A stretch of 64,000 nt of DNA. Origin: Octopus vulgaris. Its lineage: Eukaryota. The position numbers were made by a program, and so were the translations under genes. Shown piece after piece: positions 1 to 64,000 of this stretch. The stretch's first letter is position 1, and each line of letters starts with the position of its first letter. The notes under the pieces were generated by a model. The model ran no database searches. It worked only from the letters and a program-made list of their open reading frames with translations, and was not told the origin of the DNA. The stretch is from positions 6,262,001 to 6,326,000 of the forward strand of contig OX597826.1 in assembly GCA_951406725.2 (NCBI GenBank), read 5' to 3'.

Positions 1-568
1 GGGTTCTTGTAAAGACAAGGACATGGTATACAAAGGGAGAGATCTAGAAGCATTTTGGAGAGCCTACATGGCATTTGACACAATATGACGGCAAAAAGAG
101 TTCTCCATACTCTTTTCTATCAACAAGCCAATGACCAATATGGAGGCACACTAGGTCACCTTGACATCCACAATTTATCCAAGCACCCGAAGGACCCAAA
201 ACCCAGACAAATACAGGAGTACGTCTTCATGGAGGGAACATCTGTACTAAATACGAAATATACGTTGAAGGTAGTCACATTCCAATAACCTCACTATATA
301 TACACACAGGTAGAGTTGTTAGTAGGCTGTTATACAGAGAAATGTATATGTATATATGTATATGTGTATGTGTGTATGTGTGTGTGTAGGTAAATGAATA
401 TGTAAGTAAACAGATAAACAGATAGGTACATAGGTATTACGGACTGACGGCACACACAAATACATATGCACACATACAAAGACACACTCACACACAAACA
501 CATGAATATGCAGAATACATACATATGCAAACGTACACACGCATATATATATATATATATATATACAT

Positions 569-880
569 GAGCGTCGAGCTTACGATCGTGAGGTTGTGAG
601 CTCGAATCCCGGACCGGGCTGCGTGTTGTGTTCTTGAGCAAAGCACTTTATTTCACGTTGCTCCAGTTCACTCAGCTGTAGAAATGAGTTGCGACGTCAC
701 TGGTGCCAAGCTGTATCGACCTTTGTCTTTCCCTTGGATAACACTGGTGGCGTAGAGAGGGGATGCTGGTATGCATGGGCGACTGCTGGTCTTCCATAAA
801 CAACCTTGCCCGGACTTGTGTCTAGGAGGGTAACTTTCTAGGTGCAATCCCATGGTCATTCATGACCGAAGGGGGTCTTA
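569..880 (+). mobile_element. tRNA-derived SINE family A (5'-clipped)
   Basis: B-box-like 'gagctcgaatccc', central 'ttcttgagcaaagcactttatttcacgttgctccagttcactcagctg', tail 'catgaccgaagggggtc'; related copies at 23789-24186 (+) and 54187-54456 (-). Confidence 0.85.
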
Positions 881-888
881 AGAGAAGA

Positions 889-1280
<392 letters not shown>

Positions 1281-1569
1281 TATATATATACGTATATATA
1301 TATATATATATATATATAATCAATATATATATATATATGTATGTATGTGTATATTTATATGCATACACAATCAGGCACATACACGCATACACACACATAA
1401 ATACATACATATGTGTATACACATCCACCGTGACGCACACAGATGCGCATAAATATGAAACCAACGAAAAGAACGCCGCTCTGATAATAGACCGAGTCAA
1501 CGTCTATTGAAAAGGTTGCATGTTTAAGGCACCGATAATACCGCGCCTTAAACTTTAGTTTAATATAAT

Positions 1570-1781
1570 AAAAAACAAAAGAGAACAAAAACAAAACAAT
1601 TCAACAACGCGAGAACGTGGTATATGTGAATTATTAGCAGACGCTCAGGGAAGAAAATAAATATGGTTCAACGTATCGGGCGGACGCGCTTCTTTGGAAA
1701 CAAAGGAAAGTTCAATAGAAGGGAAGACGAAGGAAGAAAATTGCCAACGATTAACATGTGGTTACATTTTGAAATGACCGG

Positions 1782-1785
<4 letters not shown>
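1570..1785 (-). mobile_element. Decayed Penelope-like pLTR fragment
   Basis: Aligns with 37275-37500 and 54460-54680 ('caacaacgcgagaacgtgg', 'aaaattgccaacg'); HHR region degenerate; abuts (TA)n. Confidence 0.5.
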
Positions 1786-1814
<29 letters not shown>

Positions 1815-2711
1815 ATTGTTATGTAATAATTCTGTATTTGTACTACGTACAGTGACATCTGGAAAGGTTGTTGCATATGTATACTTAATACTTCTAGGCA
1901 GAAGATTTAAGCCGGTCAGTGAACTGAACCTCAGAGGAGAATAACATCTCCCTTTTATGACGACGGTGTGTTCAACACACTCGTCTCATTGACACACGAC
2001 ATTCCAGGTCAGCGGTACTGCAATAGTTGCCATGTTGCGTCTCTTCAACCAAAGGCAGCTTGGAATTCGAGCCTACACGCACGCACACGCACACACACGC
2101 ACACACTCACATACTTACATAGATACATATATACATATACATACACAGACACACACGCACACATATGCAATGGAAAATAAACTTTACTGTACGGTTCTGT
2201 TACTACATATTTCTCGCTCAGAGATTTAAAGATAGTCGTTTTTCTCCTTAAGAAATGAGCGACTGCGTGTCGCTTTTAAAATATACACTGGAAGAGCAAG
2301 AGATTGCTATCTCTAGCTAGCGGTTGTCCTGTACCAAGGAAGGGAAATTACCCGGATACCATTGGCCTACAGGTATCGCTACGGTTATAAAGTGGGTGGT
2401 AGACACCCCTGCTAACAGTATACAGATTCATTGTCGGTAGCTAGCTGGAAAAGATGGTCTTTTGCGGCTAAAATGTTGTAACATCGCCCTACGTAGGCCT
2501 AACACGTGGCGTTGGCAAATAGAATTTAATATATATATATAAGCATCTTGATGTATGTATTAAATAAAATACGCTGAATCCAATGTCCACTGAACTATTC
2601 GAATTATACGTTGAAGAGTTAACACACAGAAGCTTATGTATATCTGTGTGAGCGTATATCTGCGTATAAGTATGTGCCTATATGCAGACATTTATTCATA
2701 TGAATAATATA

Positions 2712-2945
2712 TATTTCTTTGCTACCCACAAGGAGCTAAACACAGAGGGGACAAACAAGGACAGACAAACGGATTAAGTCGATTACATCGATCCCAGTGC
2801 GTAACTGGTACTTAAATTATCGACCCCCAAAGGATGAAAGGCAAAGTCAACCTCGACGGAATTTGAACCCAGAACGTAACGGCAGACGAAATCCGGCTAC
2901 GCATTTCGCTCGGCGTGCTACCGGTTCTGCCAGCTCGCCGCCTTA
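2712..2945 (-). mobile_element. tRNA-derived SINE family C, full length
   Basis: Reverse complement starts 'taaggcggcgagctggcag', B box 'gggttcaaattcc', core 'ctttgcctttcatcctttgggggtcgataa'; decayed ~22-bp TSD (atttattcatatgaataatata / atttattcagataaatattata). Confidence 0.9.
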
Positions 2946-3571
2946 TTTATTCAGATAAATATTATATCTCATTTATTATTTAGAAGTTTGAAATTGAACA
3001 TTCGTTCAGTCTCGTCAATGCTACATTTACGCACTTGTGCTTTCATTCAGTGAAAATGCATATATTTTATACCTACACGTACTGTTCGTCGACTACATCT
3101 ACTTAGGTGCCAACAGTCATTTAATGATGTACATCTTCCTGTTACACACATCGAAAGCGTGATGGATGAATAACATATACATTGAAACACAATCACCGAA
3201 GCTTTCCCTCTATATATATATATATATGTGCATGTGAGTGTGCATGTACGAGTATGTAAGTATGTATGTATGCATATCATCACATCACTAATATGAAAGG
3301 ATACATAGACTAAATTAAAACTTATATTAAAGGCAACGATTGACAAATATACGTGCTTTCATTAAACGCTGGAAGTTATATATCATTGCTAATGTTCGCC
3401 GAAATATTTTACAGTTTATGCAATTCCGTTTACGAGACAGATTTCATTTTCAATTTTTTTTTTTCTTGCATTCAAACACCATTCATCAGAAATTTTATGA
3501 TTTTGAGTAGTTTCTTTCTCAGCTTTGGGGGCTAATGTAACGAAAAAAACAAACAAACAGACAAACAACAA

Positions 3572-3613
<42 letters not shown>

Positions 3614-3891
3614 GTACATATATATAAATGTGTGTGTGTGTATGTATGTATGTATGCATATATACATACATATATTCATATGTGCGCATATTGATGTATG
3701 GATCTCTCTTATTCTCTCTCCCTTCTATCTCTCCCTCTGTACCTAAATATATATATATATATGTATATATACACAGATGAATACGCATATATATATATAT
3801 ATACATATATACTTATATATACATTTATTTATATATATATATATATAAGTATATATGTATATATATATATATGTGTGTGTGTGTATGTATG

Positions 3892-3949
<58 letters not shown>

Positions 3950-3980
3950 TAGATAGATATATATATATACACACACACAC

Positions 3981-4035
<55 letters not shown>

Positions 4036-4832
4036 GTATATGAATGTATGTATGTAAATGTATAAGCGGAGAGAGGAAAATGGAGAGTGAAATTGCAGAG
4101 TGTGTCTATATATTTCTATGTGTGTGTGAGTGTGAGGGTGTTCGCATGTATGTATATATGTATGTTTCAATACTGACAAAGCTAGAGAATCAAGCAGTTA
4201 TGCGAAACTTTGTGAGACGCCGAAATATAGACTTTAATTCCAATTCCTTTCGCTGACCATAAACATATAATTAAGGAAACACTTTTATATGTTTGTGATA
4301 TTGGTGTGGCTATATAAATTTGCCTTTGAGGACAAAGTTTCTACATACGTATATACGTATGTATGTATGTACATTGAGACGTATGATTGTATAAAAAGCT
4401 ACAGTTACAAACTTACATGAAATATGAGTGGCTGCAACGGAAATGTTAGAGAATATAAAACTAGTTTCTGTTTTATGTTGTGAATTATATGGAAAAGAAA
4501 ACACAAATATCAAAACGCAGAAAAATTATGAAGTTCTTTTAAAACTTTTCTAAATGTTAACTGAAATTTATGTTCTGAAGTCATTAACTACAGATATGGT
4601 AGTTACTATTTATGAGCAACTGTTGGAGATGCTAGGAATACAATATATTTAAATCTAGTTCAAAGGTTGTGACTAAGTACTAAATACATTATTTGAACTA
4701 CGGGTTTTGTGGTATCACTAATTTGTCACATAAAATATATACGTTACTTCTTGCATCCCTTAACAAATTAGAATCAGCGTAGAAAGATATAAACAGCGAC
4801 GCACATACACAATCACATACGGTGGTGTATGA

Positions 4833-5030
<198 letters not shown>

Positions 5031-5209
5031 CATATACTTGACTGATAAAATTATTGATTAATTATCGGGCCATGGATGTTGGAGACCAACAAATTGTGGT
5101 TTGCCACGATCACTTAGCAGATCATATTACTATATAGATATATGTGTGTGTGTGTGTGTGTGCAGATATATATATATATTAATATATATATATATATATA
5201 GATATAGAT

Positions 5210-5256
<47 letters not shown>

Positions 5257-6199
5257 TGTTTCTTTATTAGCCACACAGGGCTGCACACAGATAGAACAAA
5301 TTACAAAGTAGAGCTTTTCTTTTGAAGGTTTAAAAAAAAAAAAAAAAAAGGAAGGGGGGAGTTTCGATCAAAAGGGATCGTAAAAGGAGAGAAAGAGGAC
5401 AAAAAAAGGGGGGTTAAGAAAAAAGGGGGGAGAGAAAAAAAAAAAAAAAAAAAAATTGATCAATAGGGATCGTTATCACAGAAATGTCAATATGAAGTGT
5501 AAAGGGGAGGACAGGTGAGGTTTACCCGTGGAAAGAAAAGCCTACGGAAAAGACCACGGTAACCTCGGTCAATGAAGTCACATTTTATATTTCTTTTTTT
5601 TTTTTTTTTTTTTTGCAAATAAGCAACTCTCTGTTTTCGATTTCTGGGTTCATAGGACTATGCTCAAGGTGGCTTCGTCATTCATACGTGCCATTCTTGC
5701 TACATTCACCCATCTTTTTTTAAAACATTCGCTAGACAAAACTTGCCTCTCTACTCTCACTTTCCTTTTCAAGTGGTACTTGAAGAAGTTGATGAGAGAT
5801 TGACCAGAGAGGAAAGTGTTTGTCTCCAATCCTTTCAGACGCGTCCACCAGATACATTCCTTCGCCATAGCCACAAGGATGATGAAAATAGCTCTTCCTT
5901 CCCGTTTGAAGGAAGGAGGCGTGACAATATTGACGATAGACTCAGCTGATAAACCGACTCGTCCCACACGTGACAGCAGTTGTTCGACATAAGCCCACAG
6001 GTCGGAAATTGTTGGACACTGAACGAGTGCGTGCAGAACGGTTTCGTCGCTCTGACCGCATCTCGGGCAGGTCGGCCCCGTGTTTCTCGAGCCGTGTCTG
6101 TAGAGCTTATCCCGAACGGGTAGCGCTTCTCGGTAGCACTGCCAGGCCAGGGATCTCTGGAAGTTGTCCATGGGCCCTGGCCCGAAAGTCGTCCTGAAC
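5257..6199 (-). mobile_element. 5'-truncated Tx1/L1-clade non-LTR retrotransposon (ORF2 C-terminus plus 3' UTR)
   Basis: Coding segment with zf-RVT-type CPRC..ETVLH....C motif; 3' UTR with AATAAA just before the end; (GATA)n arrays on both sides. Confidence 0.85.
5650..6199 (-). pseudogene. LINE ORF2 C-terminal CCHC (zf-RVT) region, open to the truncation point
   Basis: LAWQCYREALPVRDKL...TCPRCGQSDETVLHALVQC...AKECIWWTR matches typical L1/Tx1 ORF2 tails. Confidence 0.8.
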
Positions 6200-6266
<67 letters not shown>

Positions 6267-6854
6267 CATGCGAGTGTGCGACCGAATGCCTGCAGCCACG
6301 TTAGTTTATTTGTAATAACGTATTTTGAAGTATGAAAACATTTTGGCAAACGTCTGAACTTATCTTGCTTACAAAAGATGGCTGCATCTATAAAACATGA
6401 AATATATGGATAAACGTTTATCAGTTTCGTTATTGAATATGTCTGCAAAATATCCCATTGTGGATACGAATGTATGTATGTATGTGTGTGTACATGTGTA
6501 TATGTAGGTAATGGTGTGCATGTGTCAGTGTATGTATTATGTGCCTGTGTGGTTGTGAATGCACGCGCATTTTTGTGCAAACATTTATTCTACCTCACAT
6601 TTTGATTGACCCCGGAAGTTGGAAAATTGTGGAATTAAAAGACTATTGGACTTGTCAGAAACTGTAACTAGTAATTTTAGTAGAGTTCCTGGATACTGAC
6701 TTATGCATACATGATTCAAGCAAGCATCATAGCCTAAGTGCGATATCTCATCCATCTGGACGTTCTTGCTTTCGTATTGATAATATTTATCTTAAAACAT
6801 CCTATAGTAAGAAATTGAATAATTAATGTGAGCAATATCTAATATCACTGCCAG

Positions 6855-7265
6855 ATTCTTTTCTACACTAGGCACAAGGCACGAAATCTTTGGAGAGGTA
6901 GGGCAGTGAATTAGATCGACCCCATTACGCAACTGGTACTTAATATATCGACCCTGAAGGGATGAAAGGCAAAGTCGATCTCGACAGAAATTGAACTCAG
7001 AACATAACGGCAGGCGAAATACGGCCACGCATTTCGCCTGGCTTGCTAACATTTCTTATTTCTTTAAGGGGGCTAAACATAGAGGGGACAAATAAGGAAT
7101 AACAAATGGATTAAGTCGATTATTTCGACCCCAGTATGCAACTTGTATTTAATTTATCGACACTAAAGGGATGAAAGGAATTTGAACTCAAAACGTAGCG
7201 GCAGACGAAATACCGCTAAGCATTTCGACCGATGTGCTATCGTTTCTGCCAGCTCGCCGCCTTAT
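6855..7265 (-). mobile_element. Two tandem SINE family C copies with different tails
   Basis: Two 'gatgaaagg...gaactca' cores; the first has an alternative tail 'ctaggcacaaggcacgaaat'. Confidence 0.8.
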
Positions 7266-7929
7266 AGTCGTACCAGATTCACGTTATAGTACCATGCTGA
7301 AGAATAATCTATAGAATGATTCATCTGTAGTAACCTCAGTGTGAAATAACTTCCTGGTTGCAGCAGTGTTAAATAACATTAAATCGAAATTTAAAGTAGG
7401 ATAAATTGAATTATAACACTAATAAACAAATAACTCATATGTAGCTCAGGCTACAGGAATCGAAGAAAATAGTAGTAGTTCAAATAATGATTACGGATGT
7501 CGCAAATTGGCTTAATCTGCATGTAAATTAGAAAGTTAGATAATTACCTCAGAAGACGGTAGAGCAGGAAATAGTGTAGTATCAAATATAATAAGCACTG
7601 ATAATACCGTGACATTCACAAGCATATCACAGCAGTAATTATAATTCTTATGATATTAATCATATACATAGCAAGATTCACCTTAATAAGGATGATATAA
7701 TAAGAATATCAGATGTGATGATGTGATACCAGGATAATGATTTCAAATATAAACCAGTAGTGCTGACCACTTGTTGAATTCATGAGAAATCCGAGTGGCA
7801 GAATATCCTATTTCACAGAATGAGGTAATATGTATATGTGTGCACCTGTGAAGGTGTTTTCAGTATATATTCGTGTGTATGTATATCATATATATATGTG
7901 TGCGTGTGTTTGTGTGCATGTGTGTATGT

Positions 7930-8076
7930 GTGCAGGTGCAAGCTTGTTTCTGAACAACATGCTTCTGGGTTCAGTCCCACTGCGTGGCACCTTCGGCAAG
8001 GGCCTTCTAGTATAGCCTCGGGACGACCAGATGTTTGTAAGTTGAATTAGTAGACAGAAACTGAAAGAATGGCCTC

Positions 8077-8080
<4 letters not shown>
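7930..8080 (+). mobile_element. SINE family D head
   Basis: 'gggttcagtcccactgcgtggcacctt...tatagcctcggg...tagacagaaactgaaagaa' matches 42843-43010. Confidence 0.75.
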
Positions 8081-8125
<45 letters not shown>

Positions 8126-9838
8126 TACACATATATATATATATATATATATATAAAGAAAGATAGAGAGAAACAGAGAGACAGAGAGACAGAGAGACAG
8201 GGAGATAAACAAGTTGCATAAATCTGGATGACAGATATGTAATTCTTCTACGTGTTGATCAAATATTTCATGCAAGAATTATGCTTTGTGAAGTTTTCCT
8301 AGTATTCTATTACCCTACTTTCCATCATTACATGATTAATTAGAGCATCTTACAACTCTGTACAATGTGCGATTAAAATACCATTCTTGCTTTCTAACTA
8401 ACCCAAACATTGAAACCTGTTGAAATATGATATTCACTTAACAAAAACGCATATTTCCTCTAAAGATTTTCTCTGGAGCAACCTTAATATTCCTTTTTTT
8501 TTCTTTTATACTCCTTTTTCATATTTAGTATGCATTTGTGTTATAATTCTCAGATTTCGTTCACATAACTCTCCCCTACTTTCCTGACATTCTTATAATT
8601 GATTCACTTATTTTTTCCCCCTACTTTCGAACAGTTTATGATTTTGTTTTCCTATTGTTAAACCAACACAAATACATTTTAGTTCCAATAACATATTTAT
8701 ATTGATAATCTACAATAACTGAAATGTGATTGTTTTTTTATGAACATGATAACAAATCTCATATTTGTTTTACTCATTTTGTAGCCGCTGTGTTTATATG
8801 AAACCATAATGTTTATATTACACTGTAAACCTAGCGTGTTATTGATTACGATATAATCTTTTAATCTGACTATATTACCATACATATTTTCTTTTGCTCA
8901 ATCACTGTCCTTCCTACACAAATTCCATTCAATCTATCTATCGTTCCTTTTCTAACTCTTGCGGGGAACAATGCATTAAATTGATTCTTGGAAATGAAAT
9001 CGTTGGGAAAAGAGGCAGAAAACTAGAAAGCAAAGATGATCGCTTAGTTTCAGGAAGTTCTAGGTGTCCATACTCATAATAATATAATCTAGCTTCCAAA
9101 TAAATGGACAGTTTTTGGATAGAGGAATGCATTCTGAGAAGTCTCAGTGCATATGTCAAAGGCTTATGTTAGCAGATATGCGATTAATCATGTGTGAAAA
9201 TGAAGCTAAATTCTTCAAGTATGAAATAAGTGGATGGGAAAATCACTGGTGTATGATAAGGAGGAAATCCATATTTCATCAATACAACGTCTAAGCTAAG
9301 GAAAACACTGCTTACATTGCGAAAGCATGAAGGAAAAGATCAAATAAATGGAGGAATGGAAATGGAGGGATGAAATCGAGCAGTTAAGGATAGAATGAAG
9401 TGAAGAATGTATAATAAACGAAGGCAGCAGTGAATGAAATATTGAAAGAAAAATGATAAGAAAATACTAGAGAGAAGCGAGGTACGTACACCGAGTGAAG
9501 AAAGATAGAAAGAAAGAAAGAAAGAAAGAAAGAATGCAAGCTTGAGAAGATGAATATTAAAAAGGAAAGAAAAAAAGCAATAACGTTAATATGTGGAAAC
9601 ATACTCTTACACACACACACATACACACCCACACACACACACATACACACCCACACACACGAACAACATCACGCACACACACGCATGGCCTACACTTGTA
9701 TATATATTTGTACGTACATGATATTTTTCATACATACATCATACATATTTGCACAAATATATTCTTTATTTTATTTATTCTTACGATTCATATAATTGTA
9801 TACATATATACGTGTGTGTGTATGTATATATATATATT

Positions 9839-9869
<31 letters not shown>

Positions 9870-10079
9870 ATAAGTATACACACACACTCATTAACTAATG
9901 CGCGCGCACACACTTATATGTGTAAATATGTAAATATATATATATGTGTACATGCGTGTGCACATTTGCATTGAATAACAGTGAGCCCTTGCATAGAAAT
10001 AATTGACGCACAAAAGTTTTTACCAGGACAGTAAAATATATTTTTCAGATTCTAAAAGATGCTAACACCCTGAAGATGA

Positions 10080-10330
10080 AAGCTGATACCGTCCAAGCTG
10101 TCCCACATCTTTGGGTTTGCTGATGCTTAAACTATGAACATCACCTGTCCGCAACCGAAAAGACTATTCTAATTTGTCTTCTGAAGTCAATCTGCAACCT
10201 ACTTGGAACTTACTTCCTTATAAGTCACTCTTTACGCACGTCTCCTTTTACCAACCGCTACATTTTCTAATACATCTTGGAATTTGTTGTTCTTGAGACT
10301 GCTTTACTTATCGTCCGTCCTGCTGTCGCC
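10080..10330 (-). mobile_element. Possible decayed RTE-clade LINE 3' end
   Basis: Minus-strand translation VLENVAVGKRRRA*RVTYKEV resembles the RTE C-terminal G.R.RGR...W motif. Confidence 0.3.
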
Positions 10331-11149
10331 AGCAATAATGCATCATTCTCTCAGCCCGATTACTTTATCCACTAGTTATCATAAATTATGTACAAACGTA
10401 TAGCAACTATCTTAGCCTTCCACACAACTATACCGAAACATATAGCTTCGTTGCATATTATTTAGAATTACGGTAAGATAGTTTCATATACGTACTATAA
10501 ACGTAACGGCACAAATTCTGTATTCAACATAATTCCCATTAAACCATCATTGAAATACCACAGACCACACTCTACATGCACTACATGATTTGCAGGAACA
10601 ATTTATAAATCGAAAATTCATTGAGTTTGTTTCATAGAATCAGCGAAAACGAGTAAATGACTATGAGATTAAACGTTTCCAAACTTACATGATAAAGAGA
10701 AATTTAAAAAAAAACTGAAAGTATTTCAATAGAAATACATAACTACACTGGAGACTTCGACATTACCTAAACATATAAACATATAACTACCAAAGTAAAA
10801 CTGATAAAGAACGAAATACACAAGGTCAAAATATTTAAATAAGTGCACGGTTGAAGAGTCAAACAGTTATTGAATGTAAAAATTAATGCCAGAAATAAGA
10901 TAGTAAATGGAAATAGGTTAACTCTCATAGCGATAAAGTAGAACTTCACCATAAATTTTAAATTAAGAGATTACATACAGGAAATATTTGGAAGCCATCA
11001 TTCCAAAGCGGGGTGCGATAAAAATAGAAAATAGTTACACAAATTAATACTTAAAACTCACTGACATGTGTTTGTGTGTGTGTACATATATATGTATATA
11101 CATATGTATATATTTATATTTATATTATATACACACACACATACAGTAG

Positions 11150-11332
11150 AAATGTATAGAAAAACAAAAGACGGAGATAGGTGTATGAAGAACAAGCAAG
11201 TGTATTAGTTTGACTCTCGGGAAAATGAAAAAGTCTTTTACATTTCGAACCTGCGCTCATCAACAGAAAGGAAATAAGAGAAAATGAACAGAGAGAGAAT
11301 GAAAAAACACTCGTAGATTTCAGCGCTCTAGC
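11150..11332 (-). mobile_element. Penelope-like pLTR fragment
   Basis: Similar to 56565-56768; contains an HHR-like motif; embedded in (TA)n/(CA)n. Confidence 0.6.
11235..11270 (-). ncRNA. Minimal type-I hammerhead-like motif, A6U core
   Basis: CUUU-CUGUUGA-U-GAGC(GCAG)GUUC-GAAA-UG-UA-AAAG. Confidence 0.55.
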
Positions 11333-11380
<48 letters not shown>

Positions 11381-11409
11381 ATGCATGTGTGTGTGTGTAT
11401 ATATATATA

Positions 11410-11464
<55 letters not shown>

Positions 11465-11492
11465 TCATATATATATATATATATATACATTC

Positions 11493-11576
<84 letters not shown>

Positions 11577-11634
11577 TATTACATTATATTATATTATATT
11601 ATATTATATTATATTATATTCTTTTAATTCTTTT

Positions 11635-11805
11635 ACTTGTTTCAGGCATTTGACTGTGACCATGCTGCAGCACCACGTATAGTCGAAGAAATCGCACCCC
11701 CTCGGGACTTATTTTTTCTAAGCCTAGAACTTATTCTATGGTACTTTTTACCCGAACCCCCAGGATGTGGGGACGTAAACACACGAACGATGATTGTCAG
11801 GCGAT
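11635..11805 (-). mobile_element. SINE family D 3' module
   Basis: 'tttgactgtgaccatgctgcagcacc...ggggacgtaaacac' matches other family D tails. Confidence 0.7.
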
Positions 11806-12085
11806 GTATGACCCCTTTGAACAGCCATATGTCTCTCTAGTTCCGAAATCGACTTTCAAGCCCTCTCACACACTACCGTCGTCGAATAAGCTGCTGTAGG
11901 TTGAAGGACGCTATATGCATACGTTTTGGGGACATCAGATGATTGGCATACCACGTCTTGAAATGGTGTAAACGCTACAAACGTCTTACAACTTCTCTTT
12001 TTACGCTTTCTCTACTCAGTTCTTTCCAAAGGGTTCTTTTTTCATTGATCTGCGGTCGCTCCAGTTTACACGTAAATCATGCATG

Positions 12086-12137
<52 letters not shown>

Positions 12138-12786
12138 GAGTGCGTGTGGAAATATGTATGCATCTATATACAGTGAAGGATGTTTGCATAATGCAGATGT
12201 TATTGTCATGCATTATATGTCACATTAATTATTTCTCACATTACACGAAAGTCACCCAGTACATTATCGGTGATATTCCAGCAGGCCCCATATATCTCAT
12301 CGAGATTTTATCATGGAATGTAAAAAGCCGTAACCAAATTCAGTAAGACGTTTAATCTGCGGTTTTCCCATTTTTGATATTCCACTTCCTTCCTCTTAAA
12401 AACAATTATACAGCTACTAATTTGACAATCAGACCTTTATCTTTCCTGATACTACATACATACACCTGTCTACATAAAGCTCTTTGGAGATATAATCATT
12501 TCATTTCGTATTGTCAAACTATGTGCGATTAACTTTATATTCACAGCTCCACATTTTATTTCCGTGCATCGTACTCTTTCGTCAATTTGAAGTAACAACA
12601 GTCCTTTTCATTAACATATCTATTGCTGTTATCTTTGTAATCCTCTCAATCTCGTATACTCGAATCACTTCTCATGAAACAGTTTTTCCCTTTCCTCATT
12701 GGCATTCTAATTTGAATAAGTTTCTTTCTTCCATACTGTATACATTCGTGTTACTTCACCATTTAGGTGAATGATGTATGTGCTGA

Positions 12787-13200
12787 AAGGCGGCGAGCTG
12801 GCAGAAACGTTAGCACGCCGGGTGAAATGTGTAGCCGTATTTTGTCTGCTGTTACGTTCTGAGTTCAAATTCCGCCGAGGTCGACTTTGCCTTTCCTTTC
12901 GGGGTCGATAAATTAAGTACCAGTTACGCACTAGGGTCGATGTAATCGACTTAATCCGTCTGTTTCTCATTGTTTGTCTCCTCTGTGTTTAGCCCCTTGT
13001 GGGTAGTAAAGAAATGGCTATTTCGTCTGCCGCTACGTTCTGAGTTTATATTCCGCCGAGGTCGACTTTGCCTTTCATCCCTTCGGGGTCGATTAAATAA
13101 GTATCAGTTACGCACTGGGGTCGATATAATCGACTTTATCAGTTGTCTGTCCTTGTTTGTCCTCTCTGTGTTTAGCACCTTGTGGGTAGTAAAGAAATAG
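12787..13200 (+). mobile_element. Tandem dimer of SINE family C
   Basis: Full copy at 12787-13016 followed by a 5'-truncated copy; both end 'gtgggtagtaaagaaat'. Confidence 0.9.
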
Positions 13201-15957
13201 GTATTTGTGCTGCAATATCAATGGTATTTTACTATTCCTGCGAACAAATTTAATGAATAATTTTATGTGTTTTTACTTCTAGAAATCGAAATTATTTCTT
13301 ACTTAAGCATCAGGAAATATTCGCCTTAAAACGTAAAAGCATTTCATGTAATCGGGATTAGTTAATCCTTTGTAAACTTCATTTTTCTGTAGTCTGCGGT
13401 AACATATAAACTGACACCAGCGATGTCTTCTAGTGTACCTACACATTAATACAAATACATATACGCATGCGCAGAAATACTCACAAAAAAGACACACACA
13501 CTCACACACACACGCGCACATACACGTAATTCATATATCTTACCTATAATGCTGCTGATACTTGCACCGAAAATATTTTTGTACGAAATTCCCAAGACAA
13601 AAAAAATCAACAGATCAATGAAAATATTAGTAGAAGTATTACGTTTATTGCAAAAAGCGTGTGTTTGATTTTTTTGAATGAGAGGTAAAATAGTATATAA
13701 GTCTAGGTACTTATGTGAAAAACCAAAACTAAATCAGATTTTATGAAGTGCCACCAACTGTAATCTTGCAGTTGATGTGTTCTGTCTACGAAGAGAAATA
13801 TAACACTACCTAATGGGAAATCTGCTTTTGCTAAAGATTTCAAATCAAGATATATTAAGATGCTGAAGTTGTTTGCTAGTATGCATAAGATACATTTCCT
13901 ATGATGATACTAAACTAGAGTGTAATGGGAAAGTGCTAACAGAAGTTTCTATTCTGCTCGAAATAGGTCAAAAATATATTTACTGCTAGACTATTGAATA
14001 GTAACTTATTATTTTCGTCAAGTTAAACCAATTTTGATTCTCTTCCGACGTTACAGATTTACTTGCAACTCGTTAACTTTAGTAATTTCGTTGCTAAATA
14101 TATTCAAAAATTAGATGGAGAATTTGGAAATGTTCTTAGGTTGGGAGAAAAACTAACATTGAGCCAAATTACTACTAGAGTTATCTTCGGTTTCGATATA
14201 TTAATGCTGGATACTATGTGAAGCATGTTTAGAATTATAAAATTTGAAAATATTTTTAATGGAGCAGATAATTTCTGTAATATTACTGACAGAAACATCG
14301 ACTTGCTCTTCGGTATCAGTTTTAACGTGCATGCTAATGAGATATGCAGGATATTTTTTATGTTGTTTTGAGTTTTGAAAGAACGTTAAAGCTGGATGTG
14401 CTATGAATTCATACACGGAATCATATTTTTCGATGCAATTCAAACTTTATAACATGAAAGATAAAGGAGAAATAACTTTACTATGCAAACATTGGTGTTT
14501 ACCTGTCGCACAAATATATAGTGCTAGAAGCTACATCAATTTTCCATGTTGACTTTGCAGCAATTTGACGTAAAACTATAGCATTCGAAAATGTCAGCAC
14601 ATATGCACGCCCGCCCGCCCGCCCATACATAAACACTAATACTCACACATATACACAAATGCGTGCACACATTTATTCGTTACCACTTTCACTCTTATCG
14701 CACTACTAGTGCTGCGTTAAATAATCCAATATCTCCAATGCTATGAGTGGGAACAAAAACAGTAGTGCTATAGATGAAACCTTAGTAGATTATCAATATC
14801 TGCACTTACTGAATATTAAGCAGGCTACAAAGTAAACATCTCATGCACTGTTATTTGCGCCCAATTGCGCAAATAAAATCATGCCTAAGATAATGAAACG
14901 ATTACAAGTATCCTCAGCAGTGGTATAAAATGTACAAAATCTTCAGCATTTCCAAGAGATTGTTGAAATATTCAATATGTATCTGCTGACTTGTAATACC
15001 AAGGAAAAATGAAAGGAATAGCATGCTAGATTGGTTTAAAGTGTTGTGACAAGAAGTCTTGAGATATTTCCGTTATGTGAAAGGCAGTGTTGAAAAGGGA
15101 TCACGCACCAGCATCTGCTACTGTGTCTATGTACATAATATTCCACAAAAGAAATATCGTTCTTGATTTGCGAATTTAAAATTTAATTTAAATTCTATAT
15201 AATAATTCCAATCAAAATTGACTAAAACGTAGGACAAAGGTTTGGTTTTTCATTTAATACGATTTGGTCATTCATAAATGATGTATTCGAACATCTATTT
15301 TACAATATTAGTTTGGTGACTGTAGAAATCTAAATTGAAATTTGAAAGTATATAAGCTCGTAAGTATACTTAAATATAGATATGAAATAGCAACTGTGCT
15401 TAATTCTCTCTGTGAAGCAAAAGAAATAAATGTAAAAGATAGTGAATTAACCACGATGAAAGCTTATGTAGTATTATTAGGTGTGTGAAAAGCTTCTTAA
15501 GACGTGACGTAGATAAACATAAGTAGAAGCTCCTATAAGAAGATAAAATTTGAAGATTATTGAAAATAGCTAGGCATAAATATCAAGAATTATTAGATGC
15601 TTTCGTGTCTTCAACACATAGAGTTGCAACAGAAAATTCTGCTACATGGAATTCAATGTGGTATTTTATTTTCTATTTATAGATCACCGCAATTAATAAC
15701 ATATTGGGAGAAAATGCTCAGATAAATGAGAGTATGACATCACTCTGAAGCGCTACAATCGGTTTATCTGTAAACTCTCAAATCAAATTTACTAACTCAT
15801 TGCGAGCGGACTATTCGGATTTAAATGACAGGTGCTCAGCTCCATCAACATGCAAAACGGTTTATCCTATGGAAGTTCAGACGCACACACACACAACTTC
15901 GCCCACATATGTGCGTATTTATATACATATAGATGCATATATATATATGAAATATTA

Positions 15958-16007
<50 letters not shown>

Positions 16008-16010
<3 letters not shown>

Positions 16011-16120
16011 GCGCCCTTTTGAAACCTAGGGGGCTCATGGGCCCGGTTTCTCGGTTTCAATGGCGTATGTGTTCGCAGCATTACTCATTTTTGCTAGCTG
16101 AGTGGACTGGAGCAACGTAT
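16008..16120 (-). mobile_element. SINE fragment (family A-like core with a different tail)
   Basis: Reverse complement 'acgttgctccagtccactcagctagcaaaaatgagt...gaaaccgggcccatgagc'. Confidence 0.6.
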
Positions 16121-16423
16121 ATAGACATAACTGTATTGTCTCTATATATATATACACAATACAGAGGGTAACAATGGTAAAAATGCTTCCGAGAATATTT
16201 TCACTTTCCTATTTAGAATCCATATTGGAAAATTTGTAAATATGTTATTTGATGTTCGCCAAGAAATCCGTTAAATAAATCATCGACCAGTTTAGTATAT
16301 ATTAACTATCACAAATAATATATAATACAACAATAGAATGGCGATGCAGAATGTACAGTTGTGAAGTGTTTATCTATACACATGACAGTCTAAAATAATT
16401 GCGTTTTAAATAATCATATCTAA

Positions 16424-16780
16424 ATGTTGGTTTCAAATCTTGGTACAAAGCCTGCAGTTTGGGGGTAGTGGATAAATAAGTCGATTACATCGACTCCAGT
16501 GCTGAAGTTGTACTTATTTTGTCGACACCGAAAGGATAAAGAGCAAAGTAGACTTCAGCGGAAATTTATCTCAGAGCGTAAAGACTGACGAAATAACACC
16601 AAACAATTTGCTTGGCGCGCTAACGATTCTGCTATTTCACCGCCGTAGTTCGATCGGATTTGTCTTTCATAGTTCTTTGGTCGATCGATAAAATAACTAC
16701 AAGTTGATCACTGGGGTCGATGTAATCGAGTTGTCTGTCCCTGAAAATACTGGCTTTGTGTCAACATATGAAACAAACAT
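16424..16780. mobile_element. Head-to-head pair of diverged SINE family C copies
   Basis: Minus copy at ~16424-16647, then plus fragment 'tttgtctttcat...ctggggtcgatgtaatcga'. Confidence 0.7.
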
Positions 16781-17057
16781 TACCATATATAATAATCTGA
16801 AAATTGTTCTGTCACAGTCACTCAACCCGTGAGTAATTAGTGCGAAATGACCCGCAAATTGCACCAAAGATCATTAAGAAGAGAAAAAATCTCCAGCACC
16901 GAAGTACTAATTAAAATTAACTAAAGAATACAGGGGTGTAGTGAATAGAATATTGAGCTTAAACATGTGCTAATTAAACTCTCACCAGGTATTTAGCAAC
17001 AGTCTGAAAACAGGGCTGAATTAAATTATTAAAGCGTAACTAAAGCCAATTGTTTTA

Positions 17058-17128
<71 letters not shown>

Positions 17129-17230
17129 GGAGTAAACACATAAATGTGAAACAAGGTGGAAAAAAGAGTACTCAAATACCAGTGGTAGAGTAATATGCTT
17201 TATTTTAAGCAGCAGAAAATTCAACAAAAT

Positions 17231-17268
17231 CTGTTACTCTGAGTTTCTCGTTGCCGTTCATCAGACAG
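17231..17268 (-). ncRNA. Minimal type-I hammerhead ribozyme motif
   Basis: CUGU-CUGAUGA-ACG(GCAA)CGA-GAAA-CUC(A)GAG-UA-ACAG; helix I intact, A.A mismatch at the base of helix II. Confidence 0.7.
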
Positions 17269-17326
17269 TTTTTGCAAGAATGGAACCGATATATCAATTG
17301 ATATATCGGTTCCATTCTAGCAAAAA

Positions 17327-17364
17327 CTGTCTGATGAACGGCAACGAGAAACTCAGAGTAAAAG
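17327..17364 (+). ncRNA. Minimal type-I hammerhead motif (mirror copy)
   Basis: ctgt-ctgatga-acggcaacga-gaaa-ctcagag-ta-aaag; one mismatch in helix I. Confidence 0.6.
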
Positions 17365-17396
17365 ATTTTGTTGAATTTTCTGCTGCTTAAAATAAA

Positions 17397-17451
<55 letters not shown>

Positions 17452-17630
17452 TGTATATATATATATATATATATAAGACAAGGCAAAATGGTGGTCAGAG
17501 CTGTGTGAGGCAGGCATTTGTAGGTTTGTTATTAATAGGTTTACTCTGTTACCCCATTGGTCAACTGAGAGAAAATGAACGACCTAGCGAATTAATGCTT
17601 TTTCCGTCATTCCGTGAGTGTCGTTTCTGG

Positions 17631-17661
<31 letters not shown>

Positions 17662-19639
17662 CATAGGTGAACACGCAAGCACACACGCATAAACATACGT
17701 ATGTGTGTATGTGAGTTTGAATCTACGTGCACGCGCGCGTGTCTACAAGTTAAGGTATGAGTTAACTGTGATTTTGACCATCTGGTGCGTGGGGGCTTGG
17801 TTAAACTGCAGAATATTTTTTATGATTCCAGCTGTTTTACATGCTTTCCTTCATCGAGCTGGCTGGCACCAGCAATATTGAAGGAACGATTAGCTAATGA
17901 ATTTGACGATAGTACAAGACCGGTACGTTATTTCACCAAATTCATTAGGGTGAAAGCAAATTTGAGCTGATCACAGCGTGAACACAGAATGTAAAGCGTT
18001 GGAAGAAAAAGCATTAACAGTTTAGTGAACATACTTGTGTAAACCACCCCAAAGTGACTTGTATTGGTCTGGCAAGAATTATAGCATTTAGTAAAATGGA
18101 CTGAGTGAGTACAGTGAATTTGACATTCTCCACAGTAAGTTAAATGTACTCTATTTATTGCCCATTTTAGTAATTAATGATCTATGGAAGAGGAGGATTG
18201 ATCTGAAGATAGAAGCAGAAGGACTTATATGCTCAGCACAAGCACAAATATAGATTATAAGAGAATAGAGTTTGTGATGTGCGTATTTATCTATACATAA
18301 AAAGGACTCCATTTTTCTATTGAAAATTTAATTATTTAAAAAAATACTTACATACAAACAATCGTAGGAATATCTATGCAACACATGTGTATTCATACAA
18401 TGAAATTAATTCATCTCAATGTTGGTTTTTTGAAGCTTGAAGCATTTAGTCTAATTATAAACGTAGAATCAGTCAATACGGTACTTGTCATACATGCTGA
18501 ATGATAGGACGAAAAAAAGAGACGCGAATGTGTTAGCATTACAGAGCCTCCTCAAGTTCTTTATCTATAATACTTTCATTGAATTAAACGGATTTTTGAA
18601 GAACTTTGTCGATTGAAGAATAGACACACATGCTTGAACTACGCTACGGAGACCCAATGGGCATTTTGGTGATGCTCTTTTGGATCTGCTAATCGAAGAA
18701 AGGATGCTTTCCCCATATTTTCAACTGACCAAATGTATGAGCAATAAATGCTTCGATATTGCTCAATTTCATCAAATGAATGACCAATGAGCGATTTTAA
18801 AATAAGAAAATACTCATCCGCATGTCCTATCCACATCTTTTAATAATAACTAGCCGTAACGTGGATTTAGAGTGAGCCGCGCTAGCATATGTATCTATGT
18901 ACACAAACCAACACACGCATACACATATACACAAAAACACACTTACACACACATATATAATTATATGCATGCACATATATAAATTTACGCATTTATATGC
19001 TTGTAATTTTATTTCTATTGACGTATATGCGTGTGCGGGGGTGCGTAAGAGTGTGCTTCTGGATGAATGTATTTGTATATATGTGTGTGTGTATGTATAG
19101 GCATATATATTTTCCTATGTACATATATTTTACGATGGAGGACAAAACAAGTTCATGAAAATTTCTCGTGAAAATTTGCATGTCAAACAGTTTTTAGATT
19201 TATTCTCTAGAATCGTGACTAAGAGACATTATATAATAACGATTTTATGCATAAGAAGCTAGACTATTGTTAAATGATATTACCTACGGTATAATTTACT
19301 CGTTTATAACGGATATATTAACACTATGTACTTTTTCTTTCCCTTAAGCTTCTTTTGTTCAAAGCGCTGCACATTGCTTACCATATGAAATGAGCATATA
19401 AAAATTGATTTCGTTTAAAATCGTATAAACACAAACTAAAGAGAATGAATAAAAGACAACCTGAATATATTCCAAGTTAGCATATAATAACAGGGAATCA
19501 AAAGAAGTAAATATATCGATAATATACATCAATATTAGAAAATTTTTCACACATACATATACAGGCGCATATATATATATGTGTGTGTATTTGCAATGTG
19601 TGTTTTTTGCGTGTGTGTTTGATTAAGCATGCATATACA

Positions 19640-19689
<50 letters not shown>

Positions 19690-19719
19690 AAGAGAGATAG
19701 AGAGAGCGGTTGTGTATTA

Positions 19720-19750
<31 letters not shown>

Positions 19751-20547
19751 TATATACATGTTGGGTGTATGTATGTGTACGTATACAACACATATATACA
19801 TGTATGTCAATATATGTTACACGTATATCAATAAATGTATGCACTGTCTCTCTCTTTCTCCGTCTCTCTCTCTCTCTCTCTCACGCATAAATGCATATCA
19901 ACAATCTGTGTTGTGTGTTTATGTGTACGCAATCACATATATATATATATATACATGTATATTAACATCGTGTGTGTATGTTTGTGTGTACAAACGACAA
20001 AAACACTCAACAATTACCGTGGACTTTAAATATTTGTATTAACATAATCTTGTGTACATTTAGTCTTAATATGTTCCTGTACACTGAAACGTGAATGGCA
20101 TTCGCTGCGGGATTTTGTTTTATAAGGATATGTTTGTGAGTGCCTCTTCCTTCCTTCCTTCACTTTGCGTATAAAAGCTCTCAAAGCTCCAAAGGACATC
20201 AGAAGACGGATTTCGGTACGATTTCGTCTCCTCAGTATTTATACTGGAACTGAATTCATTGCTTGATTCAGAACTGCAATGTTTGCACATTCTAAAGCAA
20301 AATAAGAAAAAAGGCTGACTTTTTCGAGTGTTTGCATTTGATTCTTGGAGAGGTCGCATCTTCTTTATACCTCTTATTAGTTTAGATATTGCATTTGATT
20401 CCTTCTCGTAGGCAGTATCGTTATTTCAATGTTTGCTGGTTATTGCTCAATGAAAACTAATTGCTGTAAGATGAATACGTTTATTATTTTTTTCCTCTGA
20501 TTAGCCTTTTCCATAATATTCATCTTGATCTAATCTTCTTCCATGTG

Positions 20548-20923
20548 TTGCCCTCCGCCTTAGCGAAGCCGGAGTTATTGTTTTCTGTCGCGTTTGTTTG
20601 TTTGCTTGTTTGACCCTAGACCAGGTATCTCAAGAACCACGGGACTTATTTGAATGAAACTTTTAGCGATGTTTGGTCTCGTGGCTGACACGAACTCATT
20701 AGATTTTGTGATCAATCGGGTATCGGACAAGGATTCTAGATTGTTTTTCCGTTTTTTTTACTTAAGTTTTGTGAGCGGTCGGGTTCGTTTTTTAGTATTC
20801 TCGTTTGTGAGAGCAGTCGAGTTTATTTCAGATATTATCATTTTAAACATCGTCTTCGGCTAATCGTTGAGATAACGTTTGTGTTGCATTGGCGGAGGTT
20901 TGCGCTCTCTGAGTGCTCTTGTT
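20548..20923 (+). mobile_element. Non-autonomous Helentron/HINE (DINE-1-like)
   Basis: SubTIRs cctccgcc / ggcggagg, 5' hairpin, internal (gttt)n, 3' hairpin gcgctc-tct-gagtgc followed by tcttgtt. Confidence 0.75.
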
Positions 20924-21231
20924 TCCATTAGAATAAAAAAAATTGACATCGCGCTACAGTGTAAAACACATAAAGGAGAGGAGGTATTTTCTTGCACAAT
21001 TCCATTACTTTAACATAGGATTTTCCTTTTGAAAGGCTATTATCGGTGTTTTGTGGAGACTGCGAAAATCAATCATCTCGCTCTTGATATCCTTATAATC
21101 GCCAGTCCATAAAATTGCCATACGGGACGCATCTAGGAGATTGTCCGGGTATGGATGAACATTTATTTGAATATCCCAACGAATGAAACTGTTCATGCTA
21201 CATACCTTTGACATCCGTACGTAGATTCTCT

Positions 21232-21822
21232 GCCTTAGTCTAAAGACTTGAAAATGCTACTAGTGTTTCCCGTAATTGCGTTATTTCATCCTTACACAAT
21301 ATTCTCTGTTCTAGAAACTTAGACTAAATGATATCAGTGTTCCGCGTAATTGCATTATTTTACTCTTACAAAATATTCTCTGTTCAAGAATCTACCTTAG
21401 TCTAAAGAATTGAAAATTCTACCTGCGTTCCCCTCAATTGCATTATTTTTCTCTTACAAAATATTCCCTTCCTAGAAGCTGCCTTAGTCTAAAGACTTGA
21501 AAATGCTACCAGTGTTCCCCTCAATTACATTTTTATCCTTCCGAATATTCTCTGTTCTAGAGTCCGCCTTAGTCTAAAGACTTGAAAATGCTAGCAGTGA
21601 TCCCAAAAATTGCGTTATTTATCCTTACAAAATATTCCTTGTTCTAGGATCTGATTTAGTCTAAAGACTTCAAAATGCTACCAGTGTTCTCCGCAATTGC
21701 ATTATTTTTCTCTTACAAAATGTTCTCTCTACTAGAATCCGCCTTAGTCTAAAGATTTGAAAATGCTACCAGTGTTCCCCGTAATTGCATTATGTTATCG
21801 TTACAAAATATTCTCTGTTCTA
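21232..21822. repeat. Minisatellite, about 7 units of ~86 bp
   Basis: Recurring 'ccttagtctaaagacttgaaaatgctaccagtgttccc...aattgcattattt...cttacaaaatattctctgttctaga' at ~85-87 bp spacing. Confidence 0.9.
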
Positions 21823-22394
21823 TTGATAAATTAAAGAAACAAACCTAGCAGTAATTATCACAACACAAATGACACTCAGATCTAAACAAGCTACATAGCA
21901 ATGCTGTATGATACAAACATCGTACCATAGCCAGCTGCTAAGATTACAAATTAGACATAATTATCTATTGAATTGTAAATATTATGGCGTGTTTAATAAG
22001 TGTCCATCATGCAATTTCTAATTGTAATAATGACGAGGAATCTATGAAAATTAAACTTACATCACCAGTAAATTACCTATACATATTTCCATGGGCATAT
22101 TCCACAAAACACCTGTTTAGAGAGGCCTTAGTTTTTATTTTATATTTCTATAACCGCCTTCTGGGGTGTATGTAATTATTTTGAAGATAAGAACGAGAAC
22201 TAAGCTCTCACAAATTTTTAAAATATAATGATATTAATAATGATAACTAATATATCGGTATTGATAGTAATTATGGTTTATGATGGTGACGATAGGGATA
22301 AGGAAGATTGAGAGATTTATAAGGATATTTTACGACAAAAATTGTTTAACGGTAATAAATAAAAATGTTTTATTGATGAGGATGTGTAAAATAG

Positions 22395-23231
<837 letters not shown>

Positions 23232-23788
23232 TTCTGCTAAAGGTACAAGGCCTGAAATTTGGTAAGAATAGAATTCCATGCGGAATAGAGTTTCTTCTCC
23301 TTCGTTGGCTATTCGTGATCGGAATTCATCAGCATTCACAAGTCCAAGTTTGTTAAATCCTTCAGCATTAGCAGTATTCTGTAGCATTTCTTGTATTTAC
23401 CAAATATTCTGCCGTGTTTCTTACTACACTGTTGACGTACACCCATACACTAATCAGCCCACCTCAACCTTTACACCTCTTCGTGTAGAGTTAGTGTACG
23501 TTCGCTTTAGGGTGGTGGAGACCGTGCATTATCATCGTCATTCGTGTAGTGTTATCGAATTGGTTAATCTCCGCTCCTCTCCATTTCAGGATGGGTACAC
23601 TATAACGGCGTGCATCAGCAAATAATATCCGTACGTATATGTTTGCATGTGTAAGTCTGTGAATATTCCCGGAGATGCAGCAGTATAAACAGGTGTGTTT
23701 CTATAATGCATTACAGGGATGTGATGATATCGAACTTCGCGTGGTGTCTTTTGTCTTAAAATAGCTTGATTGAAATGAAGCTTACAAA

Positions 23789-24186
23789 CGCGTTAGTGGT
23801 TAGAGCGTCAAGTTTGCGATCGTAACGTTGCGAGTTCGATTCCCGAACTGTGTTGTGTGTTGTATTCTTCAGCAAGACACGATATTTCACGCTGCTCCAG
23901 TTCACTCAGCTGCAGAAATGAGCTCCGACGGCTGTAGAAATGAGTTGCATTATTGAAGCATGCCTGTATATACTCCTGCACCGATGGACATGTTCAAAGA
24001 CTTACACACACAAGCAGCCAAGGTGTATCTGCCCTTGCCTTTCCCTTGAATATCGGTGGTGTGGAGAGGGGAGATGGTATGCACGGGAGACTGCTGGTTT
24101 TCCTCAAACATCCTTGCCCGGACTTGTGACTAGGAGGGTAACATCCCAGGTGCTACATTATGGTCGTTCGTCACCGAAGATGGTCT
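23789..24186 (+). mobile_element. SINE family A with internal insertion/duplication
   Basis: A box 'tagtggttagagc', B box 'gagttcgattccc'; 'tgcagaaatgag/tgtagaaatgag' duplicated. Confidence 0.8.
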
Positions 24187-24434
24187 GATATATGTGCGTG
24201 TAAGTGTGAGTCCATGTATGTATAGTCACAGAAAAGAGAAATGCACTAATTTTGAATTTTAATGTAAGACTCACCATATGCGTGCAAATTTGCGCATAGG
24301 ATGACGTTAGCGATATTTTCTTGCATAAAGAACTCGAAAAATATTTTCATAATCTATTCTACATGTCGATTGCATTTTTACAAACCCATTAGCATATCTT
24401 TTCACAAACCGCCTCATGAAACCAAGTCTGTCTG

Positions 24435-24466
<32 letters not shown>

Positions 24467-24554
24467 CCATTATCTCACATTTTAACATACCGAACTACTT
24501 GGTAAAATTATTAATTATTGATTAAATAATTAATTAATTTTACCCTTTATTATT

Positions 24555-24790
24555 ATCTAGCTAGCTAGCTATCTGTCTGTCTGTCTGTCTATCAATCTAT
24601 CTATCTAGCTATCTAGCCAGCTACTTACTTACCTACCTACCTACCTACCTACCTATCTACCTACCTACCTACCTACCTACCTATCTACCTACCTACCTAC
24701 CTACCTACCTATCTAACTACCTACCAACCTATCTATCTACCTGTCTCTCCGTCTTTTTATCTACACGTTTGTCTGTCTGTTTGTCTGTGT
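24555..24790. repeat. Compound tetranucleotide microsatellite (TAGC/CTGT/CTAT/CTAC)
   Basis: Direct reading. Confidence 0.9.
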
Positions 24791-25702
24791 GCGTATTAAT
24801 ATATGCTTGTGTATATCAACTCTCTACACGAATTCGTCGACCATAACTTTTTCCATATTATGTGTGTGTGTGTTTATGTGTGAGTGTCTGAGTGTGCGTG
24901 TTTGTATGTGTGTATGTGTGTGTGTGTGTGAGTGTGTGTGTGTGTGTGTTTGTGTGTACGTGCATGGCTGTAAATATGCACGTGTGAGTTTGGGATGTGA
25001 ATGTTGTTAGCTGAAATTTGTGTAAAATGTTGATAGCTATCGGATCGAAATTCCTAAGTGTAAATGAAACTTCTTTTAGAAAGGGATAATCCACTTAACT
25101 GAGAAATTAAATTCACTAACAATTAAAATGCGATGCATAACGAATGCGTTTCAATATTGGGTGGTAATACTTAAATATATTGGTTCGCTAAACCTTTACA
25201 TTTCGTCCACATCACATTCTGGCGGTCTTGAATGCCTAATGTTTCAAAAGACAACTCTATGATATTAAAAATATAACTACAGACACTAATATCTACACAC
25301 GCACATTATCATGCATTTACACGGATATATATGTGAGTGTCTCTGTGTGCATCTGTGTGTTTATTGGTACAAATGCGTCAGTGTTTTGCGTGTGACTCAT
25401 ATTTGGTATACTGCTGTGAATCATATATACATGTGTAACTTGTTCTCGTGCATTCAAACCAATTTTGTTTTATACGCAAACACATTTTCCTATATACATC
25501 TAAAAAAAGGAGATTAAATTATATTTTACATTTCATATCAAATAGAGATGTTTTTTTCGAAATACCTACCTTCAAGCATCGAGTTGTAGGGATTCTATAA
25601 TAAATTTGTAATTTCAAGGTAGCATTAAAGTCATATACTAGAAGAAATTTAAGATGGAACTTGAAAAATTTTGATATTATAATATTTGTATTAGGTTGCT
25701 CT

Positions 25703-25739
<37 letters not shown>

Positions 25740-25772
25740 TCTCTCCCTTTCTCTCGATGCATACACAAGCGG

Positions 25773-25894
<122 letters not shown>

Positions 25895-26029
25895 GTACTC
25901 ACATGCAGATTTTTATATAAAATTTTATAAACTTTGCATTTATATATGAACAAATTCAAGCCTCATGTTCAGGTATTGCAGTATTTTGAATTAGCTTGGC
26001 TCTCGTTCAAAATTTTGCATGTTCTATTT

Positions 26030-26400
26030 GCGAGAAGAAGCGAAAAAATATCGAGAATGAAGCGAGGTGATATTACGATGTGGGGAAAATGTATGGTAAT
26101 TGTCTTCCTGAAACCTGTAATATATTACTACCTTGCATGAATCCGCATACCTGCCCACTTAATAAGGCTAGTATGGTTAGGAAACACTTCTATGAAGCTG
26201 AGGTTAAACATATTCGGCCATATAAGTGAACCGAAGGGAAAGATATAACGAGCTGCGGTAAAGATTGTTCAAAATATGAATGTAGGTGAGTAAATGGCAA
26301 ATATAGCAAATTATATCCAGGAATGAAGGACGGCACCGTAAAACATATCATGATGTGGAGAATCATAGTTAGATCTGGGCCATTGATCTACATAATGCCA
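26030..26400 (+). mobile_element. Possible decayed RTE-like LINE C-terminus
   Basis: KLRLNIFGHISE resembles RTE RRLRWFGHV; heavily degraded. Confidence 0.3.
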
Positions 26401-26754
26401 GCGGTTTGTGGCTGAAAGAACGCTCATCGAAGAACTGAACCAACTTTCTAAATTCAAAATCAGCTTTTCGCTTTAGATGTGAGCATTTAGAAGAGTTTCT
26501 GCTATCGAACTGGATGACAATTACAAGTTCGCTGATTATACATACAGTTTACTAAACCTTAGCATTTCCTCCACTCGGTTATCCTTGTTGGCCTCTTTGC
26601 AATCTTAGACGTGAACACACGACAATAAAAGATATTCTTCACGTAAATTTAAAGAGTTACTACTGTTAATCCCATTTTTCTTCTTCGAATTTTCTTCTTC
26701 ATTTCACGCTCTTATCTTTCTTTTTTCTTCTCTTAATTCTCTTATTTCTTCTTA

Positions 26755-26756
<2 letters not shown>

Positions 26757-26789
<33 letters not shown>

Positions 26790-27312
26790 CTTCTTCTTCT
26801 TCTTCTTCTTCTTCTTCTTCTTCTTCTTCTTCTTCTTCTTCTTCTTCTTCTTCTTCTTCTTCTTCTCGCCTTCTTCTCCTTCTTCTTCTTCTTCTTCTTC
26901 TTCTCCTTCTTCTTCTTCTTCTTCTTCTACTCCTTCTTCTTCTTTCCCTTCTCCTTCTTCTTCTTTCTCTTCTTCTTCTTTTCTTCTTCTTCTTCTTCGT
27001 CTTCTTCTTCTTCGTCTTCTCCTTCTTCTTCTTCTTTTTCTTCTTCTTCTTCTCCTTCTTCTTCTCGCCTTATTCTCCTTCTTCTTCTTCTTCTTCTTCT
27101 TCTTCTTCTCCTTCATCTTCTTCTTTCTCTTCATCTTCTTCTTCTTCTCCTTCTTCTTCTTCTTCTTCTCCTCCTTCTTCTCCTCCTTCTTCTTCTCCTT
27201 CTTCTTCTCTCCTTCTCCTTCTTCTTCTTCTTCTTCTTCTTCTTCTTCTTCTTCTTCTTCTACTTCTCCTTCTTCTTCTTCTTCTTCTTCTGCTTCTTCT
27301 TCTTCTTCTTCT
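26757..27312. repeat. Long (TTC)n/(CTC)n polypyrimidine microsatellite
   Basis: Direct reading. Confidence 0.95.
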
Positions 27313-27683
27313 TTTTTTTATTATTTTGTACATGCAAACAAGTGTGCGCTTCTAATTAGGACACTTTAATTTACTACTTCATATACTGACGAGGAAAAAC
27401 GCATTCATCTCTGACATGGCTTTCATCGCCGTATATATCTTTACCCAGAATTCATTTGAATGTCGTATACGCGAGGAAAAGTGCATTTGCGTGTGATGCA
27501 GCGTCATCTGAAAGTCATTTCTACGTTTCTTCATAGGATGTGAAAAGTGGAAAGAACAGAAGGAATTTGGCACAGGAAAAGAGTGACAACACCAGTAAAC
27601 GTTGACGTGCAGTTTTTAGCGTGGTGCAATATGGATGCAGTTTCTGTTTCTGCTACCGATATGACATCACCGGTAGCCTTACC

Positions 27684-27900
27684 TATTTCTTTACTACCCG
27701 CAAGGGGTTAAACACAGAGAGGACAAACAAGGACAGACAAATGGATTAAGTTGACTATATCGACCCCAGTGCGTAACTGGTACTTATTTAATCGACCCCG
27801 AAAGGATGAAAGGCAAAGTCCACCTCAGCGGAATTTGAACCTAACGGCAGTCGAGATACTGCTAAGCATTTCGCCCGGCGTGCTAAAGTTTCTGCCAGCT
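27684..27900 (-). mobile_element. SINE family C with perfect TSD
   Basis: 'caccggtagccttacc' duplicated at 27668-27683 and 27901-27916. Confidence 0.9.
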
Positions 27901-28094
27901 CACCGGTAGCCTTACCGTCGATTAAAATGCAAGCAAGGAACAGATTTGCGCTTAATCCTAAGAAGCGAATGACCTGTCATGAAACCAAGTAGCGTAACAT
28001 CTCTAACCAGTCACTGTCCGGGAGTCCACATAGCAGTTTCAACGAATCGTCTTGTGATGCTATATAGATGATTTACTGCTGCAAAAATGATTTT

Positions 28095-28685
28095 AAAAAT
28101 GGTGGGAACACAAACCACCTCCACTGCTTGAAAATGATCACTTCTCACTGATCTGGAACTACACGATTCAAACTGACAGAAAGATAGATGCGAATAATCC
28201 AGACATTATATTGAAAGACTTCAAACAAATGACATGCCTCCACATTGATATGACTGACCCAAAGGACATAAATGTATCTGACAAGAAGACCTACCCAAAA
28301 ACTGAACAAATATAAAGATCTTGAAATAGAAATCAGCAAAATGTGGAACCTGAAGACTAAAACAATACCTGTTGTCAAAGGTGCCCTAGGGATGATAACA
28401 GAAGGAGCTGATTCCTACCTAGCTCCAATACCAAGAAACCTCCAAATGGCAGAAATTCAGAAGGTAGTGATCATGGGAACTGCCGATATCCTACGTAAAT
28501 GTCTGTCTATGTAATCTCAAACTTAAATACAAACTCATAATTTTCTTATGGTTTCTTAAACATTCTCTGGAACAATGCTATGTGAAGAACCAAATACATG
28601 ACACAAATTCTAACTTGTCTCTTGAGGTCTCCGGTTGAGACTTGGAACCAAGTTGTACAAATACAAAGCAAAATTCAAAAAAATA
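28095..28685 (+). mobile_element. Second R4/Dong-clade 3' fragment (diverged, frameshifted)
   Basis: KWWEHKP...LIWNYTIQTDRKIDANNPDII...IDMT.P / KLNKYKDLEIEISKMW...GALG...GTADILRK*; followed by a (TAA/TGA)n tract. Confidence 0.8.
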
Positions 28686-30044
28686 ATGATGATGATAATG
28701 ATGATGATGATCATGATCATGATCATGATGAATATGATGATGATGATCATAATGGTGGTGGTGGTGGTGGTGATGATGATAATAGCAATAACAATAATAG
28801 TAATATTAATGATGGTTATGGATATTATTAATATTAATGTTATTATCATTATCACCATCACCGTCATTGTCATCGTCGTCTTCATCGTTATTATTATTAC
28901 TATTACTGTACCGACATTATTATTATCTTCCGCATCCTTGCTTTTATATCACCATCATTATTAGAATCATCATCGATGAGATCCGTAGAGCGACTGAGAT
29001 GAAACTTTGTTCAATAATGATTACAGATTATGTATTGCATCGGATAAAACGGGTTATTAACCACATTGTGGTGTATGGCAACTTTCTATTTCTCCCTCTT
29101 TCTGTACATGTATACATCTGCTTTAGTCTCTTTCTTTATCGCTCAACGTCTGTCTCTCTCTCAATCTCTATATCATTATTTTCTCTCTGTTTCATTTAAT
29201 CAGTTTCTTTCACTCTTTCCTTCTCCCTCTTTTTTCTTACTCGCACACTCTCACTTCTTTTCTTTTACTTCGTTCAATGCTTTTCAACCTTTAAGAAAGA
29301 ATGTGTGAAAGAAGCAGCCATATGATTAAGGGTGGAGGAAATGAAGAAATCGCAAGAGAAATAAATAGAATGAAGAATACTGCGACCATTCGCAGAACAA
29401 TAGCAACCGGTCGATTGCTTTTGTTGCGAATTTTATCATCTACAGACTGATATCATTAACATTGGCCTGTAAATTCAAGTGGATTAACCTAGGAGAATGG
29501 CTTTGTCCCGGAATAAACGGCTTTACTTTCGAATCGAACAAACTGTAATAAAAGTTATTCTAGCATAATTCAGCCGGAACATGGGCAATGGAATCGGTTA
29601 GAAAAGCCCTGGGCCATGTTGCACCATTTCCGGATTAAAGAAACACTATAAATCCGGATAGTATCCGCTCGATTGTTATTTTTGCTCTTCTTCTCCTCCA
29701 CTAAGAAATATGATGGCTTGTACAGTCGGAAATGCCCGAGGAAGAATCTTCTGTAGTCACAGGTGAAGATTTTAACGAAATCACTTCCATATGCTCTGTA
29801 ATTCCATTCGACGTGCCTAAACTATATCAGCTTCTCCCTCCTCTTCTCTCTTTCTCTCCCTCTCCACCACCATCTCTATATATAATATTCATTTCCCCCT
29901 TCATACATAAATACGTAGACGTATATACTATTTACATACATATACGAATACATATATGCGTGTATAAACGCAGAAACACCCACGTATACGTCTGTGCATT
30001 TCATGTACAATGTGTGTGTATATGTATATGTATATGTATATAAT

Positions 30045-30126
<82 letters not shown>

Positions 30127-30699
30127 TGCATTTAAAGGTACGTGTATTTAAGTCATTATTTACCCACACTGGCAAACACACACCGATGCACATTCAATAA
30201 CACGCAAACGCACACATGCATACACATAGCTGGACAAACTCATAATCTCAGTATACACATCGATACACATTCCTTTTGAAAGGCTGTTAATCGCCTCAGT
30301 TTGCTATCATACCTCAGGCCGTTATCTTAAACCCCAAGCAGCATAAGGGTGTATAGTAAATGTGCTATTTGTTCGTTCTGATCGTTAAACGTAAATTTAA
30401 TCCTGTCATTCTGCATTGTTATTGTTAGCGCTGTGTGCCTTCCTTGAAAGCCAACGGCTCCCTCTCTACCCCAACTCTGTCTACCCGCCCCCTTTACTTA
30501 CTCTTACCACGATTTCTTCCTCATCCCATCTTATAATTGTCATTAAGACATTTTACTTTCCCATAGAATTATTTTCAATTCGTTTTTCACTTCCCTTTGT
30601 CATCCGTACAATTATTTGCAGACTTGGACTGATCCACTCTGATTTGTCTCCTTTCACGCTTATGCATCCAGCCACACATAGATAACATGCGCATACAGT

Positions 30700-30780
<81 letters not shown>

Positions 30781-31061
30781 TTGCTTATGTGTTCATGTCT
30801 GTGTATGTGTCTGTGTGCGTGTTTGTGTAACGCAATACGTCTACAGACATTAACATACCTACATACCTACGTGCATTTATGAAATATGGTATATTTAGAG
30901 ATATGTGTATAAGCAAATTGTCTAATGGGGAACAATTTAAATTCCTGAAATAATAATAGAATGCCCCAAAACATATAAATGCAGGGGCATCACTTTCTGA
31001 AGACTTTATTGTCGAATTAGAATTTTTATTCAGATTCATTATTATTAATTCATATATATTC

Positions 31062-31111
<50 letters not shown>

Positions 31112-31415
31112 ACATACACACACACGCTCAAATATATATACATAATAACAATAAGCCTTGGATGGAATATATAAACCTTTAATGCACCGCTCTACGCGCG
31201 TTTCCACAAATCACATAACTCTTAAGATCACAGTCCGTAGACTGTAGCATAGACTGTAGTATCCATGTGCATTTGGTTGATTATCATCATTGATGAATAT
31301 TATTGTAATTATCCTACATTATATAAACACAAATTTAATGAAAGCCCGATAAACTGGATCACTAGGCAACATCATTAGAGGGTGGCAGGCATAATGGAAA
31401 AGGAGCATATTTGCA

Positions 31416-31484
<69 letters not shown>

Positions 31485-31540
31485 TTTACTCGTTTCGGTC
31501 ATTTGACTACATCATTTCTGAAGCACCGTCTTTTAGTCGA

Positions 31541-31748
31541 GGGTATAAACATGAAGGGGACAAACAAGGACAGACAAAGGGATTAAGTCGATTACATCGA
31601 CTCCAGTACGTAACTGGTACTTAATTTATCGACCTCGAAACGATGAAAGGCAACGTCGACCTCGGCGGAATTTGAACTCAGAAAGTAAAGACAGACGAAA
31701 TACTGCTGAGTATTTCGCCCGGCGTGCTAACGATTCTGCCAGCTCGAC
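31541..31748 (-). mobile_element. SINE family C
   Basis: Matches 2712-2945. Confidence 0.85.
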
Positions 31749-31791
31749 GTCTATTGGACAAGATACCTTTACATTATTTAGTCACTGCCGC

Positions 31792-32006
31792 AGGTGGCAA
31801 ACTGGCAGAATCGTTAGCACACCGGTATTTCGTCTGCCGTTACGTTCTGAGTTAAAATTCCGCTGAGGTCGTCTTTGCCTTTCATCCTTTCGGGGTCGAT
31901 AAATTAAGTACCAGTTACGCACTGGGGTCGATGTAATCGACTTAATCCCTCTGTCTGTCCTTGTTTGTCCCCTCTATGTTTAGCCCCTTGTGGGCAATAA
32001 AGAAAT
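31792..32006 (+). mobile_element. SINE family C (head-to-head with the previous copy)
   Basis: Core 'gtctttgcctttcatcctttcggggtcgataaattaagtaccag' and tail 'gtgggcaataaagaaat'. Confidence 0.85.
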
Positions 32007-34424
32007 CGTTAGCATGCTAATCAAAGTACTTAACTGAATTTTGTCTGTCTTTATACCGTTGAAATTCCATAGACGTCGACTTTGCCTTTTATCATTTCGA
32101 GGGCAATATAATGAAGTAGACCCTGTCCCAAAATACCAGGCCTTGAGCCTATATTACAATGAATTACTTAGTTACAATAATTTATGCTTTAAATTTGAAT
32201 TCTGCAGGGGTTGATATTGCAATTTAATTATTGCCAAGTCGATAGAAGTGAAAGACTACTTACATAGAGTAATTGATATTTCGCCGCTCACAGAAAAATA
32301 TAATATTAAAGTGAAAAAAAAATGGCCATTTGCTTATGTTAGAAATATTATTAGCATTAATCTTGTCGCTACCCTTGATAATTCAAATAGAAATAACATA
32401 ACTCATGCGATTTACATTGTCAGGTTACACATTAACATATTGTTGATGGCAATGTTAACATGATTTCCTCTCGTTATTTTCATCTTACATTCATATTAAG
32501 CGGAAAATAATAATTAAAATCTATTATCTCTGAAAACACAGGGACAATTTATTGAGATATTTGACATTAGAAGACTTGCATTGCATAAATCATTACATTA
32601 ATTGGTTTTCATAAACATTTGTCATATCCTTATTAAATTGAATTTGTCAACTTGTTATAGCACCTAATTCCAGTGAAATGATTGAAAGACTGTAATACTC
32701 GTACGTACATACATAGGGTTTCGGCGATATTCTTGGTACCTGATCCATACATAATATTGCTCAACATTATTGAAAATCTATCTCTATTTATTGGTCACAC
32801 ATTAAATTTAATATACGTGATGTTGTTGTTGTTTTCGTCGATGATGATGGCAGCAGTGGTGGTTGTGGCGGTAATGATGATAATAGTGATGATGATGGAG
32901 ATGATGCAGTTGTAGTTGTTCTCAGAAAACGTAAATGATGCAAGTGGTTTTACTGTGGTTTTAATTCTGATTCGCTGTCACTTGGGTTCAAAATCTCCGT
33001 CGATGCAATCCTTGGCCTTCATCCCTTGCAGCTTTCATTTCACACGAAAACGAAAAAAAGAAATGAAATTATAATTAATTAATTAATAAAACATCCATTG
33101 ATAGGAAGGAGGGATTGACGCATGTGTAAGAAAGTAGGACTCGATGCCTCGCACTATGTCTTTGGGATTTTGCATTCTGAGCTGAAATCTCGCCACGGCT
33201 TTGTTGTGTATCAAACACAACCTATTGCCTTGTTCAATGCCACCAGCTGATATTTTGGGTACGTTCCGTATAAAATACACTCCGTTACAAGCTCTTTGGC
33301 TAGTTTTCCGATTTAATGAGAACTTCCAATCACACGGTATGGGACGTCCCATAAAAGGTCATAGGTACTGGCTACATTCTTGACTAAAATGCTAAAAGGC
33401 GAACTCCGACAATCGAATCTTTTTGTCCAATCTACTACTCTTCGTGTTACTGAAATGAGTGGGATGGACCATGATAGTGAAACCTAATAAGAGCTCAAGG
33501 CCCGAATTATTCTTGATGGAGTATGGCTTACTGTTTGAAGACTACTCATGTGTACCAATCAACCATAAAATTATAACAAGGCAAACCTTAATATTTTCTG
33601 GAAATAAAATTAAGCTGATGTAATCGACTAGCCTCCCAATCCCCTGAAATTGCAGGCAGTGTACATATAATAGAAAACACTATAATGACTACCATTAAAA
33701 CTCCCGCAGCTAATGCTACCCCAACAACCACCATGACCACCATCCACTACAAATACTACCAACACTATTTCTACTCCCACCACCAACACCATTAACCCCA
33801 CTGAGATTTCTAGTTTTACTCTTTCTAATACTTTTGTTTTGTTCAATAATGTCTTAATTGCGTGATATAAAACTTTCTGTTATAGGCTCAAGTTCTAGAA
33901 TTTTATGGGTCGACGTTAATACTCAACTAGTAGCGAGTATCGCTACTAAGGGTGCTCCTATTGTTGGGTGGTGCTAGTGTAGCTCCGATCTAGCAGAACT
34001 ACAAACCTAATTCGTTGTTCTTGAGTATCACAATATGCTTTCCAAGATGAAATGCATTTGCAGTGTAATATAGTTGCTTCGCTATGTGTAAGTCTAACTC
34101 AAAAATCTTGACCGTTGCTCACCAATTAACACATTATTCGTTGTAAGTATACCGGGTTAGGACGCACAAGGGTGAAGTAGGCGAGTCGATTGCAAAGATT
34201 TTTAATTTAAAACAAATCTATCTGAATTGGTGAATTTAGTTGATTCTGCATTCAGCACATTTGGTTTCTCTGTCATTTAATTCCATAGCGATATGTGGGG
34301 AATTAAATCACAGCATTGTTTTAAAAATTAATTTATGCAGAATCAGCTATGAAAATTTTTTTTGTGTGATAATCTGGCTTTATCTCATAGTCATCGGCAC
34401 CAAACCTTCTATACAGCTACTGCT

Positions 34425-34441
34425 GTATCTACTACTACTAT

Positions 34442-34525
<84 letters not shown>

Positions 34526-34572
34526 CACTACTACTACTGCCGCTGCTGCTGCTGCTACTACTGCTACTACTA
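34425..34572. repeat. (CTA)n/(CTG)n microsatellite
   Basis: Direct reading. Confidence 0.95.
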
Positions 34573-34712
34573 AAATACCTGCAAAATGTTCTTTGTTCAA
34601 TGCAATATTTATTACCTTATAAAAATTGTCCTTGCTTATCCACATGTTGGACATAACGTAACACGTACTGCCATCTATATGTAGAAGTAATAATAAATAG
34701 ATACATACATAC

Positions 34713-34789
<77 letters not shown>

Positions 34790-34882
34790 CATGCCTTCAA
34801 GCTTTGGTTTATACTTCGACTATTGCCTTGTCCGATATTTATCTGTAGTCCTTTCTATAGCAACATGTTTATTCTATGAAAT

Positions 34883-35040
34883 GCGGTGAGCTGGCAGAAA
34901 CGTTAGTACGCCATGTGAAATGCTTGCCTTTCATCCTTTTAGGGTGGAAAAATTGAGTACCAGTTGCCTACTGGGGTCGATCTAATCGACTGCCCCTTCT
35001 CCAAAGATTTCGGGCCTTGTGCCTAGAGTAAGCAAGAAAG
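34883..35040 (+). mobile_element. SINE family C, internally deleted, alternative tail
   Basis: 'gcggtgagctggcagaaacgttag...gcctttcatcctttt...gggccttgtgcctagagta'. Confidence 0.75.
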
Positions 35041-36020
35041 TTAAAACCATGATATACACACTTCTTGTTTTAAAGCGATCCAAATTAAAATTTGACATCA
35101 AAATTAATCGTAAATTTATTGCACCAAAGATTAGTTCAATGATGACAAAATTATTTCACTCTGAATTCATTGTAATTTAAATTTACTTAAAACAAGATTC
35201 GAAAGAAATACAGCAAGAAATAAGAAAAAGAATAAGCATTACCATAAATATATTCATCAATGAAAATATTCAATCGATAATAGCTGTTCGTCCCTACAGT
35301 GTTTATATTTTCTGCATAAAGAGCTGAATAGTTGAAAATATAGTTTTCCGTATTTGTATGGATGGAAATATCACGTGTTTCTTAACAAGTTTAGGTGATG
35401 ATGGACCTGTAACACGTTTATGCGACAAAGGAAAGAATTTCGTTGTATTGTCAAAGAGGTATACATCAATGTGTTATTAAAAGTATTATCTATCTTATAT
35501 ATTGTCACGTTTCTTGTTTGACAATGGAGTTTCACAATGTACAGAAAAGTTTTCCCGCTGTTATATCAAATTACATGTTTCCAGTTATGCAATAGCAACG
35601 CACGCAGATTTCAGCTGCTAAGAATAAAATTAATGAAAGTTATAGAGAATATGGTCTAATATATTCAAGCCTTTTAACCCAGTTTGTGAATGTGTGGGAG
35701 CATATTATATACACATATACAAACAAGCACTCATAGAAGCAAAAACCTACATCAACGTATGAAAATATACGTGAAGTTGCAACCGTGTTTGCATAGACTA
35801 CCGACACCTTGCTTCGAGTTCAGTCACATTGCCTGGCGTCTAAGAGATTTGAGTGGAGACCCTGACTGACAAATGAGTCGTGAGTAAATTTAGTGGACGT
35901 AGATTCAGAAGAAGCATTGTATACATATACACAACATCACAGATACATACATGTACACACACACATGCGGACACACAATCACACACACTATAATTACCCA
36001 AACACATACGCACACCCTCA

Positions 36021-36309
36021 ATCATATGATCACCGTGACCGACCAGGCTATCATATGTTGCTAGACATTGATGGTCACAATGCGCTTCGCATTGTTTTAG
36101 CCTTCAAATGACGCCACCCCGCTGGCTAAGCGAGCAGGCCAACAGAAGAAAGAGTGAGAGAAAGTTGTGGCGAAAGAGTACCCCCCCTGCTGGAGCCCCG
36201 TGGAGCTTTAGGTGTTTTCACTCAATAAACACTCGCAACGCCCGGTCTGGGAATCGAAACCGCGAAACCGCGAGTCTGCTGCCCTAACCACTGGGCCATT
36301 GCTCCTCCA
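36021..36309 (-). mobile_element. SINE family B
   Basis: Reverse complement of 1012-1280. Confidence 0.85.
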
Positions 36310-36326
36310 CACACACACACACACGC

Positions 36327-36408
<82 letters not shown>

Positions 36409-36409
36409 G

Positions 36410-36964
<555 letters not shown>

Positions 36965-37005
36965 TGGTTGTGTGGCATACGCACACACTCACAAACCTTT
37001 GTATA

Positions 37006-37222
37006 TCTACTACATATTTGTGAAAAGGGCAGATGTCTCACAATCAGTTGTGAGACAAAAGTGTTCGGATTGACCTGAAAATTTGCACATCTATGTTAAA
37101 AGTGCTGGGGAGTTTGCATAGCAATTTTGAATTTGCTCAATTGAAAGGAATGGCATGTAGATCCAAATTCCTCATCGTTAAAATGTGACCCGAGTAGACC
37201 CGACTGAAATCGGGTTATAATA

Positions 37223-37223
<1 letters not shown>
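37006..37223 (+). mobile_element. Non-autonomous Helitron
   Basis: 5' TCTACTA after a host A; 3' hairpin acccga-ctgaaa-tcgggt then ATAG (CTAG-like) before a host T. Confidence 0.65.
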
Positions 37224-37274
<51 letters not shown>

Positions 37275-37277
<3 letters not shown>

Positions 37278-37500
37278 AACCAAACATGAAAACACAAAGA
37301 GAAAAATACAACAACGCGAGAACGTGGAACAAATATAGTATTATTGGATGCACAGGAAAGAAGGAAAGGAGGAAAGAAGGAGGGTTTAACGTTTCGAGCG
37401 GAGCTCTTCGTTAGATACACAGGAAAAGGAAAGATCCAAAGAATGGAAAACGGAAGAAAAATAATCGCCAACGGTGCACACACGGTCACGTTTTGAATGT
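37275..37500 (-). mobile_element. Penelope-like pLTR fragment with decayed HHR at 37385-37417
   Basis: Reverse complement CUAACGA-A-GAGC(UCC)GCUC-GAAA-CG-UU; starts at (TA)n. Confidence 0.6.
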
Positions 37501-37919
37501 ATATATATTGTGTGAGTGTGGTTGGGGATTAAGAATTTTGTTTCCTAAACACATGGTTGCGTGTACCTGAGGTAAGACAGTTCTACGATGAACATGGAAC
37601 AAGGAAACCCTTTTGAGTCGAATTCGTTGACTGTGACGCAAAGGAATCCAGTCTCCCTCATCGCTCTCCCTCACTTCTTCCTTCTCCCTCTTACATTCCT
37701 ATATATGGCTGAAGAAAATCAGGCAGCGTTTGGCATTGATTTCGAAATGATAATATCAAATCAACCAGCTTTACTTTTGCTTACCTAACGGAGGTAAGAC
37801 AATATCATTGTCCACTGAACGATACGATAATTATCAAACTTTAATTTTGTGACTATTCTTTGGAATCGAAGAATTTTTTACTTCTATTTTTAGCGAAGCC
37901 GGTGCTCATATATTACCCT

Positions 37920-37998
<79 letters not shown>

Positions 37999-38041
37999 GT
38001 ATATATATATATCATATGTGTATACATATATATATATGTAT

Positions 38042-38500
38042 AAGGGTGAAAAGGAACACACGAGTTGATATATATGAAAAAACAAGTCAAAAATAGAAAA
38101 TGCTAAAATAATTTTATAGTGAACATTTCAGTACCGGTTTCGGTCATTTTGAGACCTTTTCAACTGTAACGATTAAATAATTAAATTTAGAAAAATTAGA
38201 AAAAAAGTTTTTTTGAAGGAATATTTCTATAGTAGTGTTCAGATTTAAGTGGCATTCTGCCTTTCTCTGACTCCCTTGTTTGCACTTGTGTGTTGGAGGT
38301 CGTTGTGAGTTCTTGGTAGGGTAGTAGAGGAAGAAGGCTGGTGAGGAAGGGGGTGGGAGAATCTGGGAGTGCCCTGATGGTCGTATTTTGAATGGTCAGT
38401 GGCGGCTGGCAGTCGCGCAGTTCAATTCAGGAGAATATTTATATTGACAGGCTTGTTTATAGAATTTGCGTAGGTGTTATACTAAAAAACATTAGTGACA
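38042..38500 (-). mobile_element. Penelope-like element 3' remnant
   Basis: Minus-strand HLRKFYKQACQYKYSPELN resembles the GIY-YIG C-terminal P.LN end; downstream UTR carries an HHR and ends at (TA)n. Confidence 0.6.
38129..38166 (-). ncRNA. Minimal type-I hammerhead, U3-A8 variant
   Basis: CAG-UUGAAAA-GGUC(UCAAAAU)GACC-GAAA-CCGG-UA-CUG; all three helices pair, helix III palindromic (ACCGGU). Confidence 0.75.
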
Positions 38501-38521
38501 AAGTTAAGGGGTAGGGGGTGG

Positions 38522-38722
38522 AGAAGTAGAAGAAGAAGAAGAAGAAGAAGAAGAAGAAGAAGAAGAAGAAGAAGATGACGATGTTGATGATGATGATGAA
38601 GAAGAAGAAGAAGAAGAAGGAGAAAGGAGAAGATGACGATGATGGTGATGGTGGTGATGATTATGACGACGATGATGATGATAATGATGATGATGAAGAA
38701 GAAGAGGAAGAAGAAGAAAAAA
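38522..38722. repeat. (GAA)n/(GAT)n compound microsatellite
   Basis: Direct reading. Confidence 0.9.
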
Positions 38723-38984
38723 CAGAGAAGGGAGAATATGAATGGGTTAAAGTAGTGAGGTGTTGTATGACTTGAAGTTGGTATGTTATGGATTATAGCT
38801 GTGATTTTAGCTGTGATTAGTAATGGATTCTTATATACATATATACGTATACCTATATATATACACATATATAGACCTAAATATACATATATACATATAC
38901 ACACATATATACATGTACATATATACAATAATGTACGTATATACGTGTGTATGTGTGTTTTGTGTGTGTTTGTGTGTGTTTGTG

Positions 38985-39245
38985 TGCCTTGTTTGCCCCC
39001 GCACCCCACCGACATCATCGCATGAAAACCGCTGTGTCTTGTTTCCCACCAAAACCACCACTATCGCTTGACAACCGATGTTGGTGTGTTTATATCCCCG
39101 AAAGCTAGCGGTTCGACAAAAGACACTGATGGGTTACGTACTAAGTTTACAAAGAACAAGTCTAGTATCGATTTTTTCGACTAAAGGCGGTGCTCCACCA
39201 TGGCCGCAGTCAAAAAAATGAAACGTTTAAAATACTAAAAGTGTA

Positions 39246-39323
<78 letters not shown>

Positions 39324-39570
39324 GAGCGGGCCTCTTTGTCTTTTTGATTGTCCTGTAATGCCGCTTGAAAACCGGCGTTTATTTGCATCCATGTGATTGA
39401 GCATTTCGGCACAAGACAACGATAGGATAAGTATCAGACTTATAAAATAAATTATTGAATCAATGAATGAATAAATAAAGAAATATATAAGTATTGAGAT
39501 CCAATTCGTCGATAAAACATTTTAAGGTGGTACGCTAGCATAGCTACAGTTCAATGACTATAACTTTTAA
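38985..39570 (+). mobile_element. SINE family D 3' modules separated by (GT)n
   Basis: 'atcgcttgacaaccgatgttggtgtgttta...ctaaaggcggtgctccaccatggccgcagtc' plus a decayed second copy. Confidence 0.7.
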
Positions 39571-39820
39571 AAAAGAAAAAAAGATTAAAGGAATGTATCC
39601 ATAGCTAATTTATCCCGGGTAGCTGAATGAAAGAGTTAGCTGGAGAGATTTAATAAAGGGGAAACATGCTCATTGCAATTACCACTTGATTTTTAAAGGC
39701 TATATTTAACATCCAATTATTTTGATGATCAGACCTAATAGTAGATATCAACTTTACTCATGTGTTTTATATTTTAACCTCATACTGAGGGAGCTATCTC
39801 TCATGCATGTAACTAGGATA

Positions 39821-39858
<38 letters not shown>

Positions 39859-40211
39859 CATACACATATGTACACACATGCATATATATTTATATATACA
39901 TCCATTTGTTTGCATGTATGTGTGTGTTTGAGTGTGTACGTATACTTTGATTTTCAGCAGCTCCCTATTTTGTGTCCTTTCACCACTCCACGCAAGGAAA
40001 ATCTATATATCTTCTGTGTGTGTGTGTCTATGTATGTATGAATGTATCTGTGTATGCATCAATAACTATACACAGATGTAGATTTATAGAAGAAGAGATA
40101 AATAAATAAATGGACAGATAATTACACACAAAAATATAACTATTTGTACATCTGCATTTTTCTGCCTACACAGACACCTGCGTGTATTCGTTCTGGAGTT
40201 CAATTTTAAGT

Positions 40212-40260
<49 letters not shown>

Positions 40261-40855
40261 TATAGATATAGATACAGATATAGATATGTTCGCCAGGAAT
40301 ATGAGTAAGATATTAGAGATCAAGAAGGGAAAAGCAGTGACCTTATAAATTGCCTAGCATATGACCAAATCTGAATAACAAAACTGTAAAAAAAAAATGT
40401 CTTAAAATGTATAACAGAGAAAAAAAAAGCATCATATCTTATGATAAATAAGTAAATAAATGTTTTATACATTAATGAATGCTGACATTAAAGAAATATG
40501 TTTTCCTACGAATATGTATACTTGCCTTTACCAATTAAGGATCACGATAAAATAACGAGAAAGCATGTTCATCGTAATATACTCCACAGCAATCATAAGC
40601 ATTCTGAGAGGCAGATATATTCATTTAAACTTGAAATTACATATATATGTATGTACACCAATTTATATATATCTTTTTATCTAACTATGCATATATCTAT
40701 AAATGCATACGGTTATATAAGTGCTGGTGTATGTATGCATATATGTATGCATGTATGTATATATGAACCTACATATAGGGATATGTACATATATGCATAC
40801 ATACATAACTACATATACACTCACATATATATGTACGTAGGTAGATATATATATT

Positions 40856-40886
<31 letters not shown>

Positions 40887-40897
40887 GTGTACGTGTA

Positions 40898-40972
<75 letters not shown>

Positions 40973-41563
40973 CATATATACGCATATATATTTGTGTATA
41001 TATATATATTTCTGTGTACGACTGCATCGTTTATGCATGTACATCTACATCACTACATTTAGCTAGTTACATGAAATATGTACATGCATGCATATATATA
41101 TATATATATACACGTGTGCGCGCGCTAGTCTATGAAAGTGTGTGTGCGTGATTATCTAATAAGTGACAAACTGCATGTAAACCCTGTATATCTTTCCTCT
41201 GTAATTTCAAGTGACAATTGAGGAACGTAAAACAAGACAAACAAAACAAAACAAAAAAAACAGATATCATATAAACGTATATATATGCATATTCCAAAGC
41301 GTGATGTCGGTGAAAGCCACGTGTTAATTCCTCCATTAAGTAAAAATGAGGGTTCTTAAAAAATAAAAGAAAGAGGATAAGACAGTAATAATTAAGCGAA
41401 AACGAAAATATGTGACATGTTCATACCTTTTTGTGTGTGCTTAAGTAAACACTTGTGATTCATACAATATTGCATATAATAACATAGGCGCACATTTATG
41501 TATAACTGTGCGTTCAATATTTCATATTTTCAATGTGGTACACCATGTTGCAAATTTATATAC

Positions 41564-41594
<31 letters not shown>

Positions 41595-41596
41595 TA

Positions 41597-41646
<50 letters not shown>

Positions 41647-41671
41647 TATATGTATATATATATATACATAC

Positions 41672-41702
<31 letters not shown>

Positions 41703-41716
41703 CATCTATGTACATG

Positions 41717-41766
<50 letters not shown>

Positions 41767-42256
41767 TGTGTATATGTATGTGTGTGTGTGTTTATTTGTT
41801 TTAGTTTGTCTTAAATGATTCGTATTTATAATCTTCTGTAGACTCTGGCACGAACATATAATCATATGAACAGAAATAAGATTAGATATATATGAAAATA
41901 CACCAAAACCTGTAGACTCGTATATATGTATGTGTGTACATTTATATATGTAATTCTATATCTATAAATAAAATAAGCTACACATGTACTTATACATACA
42001 TACATATATATATATACTCTTTCATATATATATATATATATATATACATATACAAAAGTACATATATATGCATATGTACATACATATATGTAAGTATATG
42101 TTTATGTGTATATATACATATGTATTTCTGTATATATATGTATAATTATATATTTATATACACATACCCACATATATATATATATACATATTTACATATA
42201 CACTTATATACAGACATATATATACACATATATACATATATATGTATACGCATATA

Positions 42257-42299
<43 letters not shown>

Positions 42300-42775
42300 G
42301 AATATCAAATTATATTTCACATATCACATATGTGCTTACATACAATTTGATGGCTGCCATCTGTTGAGTGTAGAGTTCTCTGACGCCGGATAACTGAACC
42401 CTAATCAAATCTCTGCATATGTACAGGATAATTACTTTTGCAATTACCTCACGATAAAGAGAGAAATGTGTCCTAATTCCTAATTGCTGAAGTTAGAAAG
42501 TCAAAGTAATTCGGTAGAACTTTCATTAGAAATGATTAAAGATGGAAAATATCACGTCATTTGGTGGAAAAAAATATGTCACATATATCGAAATTAATTT
42601 ACTGGAAGTAATACCAGTTTTATGACTATAATTTCTACGTGAAAATATATATCCAGCCCCACATTTACACACTCCTAATCATCCGTTCAGAGACACACCC
42701 ATACTCACATACACACATATATGTGCGAAAGAGTTTCCTGTCGATCAGTTGCATTGCGTCTCTGAGTGTGCGTGT

Positions 42776-42834
<59 letters not shown>

Positions 42835-42842
42835 CATATACA

Positions 42843-43518
42843 TAGGCGTAGGAGTGGCTGTGTGGTAAGTAGTTTGCTTACGAACCATAGGGTTCAGGGT
42901 TCAGTCCCACTACGTGGCACAATGTGCAAGTGTCTTCTGCTATAGCCTCGGGCCGACCAAAGCATTGTGAGTGGATTTCGTAGACGGAAACTGAAAGGAA
43001 GCCCGTCATGCATTTGATAGACAGAACATGAAAGAAACCTATCATGTATACGTATGTATATATTTATATGTTTCTCTGTTTCTGTGTTTGTTCCTCCACC
43101 ATCGTTGTACAACCGATATTGGTGCCTATAGATTCCCCTATCTTGGCGGAATAAATACGAGTCTTCCAAAGAATAAGCCTATGATTTCTTCGACCAAAGG
43201 CGATGCTGTAGCAGGGCTGCTTTTAGTCGAGCCTAGTACTTATTCTATCGATCATCTTTGCCAAACCGCTAGATTACAGGGACGTAACTACACAAGTATT
43301 GGTTGTTAGGCGATCTTGGGTGGGGAAGACACACACACACACATACATGTATAAACGACGGTCTTCTTACAGTTTCTGCCTACGAAATCCACTCACAAGT
43401 CTCTCTGGTCGTCTCGAGGCTATAGTATAAAATATTTACCCAATGTGCCACTCAGAGGGAAGGAATATGGAACCATGTGGTTGGTTAACAACTTACCACA
43501 CAGTCATTCCTGCGCCTA
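42843..43518. mobile_element. Tail-to-tail pair of SINE family D copies
   Basis: Plus copy starts 'aggcgtaggagtggctgtgtggtaag' with B box 'gggttcagtccc'; minus copy ends 'cttaccacacagtcattcctgcgccta'. Confidence 0.8.
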
Positions 43519-44618
43519 TATAGAGGTAATTTAGATTTCAAACACACTGTTTCTCCTTACCTTAGCTTCGTGATGAATAATGAAATTCTATTGGTCATAA
43601 AACTCTCTCATTCACTCTCACTTTCTCTCCCTCACTCTCTGTTTCTCGCTCTTTCTCTCTGTCTCTATGCCTCTCTATGTCTCTCTACCAATCACTATCT
43701 TTGCATTCATCTGCCTGGCAGATATACGTGTGCATAGGTAGATGTGCGTTTTTATCTATCTATCTGTATTGTTCTCGTTCTCTCTCTCGCTCTGTTTCTG
43801 CCTCTGTCTCTGTCTCTCCGACCCCTATCTCTCTCAGTCTCTCTCTGTCTCCCTCGGTATATATATATGTTTACACATGTAGAAATAGGTAGGTAAGACA
43901 CAGTGATTAAAGTGTAGGGTATTTCTTAGCTTCAAACGATTAGGCAGCTAGTATAGATGAGAAAACGTGGACAATATACAAATAACAAGTACATATATTT
44001 GTAAACATCTTAAGTTACATACGTCTTCTCATCAATATGGGAAGAAAAGAGATAAAGAAGAATAAAGAGATTTCGACAAGCTGATGATCATCATACACCA
44101 CTTGGCATATATATATATATATATATTGAGTGAGAAAACGGTATGGACGGATTTTTAGAGTTCAATAACACCCTGTACGCCTATTTGATTATGAAGATTT
44201 AAAAACATACTTTCCCAGTGATACTCAGTTTACCTACCATTATAAATAATACCAAATGTTCTTCCTCAAACCTTTCATAATGTGATACAAGTCTTTCGTG
44301 TAGCAATTGCATGCGGCTGAAGAGGGCTTTTAAACTATCTGTTACGTCGATTATACATTGATGTAAGAATAAGTTGTTTTATAAAGCTCGAAACATGTGT
44401 ACCCCGACATCCTTTGTGTCCTGTTTTTCATTTTATTTCATTTGATACACACACACACACACACACACACACATTATTATATTATTATATGATAAATAGA
44501 AAAATACAAAACTGGGACAAGAATGTAAAACTTTTAGAAGACGATACAAAAAACACGGACGGGACATTCGAAGCCTTCAATCTTCAGTCAAGAACCAGAT
44601 CATCCTAGCAATTTCGGC

Positions 44619-44649
<31 letters not shown>

Positions 44650-45289
44650 TATATAACTTTTTAACATTATTCTCAATATGAATGAAATAGTATATGAATA
44701 AATATGTGTGTGTGTGTGTGTGTGTGAGTGTTTGCCTGTAGAAATAAAGAGAGAGGGGAGATTGAGAGAGACAGAATGACAAGAAAATAGATAGGGAAGT
44801 GAGGTACTGAATAGGGGGATAGAAATGATGTCTGCGATTTGCAAAACGAAAAAGTACTAAGATTATGAGTATTCACAATATATGTTGTTGGCGTTAAGAG
44901 ATAAATGTTTTTGAAAGAATAGATAATAAATTCCATAGCTTATACATACATCATTAAAATAAGAACTTAGAAACGAAAGGTGGAAATTAACATGATTAAA
45001 CGACAAGACATAATGAGAAGTATTATTAAATGATAAATTAATTAACGAAAATGTTTGGTAACAAAGACATTGGATATATTAACTGAGAAATTATTTTATG
45101 GAATTGTGACGTGCATAATTAGGGTTATTAAATATTAACAGAAAATATCGAAGGATCTTTTAGTAAGCATTTTTCAGAACATAATTGTAGGATGCTGCAG
45201 ATTACGCGAAATATATTAAAATATAGATGTAGATAATCGATAGCTGATTAATAGATAAGTAGATTTATTCTGACACAATAAATATTCAT

Positions 45290-45320
<31 letters not shown>

Positions 45321-45383
45321 TATATATATACATATATATGTACATTTATATATGTATGCATATGTATATATATTATATATATT

Positions 45384-45435
<52 letters not shown>

Positions 45436-45666
45436 AGTATGTATATGCGGTGTTTCCAACGGGGACAACCAAATAAGGGGAATATTCCTTGCGTTGTATG
45501 TCTTGTTCTCTGTTTTTTCGTTGTTTGAAAAAAAAGTTCCTTTCTATGTTTTTGTTTTTATGTTTTCGTTTCTCATTGTGTTCAACGTTTTTTTTTATGT
45601 CCTGTACCCATATATGCATGTATATATAAATATAGATGTAGGTATGTACATATATGTATGTATAGA

Positions 45667-45726
<60 letters not shown>

Positions 45727-46326
45727 TATATCAATATCAATAATACAGTGATTGTTTCTTGTCAGGAACAAAAAGATTAATAGGACTGCTATAGAAGTGC
45801 TCTATTGAGAGAGACAAAAATATCAAACTAAAATTATTGAACAAAAATTATTTGCTTGTTCAATAATTTTAGTTTGATATATATATATATATATATTTAT
45901 ATCCATGTACCCATATATGCATGTATATATACATATAGATGTAGGTATGTACATTGATTTCTAAAACAACTTCGAGAGGGCTAAGTTTCAATTGAGAGGT
46001 ATTAAATTAAAGTCGAATTCACTAATTAACTACTGCTAAATGTATACATAGAAGGATCATTAAAGGTGGCCTGGACAACGATGGAACGGAACCGGGATTA
46101 TTAGTACCACACCTTAGTTTGTCCGCTGCATTTGCTATTCCCCCCAAATTATCCACTCACTAGCTAAACTGATATTGCCAGAGTAAAGATTTCCTTTATA
46201 TATTTGTTTTGAATTTCAAGTAAACTCTCTCATCTTACATAATATATTTTGCAAACTAAGCATGAATTCATGACACTACATAGTGAAGGAGAAAAGTTAA
46301 CCTTCAAATTGATGACAAGGGCGATG

Positions 46327-46360
<34 letters not shown>

Positions 46361-46664
46361 AGATAGTATATATTAGATTCCCATATTGATTATTTATATT
46401 CATTTTAAGGTTCCGGTTGATAAATACACAAACGGAGATATTGTTAGTATAGACAATGACACATATACAGAAAAAGGAAGTTGATATATTCATTTCTAAC
46501 TTCAGCATGTTAAATTCGACAGTCTGAATAGTGGTTGTGGTGCGACTGGTAATATCCTATATAAATAAACACTCACTGAAATACATGAAGAATTAACAGA
46601 TACCAGATGATCGTAAATAGGGTTTGTATGAATGTATGCATGCTACATAACACACACACATACA

Positions 46665-46723
<59 letters not shown>

Positions 46724-46738
46724 TATATTATATCTATA

Positions 46739-47115
46739 CGAGCAAAACGCCCCCGTCCGGTGAACTGTGCTGCGTTGTCAAACATTTTAACCAAATTTTC
46801 TCAAAACAACTTGTCCGACCGTCTCATAGACCCCCCCCACACACACACACTTTGAGAAACACTGATTTAACCTAAATTTGAGACACCATCAACAGAAGAA
46901 ATAAAGAGAGACTTTCTTTCTATTCCAAAGAAAAACGATTTTATTCAATTTATCGATCACATTCTCACCTGGAATCGATTTTTGCAATCTTTTCAAGACT
47001 TATATACGCCCTGATGCCGTCGGTATTTTCATATCAAATTTGAGTGCAATCGGATGGAGGATGCCCGATATCCTAGAAGATACGCACACAGACCGAACGG
47101 ATTTTATATAATAGA
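46739..47115 (-). mobile_element. Non-autonomous Helitron
   Basis: Reverse complement begins A|TCTATTATATAAAA, has a 'ccgattgcactcaaatttg' core, and ends GC-rich '...gggggcgttttgCTCG|T' (CTAG-like). Confidence 0.65.
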
Positions 47116-47158
47116 TATGTGCACACACATACATATCCATGTGTGCGTTTGTATACAT

Positions 47159-47221
<63 letters not shown>

Positions 47222-47355
47222 TCAATAAATGGTGAGGTTGTGTTGACCGCACGTGGAGAAATGATAACCAAGGAAAAATTGTAAAAATGCAGAATGCTCG
47301 ATTGAAAGAAAATTTTAATGAAATGAGAAAATGAAAAAATATATAAATATATATT

Positions 47356-47397
47356 TATTCAAACCGGTTTTCGTCATAGTTTGACTTATCAAGAATA
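47356..47397 (-). ncRNA. Minimal hammerhead, U3-A8 variant
   Basis: UAUUC-UUGAUAA-GUCA(AACUA)UGAC-GAAA-ACCGGU-UU-GAAUA. Confidence 0.7.
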
Positions 47398-47848
47398 GTT
47401 AGGTGAAAAGGTTTTTTAAAAATAAGAAAGGGGAAAAAAAGTTGCATTGTTTTTTGCAAAAGAATAATAATAAATATGTATACAAATTAAAAAATAAGTA
47501 CTCCGATAAATTGTGAGTTCGTTGTGTATCTTGAGTTTAATGATTGTTCACGAAAAAATTACCTTGAGGTATTAGGATCCAATGGGATTAAGGCCATGTG
47601 TTGTTTGGTTTAATTTAGGATGTTGGCAAAACAGGAAGTAGTAGTAATTGTGGTTCTTCAGTTCCTGTGTTGTGAATAAGGGGAGACAACTCATTTGGGA
47701 CAACGAACTCACAATGTATCGGAGTACTTTTTTTATTTTTATACATATTTATTTTTTAAATTTTTATACATATTTATTATTATTCTTTTGCAAAAAACAA
47801 TGCAACTTTTTTTCCCCTTTCTCATTTTTAAAAACCTTTTCACCTAAC

Positions 47849-47890
47849 TATTCTTGATAAGTCAAACTATGACGAAAACCAGTTTGAATA
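47849..47890 (+). ncRNA. Minimal hammerhead, U3-A8 variant (mirror copy)
   Basis: tattc-ttgataa-gtca(aacta)tgac-gaaa-accagt-tt-gaata. Confidence 0.65.
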
Positions 47891-48985
47891 AATATATATT
47901 TATATATTTTTTCATTTTCTCATTTCATTAAAATTTTCTTTCAATCGAGCATTCTGCATTTTTACAATTTTTCCTTGCTATATATATATATATATATATA
48001 TACGCATGTGTGTAAGTATGTATATATGTATGTATGTACGTATGAGTTTGTGTTTGTATGCATTTTGCTATATAGATGAAAATAAATGACTGTCCATGTG
48101 TGTTTGTATGTATATGAATCTGCGAAACATCTATAATACACACGCTAAATGCCTGCATATAGTGGGACATATATTTGTCCCCTAACACATATTTGAAACG
48201 CTACATTTATCCCATTTCCGTGAGCTGGCCATGACATATCTAACTGTAGAATTTCTGATGTGTGTAGCACCTCAGACAGAGGATCATATGTCCGAGCGAT
48301 CATATTTTTGCCGTTTATCGTATTTGAGCGATGATTCATAGATATACGAATTGCATTTGACCAAAAATAGTCTGTATATCTCATCCTCATATTGTGTCTG
48401 AAACCATATGAAAAACCCGGACATTGAAGGATTCTGGGATTTAGCATATCTATTGCATACGGTCCATTTCTCACACCATCCATGAGTCTGAATATATAGA
48501 CTGCTCTGAAGACACATTCTTTTTATAGAGGTTGAGATATCTCTATATAAGGATAGTTGGTAAATACGTGGGTTATGTGCTCCTTGGTTAGTTGGTTTCT
48601 CCAATCAAAATATCATTACAAAAATGTATAAATATAAGAAATGTTGGCTGAATGCAAATACTATAGTTGGTGGCAGACAATCATTCAAAGAATTCTAGAT
48701 ACAGAGTAGGAACAGAAATAAATCTCTATTTCTTTTGTTTGTTTCTCTTGAAAATTAGCGCCCAGAAATTTAATGAAATTTATTGTACAATGATTGTGTT
48801 TATGGTATCGTGCATTGTAGCGGAAGTATATTTCCAAAGTCTCTCGTCATATAAAGGGTAACACTTTAGGACCTTAACTTTCTGAGCTTTTATAATTGTA
48901 GAGCAAATTATGATTGTTAGGTATCTCAAGTCGTAAGTTGTGTATATTACATATTTATAAATTTAGTTTTTTTTTTTGCATTTTC

Positions 48986-49410
48986 AGATGCACAGATCTG
49001 TCGTGGCTGGGTGGTAAGAAGCTTGCTTTCCATCCACATGGTTACGGGTTCCGTTCCATTGCGTGGCACCTTGGACAAGTATTTTTTTTTACTATAGCCT
49101 CGGGCCAACCGAAGCCTTGCGAGTGGATTTGGTAGACGGAAACTGAAAGAAGCCCGTCGTATATAGGAATATATATCGATGTGTGGCTGTCTGGATGTCT
49201 CCCATCACTGCTAGACAACTAGTGTTTTTGTATCTATGTTCACGTAACATAGCGGTTCGGCCAAAGGACCGATATATTAGATATTACGCTTTAAAAGGAA
49301 GTAAGCCTTGGTGTCAATTTGTTTGATGAAATTTGACTAAAACCCTCCTAATCGGTGCCCCAGCATGGACGCAGCCAAATGAGTGAAAGAAGTAAATGAT
49401 AAAAGATAAA
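48986..49410 (+). mobile_element. SINE family D, full length, diverged
   Basis: Head 'gtggctgggtggtaagaagcttgc...tagacggaaactgaaagaagcccgtc' plus tail 'gcggttcggccaaag...cagcatggacgcagccaaatga'. Confidence 0.8.
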
Positions 49411-49419
49411 AGATATATC

Positions 49420-49731
49420 CACATTTGTATAAAACAATCCTGAAAGCTTAACGTCACGATTGTAGCCTGAAGACGCTTGATGTGCCGTATCGAAAGCTTG
49501 ACATGATTCGTGGCTTCGTTACCAGCCTGGTGCATAAGTTTGGTCAAATTGCTAGGGCAGATACCAAGCTTTGTCACCATTTTCTAAATAGCTCAGTGTA
49601 CTGCGCTTATTGACGTATCCTTGTTTTCTTTGTATCGTCCATCTGGAATATTTTGTTCCATTTTTCTATCATCTAACTCTCCAGAAGTTTTGCCTTCTTG
49701 TCCCATTTTGTATTATTTATATATATATATA

Positions 49732-49775
<44 letters not shown>

Positions 49776-50060
49776 GAAAACAAAGAAACAAGGAAAGAAA
49801 TACATACGAATGATCACGTCTATGTGTGGAAATGGCGAAAAACATGAGTTTCGCTCGGCAGAAACAATTTCAAAGAACTTTCCACAGACTTCTAGAGCCC
49901 TTATTGTCATGATGTTGCTCGCACATTTCTATTTCACTCTGCTTTGTGATAAACATCGAATCGATTGTGTCCCATCCTTTGTTGCATGATACTTATTTAC
50001 CCAGTATTTTGCCTATAACCATGGGTGGAAGGCATGAATTTAGAGATTGTGATGCTCTTA
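49420..50060 (-). pseudogene. Heavily decayed RTE-like reverse transcriptase fragment
   Basis: Minus-strand pieces VIGKILGK, KGWDTIDSMFITKQ..EMCEQH and KMVTKLGICPSNLTKLMHQ occur in the expected RT motif order. Confidence 0.5.
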
Positions 50061-51816
50061 GCCTGCATTCATCCTGTGACATGTGTATTCCTGGCTCTAC
50101 CCGTTGGTTACTTAGTGATGAAGCACAATTTTGCAAAATTAACAGTCCTCTGTCATGGCATCAGCTGGTTTGCTCTATTACCTAAGGATATACGGGTGTT
50201 ACCGTTTGATGATAGCTCTAATTACAGGCAAAATTGGTATCACATAAAGGAGATCGATATGACCTGTTCATAACAACCTTTTCTACTCCTGGGTACTGGT
50301 TTATTTTGGTATACGATCTGTTCAGTTGACTTTCCGTCTCACTCCATTATAAGTGGTAGAGATTTTAACAGAGAGTGTCGTCTGATTACTCCACTATTTT
50401 GCATATCTAAGATATTATTTGCTGCGTAATAAATCTTCTTTTCCTCATGAGTTTCTGCTAGTATTTGCTTTTCATGACATTTGTGATCATTGATATTTCA
50501 GATAGCAGAAAAAAATTTCCTTCATGACATCGACTTATTCGAAAAGAGACGAAGTGGAGAAAATTATTTACTAATCTTAATCAACAATACAACTGAAAAG
50601 GCGAAGTAAATTGACATTCAGGAATAATGAAGAACTAAAGAACATGCGGAAGAGCATCTATAACCTGTGTCTGGACTTTAACCTAAAGAACCAGAAAAAT
50701 CTTTGCCAACATACTTGAAGATTTCTCCATAATACTTCGAGAGAAAGGAGAAAATGCCACAGAGAAACATTCAATGGTGAAAAGAAAAGTTGAGCTTAAC
50801 CATTTTCAATAGAGAGAAGTACGAAAAACTACATACAAAGAGAATAAATTGCAAAGTTGTTAAATATAAATGAAGAAACTTTTGAGCCTATAGCAATTTC
50901 TAAGAAATTATGAATTTTAGAAAACAGGAAAGAATATTTTCACATTATTAGCCCCCATATTTAAACATATTTTACACAAAACTTACAGAGATATAAGAAA
51001 TGACAAACAGGTATGAAAAACAAAGAATACTGATAAGGAACTGTCAATAAATTCGAGCGTCTTATACAAGAAAACATTAGCCACGCCAAAATAAAAAAAA
51101 TCTCAACTACTCAACATATATTATGCCACCGTTTCAGCAGTATGGCGATTCTAAAAGAGAATGGGAAGGGAAGAAACACAAGGTATAAATTATAAGCATA
51201 TATATCAACCTGAAATACAGGTAGTATTTTACTTAACACGACTTTTGTAATATATTATAACTGTTATTACAAACGTGTTCTACGATGAAGCGTTACTAAT
51301 AAAGACATCTCTAGCGCACTGCTTTCAATGTCAGTGTAAATGAAGTGGAAAGATTTTTAGCGATTTTTGTTTTGTATTTAATATTGTCGTTTGGAATTAT
51401 GTGTAAAATAAACATGGCACTTTGTAATTCATTATGCAAAAACATTTACTTAGGTTTCGGCGTATACTTTTCACATATGATTTAATTTTACGAATATTTA
51501 AAACTTTCGCATCTTTCACACTGCCTATCTGTTTCCATCAATCTCTGTCTCTCTCTGCCTGTTTCCATGTCTCTCTGTCTATCTCCTACTCTCTCTGTTT
51601 CTGTCTCCCTCTCTCTCTTTCTCAATAGTTACACATACTCACACACACACACACATATATATATATATAAATATATAAATATAGAGAGGTAGATACTTAG
51701 ATAGATAGTTAGATAGATACACAGATAGATGGATGGATAGATAGACATGTATATCTATCCAGCTATCATTATACGCATTGTATAATGTACGTATGCAAAC
51801 AGGCATATATATATAG

Positions 51817-51864
<48 letters not shown>

Positions 51865-51891
51865 TTGTATGTGTGTGCGTGTGTATATATG

Positions 51892-51940
<49 letters not shown>

Positions 51941-52303
51941 AGGACTTTATGTATGTAGGTTTGACAGGTATGTATATATGCATGTATTTATGTATGTATG
52001 ATTGTGTATCTCTACGTGTAAATGTATGTACGTAACCATCATGATACAAGCAGATACCTAAGTACGTGTACATGTGCTCATTAAAAGACAGAAACAATTG
52101 AAATATTATCTCTCAATTATAGATCTTGAGCAAACACAATATATTTAGATGTCACTTCTCATGTCAGAAAATTGCGAAATATCGAACACAAAGAATATAT
52201 GTTATGCATGTATGTATATTTTCATACATACATGCATACATACATACATATATTATATGCATATTTTTCTTTATATATATATATATACATATATATGTGT
52301 GTT

Positions 52304-52365
<62 letters not shown>

Positions 52366-52393
52366 GATATTTATATATATATATACATATATA

Positions 52394-52443
<50 letters not shown>

Positions 52444-53631
52444 TATATATATATGTATATATATTAAAATGTATGTGTGCATATATGAATGTATTGTTAT
52501 AAAACATTCTCCAAATTGAAATTATACGCAATGACATCGGCAAACACACTAAGAGAATTATATAATGCCGTTACTCTTTTCTTTATAAAATATGTATTCA
52601 AATATTCTGAAATTTGGTATTAAATTTTGACATTAATGTACATCCTTTCATCTTGAACAGCATTGCTAATATCTATCTAAATGTGTACAGACTTAAAGCT
52701 GCCACGCATAAATTGAAGTACACCATACATACATTCGCACTCGCACATACATATAAACACACAGACACACACACACGCTGACACACACTCAGACACAATG
52801 TCAGACACACTCACTCATATAAGCACACAAACACACACAAGCACGCATATATATTATATATGCGTGTTTGCCTGTGTATGTATATTTGTATATGCATTTA
52901 TATATGTATTGGAAACATACACAGACTTAATTTCGCACAAACATACATATTCATTCATACATAACGTACGTTCGAATCTTCTTAATTCGACTTTTATAGA
53001 CGAACACTGTAATACGATTATAATAATAATCTGGAATTCTCTTTATTTTCCGAAATGTCAAATTAACGTTTCATTATTTTCAAATATATGTCACAATAGA
53101 AACATTTCGCTGACTATAAATTTAAGTCCATCTTAATAAATTTCGTATAAGCATTGTAACCAGACAATTTACTCGTTGTAAACGTTACTTCATTTTGCAT
53201 CAGTCTTGTAGCTATTAAGCAACGTATTACAACATTATTAAATGAAAAGTTTAAAGCTTGTTTCCTGTTTTATCGACCACAAATTATTTATCGCATATAG
53301 TTATCAGAAATACATAAGTGAAAGCAGTGTAATATTTGATACAAGTTGAAAGTATACTCTTGAAATTACGTATATTAGATTATTAACATTTACATGAATG
53401 TACATCACAGCATGAATATATATGGGGTAAATAATATACAACTAACGATTGGAACTAACAGAATGCAAGCAGACGGGTAACGTATACAATGGAGATTTAA
53501 TGCAAAAGTATATAAACGATCTTTTTAAATTATTTACTATTCGTTTGTTTATTTACTACACATATTTTGGTGGAAGTATATACATAGGTATGTCACATTT
53601 TCCGTTACATGTCATTTTATTTAATCCTGAA

Positions 53632-53673
<42 letters not shown>

Positions 53674-53678
<5 letters not shown>

Positions 53679-53982
53679 AAATAAGAAAATGGAGGAATAT
53701 ATTCCTTACAATCATCAGCTAACAGATAATACCAATTCATATACTTTATTAACTAATTAAATAATTAAATAGGAACATAAAAATAATACCATAAAAATAA
53801 TATATGTACTATTTTTATGGTATTATCTTACTTATTGATGTATATTGTTTTATTCTGTTTTGCTCTGTTGGATTTAGATGTTCCTATTTAATTATTTAAT
53901 TAGATAATAAATTATATGAATTGGTATTATCTGTAAGTTGATGATTGTACGGAATCTATTCCTCCATTTTCTTATTTTGTAT
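53674..53982. repeat. Fold-back inverted repeat (~105-bp arms) with inner hairpin, next to (TA)n
   Basis: 'atacaaaataagaaaatggaggaat...aataggaacat' mirrored by 'atgttcctatt...attcctccattttcttattttgtat'. Confidence 0.85.
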
Positions 53983-54186
53983 TATGAATTTGAGGTAAAA
54001 CATTTACCTTCGCCCATCTAATACAATAAATGAACTAATTGCATTGCAATTGTAAGCATTTATGTATTAGCCTTTTGGGTACTTCACTGGCAGTATATTG
54101 GATAAATGATATCCCATAGTGGGTTACACTCATAACCCCTATCTCACTTTGTACTTTTGTATATATATATATATATATATATATAT

Positions 54187-54456
54187 GGGACCCCCTTCGG
54201 TCACGAGCTGACCATGGGATTGCACCAAGAAAGTTACCCTCCCAGGCACAAGTCCGGGCAAGGTTATTTATGGAAGACCAGCAGTCACCCATGCATACCG
54301 GACTCCCCTCTCCACGCCACCATTGTTATCCAAGGGAAAGGCAGTAGCCGATACAGCAAGGCACCCGTGACGTCACAACTCATTTCTACCAGCGTAGTGA
54401 ACTGGAGTAATGTGAAATAAAGTGTCTTGCTCAAGAACACAACACGCATCCCGGTC
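54187..54456 (-). mobile_element. SINE family A
   Basis: Reverse complement of ~610-880. Confidence 0.85.
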
Positions 54457-54459
54457 AAT

Positions 54460-54680
54460 TAAAAAAACACAGTGAAAAAGGAAAACGGAAAAGAACATGT
54501 CGACCTAGAACAACAAAGTATTAATAGGACACAGAAAGAAGGAAAAGAGAAGTAATTTTATGTTTCGAGCATTACTCTTCTTCGGAAACAGGAAAAACAG
54601 GAGTTCAAGACAAAGGAGAAAAACAATCGCCAACAATAAGAGGTAGCTACATTTTTGACGTGACTGGAAGTAGAAAAATT
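54460..54680 (-). mobile_element. Penelope-like pLTR fragment with decayed HHR at 54556-54588
   Basis: Reverse complement UUU-CCGAAGA-A-GAGU(AAU)GCUC-GAAA-CA-UA-AAA; similar to 37275-37500. Confidence 0.55.
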
Positions 54681-54756
54681 AAAAGAATGTGCATTCTGGA
54701 ACAGGAAAGGGCGAATATGGTCAGAATATATATATATTTATAAGTGTGTATGTGTA

Positions 54757-54925
54757 ACGAGGGGTTGGGAGCAGTACCTCGCTTTGGGTAAAAGAATATA
54801 TTATTCAATGTATTCCCCTCTCAATCCCTCAAATTTTCTAACATTTGTAAACCCCGGACGGCTGAGACTCCATCCAGTTATTTTCAATATACTCTTAAAG
54901 CCGGGAACTTTTCAGCACCCTTCGT
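54757..54925. mobile_element. Mariner-derived MITE
   Basis: Diverged ~29-bp TIRs: acgaggggttgggagcagtacctcgcttt versus rc acgaagggtgctgaaaagttcccggcttt. Confidence 0.5.
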
Positions 54926-54949
54926 GTGTCTGTATATATATTCTGTTAT

Positions 54950-55195
54950 TTGTTGCAGTCATCAAGCGAGGGTGGAAGGACAAACACAAACACACAAACA
55001 TAGATATATATTTATACATATATATATATCTACGACATGATTCTTTCAGTTTCCATCAACCAAATCCACTCACTAGGTTTGATCAGCTCAAGGCTATGGT
55101 AAAATACATTTGCCCGAGATGCCACGCACAGGGACTGGACCCGGAACCATATGGTTGGTAAGCAAGCAACTTACCACACAACCACTTCTACAACT
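54950..55195 (-). mobile_element. SINE family D fragment
   Basis: 'tttcagtttccatcaaccaaatccactcac...gggactggacccggaaccat...cttaccacacaaccac'. Confidence 0.75.
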
Positions 55196-55317
55196 ATATA
55201 TATATATATAAAATATATATATTTATATATATGTTTGTGTATGTGTGTATGTGTGTGTGTTTGTGTGTGTGTGTGTCCGTGTGTGTATAAGTATATATGT
55301 GTATATGTGTGTATATA

Positions 55318-55379
<62 letters not shown>

Positions 55380-56305
55380 TACATATATATGTGTATGTAT
55401 ATATATATATATGCATACAATCGTCCTGTCATATAGCTTGCTATACCATGTGGGCAGAGCCTAGGGATTGCAGAAAAGCACTAGACCTGTTATAAAATAC
55501 TAACTTTTTTTCATCGCATGAAACTATTAGTAGCTCATGAAAAGTACATACTCTGTTTGATAAATAATTATATCTATACATAATATCAGAGAGAAAAGCG
55601 GATTAATAGTCCAGGTGAAATAGTGCATTTATGAAGCTCAACGTAAATTAAGATACCAGGCTAACCAATACGTCCTGTTACAGATGATCCGACTGCAGTT
55701 AATCCGAATTCAACCGGCGGACACTAGACAGATTTGTAAATTCACCTGATGGTTAACAACAGTGATACAGGAAGCACGGACAATGGATTTTAATCATTTA
55801 TTAAGGATATACATATATTTCCGATAAACATTAGAGTGGTCTAGTTCCATATTTAACCGTATTAATCAATCGATCGCGAGTCGATCGGCAGAAAAAAGGA
55901 GAGCTGACAATTTTCAATGCCTTCATCACAGTCACAAAAATCTAATAACCAAAAGACAACACATTGATCCAAACGGTGGTATTTGAAAAACTAAGTCATT
56001 GTATTAGGCATTTTTTTCTGACCAGTACTACACAGGCAAGAGGAAAAGCGAGCTGTAATAATAGAAAATTGTGAGTCTGATCATGAAAAGAAGTGATATC
56101 TGCTATCTTCGTACATTGTGCGGGGTTGTTGCAGAGAAAGGGGGACAGTGTATTGAAAGTTAATATTAGTTCAGGCAAGGATCATATGCTATGACAAGAA
56201 AGCATTGGCAGATTGAAGACGGCTGAATAATTTAAACAGAAAGAACTATTCACAATTTAGTATATTTTAAATCTATCAGCTTCCAGTAAATGAAACAGAT
56301 AAGAA

Positions 56306-56505
56306 CATTGGTTTCAAATTTTGGCACTTTGGAAGTGCATAGTCGACTATATCCACTCCGGTGCCCAACTGGTACTATCGACCCTGGAGACTGATTTAAG
56401 GCAAAGTCGACCTCTAGAGAATTTAAACTAAGATCATGAAGACGGACGAAATGCTGTTAAGCACTATATCGGGTGAGCTAACTATTCTGCTAAATCACCT
56501 CCTCA
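56306..56505 (-). mobile_element. Diverged SINE family C
   Basis: 'caactggtactatcgacc...aaggcaaagtcgacct...gacggacgaaatgc'. Confidence 0.7.
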
Positions 56506-56561
56506 ATACAGATATGAATATTGATAATCAGAATTCACGAAGAAGTCATAATGTATATATA

Positions 56562-57260
56562 TGAGGAGAGTTTACAAAAAACAAAAAAGACGAAGACAGG
56601 TGGTGTACAAAACAAACAGATGTATTAGCATAACGATCAGGAATATAAAATGTCTTTTACGTTTCGAGCCTACGCTTTTCTACAGAAAGGGACACAGAAA
56701 TAAATGAGGAGAGAAACAGGGAGAGTAAAAAAATTGTATGTAGTGGCTAACGATCTGTCATGGCGATAATCAATATATATATTATATATATATATAATGA
56801 AATATAGTATGGGAACAGGAGGAAAACTAAAGTGGTGCTACGTAAAAAGTGGATAAGGAATATAAATACAATGAATAAAGAATAATCCGGAAAACGGGGG
56901 GAATTTAACGTGAAGTTCTCGTATATATAAGTAGAAAGGAAGAATAGAGAAGACCACTGGAATTCTGAGTCAATCAATATATTAATTTCTCAAGTTATTC
57001 TTTTTAAGAGAATGATTCACTTCTCTTGTTCAAAATATTACACTCTGACGTAAGGGGAATATTGACTGCTTCATGCATTTCGTATTGCTACTTTGTGCTC
57101 CCATATAAGAAAGTTATTAAGTCCATCCTTCCAACTTCAATAATTGCCTTCAAATTCAATAATCATCTCCCTAGCTTCTAATATTTATATCAATTTCGTT
57201 CCTAGATAAGAGAGCGGTTTTCATCCAAAATACCTTATTTTGTAAATATTAGTATAAAGT
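56562..57260 (-). mobile_element. Penelope-like element 3' remnant (possibly Naiad-like)
   Basis: Minus-strand YEMHEAVNIPLTSECNILNKRSE (~57016-57085) resembles the LLNKRSE end of PLE GIY-YIG domains; HHR-bearing pLTR downstream. Confidence 0.5.
56654..56689 (-). ncRNA. Minimal hammerhead-like motif, A6U core
   Basis: CUUU-CUGUAGA-A-AAGC(GUAG)GCUC-GAAA-CG-UA-AAAG. Confidence 0.55.
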
Positions 57261-57405
57261 TTCGCTAGTGGTTAGAAATATCTATATAGATGAATTTATT
57301 GTTTTTTTTTAATTCTTAACAGCAGTAACCCATTCTAAATCCCTAAGGGAATTTGACTATAGATTCAATATAATTATTTGATTATGTATAGGTAAATATC
57401 TCTCT

Positions 57406-57683
57406 GTGGAGGCACATGGCCGAGTGGTTAGAGAAGCGAAATCGCGGTCGAGGGATCGAGGCTTCGAATCTCAGACCGGACGGTGTTTGCATTTATGAGC
57501 GAAACACCTAAGCTCCTCGCGGCTCCGGCAGAAGGTAATAGCGAAACTTCTGCTGACACATCGCCACAGCTTTCTCTCGCTCTTTTCTACTGCATCTTGC
57601 AGCTCATCTGCGATGGACCGGCGTCCCGTTCAGGTGGGAAACCGGCCCTTGTGAGCCAGGCATGGCTCGAGAAGGAACAAACA
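57406..57683 (+). mobile_element. SINE family B-related copy with 12-bp TSD
   Basis: A box 'tggccgagtggtt', B box 'ggcttcgaatctc'; 'aaatatctctct' at 57394-57405 and 57684-57695. Confidence 0.85.
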
Positions 57684-58379
57684 AAATATCTCTCTATACT
57701 TTATGTACTTTCTCTCATTAAGTTAGACCCACATTGAGGGACTGGTTATAAAGTTCAACTTCTGATATTTCTAGTAAATTTGGGATGATACAACAAGAAG
57801 AAAGATAAAAGCCGTAAATTCTAATCTCGACGCATTTCGACCTTCAACCCACATCTTACGGGCGTCGAGAGGAAATGTGAAGCATCGTTAAGAACATCGA
57901 ATTCCAGGAATGTAATCTGTGAAGAAATGCGCATTTAAGAAAACTGTACTTCTTATCTATGGAACTTAGGAAGAAAGTGGGAATTATTTTATTTGTTGAC
58001 ATGACTGGAATTATCTGCAATTTGGATTATAATACTTATAAGAACCGTTTCAACAAGGAAATACTGAGAGACTTGAGGATGACCTCTAAGAATACCTTAT
58101 TTAGTATTAATAAAATTGGGAAGAATAGTAAGTAAACTCGATTTGAAAACACAGAGCAGAATCTAATACCCTCAGTGAACTCAGAAATATACCCAGGTAT
58201 CTTTGTAGCATAGAAGGGACATAACTAGTCCAAATACATAAACTTTGCCATGTAGAAAAGTCTACGTGTCAAGATAATTTTCATATAAAAAACTCCCTAA
58301 ATCATCGCAGCATCACGTTCATATTTCCGCGTATGTTACGTTTCTCAGTTAACGGTGGATTTCACATATATGAAGTTGT

Positions 58380-58600
58380 CTTTACTCTTTTACTCTTTTA
58401 CTTGTTTCATTCATTTGACTGTGGCCATGATGGAGCACCTCCTATAGCCGAGCAAATCGACCCCACAACTTATTGTTTGTTAGCCTAGTAAATTTTTCTA
58501 TCGGTCTCTTTTGCAGAACTGCTAATTAACGGGGACGTAAACACACCAGCGTCGGTTGTCAAGCGCTGTTGAGGGGACAAACACAGACACACACACATAC
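58380..58600 (-). mobile_element. SINE family D 3' module with (TTTTACTC)n tail
   Basis: 'tttactcttttactcttttacttgtttc...ggggacgtaaacacaccagc'. Confidence 0.8.
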
Positions 58601-59892
58601 ACACACACACACACATCTCAATTTATTTCTCTGTGTTTAGTATCACTTTCCATCTCAATTTATTACTCTTTGTTTAGTTTCACTTTCCATTCGCATTTAT
58701 ATATTCCTATAGATTTACTTTTCCAAAATACCAAGTTTTATAATGTAATATACAGAGCTGATATAATTACGTTTTCATGAAAATGACACTAATATAAAAT
58801 TTATAATTAAATAATTCTAAATGTGTATTTGTTGGTTATTGTTATTGTTCATAAATCAATATTTCTAATATTGTTCATTTCCATATGTGACTTTTCCTTC
58901 ATGTATATGAGTATAATTCTGGTAATATATAATTTACCAAACTATAATTCGAGACAATCCAATTCAAATTTTCATGACGTAGACTGGTCATCATTACATA
59001 TTGTGCAACTCCTTCCATTTGATGTGAAATGACTACAAATTAATACCTGGTTTATAAAAAACATAGATATGTATATATATATATATATATATATTTGTAT
59101 ATATATATATATATATATATATATGTTTGTGTGTGTATGCATATGCATATGTGTATATATATATATATATATATCCACACAAACAAAGACACAGGTATAT
59201 GATTTTTTTTTACTTCATCAGTTATTTATCGTATCTCCGTATTTTTTCTTTGTGTTCACAATAAAAGCTCTCCTCACAGTATAAACATTCCAATGCCCAC
59301 TGAATGATGTAATAATAGTCACAAACTTCTTACTTGTATTTCTGGCAAGATCTTTTGATATGCTCTTCATCGTTCATATACAAGTCTTTTTTTGTGAAAA
59401 CAGTATAACTGTTCTATATGGCATAACTGTTCTTAAAATGTCGTTAAAGTTAACAGACACCCTTATGAAGCCTGTTACTGGCAATCCAGACATTTATACA
59501 GGCAAAAAGCAGGCGTCAAACAGGATATTTCGTCCTATTAAAATATACTTTAAAATTGATGCTGATGATGTTGTAAAAAAGAAAATGACTAGTATAGTCT
59601 TTAGTATATTAGTAGATGTAGATGACGTAGTTTATGAATTCTAACGCTACTTATTCATTTACGTTCTTTCCACGTGATCAAAGTGCTTTAGTTAGCAAAT
59701 TGTAAACCCGCCCACGGCACATGAATTGTAAAACGTATTACATCAACTTAGGATTTTTTTTGCACCGTGCATTACTGCTTCCTATTTACGTCAAAGTACT
59801 GACACCAAACGCACCTAATGTAACAGTAACGAATAACCAATAACTTTGTTTAGATTACACACTCACACGTACATACACACACACACACATAA

Positions 59893-59929
<37 letters not shown>

Positions 59930-60187
59930 ACAATATAGGATAAGAACGCAAAACATCCGGAGTGTTAGGTGATACAAACATGAGACAAAAAACATCCAGA
60001 TAGACAATACAAAGAAAACAAGGAGGGAAGGTGGGTCATTCGAAGTTTTCTGTCCTCAATCAAGTACCAGATTATCTTCGCAATTACGGTTGAATCATCC
60101 ATCTTGATGTTTTCCTGTCCCGATTTTGTATTTTATATATATATATACACATAGATAGCGGCGTACGTACACTTACCTCTATCTTTT

Positions 60188-60238
<51 letters not shown>

Positions 60239-60266
60239 CTATATCTACTCGTATGCCACCTACACT

Positions 60267-60314
<48 letters not shown>

Positions 60315-60458
60315 TAGATCAATAAATGTGTGGGGTATGTGTTGACCGCACGTGGAGAAATGATAAGCAAGTAGGAAAAATTGTTAAAAATGCAGAATGC
60401 TCGATTGAAAGAAAATTTTAATGTAATGAGAAATTGATAAAATATATAAATATATATT

Positions 60459-60499
60459 TATTCAACCGGTTTTCGTCATTGTATGACTTGTCAAGAATA
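60459..60499 (-). ncRNA. Minimal hammerhead, U3-A8 variant
   Basis: UAUUC-UUGACAA-GUCAU(ACA)AUGAC-GAAA-ACCGGU-U-GAAUA; one nt shorter at the cleavage site than the 47-kb copies. Confidence 0.6.
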
Positions 60500-61026
60500 T
60501 TTATGTTTTAAAAAGTTTTTTTAAAAATTAGAAAGGGAAAAAAAGAAAATTGCATTGTTTTTTGCAAAAGAATAATAGTAAAAATGTACAAGAATTAAAA
60601 AATAAGTTCTCCGATACATTGTGAGTTCGTTGTGTATCTTGAGCTTAATGATTGTTCACGAAAAAATTACCTTGAGGTATTAGGATCCAATGGGATTAAG
60701 AGCATGTGTTGTTTGGTTTAATTGAGGATGTTGGCGAAACAGGAAGTAGTAGTAATTGTGGTTCTTCAGTTCCTGTGTTGTGAATAAGGGGAGACTACTC
60801 TTTTGAGTTCTTCAATAAAGGCTGTTGGTAAAACCCAAATTATAAAATTATCATTTTAGCTTCATTTGCGTTATCTTTTTTATATAATTGCTTGTTAACT
60901 TAACTTTCAGATTTTAACACTTTATTTATATTATTTTCTAATTATATAAATCTGCATAGACAATTGCATTTCAAATTGTCATATCATTTATAATAAAAAT
61001 GATAACAACAATAGTAAAAATGATAT

Positions 61027-61446
61027 TTAAAGAATATAAGTTTTAGCTTGAAGTGATGAATGCATGGTATCCTTGTATATTTGTGTTAGTCCATCCATTA
61101 AGAATGAGGTAGAAAAAGGAAGTTTGATCAACGAGGAGTTTGCATATTCAATAAAGAGATTCTCCTTGTTAATTCTCTCCTGTGTGGTGATCCCGTCTTT
61201 ACATTGGTAGAAGGGGAATATATAGAATTTGGGGTTTAAGTCTTTAGCACATGAGTCTATGTGGTCACTCAGTGGAATTTGTCGGTATTCCGGGAGATTT
61301 ATTTGTTCTTTATGCACCGCTACTCGTTTGCGTAACGGGAGACTCGTTTGTCCAACATAATTATGTTGGCAACCAGCGCATGTGAGAACGTAGATAAGGT
61401 TCTCGGAGGAACAGGAGAAGTTAGTCTTGATTTTAAACTTCATAAC
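61027..61446 (-). pseudogene. PLE GIY-YIG endonuclease domain (truncated ORF)
   Basis: NFSCSSENLIYVLTCAGCQHNYVGQTSLPLRKRVAVH...PLSDH...ERINKENLFI: LIY/YVG, CCHH, conserved R and E. Confidence 0.88.
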
Positions 61447-61539
61447 TTCTTGTACATTTTTACTATTATTCTTTTGCAAAAAACAATGCATTTTTCTTTT
61501 TTCCCCTTTCTAATTTAAAAAAAAAAATTTAAACCTAAA

Positions 61540-61580
61540 TATTCTTGACAAGTCATACAATGACGAAAACCGGTTGAATA
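61540..61580 (+). ncRNA. Minimal hammerhead, U3-A8 variant (mirror copy)
   Basis: tattc-ttgacaa-gtcat(aca)atgac-gaaa-accggt-t-gaata. Confidence 0.6.
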
Positions 61581-61721
61581 AATATATATTTATATATTTT
61601 ATCAATTTCTCATTTCATTAAAATTTTCTTTCGTTTGAGCATCCTGCATTTTTTAAAATTTTTCCTTGCTTATCATTTCTCCACGTGCGGTCAACACAAC
61701 CCCACCATTTATTGATCTGTA

Positions 61722-62164
61722 CCCTCGACACCAGCGCTAGAAGAAATACGACAACCAACTTTGGTTAGAAGACGAAATGTGTTCTTCCACCACTGTATAA
61801 TGCTCGACCATATACAGCGAGGATGATATTCCAAAAGCTAGAGAAGTTTGTATGGGAAATTATGACCCTCCCAACATATTCGCCGCACATAGCTCCATCT
61901 GATTATCATTTAATTCGCAGTCTTTAAATCGTTTTGACGGAAAAATTATGAATTCTGTAGACGAGGTCAGAACAGTACTGTAGGAGTACTTTTCGTCGCG
62001 GACAAATGAGCTTTGGAAGAGGGGCCTTCAAAAACCACCAGATACATGGAAGAGCATTCTAGAAAATGAAGGAATATACATTTTAGACTAAAAAAGAATT
62101 TGTTTATCTTAATTTTGAAAAGTGGAAGGAGTATTAAACCAAAACGCATTATTTGCGGGATGAC

Positions 62165-62170
<6 letters not shown>
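61722..62170 (+). mobile_element. Mariner transposon 3' remnant (decayed transposase plus right TIR)
   Basis: VFFHH/NARPYTA...WEIMTLPTYSPHIAPSDYHL...W..ILENEGIYILD* (HDNARPH and YSPDLAPSD motifs); TIR 'aaacgcattatttgcgggatgacccaata' ends at TA. Confidence 0.85.
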
Positions 62171-62208
<38 letters not shown>

Positions 62209-62597
62209 ATGGGTTAGTTGTCCAAAACCTGCTAGAATCAAATTTTAAAATCTTCTCAGATATTATATTTGAAGTAATCTTAGGTTATGCCCGGCCAGTA
62301 AGTTAACATTCGTTTCGTAACTATAAAGGCATTACCCAATGATAGGTGAACTCTCAGACGCGCTGGCCGGAGGCACATAACCTCTCTAATAAAGGCACAC
62401 AGACACACACACTCACACACAGACACATATCCATACTCACACATAAGCATACACACACATAAACACAGGCAGGCAACTTAGTAATATCCTCCCTTTAGAT
62501 GCATAAATGTATTTCGTCTATATTGTTAAAGTTTCGAAATAACAACCACAGTCGGACGCAGACACACAAGATACACATATATATCTATACACGTCTA

Positions 62598-62638
<41 letters not shown>

Positions 62639-62647
62639 ATATATCTG

Positions 62648-62706
<59 letters not shown>

Positions 62707-62743
62707 ATATATATATATCAATGTATCTGTATCTATCTATCTA

Positions 62744-62793
<50 letters not shown>

Positions 62794-62806
62794 TACATGC
62801 ATACAT

Positions 62807-62854
<48 letters not shown>

Positions 62855-63510
62855 TCAGTAGTGCATTGATTCTTCTCCTTACTCTCTGACAGTCTATACA
62901 TTTATTTATTTGAAATTATAAACAAAGATTGAACGATCATAAGAAATTTCTCGTAGAAAGTTCATGAATAACCGATTCTGCATGCGTCCACTTATGTATG
63001 AATATTAATTTAAGACCACAAAACTGACTAAGACATTTATTCAATACAAATTGAATTTTACAATAATGAATGGCTCATATAAAACCCGAAATTCATGGGG
63101 AAAATTGTGTAAGCTCTTTAGAAGTCGGCCTATAAAATAATTGCTTATCATAATTAAGTAGATATAGAACAGAAAACATCGGCAATCGTAAGGACTAGTA
63201 CAATATTAAAGCGATCGATATTGTCTATGAAGCTTGTTATTGTCTAACTCATTAATATGATGATCAGCAAAAGTAAGCGAGATAGATAGAGACGAAAACT
63301 ATTGGAAAAAGTGGCAGGAAACATGGCGTCAATGATATATATGTAATCGAACAATTTGCAGAGCTTATATATTGCAAGATATATTTAGGTTCGTACGTCA
63401 ATGTATGCTTATCTAACTATGAGTATCTTAATCTGTGGTGCAGATATACATACGTACATACATACACAGACAGACACATACAAACACACACACTCAGGCA
63501 AATGTATATA

Positions 63511-63541
<31 letters not shown>

Positions 63542-63574
63542 GAATATACATAAATATGTTTGTGTGTCTATATA

Positions 63575-63618
<44 letters not shown>

Positions 63619-63625
63619 CACACAT

Positions 63626-63664
<39 letters not shown>

Positions 63665-64000
63665 CATACATATACATACATATACATACATATATATATA
63701 TGTATATGTATATATATATATGTTTACGTGTCACTATTTTTATGTACGTATAAGTATATGTACACATGCATACACACAGCTATATGTATTTTTACGTGTG
63801 TGTGTGTCTTTGTCCAACTACTATCAGACTACTTGACAAACGATGTTGTTGTGTTTACGCCCCCGTAACTTAGCATTTCTTAATGCAATATGTAATGAAA
63901 TATTTTGCAAACCTCATATATTTTAGGAAATATTTTGGTCGTACGTATATGTATGTTTATATCTAACTCTGCGTATCGGTACTGCAAAGATACAAACTTA

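Follow-up and report, generated by a model that had tools for sequence, protein, structure and literature searches.

According to the available parts of Cervera & De la Pena (2014; PMC4209133), the hammerheads of Penelope elements cleave weakly and as dimers, and those in the pLTRs of S. mansoni Cercyon covary to U3-A8 in about 1,300 matches. Natural U3-A8 hammerheads are described as rare and as active in vitro in the accessible text of Perreault et al. (2011; PMC3088659). PAc, a Poseidon element of Anolis, carries a hammerhead that is protein-assisted, and its main substrate is the unprocessed RNA, as reported in the accessible portion of Frangieh et al. (2024; PMC11167929).

The window, that is, the whole stretch of 64,000 nucleotides of Octopus vulgaris DNA analysed here (33% GC), contains a minimal type-I hammerhead motif with a U3-A8 core at 38129..38166 of the minus strand. 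The motif is real and is well supported by its sequence, its fold and its exact genome copies. It is of the published kind and does not represent a new kind of ribozyme. The type-I layout, the short helix I, the G10.1-C11.1 pair, the small palindromic helix III and U3-A8 itself are shared with the elements described in the available parts of PMC4209133, and so are the presence of a hammerhead in both pLTRs, the prevalence of solo truncated copies and the opposite-strand pairs. Unlike the S. mansoni Cercyon hammerheads of that source, the motif has a 4-bp helix II, lacks the extra base after A9 and resides in a Neptune-like host. The compensatory change at positions 3 and 8 is the one described by Perreault et al. 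(PMC3088659); in the accessible text of that paper U3-A8 is rare, whereas here it is standard throughout an extensive radiation of retrotransposons. No study of this Penelope family was found in the literature covered; Luense et al., which deals with dimers of Penelope hammerheads, lies outside that coverage and may list these variants.

The reading preferred here, with good confidence, is that the motif belongs to the pLTR of a young, high-copy Neptune-like family in which the U-A pair is family-wide, that it is likely a slow cutter acting only as a dimer, and that the window copy is probably inert.

Structure of the motif and its host element

Read on the minus strand from 38166 to 38129, the motif is CAG UUGAAAA GGUC UCAAAAU GACC GAAA CCGG UA CUG. 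It contains the conserved type-I core, N3-U4-G5-A6-N7-N8-A9 ... G12-A13-A14, A15.1-U16.1 and H17. The segment U3-U4-G5-A6-A7-A8-A9 occupies 38157..38163 of the minus strand, and the required Watson-Crick pairing of position 3 with position 8 is present as U3-A8 (U3 is 38163 and A8 is 38158). The core of helix I is 3 bp long (CAG/CUG) and is followed by a predicted 4-bp extension past an A-A mismatch (38124..38171, minus strand). Helix II (38142..38156, minus strand) is formed in the fold by 4 bp, including G10.1-C11.1, closed by a 7-nt loop, and it covaries across the representatives described below. Hammerhead numbering puts the cut directly 3' of the GUA triplet, which predicts cleavage between 38132 and 38131 of the minus strand, with A as H17.

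In a monomer, helix III would consist of A15.1-U16.1 and C15.2-G16.2 around a 2-nt loop, a structure scored as impossible by ViennaRNA. Helix III is predicted to form only as an intermolecular duplex of the palindrome ACCGGU (38133..38138, minus strand), which pairs only between two copies and has a predicted energy of -8.3 kcal/mol. In the minimum-energy fold of the monomer, U3 is engaged in a non-catalytic pair with A17. The letter-by-letter reading of the motif in the preliminary description, GUA triplet included, is borne out by this analysis, and the need for a dimer that it ascribed to the palindromic helix III is supported. Its statement that helices I-III are all paired holds for helices I and II and fails for helix III of the monomer.

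The hammerhead descriptor has three matches in the window, all within Penelope repeats, compared with 0.18 on average over 100 first-order Markov resamples of the window. The window motif is not explained by chance. A search of a 401-nt stretch against Rfam gave a weak Hammerhead_HH9 match (19.7 bits, E 0.024, gathering score 52). For a 16-kb stretch, no hammerhead was present among the 150 matches listed of 216; nearly all of those listed were microsatellites that resemble miRNA families.

Comparison with sister copies places the motif in a 5'-truncated solo 3' end (3' UTR / pLTR) of a Neptune-like Penelope element at 38034..38832 of the minus strand, in agreement with the Penelope 3' end proposed in the preliminary description. 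The copy, read from 38832 to 38034, contains an internal (TTC)n/(CAT)n tract and is flanked on both sides by (TA)n-type repeats. Its coding part is lost. Because it retains a single hammerhead and no ORF, it is probably inert, barring read-through and pairing in trans. On this strand, the closest motif to share the palindrome is that of a second family, 9.2 kb upstream. A search of the genome assembly (G000) with a 416-nt query yielded 1,916 candidates, 40 of which were scored and were 98-100% identical. Many copies of the family are arranged as opposite-strand pairs.

The full-length sisters L037 (G000:C8:2239500-2248000) and L051 carry two hammerheads 4,386-4,429 nt (about 4.4 kb) apart. The order of the element is hammerhead, an ATG lying 123 nt past the cut site, ORF1, a frame for reverse transcriptase (RT) and GIY-YIG, 3' UTR, and hammerhead. 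The sister copies encode an RT (RVT_1, E about 1e-8) with DKG and YLDD motifs, followed in translation by the linker CX4CX2C and by a motif of GIY-YIG type. Pfam does not call GIY-YIG on the query protein of the sister copy itself, although the motif is visible in the translation. RVT_1 and PF01541, the latter presumably GIY-YIG, are present on many of the 120 listed homologues.

The sister copies thus have the RT with a C-terminal GIY-YIG domain that defines EN+ Penelope elements, which is absent from the truncated window copy. The other marks of such elements, pLTRs arising from partial tandems, 5' inversions, an optional tail and a hammerhead in the pLTR, are also found. The linker that separates RT from EN in the translations and the (TA)n targets in the flanks are those of Neptune. 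The element shares with the Neptune clade, as characterized in the available parts of Craig et al. (2021; PMC8557442), the GIY-YIG domain C-terminal to RT, DKG, the CX2-5CxxC linker, (TA)n targets, a 30-40-bp tail, partial tandems, inversions and an optional frameshifted ORF1. On these sequence features the host is best placed as a Neptune-like EN+ Penelope element, although according to the same source the linker is also shared by Nematis.

Head-to-tail trimers of the 4.4-kb element, with an intact hammerhead ahead of each unit, are located at G000:C9:10675564-10684636 and C9:55714896-55723926. An assignment to non-LTR retrozymes, which are non-coding short tandem units with a hammerhead, was rejected because here each unit is 4.4 kb long and coding. 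Downstream of the motif the copies end preferentially at two positions, +64 from the cut site in 52 of 91 and +98 in 31 of 91. The 34 nt between them constitute the optional 'tail' (38034..38067, minus strand, in the window copy).

The 3-8 pair within the family and across lineages

The exact 38-mer of the window occurs 1,765 times in the genome, against 0 for the reversed control, so that U3-A8 is the norm for the family. That the young copies are identical is a mark of their recent spread and not of selection. Genome-wide, position 3 is altered in 5 copies and position 8 in 4 more. Eight copies have mismatched single changes and one has the complete C3-G8 pair; natural C3-G8, C3-A8 and U3-G8 variants exist in the family.

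The C3-G8 copy, L071 (G000:C13:524779-524809, minus strand), is identical to the family at the remaining 36 hammerhead bases. Judged from the single changes, about 0.003 such doubles are expected by chance (3 x 2 / 1,765). L071 differs from its U3-A8 subfamily at about 6 of 367 sites. Its 87% identity to the window copy raised the alternative that it is a diverged sister lineage; this was rejected, since all 30 nearest-relative alignments are at 95.5-98.6% and all have U3. The double change is suggestive of a kept 3-8 pairing, although it is a single event within a U3-A8 subfamily.

The pair extends beyond this family. At least seven Penelope lineages of the genome, about 50-60% identical in protein and with a Penelope RT or endonuclease upstream, share U3-A8; for an eighth U3-A8 lineage no Penelope protein was found within the upstream DNA examined. 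The second family, also Neptune-like, is represented in the window by an inverted pair of 3' ends recognized by repeat comparison (47130-47697, minus strand, and 47700-47979, plus strand). Its U3-A8 hammerhead motifs lie at 47358-47395 (minus strand) and 47851-47888 (plus strand), and are characterized by a GUCA/UGAC helix II, a AACCGGUU helix III and a UUU triplet; the palindrome is broken in the plus-strand copy. This family has 1,533 candidates in G000, and its protein is 56% identical to that of the first. An older sister lineage with A10.1-U11.1 has 1,369 matches (control 3). The CCGG palindrome is present in most listed copies of the second family and of the older sister, though neither search demanded it.

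The genome contains 12,466 matches to a generic U3 pattern in which helix III is CCGG (control 151), and A8 is found in 99 of the 100 listed matches, as counted by hand. The corresponding C3 pattern has 536 matches (control 109), a contrast that is overstated, as both patterns are limited to a CCGG helix III. By a hand count, G8 occurs in about 41 of the 100 listed C3 matches, and 34 of these 41 belong to one retrozyme-like repeat. A wider canonical C3-G8 pattern gives 6,206 matches (control 1,387). Among the patterns tested, U3-A8 is thus commoner than the canonical core by at least about 2.5-fold. Above control, at least 12,000 U3-A8 matches stand against about 4,800 canonical ones here, compared with about 1,300 against 2,000 in S. 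mansoni according to the available parts of PMC4209133. Among the matches listed for the wider pattern, several abundant canonical C3-G8 families carry other helix III words (CATG, CTAG and CGTG).

These counts bear on several points of the preliminary description. That the double change C3U plus G8A keeps the 3-8 pair is supported. The family consensus is U3-A8 and not CUGANGA, and searches for CUGANGA do miss this core, as do the Rfam thresholds. The notion that U3-A8 is rare or novel is not supported: it is the commoner core here among the patterns tested and was published before (PMC4209133 and PMC3088659, in their available parts).

Sixteen representatives of the lineages were aligned. 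They are paired in 86.7% of cells versus 63.5% after shuffling, and their helix covariation is 0.63 versus 0.19, a value reached by 0 of 500 shuffles and compared with 0.19 or less in the slid controls; the representatives were picked by hand, which inflates the covariation figures. Helices I and II covary in this hand-picked set, with two-sided changes across lineages. Thirteen of them have U-A at positions 3 and 8 and three have C-G, a split set by the choice of representatives. Positions 10.1-11.1 are unpaired in 7 of the 16, in 3 of them owing to the alignment register. In some U3-A8 lineages helix II is only 2 bp long, or position 10.1-11.1 is unpaired, while helix I has 6-7 bp, an arrangement unusual for hammerheads; these lineages are L198, L202, L218, L232, L244 and L201, L223, L224, L234.

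Descriptors based on CUGANGA, together with Rfam thresholds, can miss most Penelope hammerheads of a genome, so that the counts and the 'no hammerhead' calls in print may be too low. The significance of this is modest. Since the family is young and has near-intact tandems and natural C3-G8, C3-A8 and U3-G8 variants, it offers a handy test set for the role of the Penelope hammerhead.

Cleavage, copying and the role of the fold

The layout of the element and the available parts of PMC4209133, PMC6765202 and PMC11167929 suggest the following course of events. A tandem or full-length transcript would carry two hammerheads 4.4 kb apart, the ACCGGU palindromes of which would pair into helix III, perhaps aided by the element's protein. 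Slow cutting after GUA would release unit-length RNA. Reverse transcription would begin 64 or 98 nt past the cut site, on RNA that is uncut or re-ligated there, and the new copy would insert into (TA)n. Cutting is likely slow and likely occurs only in pairs.

None of the 29 mappable ORF-start copies begins at the cut site, and all start at least 78 nt upstream of it (30 of 117 candidates were examined, some of them overlapping one locus). All copies inspected for their 3' ends, which had been chosen by the motif, span the cut site. The absence of starts at the cut site argues for an RNA template that was uncut, or re-ligated, when it was copied into DNA. In this the element resembles PAc as described in the accessible portion of PMC11167929, where the template is unprocessed RNA and two internal RT start sites likewise define a tail downstream of the hammerhead. 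PAc differs in that its core pair is C3-G8, it has a single ORF and its start codon lies within the ribozyme, whereas here the ATG follows the cut site.

The same absence of starts at the cut site also fits an explanation in which the fold is kept because it serves retrotransposition as a signal, either structural or for protein binding, and cleavage in vivo is negligible. According to the available parts of PMC11167929, mutants of the PAc hammerhead leave insertion in vitro unaffected and RNA-seq ends are absent at the PAc cut site; helix II is weak in some of the present lineages, and PMC4209133, in its available parts, leaves roles other than cleavage open. However, the catalytic U4, G5, A6, A9, G12-A14, A15.1-U16.1 and an H17 other than G are kept in the listed representatives, even if the search patterns themselves required these positions, and U3-A8 cores are reported as active in the accessible text of PMC3088659. 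This explanation is considered rather unlikely.

A broader scenario would combine the observations above: a Neptune radiation of at least seven lineages and more than 12,000 copies, built on U3-A8 and on a shared ACCGGU dimer handle (also found in a 359-bp repeat), with activation by heterodimers across families and damping by U-A until the frameshift-made RT-endonuclease binds. It is a speculative proposal and probably wrong as a whole.

The hammerhead fold looks selected, which is the part of the 'selected variant' in the preliminary description that stands. An advantage of U-A over C-G is without support. Most likely, the replacement is a tolerated compensatory change, fixed early in the lineage in an AT-rich genome. 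The alternative that U3-A8 was positively selected because it damps the ribozyme, for example through U3-A17 pairing, and lets the template survive to reverse transcription would agree with its fixation in at least seven lineages, with its excess over C3-G8 in the patterns tested, with the predicted U3-A17 pair and with copies that span the cut site. Several U3-A8 lineages, however, have C or U at H17, so U3-A17 pairing is not general, and a single early origin with later amplification would account for the counts. Moreover, L226, a decayed copy of a retrozyme-like repeat, is 86.5% identical to the C3-G8 unit and yet has U3-A8; in a setting of 33% GC the mutational path to U3-A8 therefore looks cheap. 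Positive selection of the U-A pair is accordingly regarded as improbable. That the motif is a chance or decayed look-alike, passively amplified with the element, is suggested by its short, A-rich core and by an Rfam score far under the gathering threshold, but is extremely improbable and largely refuted by the genome pattern count (12,466 against 151) and the covariation of the representatives, in which both sides of helices I and II change from lineage to lineage, and the pLTR position matches that in other Penelope elements.

The 359-bp tandem retrozyme-like repeat itself (L166-L172, G000:C1:20000778-20006042) has the canonical C3-G8 and shares the ACCGGU palindrome. Its dispersed relatives L225 and L226 read U3-A8.

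A probable frameshift site and further Penelope sequences

ORF1 of the element spans 436 codons between stops. Its overlap with the frame of the RT-endonuclease, in the -1 register, falls at an in-frame heptamer, U UUU UUA. The -1 spacing is found in 42 of 43 matches in the examined loci, overlapping loci being counted twice. Three related elements have U UUU UUA in the corresponding position, one of them at about 80% DNA identity and two at 58% protein identity, so that it is present in four elements (L037, also L183, L230 and L231). From the sequence, a programmed -1 frameshift at this site is likely. No stimulatory structure was found downstream of U UUU UUA, a point of difference from the Neptune elements of Craig et al. 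(PMC8557442). A frameshifted ORF1 in Penelope elements is mentioned in the Fig. 1 legend of PMC8557442, within the available part of that paper.

A fragment of a third Penelope endonuclease, 57% identical over 97 amino acids, is located at 61150-61440 on the minus strand of the window. Penelope RT-endonuclease homologues were also encountered in entries filed under bacterial gill-symbiont assemblies (P0032, P0050, P0085, P0090, P0091 and P0096), where they are probably host DNA.

Follow-up and report, generated by a model that had tools for sequence, protein, structure and literature searches.

U3-A8 hammerhead sequences in a young Penelope-like element of Octopus vulgaris, and a one-nucleotide deletion at the predicted cleavage site in its youngest and most numerous branch

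What do four hammerhead-like motifs with a U3-A8 core, scattered between 47 and 62 kb of a 64,000-nucleotide stretch of Octopus vulgaris DNA (the window), tell us about the ribozymes of Penelope-like elements (PLEs), and why do two of them lack a nucleotide at the cleavage site? The motifs lie at the coordinates and have the sequence that the original prediction gave for them: 47356-47397 and 60459-60499 on the minus strand, and 47849-47890 and 61540-61580 on the plus strand. An exact motif pattern matched the window 4 times, compared to a mean of 0.00 in 100 shuffles; an Rfam scan of the window at the gathering threshold gave no match. All four (4/4) combine the core UUGAnAA with GAAA, which fits the YUGANRA / GAAA form with a paired 3-8 position that defines type I minimal hammerheads. 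Helix I has 5 bp, helix II has 4 bp closed by G10.1-C11.1, and helix III is a palindrome, AACCGGUU in three motifs and mutated to AACCAGUU in the motif at 47849. We therefore class all four as type I minimal hammerhead sequences with a U3-A8 pair, situated in the pseudo-LTR (pLTR) of a young PLE; their palindromic helix III predicts that they would cut only as dimers. The unpaired H17 between helices III and I is present as U17 in the 47-kb pair (cleavage site UUU). In the 60/61-kb pair one U is missing, and a fold comparison restores an unpaired H17 there only if the register shifts and GAAA takes up an extra A.

Although four motifs are indeed present, they are not four independent copies, because their arrangement as two inverted pairs implies two insertion events. 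The main arm of insertion 1 (47220..47697, minus strand) comprises the distal 3' UTR and pLTR of a Neptune-type family, subfamily A, and finishes at the long end, which includes an optional tail of ~47 nt and abuts (TA)n. Its hammerhead has U7, loop II AACUA, an 8-nt palindromic helix III, and U17. The partner is an inverted, 5'-truncated pLTR arm (47700..47979, plus strand) with the short, tailless end, likewise abutting (TA)n; its hammerhead differs by a G-to-A change in helix III that is absent from the main arm and that is predicted to abolish the self-dimer helix III. The main arm of insertion 2 (60317..61451, minus strand) contains the C-terminal, GIY-YIG part of the ORF, the full 3' UTR, and the pLTR, and its long end adjoins (TA)n. 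The 3' fragment of the RT-endonuclease ORF, with the endonuclease end and stop codon, occupies 61128..61451 on the minus strand, and the hammerhead has C7, loop II UACAA, and the shortened cleavage site. An identical U-deleted hammerhead sits in the inverted pLTR arm (61447..61729, plus strand), which overshoots the long end by ~10 nt and enters the junction with the element's 5' UTR. Judged from the alignment of copies, the main arm of insertion 2 (L088) appears to be an early member of the U-deleted lineage, with a UTR that is still mostly of intermediate type; an A/B recombinant origin was considered and dropped in favor of this early branch. A repeat finder run on the whole window returned mostly microsatellites.

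That the motifs are PLE pLTR hammerheads, as first proposed, is borne out by the element itself. Its 4.6-kb unit has a sense ORF between direct pLTR repeats spaced by 4,614 nt, and the hammerhead lies inside the pLTR in the sense of the ORF (L011 and L012). The ORF encodes a YLDD reverse transcriptase (RT; Pfam RVT_1, E 4e-7) and, at its C terminus, a GIY-YIG domain whose match, at E 0.0016, is below the curated Pfam cut-off. It also carries DKG (EADKG), a CX4CxxC linker (CARSNCGTC), and an endonuclease CCHH composed of two Cys that lie between the GIY and YIG positions and, downstream, a pair of His. A search returned 563 homologues at E<=1e-30 out of 7,995 scored. Partial pLTR tandems, an inverted 5'-truncated arm, and the optional tail, all of them features of PLEs with a C-terminal endonuclease, are present. 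By its protein motifs alone, the element would be classed as Neptune-type under the criteria set out in PMC8557442, with Nematis as the alternative; our RT trees were built without named PLE references. A non-LTR retrozyme (tandem non-coding monomers, each 170-400 nt long and bearing a single hammerhead) is ruled out by the size and coding content of the unit. The genome holds ~760 copies of the motif (759 pattern matches, versus 0 for reversed-pattern controls). The ORF is interrupted in all 24 near-full-length copies examined, many of the breaks falling at homopolymer runs, and the longest open run from the first ATG is 554 aa of ~1,255.

The cleavage site had been called atypical in both its UUU and its shortened form. 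This holds for the shortened form but not for UUU, which in the 47-kb pair is an ordinary NUH-type site; U17 is also common in outgroup PLE hammerheads. The U-deleted form accounts for 74 of the first 100 copies in the motif match list (counted by eye) and for all 22 of the near-full-length copies that show a motif (24 examined). Divergence from the group consensus is 1.53, 1.44, and 0.98% in the U17 groups and 0.75 and 0.30% in the U-deleted groups, and U17 is also present in L369, a copy of greater age (91% identical) that agrees with the U17 group at 43 of the 50 sites diagnostic for the groups. Because of this lower divergence and the U17 of L369, the deleted form is derived and youngest in subfamilies rooted on L369 (rooting on distant proteins was uninformative). 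The U-deleted branch is the family's youngest and most numerous. Subfamilies A and B1 differ by 9 amino acids, and 51 of 52 U-deleted arms fall in C7/UACA groups, with L152 as the single exception.

These copies also reveal where the motif varies. The proposal that N7 and loop II are free is upheld: lineage-shared variants occur at 4 of 6 N7/loop positions and at 71 of 635 flank positions, compared with 0 of 35 core/helix positions, one raw match having been excluded from the latter as an alignment artefact of the extra U. The core and helices thus differ from N7/loop (Fisher p 1.5e-4) and from the flank (p 0.018, or 0.09 with the artefact counted). The comparison of substitution rates in motif and flank that the original prediction called for gave a divided answer: private changes are alike (0.52% versus 0.62%), as expected for dead copies, and core constraint appears only between source lineages. 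After the loss of the U, no core variants (0/35) accompany 29 of 635 in the flank (p 0.20, not significant), so this measure does not separate a slowed but active ribozyme from a dead one.

The reading that we prefer, at a probability of roughly 0.6, is that these are dimer-cutting U3-A8 pLTR hammerheads of a young PLE, that the U3-A8 pair came from an ancestor in common with the 38.1-kb family, that loss of the U in the youngest lineage slows the ribozyme, and that the template for insertion spans the cleavage site. The deletion likely slows self-cutting without stopping the spread of the element. The U-deleted motif would have to shift its register to fold actively, with an extra A in GAAA, a 6-bp ACCGGU helix, and U17; so shifted, it would cut the same bond as the ancestral form, more slowly. 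An insertion in GAAA (U13a) is reported in natural hammerheads (PMC3088659), the inserted base there being U, not A.

The most serious competitor holds that the U-deleted hammerhead is catalytically dead, with an 8-bp helix III stacked on helix I and no N17, that the ribozyme is dispensable or even a brake, and that the non-cleaving lineage kept its read-through templates and out-amplified the others. We consider this unlikely, if far from negligible. The unshifted register has no nucleotide 17, and secondary-structure energies (the only energies considered) make the zipped dimer the lowest of three registers evaluated for the U-deleted form, at -16.9 versus -14.3 and -10.1 kcal/mol. The third register requires G17, which is described as strongly impairing minimal hammerheads (PMC3884650). 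The predominance of the U-deleted form among listed copies, youngest groups, and near-full-length copies would follow naturally from such a lineage. Hammerhead mutants of a Poseidon element are reported to insert normally in vitro (PMC11167929), so cleavage is unnecessary there, and PMC8557442 suggests that hammerheads may simply parasitize PLEs. Yet the U17 form sits in the same trap, its active fold lying 2.6 kcal/mol above the zipped fold exactly as in the U-deleted form (secondary-structure energies only), and the U-deleted lineage has no shared core/helix change where 4.6% of flank positions vary, albeit not significantly. Moreover, the success of one lineage is one event, and the amino-acid differences between A and B1 hitch-hike with the deletion. 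The stronger claim, that a PLE lineage inactivated its hammerhead through the cleavage-site deletion and then became the youngest, most numerous, and near-sole full-length source, the hammerhead being a brake rather than a step, strikes us as doubtful.

Copy boundaries bear on the final element of the slowed-ribozyme reading, the spanning template. In a sample biased to arms that include the hammerhead or the flank upstream of it, 3' ends cluster at two distances from the cut site, +96..102 and +145..147; 107 of 118 non-junction 3' ends abut (TA)n, and none of 135 arms starts within 2 nt of the cut site. Among copies with the 5' UTR junction, 16 of 22 continue upstream past the cut site, and it is the starting point of none. 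We propose that an RNP nicks (TA)n and that reverse transcription may begin downstream of the hammerhead, at a distance of ~100 or 146 nt, on a template, either read-through or re-ligated circular RNA, that would span the cut site; the products would be 5'-truncated copies with an inverted second arm.

The origin of the U3-A8 pair is the other part of the question. The family had been described as unrelated to the one at 38.1 kb (F2), whose 3' UTR/pLTR occupies 37996..38832 on the minus strand and whose own U3-A8 hammerhead (38130-38166, minus strand) has a 6-nt palindrome and A17. The flanks are indeed dissimilar, sharing only microsatellites and nucleotide matches of 11-22 nt, but the proteins contradict the description: F2 is 57% identical over 726 aa and belongs to the same RT clade. 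Identity to F4 is 59-62% and to F8 51%, and five ORF-linked U3-A8 families form one clade with support 99/97, with the ORF-to-hammerhead link resting on a single locus each for F4 and F11 (separation 1.4 kb in F11). Among outgroup loci whose hammerhead was scored, the four closest to this clade (L249, L251, L255, and L256) are C3-G8. The second tree has 24 rows, down from 64 after removal of L073 and 39 other, mostly distant rows; L073, taken as the F4 ORF in the first tree, was rejected as a neighboring element. Since the two families share one RT clade, one inherited origin of U3-A8 is implied rather than two, and the 47/60-kb family likely inherited the pair from an ancestor common with the 38.1-kb family. 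The proteins nearest to the clade (P0001-P0010 and P0014) come without DNA context, so the origin may predate the radiation in this genome.

The suggestion that U3-A8 is normal in several PLE lineages here is supported by these five families and by ~12,800 net pattern matches versus ~4,400 for C3-G8, a ratio of ~3:1 within the two helix-III classes counted. Attempts to link further families to ORFs failed. Family X (U3-A8, AAUU helix III) gave one distant PLE match in 19 loci of 3 kb, and extending the search to 14 longer loci revealed no PLE match belonging to the family itself. In family Y (C3-G8), a Poseidon-like fragment adjoins one diverged copy, and a similar fragment upstream of the C3-G8 family F9 (L056-L058) was left unassigned, with a tRNA-like head and a microsatellite intervening.

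It is improbable that the 47/60-kb and 38.1-kb families acquired U3-A8 independently, by recurrent change from C-G through U.G to U-A in an AT-rich genome. The pair does flip among ~360-nt retrozyme-like repeats, whose U-A forms are 85.6% identical to C-G forms and 85% identical to U.G forms; U3-A8 also turns up in other samples, at three distant PLE loci (L270, L298, and L306), and the two pLTRs have no alignable sequence. However, all five ORF-linked families of the clade are U3-A8 and none is C3-G8, making one origin parsimonious, and recurrence accounts for the genome-wide excess rather than for these two families. Least credible of all is that the loss of the U reflects a homopolymer error in the assembly, or that the motif arose by chance or has decayed and is free of selection: the homopolymer indels that interrupt every near-full-length ORF examined and the like private mutation rates are compatible with this, but the deletion tracks subfamily-diagnostic substitutions, the reversed-pattern controls are empty, and variation between lineages is restricted to N7 and loop II.

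These findings bear on whether PLE hammerheads are needed for transposition: their function is called unclear in PMC8557442, and cleavage was unnecessary in vitro by the account in PMC11167929. This family offers a matched natural pair, an ancestral U17 motif and a derived one-nucleotide deletion in the lineage that later became dominant; if the hammerhead were a brake, that pair would amount to a natural experiment on its role in Penelope retrotransposition. A search descriptor that insists on CUGANGA would overlook the majority of the type I hammerheads counted here. As a feature of PLE hammerheads, U3-A8 is already published (PMC4209133), and the new point is the cleavage-site deletion. A shallow check of the literature on cleavage-site deletion, octopus, and Neptune found no PLE hammerhead without N17, although figures S2 and S3 of PMC4209133 or Lunse et al. 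2017 may show such variants.

Set beside known systems, as far as the cited reports describe them, the element resembles the Neptune clade (Craig et al. 2021, PMC8557442) in its RT with a C-terminal CCHH-bearing GIY-YIG domain, CX2-5CxxC linker, pLTR hammerhead, inverted 5'-truncated arm, optional tail, and insertion in microsatellites, differing in a tail of ~47 nt rather than 30-40 nt. Its 3' ends fall at two positions downstream of the hammerhead, no ends lie at the cleavage site, and its targets are AT-rich, as in PAc, a Poseidon element of Anolis (Frangieh et al. 2024, PMC11167929); the PAc hammerhead is C3-G8 and overlaps the start codon, whereas the motif here ends ~170 nt before the first ATG. 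Natural core variants with U3-A8 covariation are described as active in vitro, and an insertion in GAAA as accommodated, by Perreault et al. 2011 (PMC3088659), but unlike U13a, the inserted A here could form a pair with U17 that closes the site. A close parallel in hammerhead design is provided by the Cercyon PLEs of S. mansoni (Cervera & de la Pena 2014, PMC4209133), which share type I motifs in pLTRs, U3-A8 covariation, a short helix I, and a helix III whose palindrome implies dimers; there too, inverted pairs are separated by 100-700 bp and most copies are truncated. In Cercyon, U3-A8 is the smaller set (~1,300 versus ~2,000 C3-G8), whereas it prevails here in the counted classes and is fixed in a five-family clade. 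The octopus motif further differs in its 4-bp helix II, its lack of an extra nucleotide after A9, its 8-nt helix III, and a dominant subfamily that is one nucleotide short at the cut site.

A structure-aware scan of the window recovered the four U3-A8 minimal hammerheads exactly where the original prediction had placed them, at 47356–47397 (−), 47849–47890 (+), 60459–60499 (−), and 61540–61580 (+); the pattern had no match in 100 shuffles. Because two of the motifs lie on the minus strand, the four form two inverted pairs, each comprising a main arm and an inverted, 5′-truncated arm, and (TA)n is present at three of the four outer ends of the two insertions. The genome containing the window is a 2.8-Gb animal genome. 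Hammerhead positions follow the conventional numbering, and the NUH rule is taken as background. The prediction listed U3-A8 motifs alone, whereas the window contains both kinds: at 36640–36679 (+), inside a short inverted-repeat remnant, lies a C3-G8 hammerhead from another abundant family (Y) in which A9 has become C. The A9C form is also present twice in L184. A short piece at 62711–62789, lacking the hammerhead, derives from the pLTR end of the 38.1-kb family.

Under the criteria in PMC8557442, the element carrying the four motifs is a Neptune-type PLE, with Nematis as a possible alternative. The family motif had 759 exact matches genome-wide (0 with the reversed pattern) and a flank query returned 810 candidates, so the motif is apparently retained in most copies. 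In 98 arms extending at least about 85 nt beyond the predicted cut, 3′ ends cluster at +96 to +102 (44 arms) and +145 to +147 (51 arms), the two clusters marking an optional tail of ~47 nt; (TA)n adjoins 107 of 118 nonjunction ends. The ORF is broken in all 24 near-full-length copies inspected, and its consensus differs between subfamily A (U17, as in the 47-kb pair) and the U-deleted subfamily B1 by 13 synonymous and 9 nonsynonymous codons. Near-identical full-length copies (L011, L012, and L361 to L388) vary chiefly by homopolymer-run indels in a Pro/Thr/His-rich linker, which may reflect RT slippage or assembly error, and most of them share one ORF break.

Variants common to at least three loci (98 arms) fell at 71 of 635 flank positions and 4 of 6 N7/loop II positions but at none of 35 core and helix positions (core/helix versus flank, p 0.018, or 0.09 with one raw core match included; the single raw core/helix variant is a product of projecting the extra U). 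Most of the 98 arms were picked by motif, and 30 loci picked by flank give an identical consensus. Rare substitutions in those 30 loci were alike in motif (0.52%) and UTR (0.62%), as would be expected if they represent neutral decay after insertion. Following the U deletion, the core is without change and 29 of 635 flank sites have new shared variants, a nonsignificant difference (p 0.20).

One U is missing at the predicted cleavage site in 74 of the first 100 copies listed, counted by eye. Divergence from group consensus is 1.53, 1.44, and 0.98% in the U17 groups and 0.75 and 0.30% in the U-deleted groups; an older copy (L369) has U17 and carries the base typical of the U17 group at 43 of the 50 diagnostic sites. 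This order, together with U17 in the older copy, indicates that the deletion is the derived state. When all 31 candidates of an ORF-start search, down to 81% identity, were scored, the deletion was found in 22 of 22 near-full-length copies showing the motif and in two more copies, L369 being the sole U17 carrier. For the deleted form as a dimer, predicted energies were compared in three registers: a helix III of 8 bp that leaves no N17 (−16.9 kcal/mol); a 6-bp helix with U17 and an extra A in GAAA (−14.3 kcal/mol), insertions in GAAA having a natural precedent in PMC3088659; and G17 with a bulge (−10.1 kcal/mol), G17 being described in PMC3884650 as impairing minimal hammerheads. In the ancestral form, too, a fold with A14-U17 zipped is predicted to be more stable than the active one by 2.6 kcal/mol. 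A single U-deleted arm at L137 (G000:C1:40516360) is short of one A as well, which yields a canonical GAAA together with U17 and a 6-nt palindrome; the arm paired with it does not share this second loss. In a C3-G8 family (F9; L050 to L061 and L232), helix I follows a 4-nt helix III so closely in most listed copies that N17 does not fit, and L232 has three extra nucleotides and a complete site. This family is possibly a second instance of cleavage-site loss, although its search pattern favored the short form.

Among 22 copies with a pLTR-to-ORF junction, 16 extend upstream over the predicted cut site (by 46 to >1,300 nt), 6 begin 9 to 118 nt downstream of it, and none starts at it; likewise, none of 135 distinct arms, a biased sample, starts within 2 nt of it. 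Hammerhead-cut linear RNA is therefore not the visible template, in agreement with the normal insertion of hammerhead mutants described in PMC11167929. Uncut read-through RNA and a religated circle would each be compatible.

The claim that the family is unrelated to the 38.1-kb family did not survive: their proteins are 57% identical over 726 aa, and their layouts are alike. Two further U3-A8 families have proteins 59 to 62% and 51% identical to the family's, and a fifth, 46 to 57%. The five form one group, along with two proteins without DNA context, in a 24-row tree (support 99/97), and again in a 64-row quick tree (98 SH-aLRT). In 91 related loci from other samples, sense C3-G8 hammerheads occurred in 22, clear U3-A8 in 3, and weak U3-A8 in 2 (reversed controls, 2 matches). 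The four nearest loci with a scored hammerhead have C3-G8, and all three loci with a clear U3-A8 motif sit in distant branches, so U3-A8 recurs across PLEs. Most simply, the window's two U3-A8 families would share a single origin. PLE-bearing, apparently animal contigs within bacterial MAGs (L328 to L338) are likely host contamination. Helices II of 1 to 2 bp and helices I of 7 to 9 bp occur in one U3-A8 family of this genome (F4; L028, L070, and L072) and, outside it, in relatives with C3-G8 found in other samples (L249 and L256). Near an F4 copy, L070 3229–4143 holds a 305-aa ORF that, judged by motifs, we take to resemble a Tc1/mariner transposase.

The 3-8 pair is labile in the genome's retrozyme-like repeats, with C-G, U·G, and U-A pairs among units ~85% identical (~340- to 360-nt repeats at L223 to L227, L037, L045, and L064), which suggests that the change from C-G to U-A may pass through a U·G wobble. 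The U3·G8 retrozyme-like form is a separate family, with 7 copies among the first 100 wobble/unpaired-pattern matches listed.

U3-A8 had also been proposed as the normal state in several PLE lineages. With helix III AC-NN-GU, the genome has 6,580 U3-A8 matches (reversed control, 315) and 1,613 C3-G8 matches (211); with other helix III starts, 7,731 (1,941) and 3,429 (414). Net totals including the family are ~12,800 versus ~4,400, or 2.9:1, and unpaired or wobble combinations net ~2,400, including one entire U3·G8 family. The patterns covered the core and helix III, with helices I and II unconstrained, left out 4-nt ACGU hammerheads (e.g., L210 and L245), and used a reversed control without CpG matching; many matches are retrozyme-like repeats or families without a detected ORF. 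Given these limits, the proposal holds as a majority among the counted classes and no further. In family X (L158 to L177 and L228 to L241), helix III is a 4-nt AAUU; its U3-A8 minimal hammerheads number in the thousands and often form very short inverted pairs, and no ORF was linked to it.

The U3-A8 core pair is already in the literature: PMC4209133 and PMC3088659 describe, respectively, ~1,300 U3-A8 matches in Schistosoma mansoni PLEs and natural U3-A8 covariation. Overall, the motifs are genuine and belong to an established class, and their core variant, itself already described, was most simply inherited within a single clade. The novelty, as far as the literature searched shows, is a dominant young lineage without one nucleotide at the predicted cleavage site.
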